IMG/VR virus record: IMGVR_UViG_3300044580_000224
Coordinates: 1-28,616 of that record
Reading direction: 5' to 3' (one strand)
DNA: 28,616 nucleotides
DNA from: a virus
Shown here: one piece after another, positions 1-28,616 of the stretch
Layout of the letters: every line of letters begins with the position of its first letter
How positions within the stretch are numbered: the stretch's first letter is position 1
Notes under the pieces: model-generated
What the model saw: the letters and a program-made list of their open reading frames with translations, nothing else
The model's database searches: none
What the model was told of the DNA's origin: nothing
Program-made: the position numbers and the translations under genes

Positions 1-55
1 ATGCGTTTACTAATAGTAATTTCAGTGAAGTGTTGAGTTTACCTGTTTGCACGTA
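1..55. repeat. Terminal direct repeat, left copy, identical to 28562..28616. Indicates a circular or circularly permuted genome and is most likely assembler overlap.
   Basis: Read directly: atgcgtttactaatagtaatttcagtgaagtgttgagtttacctgtttgcacgta occurs at both ends, 55/55 identical. It lies inside a coding frame that is continuous across the junction. Confidence 0.95.
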
Positions 56-233
56 TATCGGGGATCATGCTTTTTATAGTAGTAATTTCACACAAATCAC
101 TATAGGAGCTAATGCCACACTGGAAGACAATTGCATCGGATATCACAGCACTGAATTCATACAGGACTACGCAGACAATGGACAGCTGGCTGGGACATAC
201 GTTTGGAACGGGCAACATTGGATTTATCAATAA
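1..233 (+). CDS. 3' end of the tail fibre / receptor-binding protein ORF that starts at 25846 and wraps the junction. The C-terminus is BspA-type leucine-rich-repeat-like.
   Basis: The frame of 25846..28616 continues without a stop into 1..233 (position 28562 = position 1), ending at TAA 231..233. The track's 67-aa ORF 30..233 is only an internal Met of this frame. The tail ...AFTNSNFSEVLSLPVCTYIGDHAFYSSNFTQITIGANATLEDNCIG...QLAGTYVWNGQHW resembles BspA-like LRR C-termini. Confidence 0.8.
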   Translation, partial: AFTNSNFSEVLSLPVCTYIGDHAFYSSNFTQITIGANATLEDNCIGYHSTEFIQDYADNGQLAGTYVWNGQHWIYQ

Positions 234-242
234 TTAACATAT

Positions 243-2648
243 ATGGCTAAAGATATAATTTTTAAAGCGAAACTCGACACGCAAGGTGCAGTGCGTGACG
301 CGAAAAATCTTGGACAGCAAATAAATCAGAGTTTTCAAGATACAAGCGGTGCAGATAAACTCTCACAAAAGTTAGCTGAACTTAATAAAAATATGGACGA
401 AGGTAACTTGTCTATAAGGCAGTATAGGACTGCTATAAAGGAGTATCAGCAAATCGCACAGGAAGCTGGTTTGCAATCTCCAATTGGCAAAGAGGCGATT
501 GAAAGGGCTGCTAGGCTAAAAGACATTTACTCGGATATGCAACAGCAAGTTCAGCAGCTTTCGCAAGATCACAGAAAAATGAACGTTGCTATGCAAGGCG
601 TGAACGTGGCTGTAAACAGCTACCAAGCGTTTACAGGTGTGATGGGGCTTTTAGGGGGTGAGAGCGAAAAATATCTGCAGATTATGTCTAAAATGATGAT
701 AGTGCAGCAAAGCTATAATGCTATAATGCAGATTACGCAAGCGTTTGAAAAACAGACGTTGCTAGGTTACTACGCACGTATAGCAGCTACAAAAATATTA
801 ACAGCAGTTACAGCAAGTTATAATGCGGTTGTAGGCACCTCTACGGGCGTTATGAAGGCATTCAGAGTAGCTTTGGCGAGCACTGGAATAGGGCTCATAG
901 TCGTGGCTTTGGGGCTACTGATATCTAATTTCGATAAAGTTATTGAAGTAGTAAAAAAAGTTATTAACTGGTTTGGAGATTTTTTCAAGGCAGCTGGAGC
1001 GTTTTATGGTGGTATCTTTAAAGGAAATAAAGATTTAGAAAAAAGCAACGAAGACGTGGAAAAAAGCGAGCGCAAGCTAGCTAGAGAACAAAAAAAAGCT
1101 TTGAGAGAGCGGGAGAGAGAGAGTAAAAGAGTTCATAGAGAGTTGAAAAAAATTGAAAAAGAATATACAGAAGCACTAAAAGAAAATGAAGATGAGTATG
1201 AAAAAGAACTACTAAAACTTACGTTGAGTAATGCTAGCACTATTGAGAAAAATAATGCTTTGATGGATAAACTTAACAAAGACTACGAAGCTAAAATAAA
1301 TTATTTATTTGCTATACAGCAGAAATTTACAGATGAAAGTGGCAAATGGACTAATAAGATGGCTGAAATTACTTTTAGAAACTTACAAAGAGAAGCTGAA
1401 AAGACACAAGCGAAGATAAAAGCACTAGAGCAGCAAAACGAAGCTATAGAAAAATCTGAAGCAGACAGGCAAAAGGCTGAAGAGGATTTAGCAGAGCGAA
1501 GGCGTGAAGCTGCACAGAAGGAGAAAGAGCGTTTACAAAAATTAGCAGACGACTATGATAACTTTACAAAACAGATAAACGAAACTATAAAAAGCAGCAA
1601 TGAAGCTATAGAGGAAATGAACTTGCAGAAGGAGCTGTCTGATTTAGACACGTTTAGCAGGATTGAAAAAATGCGAAACGTAGATTTAATGGGTGTTGAG
1701 GAGTGGTATCTAGAACAGTTAAAATTTTTAGAGCAGTATAAAAATGATAAAGCTAGATATAATGCAGCTTTGATAGAACTAGAGCAAGCTAGAGTTAACA
1801 GACAAGCTGAGATTAATGTAAAATATGATTTAGAGCTATTAGCTGCAAAAGAGCAGTTCGAAGAAAATTATAAAAAATTTATTGAAGACAAGGAAAAAGA
1901 AAAATCACAAATTTACTTACAAAGTTTAAAGGATAGAGGCGATAATGAGCTATATATAGAAGAAAGTTATAGACTAAAAGAGCAAGAAATTAGACAAAAC
2001 TATGAAGAGTTGTTAAAAGAGGCTGAAGCTGCGAAGGATAGTGAACGTTTGACAAACTTACAATCTATGCTGCAAGCTGAATTAGACATGCTTACACAAA
2101 ATAAAGAAGCTGAAATACAGATGAATTTAGAAGCTGAAAAAAAGATGGCAGAAGATTCTTTAAAAATCAAGCGAGACAGCATGCGAGAGCAAAGCTTTAT
2201 AATGATAGACGCTTTATCGCAGATTTTTAATAACATGTCGCAGCTTTCAGAAAAAAATGCACGACAGCAAAAGACTTTTGCATACATATCTTTAGCTTTA
2301 TCGCAAGCAAAGGCGATGGGTGAAGCCATCTACGGTGCGATGAAGATGATGAACGAACTACCAGCAGATCCTATCTCCAAAATTGCTTTTTTTGTGGGCA
2401 CTTTGGCTACGTTTATGGGTATTATTACATCGACTATCATGCAGGCAAGACAAATAGCAAATTCGGGAAATATAGGTGCAGGAGGTGGCATAAATCCTGC
2501 TCTCACAAACAACGTAAATCAGAACTATAATGCAGTGCAGGAAAATAAAGCTACTGAAGCACCTCCCCAACGGGTCTACGTGCTCGAAAGTGACATTACG
2601 TCTACCCAAGATAGAATTCGTAGAATAAATGTAAATCAAATTTTATGA
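243..2648 (+). CDS. Tape-measure-like protein (801 aa): long coiled coil flanked by hydrophobic/Gly-rich segments.
   Basis: ATG at 243. It is the largest alpha-helical K/E/Q-rich ORF. Hydrophobic clusters occur near aa 115-235 (AMQGVNVAVNSYQAFTGVMGLLGG...GIGLIVVALGLLISNF) and aa 680-740 (FAYISLALSQAKAMGEAIYG...FFVGTLATFMGIITSTIM). It sits in the tail module next to the fibre gene. No homology search was possible. Confidence 0.5.
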   Translation: MAKDIIFKAKLDTQGAVRDAKNLGQQINQSFQDTSGADKLSQKLAELNKNMDEGNLSIRQYRTAIKEYQQIAQEAGLQSPIGKEAIERAARLKDIYSDMQQQVQQLSQDHRKMNVAMQGVNVAVNSYQAFTGVMGLLGGESEKYLQIMSKMMIVQQSYNAIMQITQAFEKQTLLGYYARIAATKILTAVTASYNAVVGTSTGVMKAFRVALASTGIGLIVVALGLLISNFDKVIEVVKKVINWFGDFFKAAGAFYGGIFKGNKDLEKSNEDVEKSERKLAREQKKALRERERESKRVHRELKKIEKEYTEALKENEDEYEKELLKLTLSNASTIEKNNALMDKLNKDYEAKINYLFAIQQKFTDESGKWTNKMAEITFRNLQREAEKTQAKIKALEQQNEAIEKSEADRQKAEEDLAERRREAAQKEKERLQKLADDYDNFTKQINETIKSSNEAIEEMNLQKELSDLDTFSRIEKMRNVDLMGVEEWYLEQLKFLEQYKNDKARYNAALIELEQARVNRQAEINVKYDLELLAAKEQFEENYKKFIEDKEKEKSQIYLQSLKDRGDNELYIEESYRLKEQEIRQNYEELLKEAEAAKDSERLTNLQSMLQAELDMLTQNKEAEIQMNLEAEKKMAEDSLKIKRDSMREQSFIMIDALSQIFNNMSQLSEKNARQQKTFAYISLALSQAKAMGEAIYGAMKMMNELPADPISKIAFFVGTLATFMGIITSTIMQARQIANSGNIGAGGGINPALTNNVNQNYNAVQENKATEAPPQRVYVLESDITSTQDRIRRINVNQIL

Positions 2649-2899
2649 AAAGTATATATATTTATTTTAAAGACGAAATGGTAGATATTTATTATAAAGA
2701 TAACGAAAAAAATCTACATACATCTATAAATTTATACACTAATAGCGAGAAAATTCGAGAAGATTTTCGGATGAATTTATTAGAAAAATATTGGGATAAG
2801 ATAGAAATAGCGGATTTAAAAGATTTGAAAAGTATAGTTAAAAGTAGCTTTGTGCAAGTTTTCACAAAATATTGTGAAAATTTTGATAAAAATGATTAA
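2645..2899 (+). CDS. Hypothetical protein (84 aa)
   Basis: ATGA overlap with the upstream stop, same strand, no competing ORF. Confidence 0.6.
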   Translation: MKSIYIYFKDEMVDIYYKDNEKNLHTSINLYTNSEKIREDFRMNLLEKYWDKIEIADLKDLKSIVKSSFVQVFTKYCENFDKND

Positions 2900-2938
2900 T
2901 TAATAAAAAAATTACGTATATTTGTGAAAAATTATTAT

Positions 2939-3898
2939 ATGGACGTTTATAAAATAGACGAAACGAAGGAAATAGAGATGATAGTAAACTCCTTTGTCTC
3001 CGAACCAGCGACGGAGAAGGAGTGGTTATACTTTTCTGATGCTAAAAAGCGGTTGGATTTTTATGATACTGAAAAGCAGATGGTTACAAGTGTGGTTATG
3101 CTAGCTAATACTCCGATTTACAGAAACGACGACGGTTACGAATATATGCTAGTGTTTACTGCAGAAGCGATAGAAAAAATGGCATATGATTATTTTGGCA
3201 AAAACGGGTTTAACAAAATTTCTATAAACCACGATGGGAGCGTGATAGAAGGCAGTGCTATACTATTAGAAAGTTACTTCGTAGATGATAACAAGCGAGC
3301 TCCCGAAAAATTTGGCGTTTTGCCAAAGGGCACGTGGATAGTGAGTTACAAGGTAGTGGATAAAAAAATTTGGGATATGATAAAAAATAAAAAATTGCGA
3401 GGATTTAGTATAGAAGTATTAGCAGATTTGAAAAAGTTAAAGTTAAAATATAAAAACAATAAAAACAAAAAGGATATGGAAAAAGAAAAAAACAAACAAA
3501 AACAACAATTTACTGATGCAGTTACGGATCAAGGCGTGAACGTAACTTTCGAGGCTCTCGAAGTCGGGCAATTAATCTACTCTGTAGCGGAAGATGGAAC
3601 AGAAGTTTTACTCGAAGCAGGCACGTATCTAATTAACTACGAAGGTAGTGTATACGAAGTAGTTGTAGACGAGAACGGCACTATGACAGCGATTAATCAA
3701 GTGTCTGAAAACAAGGCAGATAGCGACTTTGCGAGCGAATTCAAAAAACTGCAAGAGCGATTAGAAGCTATAGAGAAAAAATTAGAAAACTTTACTTCTC
3801 ACAAAGCCACTGCACAAGCGAGAAAGCAACAACCATTAACAACCGATGGCTCTAGTGCAGAGCGGGTGCATTTTTCACAAATTAAAGTAAAATTATAA
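2939..3898 (+). CDS. XkdF-like prohead serine protease domain fused to a coiled-coil scaffold-like C-terminal half.
   Basis: Matches the XkdF (Peptidase_S78_2) pattern: AEAIEKMAYDYF...ISINHDG...LLESYFV...KGTWIVSYKVVDKKIWDMIKNKKLRGFSIE. This is followed by a K/N-rich linker (KKLKLKYKNNKNKKDMEKEKNKQKQQ) and a coiled coil (FKKLQERLEAIEKKLENF). The track start at 2924 is GTG and overlaps a TATATTTG -7 box (2917..2924), so the ATG at 2939 is preferred. Confidence 0.8.
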   Translation: MDVYKIDETKEIEMIVNSFVSEPATEKEWLYFSDAKKRLDFYDTEKQMVTSVVMLANTPIYRNDDGYEYMLVFTAEAIEKMAYDYFGKNGFNKISINHDGSVIEGSAILLESYFVDDNKRAPEKFGVLPKGTWIVSYKVVDKKIWDMIKNKKLRGFSIEVLADLKKLKLKYKNNKNKKDMEKEKNKQKQQFTDAVTDQGVNVTFEALEVGQLIYSVAEDGTEVLLEAGTYLINYEGSVYEVVVDENGTMTAINQVSENKADSDFASEFKKLQERLEAIEKKLENFTSHKATAQARKQQPLTTDGSSAERVHFSQIKVKL

Positions 3899-3916
3899 AC
3901 AAAAAGGAGGTATAAA

Positions 3917-4891
3917 ATGAATAGTTATCAATTTACGATTAACAAGAAACTTTCTACTATAAAGGTAGGAGAAAATAAGTTTAAATTTGCGATAGACAAA
4001 AGCGGAGCTACAACTATAAATATTACACAAGACAAAATCGAAGATGTGATTTATAGTGTATTCGATAACAGCGAATATTTAGATTTAGTTCGTATAATTA
4101 CGAACATTAAAGGCACACAACAAGTTCCAAAAATTTTCTTGCAAGGCACTGGTGGAGTGGGAAACGGGCTTGTAGACTCGCAAGGTTGCGGTTTTGTAGA
4201 TACAACTGATTTAGTTTTAACCGACGTTCCCATATCGGTTACCAAAAAAAGAATGGGGTTGGAGCTATGTTTAGACGACCTTGTAAATACTACACTCGAA
4301 GTGCACATTTCGAACGGTGCACGCAATGAAAGTTTAGATATAGAAGATGCTTTACTAGCTTACTTTGCACAAGTTTTACGAAAAAATATACAAAATTACG
4401 TTTTTGCAGATAGCACGGACGGAATTTTGAATAAAATTTTGACTGATGGCACTGCTGTAACACCGACAGCGACTTCGAATCTTGGAATTTTAATGGAATT
4501 GTTCGAGGCTTTACCAGCTAATTGGAAAAATTCTACTGAAGCTAATCCTATAATTTTTATTAGTCCAAATTTGATGACAGGTGTGCGTTCAGAAATAATT
4601 AGCTCTAGTGCTCCTATAACTTCTAGTATAGAGGTTGTTAACAATAGGTTTAATCTGCCTCTAACCAACGCCGTTGTGGTAGCCACTCCTTATTTGACTG
4701 GAACCAGCGCCGTTGCTGGTATACAGAATTATCTGTTTTTAGGAACCGACTTGGAAAGCGACTTTGAAGACACTAGAATTTGGTATTCGAACGACAACGA
4801 AACTATAAGATTTTCTGCTATGCTGTATCTAGGCACTGCTGTAGCGGATATTACAGACTTCGCAACTTACGTAAATACAGTTACACCATAA
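3917..4891 (+). CDS. Major capsid protein (putative)
   Basis: Lies immediately downstream of the protease/scaffold gene. It has a perfect SD AGGAGG (3905..3910) 6 nt before the ATG, 324 aa, and belongs to the unit closed by the terminator at 5460. The assignment rests on position and expression signals. Confidence 0.65.
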   Translation: MNSYQFTINKKLSTIKVGENKFKFAIDKSGATTINITQDKIEDVIYSVFDNSEYLDLVRIITNIKGTQQVPKIFLQGTGGVGNGLVDSQGCGFVDTTDLVLTDVPISVTKKRMGLELCLDDLVNTTLEVHISNGARNESLDIEDALLAYFAQVLRKNIQNYVFADSTDGILNKILTDGTAVTPTATSNLGILMELFEALPANWKNSTEANPIIFISPNLMTGVRSEIISSSAPITSSIEVVNNRFNLPLTNAVVVATPYLTGTSAVAGIQNYLFLGTDLESDFEDTRIWYSNDNETIRFSAMLYLGTAVADITDFATYVNTVTP

Positions 4892-4914
4892 TTTTTAAAA
4901 AGAAAGGAGGGAAT

Positions 4915-5436
4915 ATGCCTTGTAAATTAACCAATGGGATTAGATTAAAGGATTGCGACACACCTGGAGGCGTGTCTGAATCTTACTTTATCAATATAGA
5001 GGATGTTGATACCTTGACTGTAACTGACTTTCAAGTAAGTGCTTTGACTTTAAAAAGCACTGCAACTGCATATAAGATAGCATTCGAACCGCAAACTTCG
5101 AATTTTGCTAGTAATGCTGTTGGCAGTGTGGAAAATTCTAGTGCAGCTTACGAACAAACTTGCGAAATTAAGATAAATAAGATAGATAACAACGTGCTAG
5201 AACAGATAGATGCTCTAACAAAAGGTAGACATATGGTTATAGTTAAGAAAGCCGATAGCACCTACGAACTATACTTCCACGAAGGTGGAGCCAAGTTTTT
5301 TTCTAATTACACAACCGGCACTGCTTTCGAAGACCCATCTGGTGTAACTTTAACAGCTACGCACCGACAGCCTTCAAACATGCTAATCGTATCTGCTACT
5401 GTTATAGCTACTTTGACTATAGCAGAAGAGAGTTAA
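4915..5436 (+). CDS. Major tail (tube) protein (putative, 173 aa)
   Basis: ATG at 4915 is preceded by AAAGGAGGG. The track's start at 4780 lies inside the capsid gene and has no signal. The product is small, Thr/Ser/Gly-rich and looks beta-rich (GGVSESYFINIEDVDTLTV...YELYFHEGGAKF...TGTAFEDPSGVTLT), typical of siphovirus tube proteins. A strong terminator follows. Confidence 0.5.
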   Translation: MPCKLTNGIRLKDCDTPGGVSESYFINIEDVDTLTVTDFQVSALTLKSTATAYKIAFEPQTSNFASNAVGSVENSSAAYEQTCEIKINKIDNNVLEQIDALTKGRHMVIVKKADSTYELYFHEGGAKFFSNYTTGTAFEDPSGVTLTATHRQPSNMLIVSATVIATLTIAEES

Positions 5437-5459
5437 CAAATATAAAAAATAAAAAAATC

Positions 5460-5481
5460 AAGGGGGTGCAAGCCCCTTTTT
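5460..5481 (+). terminator. Rho-independent terminator (GCAA-loop hairpin plus T-run)
   Basis: AAGGGGGT-GCAA-GCCCCTT followed by TTT, located just after the tail tube gene. Confidence 0.75.
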
Positions 5482-5492
5482 AATAAAGTAAT

Positions 5493-7178
5493 ATGGAAGA
5501 GATAAAATTAGAGATAAACATACCCAAAAGTTCGATAAAAAATACTTCGGGAAATACTATTAAATGGGGAGATAATGATAGCTACCCATATTTTTTAAAT
5601 TATCTGTTCATAAACTCTGGAATGCATCAGGGTATAATAAATGGCAAAATAAACTATATATATAGTGGGGGATTGAAGGGCGTTGAAGCTAATGGTTTTT
5701 ACTTTTTAGATGATATAAATGAAATAGTAAAAAAACTTATAAAAGACTACGAAATTTTTAACGGCTTTGCACTAAAATTCGAACGTTTCGAAGGTATCTT
5801 AAAAGCAGACTACATCAGTGTTGCAAACTTGCGAGTAATGAAAGATGGTAATTATGCATACTGCGAAAATTGGAAAAGCAAAGATAGTGTGGTTTATTAC
5901 TCTAATTTTTTTGATGAAAACTGGGATACAGCAGTAGCGTTTTTTGGACTAGACCCATTTGTGCTAACAGACGAGAGCAGCGAAACTTCGATTAATAACT
6001 ACCCAGTGCCAATTTACAACTCAGCTATACCTTCAATTTTGACAGATATAGCGATTAAAAACTACAATCTGGGGGAGATTTATAACGGTTTTAAAGCGAG
6101 CTCGATTATTGATATAATCGCAGGTAGAAAATTAGATGATGAACAAAAAAAAGCATATATCAACGACATTAAAAAATCTATTTATCAAAAAAATAATTGG
6201 GGTGCAGCTTACATAAATTTTACAGAAGAGGGCACTGAGTCTTCGATAGCCGTGCATCCCGTTCCACAAACGGACATGGTAGATAGGTATAATGCCGTCT
6301 GGGAAGCGGTTAAAGAGGATATCTTAATATCTCACCAAATCACAAATCCACTGTTGGTGGGCATTAAAACACCAGGCCAGCTTGGTGGAGCAACAGAGCT
6401 TGCAACCAGCTTTGATATTTTTAGAAGTCAATATATCTTACCTCGCCGCAAATATTTATTAGATTGTCTAAAAAATATAGGCATTAGTATCCAAATAGAT
6501 GAAATTTTACCAAATTTTTTAAAAAATTCTACTACTAATTATGCTTTTAGTAGTGAAAAAGAGTTTGTTGAAGATGAAAACGTAGATTTTATCATAGATT
6601 TGTTTAGTAAAACAGGTAAAAATATAGATGATACAGTAAAAATAGTATATGAACAGGAGCTAAATGAGGATGGAACAGGTGGAATTGAGGATTTTGAGGT
6701 AGCAAAATATCTTAATTTTGCACAAAATTTAAGCTATAATGACTACGTAATATTAAATGCTATAAACGAAAAGGCAAATTTACTAGGAATAATAGACGAA
6801 TTAGGTATTTCTAAAGATAGATTAAACAAAAGTTTAGAAATTTTGGAGCAAAACGGCTATATAAAAGGCTTTGACATAACCAGGAATGGTAAAAATATCT
6901 TAAAAAATACAAATATACAGGTTGTAAGAACTTACTATAAATACACCGTGAAACCTGGCTTTGGAGAGCCGATTATACCTACGTCTCGCAAATTTTGTAA
7001 ACAAATGATTAGATTAAATAGGCTTTACACTAAAAAGGAAATAGATACCATATCAGCAAGAGCAGGGCTGGATGTGTGGTTGTATCGAGGGGGTATGTTA
7101 AGATGGGGAGATAAAGTCTATCCCTGGTGCAGACACTATTGGCACCAAGTTTTTGTTTTAGAACCGATAAATCAATAA
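5493..7178 (+). CDS. Portal protein (putative) with a C-terminal wHTH-like segment and a Mu F / SPP1 gp7-like Cys motif.
   Basis: It is the only ORF of portal size (561 aa) in the virion module. The central segment ...ITNPLLVGIKTPGQLGGATELATSFDIFRSQYILPRR resembles portal core motifs. The C-terminus ...PTSRKFCKQMIRLNRLYTKKEI...YPWCRHYWHQVFV resembles the head-morphogenesis (Mu F) C..C / CRC signature. Confidence 0.55.
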   Translation: MEEIKLEINIPKSSIKNTSGNTIKWGDNDSYPYFLNYLFINSGMHQGIINGKINYIYSGGLKGVEANGFYFLDDINEIVKKLIKDYEIFNGFALKFERFEGILKADYISVANLRVMKDGNYAYCENWKSKDSVVYYSNFFDENWDTAVAFFGLDPFVLTDESSETSINNYPVPIYNSAIPSILTDIAIKNYNLGEIYNGFKASSIIDIIAGRKLDDEQKKAYINDIKKSIYQKNNWGAAYINFTEEGTESSIAVHPVPQTDMVDRYNAVWEAVKEDILISHQITNPLLVGIKTPGQLGGATELATSFDIFRSQYILPRRKYLLDCLKNIGISIQIDEILPNFLKNSTTNYAFSSEKEFVEDENVDFIIDLFSKTGKNIDDTVKIVYEQELNEDGTGGIEDFEVAKYLNFAQNLSYNDYVILNAINEKANLLGIIDELGISKDRLNKSLEILEQNGYIKGFDITRNGKNILKNTNIQVVRTYYKYTVKPGFGEPIIPTSRKFCKQMIRLNRLYTKKEIDTISARAGLDVWLYRGGMLRWGDKVYPWCRHYWHQVFVLEPINQ

Positions 7179-7184
7179 AAAATT

Positions 7185-7646
7185 ATGACATTCGAGGATT
7201 TATTTACGATAGACGACATAAAAGCAACGTCGATAATGCAAAAAAACATAAACGATGATGTTATATCTTCGTTGTTGAGCGTTGTGAAAGCGATAGAATT
7301 TTTGCCAATATTCCAGGAAGGCTTCTGGTCTGACTTTTTGAGTAGATGGACTAATGGAACGCAGACTACAGCTGACATACAGTTAAGATATTTGATGTTA
7401 CAGTACATTACAAGCTGTATAGAGTATCGTGCTGTAACTACTCTATCGTATCAGATTAGAGCAGCAGGGGTTTTGTCTATGAATGCAGAAAATGCAGTTA
7501 AAGTAACTGATAGTGAGCGTATTAGCTTACTTAATCAGTTGAACAGCGATAAAGAATTCTATAAAAGTCAAATGCTAAAATTTATTCAAGATAATTATTA
7601 TACACACGTAAATAGCAAAGCATATAAAAACTTTCAAATATTATGA
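7185..7646 (+). CDS. Hypothetical virion protein, possibly a head-tail connector (153 aa)
   Basis: Directly follows the portal on the same strand. The call is positional only. Confidence 0.55.
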   Translation: MTFEDLFTIDDIKATSIMQKNINDDVISSLLSVVKAIEFLPIFQEGFWSDFLSRWTNGTQTTADIQLRYLMLQYITSCIEYRAVTTLSYQIRAAGVLSMNAENAVKVTDSERISLLNQLNSDKEFYKSQMLKFIQDNYYTHVNSKAYKNFQIL

Positions 7647-8074
7647 ATTTTAAAGAATTTTTAGATAGTATAGATACCTTTTTGAATGACGAAGGATTGT
7701 TTGAAAGTCATTATTATGGCTATGTAAATAATGTTTTTGCTGAAAAAGAATTGAAATATCCTATGATGGTGTATCATACAGATGCTATAAATCATAGTAT
7801 ATTAGAGAATTCTATCACGAATTTAAAATTTAATTTTTTTGCTTTTGATAAGCTAAAAACTGATAATAGTAATGTCATAGAAGTGCAAGATGATTTGTTA
7901 AAAAGACTTATTTATCTACAATTTTATCTAAAACGTGTGCATTATGCTACTAATTTTAACTTAACAGCCGTGAGTGACGAGGCATACAGTGAAAAAATTA
8001 CAGGGTGGATATTGAATTGTGAAGTGAAGTTAGATACAAGTTTAAACAGTTGTGAAGATTTAAAAATAATATAA
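7643..8074 (+). CDS. Hypothetical virion protein (143 aa)
   Basis: ATGA overlap with the upstream gene. The call is positional only. Confidence 0.55.
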   Translation: MNFKEFLDSIDTFLNDEGLFESHYYGYVNNVFAEKELKYPMMVYHTDAINHSILENSITNLKFNFFAFDKLKTDNSNVIEVQDDLLKRLIYLQFYLKRVHYATNFNLTAVSDEAYSEKITGWILNCEVKLDTSLNSCEDLKII

Positions 8075-8079
8075 AAAAT

Positions 8080-8307
8080 ATGGAATTCAACTTCAATATT
8101 TCTGAATTAGTCTCTATAATAGCCTTGTTGGTGGCTATTATAGGCGGTTACGTAAACATTAAAATTCAAATTACAAAACTGGTAGAGGAGAATAAAACTC
8201 TAACAGAAAAAATTAATAATTTAGACAAAAAGCTGTCTGAAATTTGCAAAAAAGTAGATAGAATAAAGATAATATTAGCTAAAGAAGGATTAAACGGCAA
8301 TGAATGA
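8080..8307 (+). CDS. Small membrane protein: one TM helix plus a coiled coil (holin/antiholin-like)
   Basis: TM segment LVSIIALLVAIIGGYVNIKI followed by a charged coiled coil. Lies upstream of the endolysin. Confidence 0.5.
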   Translation: MEFNFNISELVSIIALLVAIIGGYVNIKIQITKLVEENKTLTEKINNLDKKLSEICKKVDRIKIILAKEGLNGNE

Positions 8308-8602
8308 ATATATAAAATTAATAATTGATAACTTGGATGTAAGTTATCTATGTAGTGTTATGTTATTAGGATATATGATAACAAAAAGTAGGTTATCTAC
8401 AAAAATTAAGATAAAAACAAGGTGGATAATACTATTAATCGGAATAATAGTGGCAATATTCTATTATTTTGTTATAAAGATACGATTAGACGTTTTATTT
8501 TTTAGTTTTGTAACAGCGCAGTTTTTGAACTTATATGTAAGCGAGTATTTAATAGACTATCTTATAAAAAAATTAGGTAGTTTAACTAAAAAAATAAACT
8601 AA
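8300..8602 (+). CDS. Three-TM small membrane protein (holin candidate)
   Basis: Hydrophobic segments SYLCSVMLLGYMI, WIILLIGIIVAIFYYFVI and VLFFSFVTAQFLNLYV with a charged C-terminus. Overlaps the upstream gene by 8 nt. Confidence 0.5.
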   Translation: MNEYIKLIIDNLDVSYLCSVMLLGYMITKSRLSTKIKIKTRWIILLIGIIVAIFYYFVIKIRLDVLFFSFVTAQFLNLYVSEYLIDYLIKKLGSLTKKIN

Positions 8603-8638
8603 AAAAGAAAAAAATATTTGCAAAAAAGTAAAAAAAAA

Positions 8639-8670
8639 TTTGGTTAATATAAAAATTTGTTGTATATTTG
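8639..8670 (+). promoter_or_regulatory. Bacteroidota-type sigma-A promoter (TTTG-N20-TATATTTG)
   Basis: TTTG at 8639..8642 and TATATTTG at 8663..8670. The 17-mer TTGTTGTATATTTGTAA is repeated at 11362..11378. Confidence 0.6.
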
Positions 8671-8808
8671 TAAAAAAATTATGAGAAAATATACTGATAT
8701 TTTAGTTGAACAGTTACATAAAGAATTTAGCAGTTAATCGCACCATAAGGAATTGAAATACTAAATTCTACTTAGTTGTTTTCATAATTTTATTTTTCAG
8801 GGTTAGAC

Positions 8809-8834
8809 AGGGGGCGCAAGCCCCCTTGTTTATT
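8809..8834 (+). terminator. Terminator hairpin AGGGGGC-GCAA-GCCCCCT followed by a T-rich tail
   Basis: A 7-bp GC stem with a GNRA tetraloop, nearly the same design as the hairpin at 5460. Confidence 0.7.
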
Positions 8835-8921
8835 GGTGTTCATAGATCTGTATTTACAAATATTTGTAGTCGTTTGTAAACGGATATATGGAATTTTTTG
8901 TTTAATTTTGTAAAAAAAATT

Positions 8922-9554
8922 ATGGATACAAAAAATTTATTAGAACGAGCAAAAAATTTTGGATTTATCAAAAGCGAGTATTACAGCTACTTTTTACAGT
9001 ATTGCGACAAATACAAGATAAACACTTCTGAACGCATTAGCCATTTTTTAGCGCAAGTAAACTATGAAAGTGGTTATATGAACTACATAGAAGAAGAATT
9101 TACTTATAGTGCTAAACGTTTACTGCAAGTTTTCCCAAAATACTTTAAAACCGTAGAGGAAGCTAATGAATACGCCTATAAACCTGAAAAAATTGCTAAT
9201 AGGGTTTATGCAAATAGAATGGGCAACGGTGATGAAGCTAGTGGTGATGGATGGAGATATAGGGGGCGAGGGCCTATACAATTGACTGGCAAAAATAATT
9301 ATATATTATTTGCTAATTGGGTAAAGAATAAAGATATAATAAATAATCCTGATTTAATATTAAAAGACAATGATTTGCTAGTATTAACAGCTTTTTTTTA
9401 TTGGGATAAAAATAAATTAAACGACTACATAATAATAGAAACAGGTTCATATAACATTTGCAAAAAATTAACTAAAAAAATAAACGGTGGATATAATGGT
9501 TTAGATGAACGGTTTAAATTATATCTTAAAATAAGTGGTATTTTATATGAGTAA
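8922..9554 (+). CDS. Endolysin, glycoside hydrolase family 19 (chitinase-like lysozyme)
   Basis: HFLAQVNYESGYMNYIEE...GWRYRGRGPIQLTGKNNY...LTAFFYWDKNKL...INGGYNGLDER matches the GH19 phage lysin signature. The ATG at 8922 is preferred over the track's TTG at 8898, which overlaps a TAATTTTG -7 box (8903..8910). Confidence 0.88.
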   Translation: MDTKNLLERAKNFGFIKSEYYSYFLQYCDKYKINTSERISHFLAQVNYESGYMNYIEEEFTYSAKRLLQVFPKYFKTVEEANEYAYKPEKIANRVYANRMGNGDEASGDGWRYRGRGPIQLTGKNNYILFANWVKNKDIINNPDLILKDNDLLVLTAFFYWDKNKLNDYIIIETGSYNICKKLTKKINGGYNGLDERFKLYLKISGILYE

Positions 9555-10146
9555 TAGAGAAAAGTGGTTTTTGCTAATAATTTGCGTTTTACTGCTAATA
9601 ATAATGTTTAGAGGAGAAGGTTTTAGAAAGAAAAATAAACTTATAGAAGAGAATAAAGAGCTGATTAGTGACTATAAACAACGCATTTATAGTAATAATT
9701 TAGTAATTGATAGCTTGATTTTTGAATTAAAAAATGTTAAAAAAACTGATACAGTTATAAAAATAAAATATAAACAGCTAATAGATAGTGTGTATGTTTA
9801 CAATTATGACGATTATATTAGTTTTTATGATACTTTTCTGCATACAAATCTATTAAAATCAGACACGTTTATATGCTTTGATAGTATTACAGTACAAAAG
9901 TTAGCTATTAAGTTAATAGAATGTAATAAAGATAGTGAATTGTTAGCTAATTGTTATTTGCAAAATAATATATATTCTAATATAATAGCAGTGCAGGATA
10001 GCGTTATTATATTAAAAGATAGTGTAATTAACAGTAATGATAAAATATATAGCAGTAAGATTAAACATCTACGAAGGCAACGAAATAGCTTTGCTGGTGC
10101 TACCTTTGTGGAGTTTTTGGTAATTTTAGGTTTAATTTCAAAATAA
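9547..10146 (+). CDS. Membrane-anchored coiled-coil protein adjacent to the endolysin (spanin-like or lysis accessory candidate)
   Basis: The ATG at 9547 overlaps the lysin stop (ATGAGTAA). There is an N-terminal TM (WFLLIICVLLLIIMF), a central helical region and a C-terminal hydrophobic tail (ATFVEFLVILGLI). Confidence 0.4.
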   Translation: MSNREKWFLLIICVLLLIIMFRGEGFRKKNKLIEENKELISDYKQRIYSNNLVIDSLIFELKNVKKTDTVIKIKYKQLIDSVYVYNYDDYISFYDTFLHTNLLKSDTFICFDSITVQKLAIKLIECNKDSELLANCYLQNNIYSNIIAVQDSVIILKDSVINSNDKIYSSKIKHLRRQRNSFAGATFVEFLVILGLISK

Positions 10147-10153
10147 AAAAGTT

Positions 10154-10381
10154 ATGGAAAACAAAGAATTTGAATTAATGTGTAATTTTATTTATAAGAA
10201 TTATAAAAAAAATGAAATAAAGCAAGCTATTGATGGTGTATGTAATTATATAGCTAACAAGCAAATAAAAAATTATAATAAAAAAATGTTAGCTGAATTA
10301 TTAACTAAAATAGCCGAGTTAACACCTTACAACGCAATTGTGTGGAGCGTTTGGGAAAATAAAAAAAATAATAAAAAATAA
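10154..10381 (+). CDS. Hypothetical protein (75 aa)
   Basis: ATG in an AAAAAGTTATG context, on the same strand, tightly packed. Confidence 0.55.
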   Translation: MENKEFELMCNFIYKNYKKNEIKQAIDGVCNYIANKQIKNYNKKMLAELLTKIAELTPYNAIVWSVWENKKNNKK

Positions 10382-10389
10382 AAAATATT

Positions 10390-10743
10390 ATGGAAACAAA
10401 AGAATTAATAAAAGAATTAGAAAATTACTATTACAGTGTTTACAATAAAGAAGACGATACTAACACTATAAAAATACGATTATACAACGACATAAAAAAT
10501 TACATATTTGAATACGTGTGCTGGTACGGTGAGGAAGGCTATTTTTGTGATAAATATTTTTTTAGATTAAAAGATATACGAAAAATTTTAGAGTGGCTGA
10601 AAGACGCTACAGGAACTGATTTTAAAGACTTGAAAAATATTTATGAAGCTATAAAATTGTTTGGATGGATAGATATAACTAGTATAATGTTAGATGTAAC
10701 TGGTAACTTTGCAAACGAAATAGTTAATTATTTATATAAATAA
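10390..10743 (+). CDS. Hypothetical protein (117 aa)
   Basis: ATG in an A-rich context, on the same strand. Confidence 0.55.
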   Translation: METKELIKELENYYYSVYNKEDDTNTIKIRLYNDIKNYIFEYVCWYGEEGYFCDKYFFRLKDIRKILEWLKDATGTDFKDLKNIYEAIKLFGWIDITSIMLDVTGNFANEIVNYLYK

Positions 10744-10750
10744 AAGTATT

Positions 10751-11218
10751 ATGAACACTCTATTTTTATTAATCTTTTTGCTATTTAATAGCTACACCTC
10801 GCATTCTATCATGCCTTTACCTATTAGAGACTTCGTAATCTCTCACTATTACAACGATTTAGACATTAAAATATATATAATTTGCAATAAACATCAGGCC
10901 TTGCACCTATATAACGATGTCAAAGGCACTATAATTCAAGAAATTGGCATATCGAACTATCACAAAACAGCTAAACATCGTATGTCTATTGTATCTTACA
11001 CGAACGATATCGGCACTTGTCAGTTCCAATCAGCTACTTACAGCTGGCTATCTAACAAATACGGCATAAACACTAATAAAATAGACCCAGAATATAGCCA
11101 AATAGAAGTCCTAGTGCTGGCTTTCTTGGATAATAGACAAAATCTTTGGGTAGGTTATAAAAACTTTAATCGTTTCAAAAATTCATTTCGTCGTTATAAA
11201 ATACCATTTTATCTATAG
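10751..11218 (+). CDS. Hypothetical secreted protein (155 aa, N-terminal signal-like segment)
   Basis: MNTLFLLIFLLFNSYTSHS is a hydrophobic leader. The motif IGTCQFQSATYSWL is only weakly reminiscent of lysozyme/SLT-type GxxQ..T motifs, which is not enough to name it. Confidence 0.5.
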   Translation: MNTLFLLIFLLFNSYTSHSIMPLPIRDFVISHYYNDLDIKIYIICNKHQALHLYNDVKGTIIQEIGISNYHKTAKHRMSIVSYTNDIGTCQFQSATYSWLSNKYGINTNKIDPEYSQIEVLVLAFLDNRQNLWVGYKNFNRFKNSFRRYKIPFYL

Positions 11219-11228
11219 TAAATATCCA

Positions 11229-11266
11229 TTAGGCTAATAATTACAAATTTTAAAATATTAGCCTAA
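11229..11266. terminator. 11-bp perfect inverted repeat TTAGGCTAATA / TATTAGCCTAA with a 16-nt loop (terminator or operator)
   Basis: Read directly. It lies between the stop at 11218 and the promoter at 11344. Confidence 0.45.
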
Positions 11267-11343
11267 CAGGTAAAAAATTAAGATTAATAAATAAAATAAT
11301 AAGATAAAACACAAAAATAAATCGATTAAAGCCTATTTTTTGA

Positions 11344-11375
11344 TTTGTTCCTATTAAATTTTTGTTGTATATTTG
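11344..11375 (+). promoter_or_regulatory. Bacteroidota-type promoter (TTTG-N20-TATATTTG)
   Basis: TTTG at 11344..11347 and TATATTTG at 11368..11375. Shares TTGTTGTATATTTGTAA with the promoter at 8639..8670. Confidence 0.6.
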
Positions 11376-11413
11376 TAACATAAAATTTAAACAACAACAA
11401 AAAAACAAAAATT

Positions 11414-11701
11414 ATGAAAACGACAGAAAAAAATTTAGAAACAGTAGTAAACGAAATTAATAACGTTTACAGTAAAAAAGGATTAAACGGCGTATATGCC
11501 TTTTTAAGGAAAAATGGTGTAAACTACAAAACAAAAGTGGAGTATTTTGGGCTATCCACTAATAAAGAAGCTGCAAAAGCCAAAATAGAATGGCTAAAAA
11601 GTGGAGAATTACGCTTCCATTATGCTAATTTACAGGTAAAAAGTGCAAAAACTGGCTGGAAATACAATCGTTTACGTGGAATAGAAATAATTTTATTATA
11701 A
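11414..11701 (+). CDS. Hypothetical protein (95 aa)
   Basis: First ORF after the promoter, with an AAAAATTATG context. Confidence 0.55.
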   Translation: MKTTEKNLETVVNEINNVYSKKGLNGVYAFLRKNGVNYKTKVEYFGLSTNKEAAKAKIEWLKSGELRFHYANLQVKSAKTGWKYNRLRGIEIILL

Positions 11702-11716
11702 GAAAGGAGGTGTAAA

Positions 11717-12019
11717 ATGGCTTGCTGGAATACAAAAATAGAAATATTAGATAATGGTAAAATTTACATTAAATCTGGAAATCGCTCTAATAGCTACTTT
11801 GGCAAATTTTGGGTAGCAAAAATAAATGGAACAGACCCAAAATGGGGGCTAGCTCGCACCTTTATAAACGATAAAGATGGTGCTATAATAGAGGAAGATG
11901 GTATTTACGAAATTTATAGAAATTGCCAATTTTCTAAATCTGCAGAAAACTACTTTATAAAAGTAGAAAATGACAACTACGAAATAGTAAGCAAATCTGA
12001 AGTTTTAGGCATGTTTTAA
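11717..12019 (+). CDS. Hypothetical protein (100 aa) with a strong SD
   Basis: AGGAGG at 11705..11710, 6 nt upstream of the ATG. This is one of only three such sites I found in the genome. Confidence 0.65.
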   Translation: MACWNTKIEILDNGKIYIKSGNRSNSYFGKFWVAKINGTDPKWGLARTFINDKDGAIIEEDGIYEIYRNCQFSKSAENYFIKVENDNYEIVSKSEVLGMF

Positions 12020-12027
12020 ACAAAATA

Positions 12028-12071
12028 GGCGGAGGCAAGCGCGACGCAGAGGTTCGAAACTTTACTCCGCC
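12028..12071 (+). other. GC-rich 44-nt stem-loop (GGCGGAG...CTCCGCC) containing GGTTCGAAAC. Possibly a terminator or a structured RNA element.
   Basis: A 7-bp GC stem read directly. It is a GC-rich island in an AT-rich intergenic gap, with no following T-run. Confidence 0.4.
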
Positions 12072-12098
12072 ACAAATTAACCCAAAAAAAACAAAGTT

Positions 12099-12491
12099 AT
12101 GAAAACCGAGAATTTAAACAAAAATTTATTAAGTTACAAAGAAGTAACTAAAATAGTTAGCAACCAGGCACCATTGAGCCGAGCTTGGTTTGAGGTCGAG
12201 TTTGACGATACAGAAAAAGTAGCTAATTTATTTATCTTATTGCCAGCTGTTTTAAACGAAAATGGTAGACTATATTTAGATCCTAATATTTTTAAAAATA
12301 TAATATTAAATGTTTATTTCGAAGGCGAATTACTAAAAGCAAACTGGGGAAATGAAGATTATATCAGAAGGGCAAGATATAATCTATATTATTTCGATGG
12401 TGCAAATAAAACTGAAGCTATAAATAATGCTATAAATACAGGACAAAATGCAATAGCATTTTTAGAAAGCAAAATGGAATTATATAAATAA
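12099..12491 (+). CDS. Hypothetical protein (130 aa)
   Basis: AAAAAAAACAAAGTTATG context, on the same strand. Confidence 0.55.
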   Translation: MKTENLNKNLLSYKEVTKIVSNQAPLSRAWFEVEFDDTEKVANLFILLPAVLNENGRLYLDPNIFKNIILNVYFEGELLKANWGNEDYIRRARYNLYYFDGANKTEAINNAINTGQNAIAFLESKMELYK

Positions 12492-12511
12492 ACAATAAAA
12501 AAACAAAAGTT

Positions 12512-12889
12512 ATGAAAGCAAAAATCGAAATAAGCAAAAAGTTAATAAATACTTATTTTGAAAAAACAGGTGAAATGCTGAATAATGATAATAAATTAGA
12601 CTTTTACGAAATACTAAAAGAAGATGTAGCTAATTATTTAGTAGATACACTAGACATAAACGCAGACGAACTAGTATTTACATATTTTTTTAACACTAAA
12701 GACATAAAAGAGTTGATAAATTTGTATTTTGAAGTTACAAATATTAAAATTAAAGAATTAAAAAAGTTGCAAAAAGCTAATATAAAGTTCACTTTAAAGC
12801 ATTTAGATACACTACCTTATTTTAGCAGTAACATTTTTTGTAAAATAGCTGATGAACTGGCATTTTATATAAGTAGATACGTAGATTAA
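12512..12889 (+). CDS. Hypothetical protein (125 aa)
   Basis: AAAAAAACAAAAGTTATGAAAGCAAAAATCGAAA start region, duplicated at the next gene. Confidence 0.55.
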   Translation: MKAKIEISKKLINTYFEKTGEMLNNDNKLDFYEILKEDVANYLVDTLDINADELVFTYFFNTKDIKELINLYFEVTNIKIKELKKLQKANIKFTLKHLDTLPYFSSNIFCKIADELAFYISRYVD

Positions 12890-12901
12890 AAAAACAAAGT
12901 T

Positions 12902-14446
12902 ATGAAAGCAAAAATCGAAAATTTTAAAGGGCTCGAAAGCATTGAATTTGAGCTTGAAGGCATTACGCAAATTACAGCAAAAAATGGAATAGGCAAAACA
13001 TCTATATTAGATGCACTTTGCTGGTATTTTACTGGGAAAAATATCTATGGTGATACAAAATTTGATATAATTAGACACGGCAGTGAATTTGCAAGTGTAA
13101 GTTTAGAATTCGCAGGATTTACATTAACTAAAAAGATAGTAAAAGACGGCAATTCTACTAAAACACTATACTATAAAGGCTTTGACGAAATTAAAAGCAA
13201 AGATTTTGAGATGGTTGTTTATGATCATTTTGGCTATGCAGATAGTGATATATTACTATCTGCGATGGTATATGAGTATTATTTTACAAGCTTAACAATG
13301 GAAAGGAGGCGAAAAATAATATTAGACACTTTTAAGATTAATGAAGACACGAGCGAAATTGACAGCAAAAAAGCTGAATTAGAAGCAATAAAAAAGAAGA
13401 TTGATGATATAAAAGTGCAGATAGACGCATATAAAAATGTTAAAGTAGTTGAAAATACTAAAAACGATATTGAAATTAAGAAGGAAATTGAGAAAATAAA
13501 GCAATTGATAAAGCAAAAAGAGTTTGAAATTAGTCAAATAACTGCTTTGCAAACTGAAATAGCTAAAATTAACTATGAAATAGAAACTAATAAGAGCAAA
13601 ATAGACACAAATAACAAAATGATAGCAATGTATAATGAAAAAGTTATTACACTGCGAAATAACTATAAAGAAGTAGTTAAAAGGCGCACTGATATATGTT
13701 TTAATTGTAAACAAGTTTTGCCAGACAACTTACAAAAAATTGAGTTTGACAAAAAGACAAAAGAGCTTGAAAATATAACCGCAGAAGGCAAAAAACTTGC
13801 AACTGAAATAGAGAAATTGCAAAATGAAAATACAGAATTACAAAAAAACTTACAAATTGCAGAAAACAAAATAAAAACATTGCAACTGCAATTAAAAAAT
13901 GCAGATGTAGAAAATATAAAGCGATTAAAAGTAGAATTAGAGTTGCAATTAGAAGATTTATTAAAACAAAGCAGCAATGATAAAGTTACTACTAATATAC
14001 CAGAATTGCTAAAAATTCAAACTGAAAATTTAAAACAATTAAGTACGCAAAAATTAGCTATAGAAAGTGAACTAAAACAATTGCAGGAGGCACGCATACA
14101 GCTTGCTGAAAGCTTTGAAAATGAAGTAAATAGTAACTTTGATGTTATAAAATTTAGCTTTTTTGAACAACTCACAAACGGTGATTTAAAGCCAGCTTGC
14201 AAAATTTTAGTTAATGATGTAGATTATTTAAGTGCAAGTGATAGTGAAAAAATTAGAGCAAACGTAGAATTAATGTTATTATTACGCAAAAATTATAATC
14301 TAAAATATCCGTTGCTAGTAGATAGGGGAGAGAGCTTTGATGATAACAATTATGCAAAGTTAATTGAACGATTAAAAGAAAAAAACATTAATGTAATTAT
14401 AACAAAAGTTAGTGAAGTTAACAATTTAAAAATAGAAAAAATATAA
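12902..14446 (+). CDS. Rad50/SbcC-like SMC-family ATPase (mini-Rad50) with a central CxxC hook
   Basis: N-terminal Walker A (ITAKNGIGKTSILDAL), a 300-aa coiled coil and CFNC at aa 266-269 of 514. The C-terminal part has a signature-like LSASDSEK and Walker B LLVDRGESFD. Confidence 0.7.
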   Translation: MKAKIENFKGLESIEFELEGITQITAKNGIGKTSILDALCWYFTGKNIYGDTKFDIIRHGSEFASVSLEFAGFTLTKKIVKDGNSTKTLYYKGFDEIKSKDFEMVVYDHFGYADSDILLSAMVYEYYFTSLTMERRRKIILDTFKINEDTSEIDSKKAELEAIKKKIDDIKVQIDAYKNVKVVENTKNDIEIKKEIEKIKQLIKQKEFEISQITALQTEIAKINYEIETNKSKIDTNNKMIAMYNEKVITLRNNYKEVVKRRTDICFNCKQVLPDNLQKIEFDKKTKELENITAEGKKLATEIEKLQNENTELQKNLQIAENKIKTLQLQLKNADVENIKRLKVELELQLEDLLKQSSNDKVTTNIPELLKIQTENLKQLSTQKLAIESELKQLQEARIQLAESFENEVNSNFDVIKFSFFEQLTNGDLKPACKILVNDVDYLSASDSEKIRANVELMLLLRKNYNLKYPLLVDRGESFDDNNYAKLIERLKEKNINVIITKVSEVNNLKIEKI

Positions 14447-14505
14447 ACAAATAAATCGGCGTGCCAGAAGCCAAAATAAGTCCATAGGGCAGTGGTAAAA
14501 AAATT

Positions 14506-15420
14506 ATGAAAACACAAATTGAAAAAAGTGAAAATTTACCTTTAAAAGATTTTCTAAAGCAAGACCACGTAATTAAAGAATTTGCCAAGCTTGTGCAAGA
14601 CCCCACAAACTTTATAATGTCTGCAATAACTACTATCCAGCAAAATAACTTTCCAGCTGATATAGACCGAAATAGTGTGCTATTTGGGTTAATGAATGCA
14701 GCTATTTTGAAATTACCGATTAATAATAATTTTGGACTTGCATATCTTATACCATACAGGGATAATAAGAAGGGCAAAACTTATGCACAATTTCAAATTG
14801 GAGCAAAGGGCTTTATAGCATTAGCAATTCGTAGTGGTTTAGTTATAAATTTTAGCACAACTGAAGTATACGATGGACAATTATTAGAATTCAACCCTCT
14901 AACAGGTTCAAAATTTGATTTTTCAAAAAAGCAATCAAATAAAATAATTGGGTTTGCATGTTATCTTGAATTAAAAAATGGTTTTAAACGTACTGAATTT
15001 ATGACATATGAACAAATGATGGCACATGCAAAACGATATTCGGAAAGTTTTAAGCATAATCAAGGGGCGTGGGTGACTAATTTTATTGAAATGGGCTGTA
15101 AAACAATAGGAAAATTAACATTAAAAAAATACATGCCATTTTTGACTGATGAAATAGGACGTGCATTGCAGACAGACCAAGCAGTTATAGTAGGTGAAAA
15201 CGAATTTATTTACATTGACAATGAAAACGACGACGATGTAGTTAATGAAGTTATTACAAAAGAAAATAAAGAAACTAAAAAACCTACTAAAAAAACAACT
15301 GCAAAGCAAGACGCAGAGCAAGTTATAGAGCAAAACACTGATAACATAATTACAGAGCAAAACAATGTAACTACCGACGTAGCTACCGATGTAGATAATG
15401 AAATTGATATACCATTCTAA
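14506..15420 (+). CDS. recT: RecT-family single-strand annealing recombinase
   Basis: GLAYLIPYRDNKKGKTYAQFQIGAKGFIALAIRSG is the RecT core pattern. The acidic C-terminal tail ends DVDNEIDIPF. Confidence 0.85.
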   Translation: MKTQIEKSENLPLKDFLKQDHVIKEFAKLVQDPTNFIMSAITTIQQNNFPADIDRNSVLFGLMNAAILKLPINNNFGLAYLIPYRDNKKGKTYAQFQIGAKGFIALAIRSGLVINFSTTEVYDGQLLEFNPLTGSKFDFSKKQSNKIIGFACYLELKNGFKRTEFMTYEQMMAHAKRYSESFKHNQGAWVTNFIEMGCKTIGKLTLKKYMPFLTDEIGRALQTDQAVIVGENEFIYIDNENDDDVVNEVITKENKETKKPTKKTTAKQDAEQVIEQNTDNIITEQNNVTTDVATDVDNEIDIPF

Positions 15421-15422
15421 TT

Positions 15423-16100
15423 ATGATAAAAGTTAATATTTATGGGACAGGGAGTGACGGTAACCTGTCCCTCATTGACGACGGAATTACTGCAATTATG
15501 GTAGATTGCGGTTTAAACACAAAAATAATAAAAGATGTTAGTATTTACAACAGACTAAAAGCATGCATAATCACGCATGAGCACAAAGACCATTCAAAAT
15601 TTGCCGATAAAATTGCTGAAATAGTGGATATAACTAACTATTGCACTACTAAAGTAGTAGATAACTTCGAAATAACAACTGTAGAGGCTTTTCACAATAT
15701 TAAAAACATAGCTGCATACATTTATAACAAAGCAGATGATATAAATATTATGTGGGCAACAGATTACTATAAAATTAGCAAATTATATAACGAAATTGAC
15801 TACATTTTTAGTGAAATTAGCTACGATGACGACATTTTGAATGAAGCTCTAATTAATAAAAACGTAGAATATATGCACTATAAAGGCTTATTAAATCATA
15901 TGTCCTTACAGCGTTTTTGTAACTTATTAAAAAATGTTAATTTAAACTTATTAAAAGGCATAGTAGTGCTACACGAAAGTAACTATTTAAATAGAATTTT
16001 AGCAATAGATAAAATTAATGAAATAACAAAAGGTAGGTGCTCAATTTACTTTGGTAAGGGAGAGTATTTACTAACAAAAGAAAAAATCATAAAAAATTAA
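15423..16100 (+). CDS. Metallo-beta-lactamase-fold hydrolase (candidate nuclease partner of RecT)
   Basis: HxHxDH motif (ITHEHKDHSKF) after GTGSDGN...MVDCG. Lies immediately downstream of recT. Confidence 0.7.
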   Translation: MIKVNIYGTGSDGNLSLIDDGITAIMVDCGLNTKIIKDVSIYNRLKACIITHEHKDHSKFADKIAEIVDITNYCTTKVVDNFEITTVEAFHNIKNIAAYIYNKADDINIMWATDYYKISKLYNEIDYIFSEISYDDDILNEALINKNVEYMHYKGLLNHMSLQRFCNLLKNVNLNLLKGIVVLHESNYLNRILAIDKINEITKGRCSIYFGKGEYLLTKEKIIKN

Positions 16101-16112
16101 AAATATAATAAT

Positions 16113-16529
16113 ATGAAAAAGCAAACAGAAAAAAGAAGTAAAGTAGTTATTTACAAAGTGAATTCAGATGGGCACAGCATGTTGCAAGCTGGATGTGTAA
16201 AATGGTTTAGGTATCAGTATAGTGAATACAAAGACCTATTATTTGCTATACCTAATGGACTACCGATTTTTGACAAGGAGTTACGAGTAAAAATTTATAA
16301 CAGGCTTAACAGAGAAGGATTGAAAGCAGGAGTACCAGACCTATTTTTAGCTTTGCCGAGAGGCGTTTATCACGGAGCTTTTATAGAGATAAAATATGGT
16401 GATGATAGATTACGCAAAAATCAGTCTGACATGATAGAACTATTAAGTGCTAATGGTTACAAATGTTTAGTAGTTAATAGTTTAGATGAGTTTATAAAAG
16501 GAGTAGATGAGTATTTAATGATAAAATAA
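16113..16529 (+). CDS. VRR-NUC domain nuclease (PD-(D/E)xK)
   Basis: GVPDLFLALPRG...GAFIEIKYG...LRKNQ...L...GY matches the VRR-NUC layout. Confidence 0.7.
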   Translation: MKKQTEKRSKVVIYKVNSDGHSMLQAGCVKWFRYQYSEYKDLLFAIPNGLPIFDKELRVKIYNRLNREGLKAGVPDLFLALPRGVYHGAFIEIKYGDDRLRKNQSDMIELLSANGYKCLVVNSLDEFIKGVDEYLMIK

Positions 16530-16535
16530 AGTGAT

Positions 16536-17015
16536 ATGGAGCTTGAAATTGAATTTAAAAAAGATTTTGAACAGCTAAAAGGCGAGTTTGAACGACATAA
16601 TCTAGATTTAAACGAAGATTATAAAAAAATTATGTATACTATACTTAAAGAGCTCATTAATAGTAGAAAAGTTAGATTAAAATTAAACTCTACAAAAACT
16701 CCTTTTATACCTCAAATTCAACTGTCTATCGAAGAAATTTTAAAATTAGCTGAACTAGATAAAAAAAATGAAAAGTTGGTTAGAGATGCTTTATTTGCTT
16801 TAAGTGTTTATATCTATGAATTTATCTATGATACTATTAAAAACGAAGATGGAAGCTACAAAAAGTTAAATTATTATATAGCTTATTCATGCGTAATTTT
16901 TTATATTGAAAAAATATACGACAAATATAACAATATAAAATATTACGAAATAGAACCTTCAGCGTATGTTTTAGAACTGTTTAAAGAGTATTTTGTCGTG
17001 TATCAAAATCAATAA
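16536..17015 (+). CDS. Hypothetical protein (159 aa)
   Basis: ORF on the same strand between the nuclease and primase genes. Confidence 0.55.
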   Translation: MELEIEFKKDFEQLKGEFERHNLDLNEDYKKIMYTILKELINSRKVRLKLNSTKTPFIPQIQLSIEEILKLAELDKKNEKLVRDALFALSVYIYEFIYDTIKNEDGSYKKLNYYIAYSCVIFYIEKIYDKYNNIKYYEIEPSAYVLELFKEYFVVYQNQ

Positions 17016-17146
17016 AAAATTGATATAAATCAATATTTAAATTGACAAAAAACAATTAAAAACTGCTAAAAATTAGTATGTTTTAAGCAAAAATTTAGTT
17101 TAATTTTATAAAAAATTTAGTAATATGAACAAAAAAATATAAAATT

Positions 17147-19741
17147 ATGGAAAAAAATATTTTTGAATTGTTGTTAGACAAAGGTATTTCGAGCATTCCT
17201 GTTAATTCGGATAAAAAGCCTTTGGTGGCTTGGAAAGAATTTCAAAATAGGTTGCCAAGCCAGGAGGAGTGTAAGAAGTGGGGTAGTATGAAAAAGGAAG
17301 GTGTGGCAGTGATTTGTGGAGCTATATCGGGAGGGCTTGAAATTATTGATATAGACAATAAATTTGATGCTGCCTCATCTATTTATCTTAATTTAATAAG
17401 TAATTTATCGAACGAACGACCAGAATTGTATGATAAACTTGTAATTGAACAAAGCAAAAATAAAGGTTATCATATTATTTACAGGTGTAAAAAATTTGAA
17501 GGTAATCAGAAGTTAGCAAGGCAGCAAGATTTACAAGGTAATATATTAACTGTTATCGAGACGCGAGGAGAGGGAGGTTACTGCATTATACATCCCAGCA
17601 AAGGGTATGATGTAATTAAAAATAATATCCTGAAAGTAAAGGAAATAACAGAGGAGGAGAGAGATTATTTGTTTCAGCTATGCTATCAGTTTAATGCTAT
17701 TAAAGACGAGAAACCTACTACTAACTACATAAAACCAAATACAAATGAAAAAATTGAAGGTGAAAAAATAGGCGATTTATATAATCAAAAAGATGATTTT
17801 ATAAATGTTTTACTACAGCACGGCTGGACAATAGAAAAAGAAGAAAAAGATAAAATTCATTTCAAACGACCTGGTAAATCAGAAAGAGGGAATAGTGCAA
17901 CTTTTTTAAAAGAACCACGCCTATTTTATGTTTTTTCGAGCAACGCACTACCTTTTGAAAGCGAGCAAAGCTACAGCCCTTTTGCTGTATATTCAATTTT
18001 AGAAGCCAACGGCGATTTTAAACAAGCTGTAAAGCAGTTACTAGAGCAGTATCCACAGTTTGATAAAAAACCAAATATGAACAATAAAAAAACTACTACT
18101 AATAAAGCTCCAAAGAAGACAAAAAAATCGGAATTGTTCGAATTTTGGACTTACAAAAACGAAAATGAAATAGTAATAAACGTAGACCTATTAGTTAGAT
18201 TTTTAGATAAAAATAATATATATTACTACTATAAAGAAAATGAAGATACTATTTTAGTGTATGAAAAATTAAACGTTCTGAAAAAAATAGATGAAGACTT
18301 TGTAGTAAAATATATACAAAATTACATAGATAATTTGCCAAACGACTACAAATTCGATGATAAAGATAATTTCGATAAAGAATCTGTTAGAACCGCTTTT
18401 AATAACTTCTCCGACCAAAAATTTAGACTTGTTATGAATCGTTTAAGTAGAAGAGACGTTGAGATAAATCACGACGAGCCTGGAATTTTTTATAAATACT
18501 TTGATAATGTCGTAGTTAGATACGAAAAAGGAAATAACTATAAACTTGAACTTTTAGAATATAAAGACCTAAAAAAGAAAGTTTGGTTTGATAAAATCAT
18601 AGATGTAAGATTTTTTAGAATACAGGACTACGAAAATTTTATGGTATATAAATTTCATAAAAATGTAACTTCTTCTTTGCAGGACGGCGACTGGCTTGAG
18701 AATTACAAAAGATTTTTAGCTCTACGAAGCGCTTTAGGATATATGCTTTATGAATACAAAAACGAAAATGATGTAAAGGTTGTGGTTTTTTGTGAAGAGC
18801 AAGTTACTGACCAGGGGGGGCGCACTGGTAAGACTTTGACATGTCAAATGTTAGAAAAAATGGGCAGTAAGATGGTAAAAATTAATGGCAGAAAAGTAGA
18901 TTTTTCAAATAGGTTTTTATTTCAAAATGTAGATGTAGACACTAATATTATTCAATTCGACGATACAGATAGCAAATTCGACTTCTCTTCTTTGTATTCT
19001 GTAGTTACGAACGGACTAACAGTAGAAAAGAAGGGTCGTAAAGCTATACAGCTTACACATCAGCAAACTCCAAAGTTTATTATTACATCTAATTCAGTTT
19101 TGACTGACGAGAGCAATTCGGGTAAAAGCAGAAAATTTGAGGTTGAATTTAGCGATTACTACAACGACGAGCGAACTCCTGTCGACGAATTTGGCAAAAG
19201 ATTTTTCAGTGGATGGACTGAGTCAGAGTGGAATTTATTTTACAACTATATGATAGATTGTGAAATTTTATACATTGAAACTGAATTCGTAGACTACGAA
19301 AGAAAAAATATAACAGATAGGAAATTAACAGCTGCTATATGGGATGATGACCTTTTAGATTTTTGTGATTTGATATGCTATAAAATTTTAACAGAACAAC
19401 GAAATTATTCTAATAAAGAGCTGTTAGAAGCGTTTAAACAGTATTATTCTGCAGATAAAGAAATCGAAACTGCTAAAATTACTAGAGCTATGAACAAGTT
19501 TATTCAGATAAAAAACTTAAAAGCTATAAAAAACGATAGATTTTATATCGAAAAACAGCGAGTAAGAGGTTTTGTTTACTTATATGAACATAAAAATCAT
19601 AAAAGTGTAGTGGAGTTTATTAATTCCCACGAAAATAACAGCGAAAAAATTGAAACTAATGAACAACTACCTTCTGATAGTATTTCTAGCAAAACAGTAA
19701 TTATTAGCGAAAAAGATTATTCGAACGATATTCCATTTTAA
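17147..19741 (+). CDS. Bifunctional primase-polymerase (prim-pol) fused to a D5/P4-type SF3 helicase
   Basis: The N-terminus has PVNSDKKPLVAWKEFQ...GVAVICGAISGGLEIIDIDN...KGYHIIY (prim-pol DxD and H motifs). The C-terminal part has Walker A GGRTGKT, Walker B IIQFDDT and IITSN. The protein ends ...DYSNDIPF. Confidence 0.85.
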   Translation: MEKNIFELLLDKGISSIPVNSDKKPLVAWKEFQNRLPSQEECKKWGSMKKEGVAVICGAISGGLEIIDIDNKFDAASSIYLNLISNLSNERPELYDKLVIEQSKNKGYHIIYRCKKFEGNQKLARQQDLQGNILTVIETRGEGGYCIIHPSKGYDVIKNNILKVKEITEEERDYLFQLCYQFNAIKDEKPTTNYIKPNTNEKIEGEKIGDLYNQKDDFINVLLQHGWTIEKEEKDKIHFKRPGKSERGNSATFLKEPRLFYVFSSNALPFESEQSYSPFAVYSILEANGDFKQAVKQLLEQYPQFDKKPNMNNKKTTTNKAPKKTKKSELFEFWTYKNENEIVINVDLLVRFLDKNNIYYYYKENEDTILVYEKLNVLKKIDEDFVVKYIQNYIDNLPNDYKFDDKDNFDKESVRTAFNNFSDQKFRLVMNRLSRRDVEINHDEPGIFYKYFDNVVVRYEKGNNYKLELLEYKDLKKKVWFDKIIDVRFFRIQDYENFMVYKFHKNVTSSLQDGDWLENYKRFLALRSALGYMLYEYKNENDVKVVVFCEEQVTDQGGRTGKTLTCQMLEKMGSKMVKINGRKVDFSNRFLFQNVDVDTNIIQFDDTDSKFDFSSLYSVVTNGLTVEKKGRKAIQLTHQQTPKFIITSNSVLTDESNSGKSRKFEVEFSDYYNDERTPVDEFGKRFFSGWTESEWNLFYNYMIDCEILYIETEFVDYERKNITDRKLTAAIWDDDLLDFCDLICYKILTEQRNYSNKELLEAFKQYYSADKEIETAKITRAMNKFIQIKNLKAIKNDRFYIEKQRVRGFVYLYEHKNHKSVVEFINSHENNSEKIETNEQLPSDSISSKTVIISEKDYSNDIPF

Positions 19742-19762
19742 TATCTAATTTTAAAAAATTTT

Positions 19763-19790
19763 AAAGGGGAGTAAAAACTCCCTTTTTTTT
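19763..19790 (+). terminator. Rho-independent terminator
   Basis: AAAGGGGAG-TAAAAA-CTCCCTTT followed by a T8 run, 22 nt after the primase-helicase stop. Confidence 0.8.
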
Positions 19791-19926
19791 ATATCTAAAT
19801 TTATTACCCCACCTTTTTGAAAAAATAACTTATTAATATTCAATTAGTTACATTTTTCTTTATTTTTTTTTGCCATTAAATTTTGCTATTTTTTACCACA
19901 CATTTTGGTCAATAAAAATTAATTTT

Positions 19927-20353
19927 TAGGACACGTAGAAAATTTTTTAGGACAACTACGTATTAAACTACCTAAAAGCCTTTATAGGAGCTGGATTGAA
20001 GGTGGTTATGGGACACGTATAGGACACCTCACCTAAAAACTCTCAATCCTGCTACCAGACTGGGTTTGAAGGTATTTTTAGGACGTAAGGACACAAAATT
20101 TTAATTATCTATACCCCCCTATATATATTTTTATATTATCCCATATATATACTATATATATATTTATATATATTCCTATCTATCTACTAGAAAAGTAAAA
20201 AATAGTGTCCTATAAGGACACTATATAGTAGAATTAGCCTGCGTTTTAGGCGTTTTAAACATAATTGTCCTACTCGTTTTATCATTCCCTTGTAAACCAA
20301 TACTAGCGTGGCTTTGACGGGGGACACCACTACCTTGTCCTACACGTGTCCTA
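19927..20353. promoter_or_regulatory. Putative replication origin: about 12 TAGGACAC-type iterons in opposed orientation flanking a (TA)n-rich unwinding element
   Basis: Forward copies are at 19927, 19948, 20009, 20020, 20079, 20087, 20214 and 20320. Reverse copies (GTGTCCTA/TTGTCCTA) are at 20205, 20265, 20335 and 20346. The TA-rich stretch spans about 20110..20190. I found no ORF of 60 codons or more on either strand. Confidence 0.6.
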
Positions 20354-20394
20354 AAATTCTTTTGGCCTATTTATACTATTTCAAAAATTTTTGC

Positions 20395-20402
20395 TAATTT
20401 TG
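20395..20402 (+). promoter_or_regulatory. -7 box TAATTTTG upstream of the methyltransferase/terminase operon
   Basis: Matches TAnnTTTG and lies 36 nt before the ATG at 20438. There is no well-spaced -33 TTTG. Confidence 0.35.
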
Positions 20403-20437
20403 GATAAAAATACAATAAATACACAAATAATAAAAAA

Positions 20438-21502
20438 ATGGAAATAGAAACTAAAATAGTAGATATAAAAGAAATAAAAGAAAATATAAACAATCCTAGA
20501 AAAATTGACAAAAAAGAGTTTGAATTATTGAAAAAGTCTTTAAAAGAATTTCCTGAAATGCTTGAAATTAGAGAGATAGTAGTAGACGAAAACTATCAAA
20601 TTTTAGGTGGTAATATGCGATACAAGGCTCTAAAAGAACTTGGTGAAGACAAAGCAGTAATAAAAATAATAAAAGGTTTAACAGAAGAGCAAAAAAAGGA
20701 ATTCATAATAAAAGACAATGTACCTTTTGGGCGTTGGGACTATGCAAAATTAAAGAGCTGGAATACAAAAAATTTGGCTAATTGGAATTTAGCAATAAAA
20801 ACAAAGGTAAAAGACGATAATTTTGAAGTAAATAATGAAATAGAAACTAATATAAAAGAAGGCGATATAATAGAAATTGGTAGACATAGGTTAATTTGTG
20901 GTGATTGTACAAAACAAGCTACTTTGGATAAATTAATGAAAGGTGAGAAAGCTAACTTTGTTTTTACAGATCCCCCTTTTGTCATTAAAGATAATAAAAC
21001 ATATGCAGATATAATTTTTAATAATATAGAGAATGCTAATATTTTTATAATGCACAGCGATAAAGGTATAGTGGACTATTTAAAAAATTCAAAGTTAGAA
21101 TTTGTATATTTTTTAATATCATACGTAATTTTTTCAATGTCATGCCCTAATAATCCTTACAATAACCACACAATTATTTCATATGAAAGAAAGGGTAAAA
21201 GTGTTAAATTTAAAAATTTACACGACGGTTTCTCAACTGTAATAAACACAAAATATAGAGGTAACATAGATAAATCAGAAAGTGTAAATTTTAAACATCA
21301 AAAAAGCATTGAACTTGTATCTTCAATAATAGAGCACTATAGCAATGAAAACGACTTAATTTTAGACATTTTTGGTGGTAGTGGAACAACTATGGTTGCA
21401 GCAGAAAAACTAAATAGACGTTGTTATATGGTTGAAATAGAACCTAAAAATTGTCAACTTATAGTTAATAGAATGCAAAAAATTTTAAGCAATGAAGCCT
21501 GA
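20438..21502 (+). CDS. ParB-like nuclease domain fused to an N6A/N4C DNA methyltransferase (orphan)
   Basis: ParB/Srx N-domain (NPRKIDKKEFELLKKSL...ILGGNMRYKAL), motif IV FTDPPF, then motif I DIFGGSGTTMVAAEKLNRRCYMVEIEP (beta-class order). I recognised no restriction endonuclease in the genome. Confidence 0.8.
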   Translation: MEIETKIVDIKEIKENINNPRKIDKKEFELLKKSLKEFPEMLEIREIVVDENYQILGGNMRYKALKELGEDKAVIKIIKGLTEEQKKEFIIKDNVPFGRWDYAKLKSWNTKNLANWNLAIKTKVKDDNFEVNNEIETNIKEGDIIEIGRHRLICGDCTKQATLDKLMKGEKANFVFTDPPFVIKDNKTYADIIFNNIENANIFIMHSDKGIVDYLKNSKLEFVYFLISYVIFSMSCPNNPYNNHTIISYERKGKSVKFKNLHDGFSTVINTKYRGNIDKSESVNFKHQKSIELVSSIIEHYSNENDLILDIFGGSGTTMVAAEKLNRRCYMVEIEPKNCQLIVNRMQKILSNEA

Positions 21503-21926
21503 GAAATTCACTAAAAAAGTAATTTTAGAAGATGCTTTAGAGAAAATTGAAGATTTTTCACCTTCTACGTTGTCAGAATTAATTTCATTTATGAATTGTT
21601 GCAAAAAAACATTTTTTAATAAGATAAAAGTAGGGAGTAGAGAATATGAAATTATACAAGAAAAGTTAAGAGCAAAAAAATTTGAAGTTGCCAATATTGC
21701 CAAAAATAAATTATTAGAATCCAATAACCCTACAGCGTTGATTAGTATAATAAAAATATATGGCAGCGATGAGGATAGACAAGCTCTAAATCAAAATATT
21801 AACGTTAATGCTAACACTACTGTCAATTACGAAGATGTTAAGAAAATTGAGGTTAATATAAGTAAGTTATCATTAGAGGAACAAATAACCTTTAATGCTT
21901 TATTAGACAAAATAAAAAATGAATAA
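21492..21926 (+). CDS. Terminase small subunit (putative)
   Basis: A 144-aa ORF overlapping the start of TerL, with an HTH-like N-terminal half. The call is mainly positional. Confidence 0.45.
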   Translation: MKPEKFTKKVILEDALEKIEDFSPSTLSELISFMNCCKKTFFNKIKVGSREYEIIQEKLRAKKFEVANIAKNKLLESNNPTALISIIKIYGSDEDRQALNQNINVNANTTVNYEDVKKIEVNISKLSLEEQITFNALLDKIKNE

Positions 21927-23385
21927 AAAGGAGACATTAGAAGTAGAAATTGAAATAGGTGCTAAAAGAGCTTTGCTAAAGCGAAGTTACTATCATTTTT
22001 TCAAATTTTTTTGGAGCACTTTAAATCACGAAAAACTTGTAGATAACTGGCATATAAAGTATTTATGCGACGAGCTACAAAGCGTTGCAGAACGTGTATT
22101 CAAAAGAGAAAAAAAACAGCACGACCTTATTATAAACATACCCCCTTCTATGTCAAAAACCTCTATTGTAAACATTTTTTTCCCACTGTGGTGTTGGGTT
22201 AATGACTACTCTCTACAATTCATTAGCGTGAGCTACAGCTATCAATTATCTATAAATATAAGCGAGCGTTGTAGGGATGTTATGAGAAGCGACTTGTTTA
22301 AAAAATATTTTTTCGATGTTAAGATAAAAGAAGACAGCGACACAAAGCAGCTATTCAGAGTAGTTAAAGACAATCAGGTCGGGGGCTTCAGGTATGCCAC
22401 GTCTGTGGGCGGTACCATAAGTGGTATACACGGACACTTCATTTTATTAGACGACCCTGTTAATGCAGTAGACTCACTATCTGACACTATGATTAGAAAT
22501 ACAAACGACTGGCTTGACAATGTAATTTTTAGTAGAAAGGTGGACAACGACGTAAGTGTAGTAATACTAGTTATGCAGCGACTTCACGAAAATGACACTA
22601 CAGGATACCTATTAAGTAAAAATAAAAATATAAAGCACATCTGTTTACCAGCTTTGTTATCAGAAAACATACAGCCAGCTGACTTAAAAAAATATTATAC
22701 AGACGACTTATTAGATAGAGAGCGACTTTCAAAAGAAGTATTAGAGCAGAAAAGAGTAGAGATGGGGGACTATGCTTTTGCTATGCAGTATCTACAACAG
22801 ATAGTGCCAAAGAGCGGTAGTTTTTTTGATGTTAGCAAGTTATTAACTATCAATAATTTAGACGAAAAAGAAGTAGTAAGAGTAGTGCGGTACTGGGACA
22901 AGGCAGGGACACACCAAGCTGGCTGTTATACGGTTGGAGTAAAAATGGCTATGCTAAAAAATAGAACCTATGCGGTGTTGGACGTTGTTAGAGGGCAGTG
23001 GGAAGCAAGCGAGCGTGAGAAAATTATAAGACAGGTGGCGGAGCTTGATGGACAGCAAGTTACAGTTTTTATCGAACAGGAGCCTGGTTCGGGGGGCAAG
23101 GAGAGTGCAGAAAGCACTATAAGAAACTTGGCTGGATATAGATGCTATGCAGACCGCCCTTCTGGAGATAAAATTTCTAGAGCAGATACGTTGGCAGTGC
23201 AGTTAAATGCGGGAAATATAAGTATGTTACGTGCAGAGTGGAACAACGAATTTAAAAGGGAGCTTGAGTTTTTCCCATATGGAAAATTTAAAGACCAGGT
23301 GGACGCCACCAGCGGGGCTTTTAATATGTTAGTAAAAATGGGAGTGGGACTGGCTTCTCGAGGTGGTGGTGTAAATTCTTTTTAA
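21919..23385 (+). CDS. terL: Terminase large subunit
   Basis: ATPase motifs (IINIPPSMSKTS, Walker B FILLDDPV, coupling VMQRLHENDTTG) and a nuclease half (RYWDKAGT..., DQVDATSGAF). Confidence 0.85.
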   Translation: MNKKETLEVEIEIGAKRALLKRSYYHFFKFFWSTLNHEKLVDNWHIKYLCDELQSVAERVFKREKKQHDLIINIPPSMSKTSIVNIFFPLWCWVNDYSLQFISVSYSYQLSINISERCRDVMRSDLFKKYFFDVKIKEDSDTKQLFRVVKDNQVGGFRYATSVGGTISGIHGHFILLDDPVNAVDSLSDTMIRNTNDWLDNVIFSRKVDNDVSVVILVMQRLHENDTTGYLLSKNKNIKHICLPALLSENIQPADLKKYYTDDLLDRERLSKEVLEQKRVEMGDYAFAMQYLQQIVPKSGSFFDVSKLLTINNLDEKEVVRVVRYWDKAGTHQAGCYTVGVKMAMLKNRTYAVLDVVRGQWEASEREKIIRQVAELDGQQVTVFIEQEPGSGGKESAESTIRNLAGYRCYADRPSGDKISRADTLAVQLNAGNISMLRAEWNNEFKRELEFFPYGKFKDQVDATSGAFNMLVKMGVGLASRGGGVNSF

Positions 23386-23390
23386 AAATA

Positions 23391-23420
23391 TTTGTATGTT
23401 AAAATTTTAATATATATTTG
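23391..23420 (+). promoter_or_regulatory. Bacteroidota-type promoter (TTTG-N18-TATATTTG)
   Basis: TTTG at 23391..23394 and TATATTTG at 23413..23420, 16 nt before the ATG at 23437. Confidence 0.55.
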
Positions 23421-23436
23421 TAAAAAAAACAAAGCT

Positions 23437-23766
23437 ATGAAAGAAAATTTAATTTTAGAACAAAATTTATACGAAGCTGCAGAAATGCTTCGTAGTAACA
23501 AAAGAATGTTAAATTTAACCTATGCGGAGAGGGTATATCTGCAGCAGTGGATTTACGAAAAAACAGGCAATAGAATTTCATCTCGAAAGTGCGATTTAGA
23601 GGAAGCTTTATACCTGTTTTACGAAGCTAAAAAGCCAAAAGAGGTCGTTGTAGACGAGCAAATAATCGACGAGATTATGGAGAACAGCGAGGTTACTGAA
23701 AAGCAGACTACTACTACAAAACCTACTTCTAAAAAATCTACTACTAATAAAAACTCTAAAAAATGA
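23437..23766 (+). CDS. Hypothetical protein (109 aa)
   Basis: The ATG at 23437 is preferred because the track's TTG start at 23392 overlaps the promoter. The C-terminus is Thr/Lys-rich. Confidence 0.55.
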   Translation: MKENLILEQNLYEAAEMLRSNKRMLNLTYAERVYLQQWIYEKTGNRISSRKCDLEEALYLFYEAKKPKEVVVDEQIIDEIMENSEVTEKQTTTTKPTSKKSTTNKNSKK

Positions 23767-24284
23767 TAATTAAGAAAAAACAAAACTTAACTTTGAAGTA
23801 TAAAGTAAAAGTAAAGCACTTCGAAGATTTTATTTTGCTATGCAACTACGATAGAAGCGACATTGATAGATTTGTAAATCTATTAAGTAAAGTTACTGAA
23901 ATAGACAAAGAAGTTTTTTACAACCTACCATTCCAAGATTTAATGCGGTTTGTGAACGAACTTGTAGATAGCATACAGTCTAATATGAACAAACATCCTA
24001 AAGCGGCTATTAAAGTAAACGACAGATATTACAAGTTAATCGACTTATTAAACCTACCTGTAGCATTTTTTGTAGATTTTGATTTATGCGAAAAAACTCC
24101 TTCTTACTTATTAGCTCTATGCTACACTGAAACAGGTAGTTATGTCGACGAACGTAATAGCAATGTAGACGACAGAGAAAAGGTAATGCAAGAGGCGGAT
24201 GTGGTGGACTATATGCAACTTGCGAATTTTTTTTTAGTTTGGAAAAATTTTCTAGAAAAGGTGAAGGAGATGGTAAAGAAGTAG
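23763..24284 (+). CDS. Hypothetical protein (173 aa), possibly a tail assembly chaperone (G-like)
   Basis: ATGA overlap with the upstream gene. The 3' end contains a T9 run in an overlap with a -1 frame ORF. Confidence 0.55.
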   Translation: MIIKKKQNLTLKYKVKVKHFEDFILLCNYDRSDIDRFVNLLSKVTEIDKEVFYNLPFQDLMRFVNELVDSIQSNMNKHPKAAIKVNDRYYKLIDLLNLPVAFFVDFDLCEKTPSYLLALCYTETGSYVDERNSNVDDREKVMQEADVVDYMQLANFFLVWKNFLEKVKEMVKK

Positions 24285-24286
24285 CT

Positions 24287-24454
24287 ATGTCAGAAAAAAT
24301 AAAAACTTGGATAGGTTCTATAAAATACGTTGCAAACGGCTATGGGTGTAGCTTTGACGACGTTTTAAAATGGGAATTTGACAGATTTTTAGTTTACTAT
24401 AACTATTTAATAGATGAACAAAAGGAAATTAATAAACAGCTAAAACGTAGGTAA
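24287..24454 (+). CDS. Small ORF (55 aa from ATG 24287). The frame is open from before 24233, so it could also be the -1 frameshift extension of the upstream gene.
   Basis: The ATG at 24287 sits 3 nt after the upstream stop, with AAGGAG at 24264..24269. It is in the -1 frame relative to 23763..24284. Confidence 0.45.
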   Translation: MSEKIKTWIGSIKYVANGYGCSFDDVLKWEFDRFLVYYNYLIDEQKEINKQLKRR

Positions 24455-24455
24455 T

Positions 24456-24935
24456 ATGGGCACTAGAGTAGATTATCCAGCGTTGACCTTCGAAGTCGAT
24501 ATTGAGGATTTGGGTGCTGAAGACGAAGATTTTAATGAAATTATTCGAGTAGAGCTTCCACAAAAGCTTGTCGACGAACTAATTAAAGTTATGCGTGAAA
24601 AGAAGGTAGAGGCTTCGAGTAACTTGATACAAAGCCTTGAACCAGAATGGCAAGGCGATGAAATTAGAATATATGCAGACTACTACTGGAAATTTGTAGA
24701 CAAAGGAGTAAACGGGTTGGTTCAAAATAGGAATAGTGAGTATAGCTTCAAGTTCGTTCCTGCTTCGAAAAAACACGCTTTAGCTATGATAGAGTGGGCA
24801 AAGTTTAAAGGGATGGGGGCGATTACTGTAAAAGAGGCATACCAGCTAGCAACTTCTATAAAACTAAAAGGCATTAAAGCACGTAATTTCGTAGATGAGT
24901 TTGAGAAAAGAATAGATAAAATAGAATTATTATGA
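24456..24935 (+). CDS. HK97 gp10-like head-tail / tail-completion protein (putative)
   Basis: SNLIQSLEPEWQGDEIRIYADYYWKFVDKGVNG resembles the TGxLrxSI...YAxxVExG pattern of the gp10 family. This is a weak, motif-level call. Confidence 0.35.
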   Translation: MGTRVDYPALTFEVDIEDLGAEDEDFNEIIRVELPQKLVDELIKVMREKKVEASSNLIQSLEPEWQGDEIRIYADYYWKFVDKGVNGLVQNRNSEYSFKFVPASKKHALAMIEWAKFKGMGAITVKEAYQLATSIKLKGIKARNFVDEFEKRIDKIELL

Positions 24936-25849
24936 TACAAAGCGTAGATTTTTTAGATAAAAACGGTAATAGCAGTTTTGGTACTGCTTTGCCAATGTAC
25001 AACGATATTTTTTTATATATCGAAAGTGATAATGTAGGAGCTGGATTGAACTTTAGAGTAAAGTTAACTAATCAAGAAACTAATCAATACTACAACTTAA
25101 AACTATATCCTAAAATTGGTTCAACTATTGTAAACACTTATTTATCTACACTATTGCGATATTTATCTAATTTAAACAATTATTCATTATACGTAGAAGT
25201 GTTAGAATATAACGACGACACGTATGTAGGTGGTGCAAGTGTGCAGCTGGACGTGTATCTACGAATTTATAATTCTTACTTACCTGAAATTTCTGACTAC
25301 TACTACTATTACTACACTACAAGCGACTTTGACACACTTTCGAAAGTAGATTCGATAGCCTGGTATAATGATAATTATATTTATATAGCATATAACGTTC
25401 AAATAAACACTTCTTTAAAAAATATTTATAAAAAAGTAGGAACTGTTTACGAAAAACTTATACGTATACATCACAAACAAGTCTGCGAGCCACTCTACAA
25501 ACTTCAATATCTTAACCTACATACGGGCTACGAGGATAGATTTTCTGGATGGTATTTAAAGCAAGACACAAAGCAGGTTACAAGGCAGACGTATAACAGG
25601 CTTGTAGTCGGGGATACAGGGTTAAGACAATCATTAGTTAATTTGGACGACGAATTTACTTTAATTAGCTACGATTTACCTGTAGACCAAGCTAATTATA
25701 TTGCAAAAAGCATTATAATGTCGCCAAAAACGTATCTAATTGACACTAACGGAACTCAGGTGGAGTGCGTGGTGCAAGATAATAGTTATCAGGACGCCGT
25801 GAGCGTTGTAAATACTTTCTCTAATATTAAGTTAAAAATAAAGATATGA
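24932..25849 (+). CDS. Hypothetical tail/baseplate protein (305 aa)
   Basis: ATGA-coupled to both neighbours and lies directly upstream of the fibre gene. Contains a Tyr6 run. Confidence 0.5.
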   Translation: MIQSVDFLDKNGNSSFGTALPMYNDIFLYIESDNVGAGLNFRVKLTNQETNQYYNLKLYPKIGSTIVNTYLSTLLRYLSNLNNYSLYVEVLEYNDDTYVGGASVQLDVYLRIYNSYLPEISDYYYYYYTTSDFDTLSKVDSIAWYNDNYIYIAYNVQINTSLKNIYKKVGTVYEKLIRIHHKQVCEPLYKLQYLNLHTGYEDRFSGWYLKQDTKQVTRQTYNRLVVGDTGLRQSLVNLDDEFTLISYDLPVDQANYIAKSIIMSPKTYLIDTNGTQVECVVQDNSYQDAVSVVNTFSNIKLKIKI

Positions 25850-28616
25850 ACATAAAGATTAGATTTATATTCAGAACAAATATAGGTAAAAAGGTTCGTT
25901 TAATAGATGAAACGTTCGAATGTTTAGATGATAATTTTTCGATAAACATAGATAATGAAAATATAAACGACTTCAGTAAAGCGATAGATAGTAAGTTTAC
26001 AAAAACATTGAAGTTGGCAGGAACGGAGCGGGCTGTAGCATTTTTTAAAGAATACTATGAAGTTCGTTACGAAGGAGAGAATGATTTTAGCTTTACGTTC
26101 AATAGCAGGACTGGAGAGCATTGTATCATATATGTCGACGATGTAGAAGTTATGCAGGGTGTAGCCTTGCTTACAGGGATTACTCGAAACAAAAATTTAA
26201 CTATCTTCGAAATTCAGGTAATAAACGACGTTAAAGATATATTAAACGAATTTAAAAATCTATATATAGACGAATTGGATAATTATGGCTATGAGTGGAC
26301 GTTTAATAATGTTAAAACCTTGCTAAACACTACTGTTAATGAGACTTTCATAGGAGTTGCTATGGCAGACGGGGAGTGCGTTTCGCAGAAAAATATAGGT
26401 GGTAGTTACACTACTGCGATTGATATTAGTAAAATCCCCATAGCTGCAAACTTAAAAAAAATCATAGATAAGGGCTTCGAAAAAATTGGAGTGCAGTATC
26501 AAAGCAGTTTTTTAAATTCTGATAGGTTAAAAGCACTTTGGCTATGTAACAATAAATCTGAAAATTTGGGTATATGGGGGGATAGTGACAAAATGCTGTT
26601 AGATTTTTACTATAATGATGTTTATATGTTAGACTATCTACCTTTTTTGTTATCTGAACTTACTTATACAGACGACAATAACGAAAATTATCGAGTTTAT
26701 ATAAACAAATATGACAGGAATATCTCAAGGTGGGATTTAATGCACGGTTGGAGTAGTTTTTATGGACAAGGTAAATATACAAGTTATGAAATAACTATAA
26801 ACACGTCTGAATCGGACGAACTTGACAGCTACGTAAACGGAGTAACACGACATATTTATCTAGTTGGAGGCTGTAAATATCGGATAAATTTCGATTTACA
26901 AAATTATGTTATACTAGGAGATACTATGAATAAATGGAGAGGTCATATAATTTTTAAATTCACAGATTTAGCTACAGGCGAGGTGGAAAAGCTAAATTAT
27001 TACAGCACTTTCGTGCCATATAAACAGATTTTAAACTTAAATCCTTATTTTGAAAAAGAACTCGAGCACAACACTATGTTAGACATATACATACAAGAGG
27101 ATATAGCTTTACACGAAAGCTACTGGGATGATGAAAATGAAAAAATGTTTGTAATAGACAGTAACTTGCAAAAGATTCTTATAAATATAAAAAAAATAGC
27201 TGGTAGCCAGGTGCGGTTGCAAGGCTCTACTATAAACCTTTACAGCCAACTACCTCATATTAGTATGTATGATGTTATAGTTAATCTACAAAAAATGTTT
27301 AATCTAGTGTTTAGTTTAGACAAAGACATAAATAAGTTAGTTATAGAACCTGAAATCGACTACTACCAATTAAACAGTAATACATTGTTAGACATTACCG
27401 ATTTAGTCGACTATGACAGCGAAATATCGATAGAACCTGCGAGCGGTTCGATAGACTACAACAAAATATCGGCTAAATATAGCATTAGTGATAAAGACTA
27501 TCACAATAAATATCACAAAGACCAGGCGGGGATTGATTTTGGAGAGTTTAAAACGGAGTTTGAAAGTTACGCGAAAGGAGAGTTGAGTATTAAAAATGAA
27601 TTTACTATCTGCAAGGCAGCTACTTATATATACAACGACTACTACACTTTTACTGCAAGCTACGAAAATGAAAACGGTAATCTTAAGAAGGTAAGTGCAG
27701 ATAAGGCTTTTGTAGGTGTCAGAAAGGTGCATACACACCAACAGGTTGCTGAACGCCTGTATTTATGGTATAATGAGAACATTTACAGTTTATATGGTTT
27801 ACAGCAAATAAATATTTTAGATTTTTGCAGTTCGAACTTTGACTACTGCTATGACACACCCAGAGTAGTGTTTAGCAGTATGGATAATTTACCTATAGAT
27901 AACTTGTTTTACACCTACTATTTTAAAGTTTTACAAGAGTATATACAATTATCAGGTAAAATAGTTCGATTAAAATGCTATTTTGACCCTATTACTTTTT
28001 CAACTTTGAGCAAAAAACGTGTGGTGTATTGGAAAAACAATTACTGGAAACTGCTAAAAGTTAGCGATTGGTCTCCGCTAAAGCCTGTTGTGGATGTAAC
28101 TTTGCTAAAGATGATAGACGTTGAAGTGCCTGCTATACAGCCAAAGCCACATATCCCTGATGTGCAGTGGATTTTAGGTGGTTTTGTTAGACCTGCACAG
28201 GTGGATGTAGATAATCTATCTGTAACTATGTTAGATACTTTAAGCAAGACAGGTGCACTTATTAGTAACAAAGCGGAGTTGGTAAATATAAGTAATGTTA
28301 ATGATAGTGCAGTAGCGGTGCAGGAGTTGTCTGATATTCTTTATACTAGATACATACAAGATAATGTTAGCAAATATGATAAAGTTGAACATAAGATAGT
28401 AGAGTGTTTATTAGATAATTTTACAGAGATAGAGTTTCCTGATTACAGTTACTTCAAAGGCATTTATCTATTTCCTGTCGAGTTTATCGAGGAGGTTATC
28501 TTTCAAAATATCATTTTTACAGGTAATTTTAAGATGGATAATTTAAAAATAGTTAGAGAAGATGCGTTTACTAATAGTAATTTCAGTGAAGTGTTGAGTT
28601 TACCTGTTTGCACGTA
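25846..28616 (+). CDS. Tail fibre / tail tip receptor-binding protein, 5' part. The ORF runs off the window and closes at 233 after circularisation, giving 982 aa in total.
   Basis: The ATG at 25846 overlaps the upstream TGA (ATGA). I read all 923 codons to 28616 in this frame and saw no stop. The track omits it because it has no stop in the linear window. Only short antisense ORFs compete. Confidence 0.85.
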   Translation, partial: MNIKIRFIFRTNIGKKVRLIDETFECLDDNFSINIDNENINDFSKAIDSKFTKTLKLAGTERAVAFFKEYYEVRYEGENDFSFTFNSRTGEHCIIYVDDVEVMQGVALLTGITRNKNLTIFEIQVINDVKDILNEFKNLYIDELDNYGYEWTFNNVKTLLNTTVNETFIGVAMADGECVSQKNIGGSYTTAIDISKIPIAANLKKIIDKGFEKIGVQYQSSFLNSDRLKALWLCNNKSENLGIWGDSDKMLLDFYYNDVYMLDYLPFLLSELTYTDDNNENYRVYINKYDRNISRWDLMHGWSSFYGQGKYTSYEITINTSESDELDSYVNGVTRHIYLVGGCKYRINFDLQNYVILGDTMNKWRGHIIFKFTDLATGEVEKLNYYSTFVPYKQILNLNPYFEKELEHNTMLDIYIQEDIALHESYWDDENEKMFVIDSNLQKILINIKKIAGSQVRLQGSTINLYSQLPHISMYDVIVNLQKMFNLVFSLDKDINKLVIEPEIDYYQLNSNTLLDITDLVDYDSEISIEPASGSIDYNKISAKYSISDKDYHNKYHKDQAGIDFGEFKTEFESYAKGELSIKNEFTICKAATYIYNDYYTFTASYENENGNLKKVSADKAFVGVRKVHTHQQVAERLYLWYNENIYSLYGLQQINILDFCSSNFDYCYDTPRVVFSSMDNLPIDNLFYTYYFKVLQEYIQLSGKIVRLKCYFDPITFSTLSKKRVVYWKNNYWKLLKVSDWSPLKPVVDVTLLKMIDVEVPAIQPKPHIPDVQWILGGFVRPAQVDVDNLSVTMLDTLSKTGALISNKAELVNISNVNDSAVAVQELSDILYTRYIQDNVSKYDKVEHKIVECLLDNFTEIEFPDYSYFKGIYLFPVEFIEEVIFQNIIFTGNFKMDNLKIVREDAFTNSNFSEVLSLPVCT
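28562..28616. repeat. Terminal direct repeat, right copy of 1..55
   Basis: 55/55 identity with the window start. Confidence 0.95.

Follow-up and report, generated by a model that had tools for sequence, protein, structure and literature searches.

SSB-type C-terminal tips on the RecT annealase and the primase-helicase of a phage without recognisable SSB or DNA polymerase

Why do two proteins of one small phage, a RecT-family annealase and a primase-helicase, end with the same tetrapeptide, D-I-P-F? The question is raised by IMGVR_UViG_3300044580_000224, which was analysed over its whole length of 28,616 nucleotides (the window). Bases 1-55 are identical to bases 28562-28616, and the window therefore represents a complete circular phage genome (28.6 kb). 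The initial annotation of this DNA had placed the two tips at 15406..15417 (RecT) and 19727..19738 (primase-helicase), both on the + strand, and the translations agree. In both open reading frames IPF is directly followed by the stop codon, i.e., Pro-Phe stands at the extreme C-terminus with a free carboxylate.

In a six-frame scan of the genome, only the RecT and the primase-helicase reading frames ended with DIPF. Using the genome's own amino-acid frequencies, the probability that two of the 33 proteins both end with DIPF is ~1e-8, the probability that both ends fit [DE][ILVMP]PF is ~5e-7, and any two proteins would have any common last four residues with a probability of ~0.01. Furthermore, the tetrapeptide is encoded by GAT ATA CCA TTC in the RecT gene and by gat att cca ttt in the helicase gene; as synonymous codons differ at two of the four positions, the common end does not stem from a recent DNA duplication. 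The earlier judgement that sharing by chance is very unlikely was thus borne out by both the probability and the codons. A coincidence or compositional artefact without function has nothing in its favour except the low complexity of the tails, and the small chance probability, the invariance of the tip across 56 RecT homologues and its recurrence on several replicase architectures (see below) speak against it. We give this explanation practically no credence; the conservation of the tip effectively refutes it.

The RecT-family single-strand annealing protein (14506..15420, + strand; 304 amino acids) ends with ...TDVATDVDNEIDIPF*. It matches Pfam RecT (PF03837) at residues 34-228 (E=6e-36), PHROG 148 (E=6e-54) and the PDB entry 7ub2 (RecT; E=2e-39). 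In the AlphaFold2 model, pLDDT is ~90 at residues 11-240 and ~30 at residues 242-304 (<50 throughout 247-304), and this C-terminal part (15229..15417, + strand) was accordingly classified as a disordered tail. It consists of a K/T-rich stretch, an acidic repeat-prone stretch and the tip, in this order. The end DNEIDIPF is a good fit to D-D-D-[IL]-P-F: position -3 is aliphatic, acidic residues occupy -4 and positions further upstream, and four of the last 12 residues are acidic. Among close RecT homologues (56-95% identity), 56 of 58 end with [DE]IPF, the two exceptions being truncated, and I-P-F is also invariant in 12 metagenomic loci. Within this clade the linker preceding the tip (~60 residues) grows and shrinks through expansion of VDNE/VDNG repeats, and even the stop codon differs, whereas I-P-F remains constant. 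The homologues, which the initial annotation had proposed as a touchstone for its idea, thus do conserve the tip. Further away it is rare: of 193 RecTs at greater distance only 3 end with PF, and a neighbouring RecT clade possesses acidic tails with other hydrophobic ends (DEELI, EDEDII, DDDVII). In sister phages with ERF replacing RecT, the protein ends with ELQL rather than with PF.

The second protein (17147..19741, + strand; 864 amino acids, ending with ...IISEKDYSNDIPF*) combines a Prim-Pol (AEP primase-polymerase) with a probable P-loop helicase domain of the D5/VapE-like (SF3-related) type. Its residues 10-153 match Pfam Prim-Pol (PF09250, E=2.6e-11), and the protein matches PHROG 19930 and 28855; the profile match of the Prim-Pol domain to pRN1 ORF904 is weak (E=0.06). 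No Pfam helicase model matches this primase-helicase itself. However, it aligns over its full length with P0146, a carrier of PF19263 (DUF5906; 32% identity, E=1e-117). Alignment A1 revealed the Walker A motif GGRTGKT (residues 557-563; 18815..18835, + strand), in which G557, G558, R559, T560, G561 and K562 are invariant columns (GRSGKS in P0146). The last conserved block is followed by a presumably disordered tail of 35 residues (830-864; 19634..19738, + strand). Among the members of A1, tails are 8 to ~40 residues long, and the terminal PF is the only feature common to all tail-bearers. In the window protein a single acidic residue adjoins IPF (YSNDIPF), and with three acidic and one basic residue among the last 12 the tail is mildly acidic. 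The description of both tails as acidic low-complexity extensions hence holds for RecT with its tail of low pLDDT; for the helicase the tail is indeed an add-on, but its acidity is slight.

P0104-P0109 end with [ND]DIPF, and PF ends are present in 27 of the 40 members of the helicase clade and in 15 of 80 distant primase-helicases. Many tips of the clade deviate from the SSB consensus (VNTPF, LEPF, TSPF), and these are located on short, weakly acidic tails. One subclade (P0110-P0117, L005) is tail-less and ends with ...YLEQLKK; it occurs in phages likewise without SSB, so the helicase tip is not indispensable.

What kind of peptide is the tip? The C-terminus of bacterial SSB (SSB-Ct) is a docking peptide for SSB-interacting proteins, and the window tips resemble it (E. 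coli ...DDDIPF) in the tetrapeptide, in the position at the extreme C-terminus, in the flexible linker and in the acidic residues upstream. The carriers are different, being a RecT annealase and a Prim-Pol/P-loop helicase and not an OB-fold tetramer (PF00436). A hydrophobic/aromatic C-terminal peptide on replication proteins could also be some other known signal, e.g., for binding to the beta sliding clamp, for degradation or for secretion. Clamp-binding motifs also end with L-F; their consensus Q-L-[SD]-L-F is not matched by the tips, which have no Gln, carry Pro at -2 and are preceded by acidic residues. In fact, the tip fits exactly the published bacterial SSB tips, DIPF, DLPF and DVPF (PMC3991886), which makes another signal very improbable and substantiates the resemblance seen in the initial annotation. 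As in bacterial SSBs, variants occur: related phages show DLPF, ELPF and DVPF. Judged from sequence conservation and form, the tips are real, selected docking motifs of the SSB-Ct type.

The genome as a whole is in line with the claim that the phage lacks a recognisable SSB or polymerase. The SSB models of Pfam, PHROGs and NCBIfam matched none of the ORFs in the window, and HMM searches of the whole genome against these collections revealed neither an SSB nor a DNA polymerase; at the HMM level, the claim is valid for the entire complete genome. A clamp loader is not encoded by the phage either. The recombination module opens with an SbcC/Rad50-like AAA_23 ATPase without tip (12902..14446, + strand; Pfam AAA_23, E=2e-12; PHROG 77). 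RecT is followed by a metallo-beta-lactamase (MBL)-fold hydrolase (15423..16100, + strand; PHROG 392, E=1e-27), which shares 21% identity (E=2e-14) with an 'Apyc1-like' protein of a Porphyromonas phage and is a candidate nuclease partner or Apyc1-like protein, and by a VRR-NUC nuclease (16113..16529, + strand; Pfam VRR_NUC, E=2e-8). A conserved 159-aa protein (16536..17015, + strand) without match in Pfam, PHROG or NCBIfam adjoins the replicase; its gene is syntenic in all sister phages and has 99% nucleotide identity in L005, L007 and L009. Immediately 3' of the replicase gene there is an origin-like intergenic region (19742..20437), which contains all seven TAGGACA sites of the genome, three on the + strand and then four on the - strand, flanking a TATATA-rich core.

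With no polymerase, clamp loader or SSB of the phage's own, the clients of the tips would most likely be host replication and repair enzymes that dock on host SSB. We lean, if only slightly, towards a role of both tips as an SSB-Ct-type docking motif, [DE]-[IL]-P-F-COOH on a flexible tail, which would plug into SSB client proteins, likely those of the host. The terminal Phe and the carboxylate would insert into a pocket like the one in which SSB-interacting proteins receive the tip of SSB. RecT with its disordered linker and tip would copy the layout of SSB (DNA-binding core, linker, tip), and ssDNA coated with RecT may look to clients like SSB-coated ssDNA, and the primase-helicase would be anchored on the same clients. 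A client would be required for recruiting the host polymerase to the forks and primers of the phage and for processing recombination intermediates. Against this reading speak the many helicase tips that deviate from the SSB consensus on short tails, the tail-less helicase subclade and the ELQL end in the sister phages with ERF. The host proteins chi, PriA, RecO and RecJ are guesses as partners of the tails.

The DNA polymerase of phage T7 is a binding partner of two acidic Phe-terminated tails, one on gp2.5, an SSB that also anneals DNA, and one on the helicase-primase gp4. The window phage is similar in that an ssDNA-binding/annealing protein and a helicase-primase of one phage have a common Phe-terminated tail; in contrast to T7, it has no DNA polymerase of its own, and its tip has the bacterial SSB form with a Pro-Phe end. 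The partner of the tip is thus probably not a phage polymerase. The analogy, drawn already in the initial annotation, is nevertheless apt, as helicase tips of related phages tend to match the tip of the SSB-like protein encoded in the same genome: in 7 of 12 genomes the residue at -3 of the helicase and of the small SSB-like protein is the same (I/I twice, V/V once, L/L four times; permutation p=0.019 for the 12 genomes, relatedness uncorrected). Paired Phe-terminated tails are also present in L004, L048, L052-L055 and L059.

Such matching within genomes is expected if the tips have one common partner, and this partner could be phage-encoded and would then link the helicase to the annealase, much as T7 polymerase is bound by the tails of both gp4 and gp2.5. 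RecT itself, the MBL hydrolase, the VRR-NUC protein, the SbcC-like ATPase and the 159-aa protein come into consideration, the last being a possible partner since its gene accompanies the module syntenically in every sister phage. RecT/Redbeta annealases are known to recognise, and functionally to need, the C-terminal seven residues of SSB (bioRxiv 10.1101/2020.04.14.041095); RecT therefore probably has a pocket for the tip, which could accept that of the helicase or of a neighbouring RecT. Family and peptide are the same in the two cases, but the known RecT reads the tip of SSB, whereas the window RecT itself bears one. A phage partner nevertheless appears unlikely. The replication-recombination genes around tip-bearing proteins vary widely, no one phage gene accompanies all of them, and not even the replicase family is constant (L004, L063, L062). 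Moreover, the tip fits the general bacterial SSB consensus, and the RecT monomer was modelled by AlphaFold2 without docking of its own tip (pLDDT ~30-35), although this last point weighs little.

Acidic tails can also be autoregulatory, a role ascribed to those of T7 gp2.5, T4 gp32 and E. coli SSB. The acidic Phe-terminated tail would then fold onto the protein's own DNA-binding surface and tune ssDNA binding or oligomerisation, requiring no external partner. The strong acidity near the end of RecT is consistent with this, the acidic tails with different ends in the neighbouring clade suggest that such tails serve RecT proteins generally, and the confidence of the models for the small SSB-like family climbs again from 55 to 75-78 once the tip is reached. 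However, the acidic repeats vary next to a fixed I-P-F, which charge on its own would not preserve. Tails on the helicases are short and of weak acidity, the same tip is found on proteins with unrelated DNA-binding surfaces, and no self-docking is predicted for RecT. We consider autoregulation quite improbable and retain docking onto SSB clients as the preferred reading.

Is the tip linked to the absence of SSB, as had been suggested? For RecT, this fits anecdotally: the tip-bearing clade (the window and L004) is without SSB, and each of six RecT loci without PF tip has a nearby annotated SSB, Pfam SSB or DUF3127 SSB-like gene. For the helicase, compensation for a missing SSB is not supported by the genomes compared, because some genomes have both a PF-tipped primase-helicase and an SSB-like protein with a tip of its own; together with the SSB-less, tail-less subclade, this indicates that the helicase tip is no special compensation of this phage. 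Hence, from the interpretation in the initial annotation a real tip of SSB form and the lack of a recognisable SSB or polymerase stand, and compensation on the part of the helicase is not supported. As far as the homologues tell, primase-helicases of phages and mobile elements rather carry such a tip widely.

Among six-frame ORFs of at least 80 amino acids in all loci compared, 74 of 1952 end with PF, and nearly all of these encode RecT, a primase-helicase or an SSB/SSB-like protein; within these phage loci, the tip is almost entirely limited to replication/recombination proteins. Carriers include RecT, at least five primase/helicase architectures, a P-loop ATPase, DUF3127 proteins and an unrecognised small SSB-like family. 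The helicase domain of PF-tipped replicases may be of the DUF5906, VapE or DnaB_C type, and Prim-Pol may be replaced by a primase of the BT4734 or DnaG type. In the sister phage L004, the replicase is swapped for an unrelated BT4734/PriCT protein that ends with ELPF, and RecT ends there with EIPF. A wider proposal, which we put forward tentatively and think rather less probable than docking as such, is that the SSB tip is a portable module that phages, notably of the Bacteroidota/Ignavibacteria/Chlorobi group, may have grafted onto unrelated replication and recombination proteins to plug into host SSB clients. The window RecT would then be an annealase and SSB surrogate at once, and the helicase tip would recruit the host replicase.

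The capture of the host replisome by small polymerase-less phages is, to our knowledge, mostly unexplained beyond a few models, e.g., lambda P and P4 alpha. Provided that the tips act in the proposed manner, a peptide of four residues would account for this capture in many uncultured phages, and a C-terminal [DE]-x-P-F on replication proteins would be a simple sequence marker predicting contacts with the host SSB hub. If the phage tip tracks that of host SSB, it might in addition be a clue to the lineage of the host. For recombineering, the portability of RecT is limited by its match to the host SSB tail, and a RecT with its own tip suggests a different design. We found no earlier account of SSB-type tips on phage RecT or primase-helicases in the literature; the ETfinder paper discusses diverse C-terminal extensions of RecT (PMC13490951), and a search of its text revealed no mention of IPF, LPF or 'mimic'. 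DdrB is similar as a non-SSB annealing protein with an SSB-like motif at the end of a disordered tail, but it is cellular and of unrelated fold, its motif was reported to be unnecessary for radioresistance, and no helicase partner with the same tip has been described for it. The small SSB-like family, whose members are labelled 'hypothetical protein' in Cellulophaga phages, is flagged here as a probable new phage SSB.

Translation of the window places the same four residues at the end of two proteins, as the initial annotation had stated: RecT (14506-15420, 304 aa) ends in ...DVDNEIDIPF and the Prim-Pol/P-loop helicase (17147-19741, 864 aa) in ...EKDYSNDIPF. A scan of the window in all six frames revealed no further ORF with a DIPF end. 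With the amino-acid frequencies of this genome, the probability that DIPF ends both of two among 33 proteins is ~1e-8, and that of any pair having identical last four residues, whatever their sequence, is ~0.01. The tip is encoded by GAT ATA CCA TTC in RecT and by GAT ATT CCA TTT in the helicase; as these synonymous codons differ, the identity of the tips is not due to a recent DNA copy. The feature is real and conserved, and it probably has a function.

RecT was identified by Pfam (6e-36) and by its match to PDB entry 7ub2 (2e-39). AlphaFold2, run with 60 sequences, modelled residues 11-240 as a confident core (pLDDT about 90) and gave residues 242-304 a pLDDT of about 30, with no rise in confidence at the tip. 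Conservation of the tip among homologues, implied by the idea of an SSB-tip mimic, was found for RecT: of 58 homologues (56-95% identity), 56 have [DE]IPF as their end and the other two are truncated fragments. In this alignment the core is mosaic and the acidic linker part varies in length by VDNE/VDNG repeat expansion, with I-P-F invariant. The same tip is present in 12 metagenomic loci, where it is followed by TAA, TAG or TGA as stop codon. Outside the clade, the tip was present in 1/44 more distant RecT matches and in 2/149 representatives of diverse RecT clusters. P0297, P0366 and P0092 are candidates for having gained it independently. None of the cultured phage RecT proteins aligns past query residue 237, and no cultured tip-bearing RecT was found. 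Invariant in the clade despite the linker changes and rare outside it, the tip is thus an addition to RecT that is clade-specific and under selection. A neighbouring RecT clade (homologues P0059-P0077, 38-45% identity) has acidic tails with two aliphatic residues last (DEELI, EDEDII, DDDVII, DEDLL), and the genomes examined from this clade carry a Pfam SSB with a DLPF end.

The helicase consists of an N-terminal Prim-Pol domain and a P-loop part with an invariant Walker A motif (GGRTGKT). No Pfam helicase model matches it directly; it aligns over its full length with homologues having a DUF5906 helicase domain. The closest homologues (79-82% identity) end in [ND]DIPF, and those at 50-55% identity have much shorter tails ending in VNTPF, LEPF, TSPF or EIPF. 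In one subclade (P0103, P0110-P0117; 62-87% identity) the tail is absent and the proteins end in ...YLEQLKK or similar. A PF end was found in 27/40 helicase clade members and 15/80 distant homologues, the expectation from composition being about 0.1% per protein. PF tips are carried by Prim-Pol proteins fused to DUF5906, VapE or DnaB_C domains, as well as by BT4734-type primase-helicases and one DnaG-type primase fusion (L062:13992-17237, 1081 aa, ending NKLPF). The sister phage L004 has the RecT module in common with the window and its RecT ends in EIPF; its replicase is replaced by an unrelated BT4734/PriCT/P-loop protein with the end ...DNDNELPF. A tip of this kind on the helicase is widespread and no peculiarity of the window phage.

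Bases 1-55 of the window are identical to 28562-28616, and this exact 55-nt terminal direct repeat shows that the assembly is complete and circular, with a length of 28,561 bp. The window has a G+C content of 31%, carries all genes on a single strand, and contains a 982-aa ORF that wraps round the circle (start 25846, end 233). The replication-recombination module starts with a SbcC-like AAA_23 ATPase gene (12902-14446), which is followed by the genes for RecT (14506-15420), an MBL-fold hydrolase (15423-16100), VRR-NUC (16113-16529), a 159-aa protein without family match (16536-17015, 480 nt) and the helicase (17147-19741). Directly after the replicase gene comes an origin-like spacer of 696 bp (19742-20437), with ParB-methylase and terminase genes downstream; the other window genes are structural, lysis or small unknowns. 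The module gave no megablast match to GenBank phages. No window ORF matched an SSB or a DNA polymerase in Pfam, PHROGs or NCBIfam, which at this level bears out, for every ORF, the earlier observation that neither is recognisable in this phage, and the same databases revealed no hidden SSB among all small window ORFs. By itself, the lack of both proteins is nothing unusual in a small phage, as lambda illustrates.

Six-frame translation of all fetched loci gave 1952 ORFs of 80 aa or more; 74 of these have a PF end, and almost all of the 74 encode RecT, primase-helicases, annotated SSBs or members of a small SSB-like family. The latter proteins (about 120 aa; PHROGs 18029 and 36980, 'unknown function'; no Pfam match) have a beta-rich core of ~95 residues that is joined by a variable linker to a DDLPF tip. 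Members are found at L055:7398-7763, L048:6276-6680, L052:13336-13734, L053:9923-10303, L054:9122-9544 and L070:12034-12366 (Cellulophaga phage phiSM), and in Cellulophaga phages the gene, annotated as 'hypothetical protein', is located just downstream of a helicase gene. The family was modelled with a pLDDT of 81. Comparison of the model with PDB structures gave nothing significant (E about 1 at best), and the viral structural matches are uncharacterised proteins only, so that the family is not callable as SSB by fold. It probably represents a phage SSB not recognised so far. An HMM of the family found no member in the window or in the sister phages.

The initial annotation had connected the tips with the absence of a phage SSB. 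For RecT this connection fits, if anecdotally: in the tip-bearing clade no SSB was found in the complete window genome or in 21 kb of L004, and a separate gene for an SSB or SSB-like protein lies near RecT in each of the six examined loci whose RecT has no PF tip. These loci comprise three metagenomic ones with a Pfam SSB ending in DLPF or GLPF, Bacteroides phage C3_41T2LP (SSB ending in GLPF), Leeuwenhoekiella phage Arctus_1 (annotated SSB without PF tip) and Riemerella phage GDF21 (DUF3127 protein ending in DDLPF). The tip-bearing cases in this comparison represent a single evolutionary event, because all of them belong to one lineage. For the helicase the connection fails, because its tips occur alongside SSB-like proteins in the same genomes and the phages of the tail-less subclade have no SSB either. 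The sister phages with ERF in place of RecT also count against it: their ERF proteins (L005:5520-6398, L007:6583-7737, L009:977-1810) end in GELQL, DELQL and GDLQL and so share an acidic [DE]-L-Q-L tip, which is conserved but of another type. A separate observation concerns L005, a phage with a tail-less helicase, where a 128-aa ORF (4675-5061) ends in ...SRYSDELPY; this end resembles an SSB tip with Tyr replacing Phe, and the protein, which has no family match, is a candidate SSB.

A tip-bearing helicase occurs together with another protein carrying a tip in 12 genomes, and the two proteins have identical residues at position -3 from the C-terminus in 7 of the 12 (window and L048, I/I; L059, V/V; L052-L055, L/L; permutation p=0.019, uncorrected for relatedness). 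Such a pattern would be expected if the two tips serve a single partner, as in T7. SSB-type ends are also present on further unrelated proteins, on a 599-aa P-loop protein (L053:4634-6433, KDLPF), which has no similarity to the SbcC-like ATPase of the window, and on a 198-aa phrog_15333 protein (L056:9751-10347, IELPF), which looked Rad52-like by eye, a relationship for which a PDB sequence search gave no support. Riemerella phage GDF21 has two (L072:7813-8169 and 9219-10274), the DUF3127 protein with EDDLPF and a 351-aa hypothetical protein with DEMPF.

Taken together, the results establish that the annealase and the replicase carry, on tails predicted to be flexible, a C-terminal motif that has the SSB-Ct form and is under selection. 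Many genome-maintenance enzymes recognise SSB-Ct by a hydrophobic pocket beside basic residues, which takes up the terminal Phe with its carboxylate. By analogy, the tails would tether SSB-client proteins via a pocket of this type: RecT-ssDNA filaments would display an array of tips in the manner of SSB, and the same clients would be kept at the fork by the primase-helicase. Host clients would be the most economical partners, because the phage has no polymerase or SSB of its own. The partner may instead be encoded by the phage, notably RecT itself, as RecT proteins read SSB tips (bioRxiv 10.1101/2020.04.14.041095). The tails could also be autoregulatory acidic tails, or the tips could belong to another motif class, although the clamp-binding consensus is not matched. 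SSB-tip mimicry is the best reading of both tips; this part of the original proposal is supported, and the helicase tip is too widespread to be a strategy specific to this phage. The closest known cases are the SSB-Ct hub, T7 with its pair of tails on gp4 and gp2.5, and the reading of the host SSB tail by RecT/Redbeta proteins, and the feature is best filed as a variant of SSB-tip or T7-type tail docking. No description of an SSB-type tip on RecT or primase-helicases was found in the literature searched, which excluded most subscription journals, so that an earlier mention is possible.

The window contains no tRNA genes, and hints at its host come from other features. Distant helicase relatives are found in MAGs of Bacteroidota, Ignavibacteria and Chlorobiota; the closest (49% identity) comes from a contig of 5.7 kb whose binning as Syntrophomonadaceae is unreliable. 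A 52%-identical copy in a 2.2-Mb genome is located beside SprB/CHU_C genes typical of Bacteroidota, and for both the helicase and the small SSB-like family, the cultured relatives come from phages that infect Cellulophaga. A direct repeat (...TTGTTGTATATTTGTAA...) is present at 8634-8678, 11339-11383 and 23384-23428, in each case intergenic and ahead of a gene block. Every copy contains TATATTTG, which matches the Bacteroidota-type -7 promoter box TAnnTTTG; genome-wide, this box was observed 62 times vs 48 expected, an enrichment that is not significant. The SSB tips reported for Flavobacteriia are DLPF (PMC3991886), near but not identical to DIPF and EIPF.

Three further observations concern the module. 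All seven TAGGACA sites of the genome lie inside the spacer 19742-20437 (+ strand, 19927, 19948 and 20020; - strand, 20206, 20266, 20336 and 20347), flanking a TATATA-rich core at ~20100-20190. The 159-aa ORF (16536-17015) has 99.2-99.8% nucleotide identity to its copies in the sister phages L005, L007 and L009, with 0-2 synonymous changes, and the flanking genes there are just 66-86% identical; either a cis-acting element inside the ORF or a recent sweep of a small module would account for this. The MBL-fold protein (15423-16100) is 21% identical (E=2e-14) to an 'anti-Pycsar nuclease, Apyc1-like' of a Porphyromonas phage, which has the gene order SbcC-RecT-MBL as well, and it may be an anti-defence enzyme and not an exonuclease partner of RecT.
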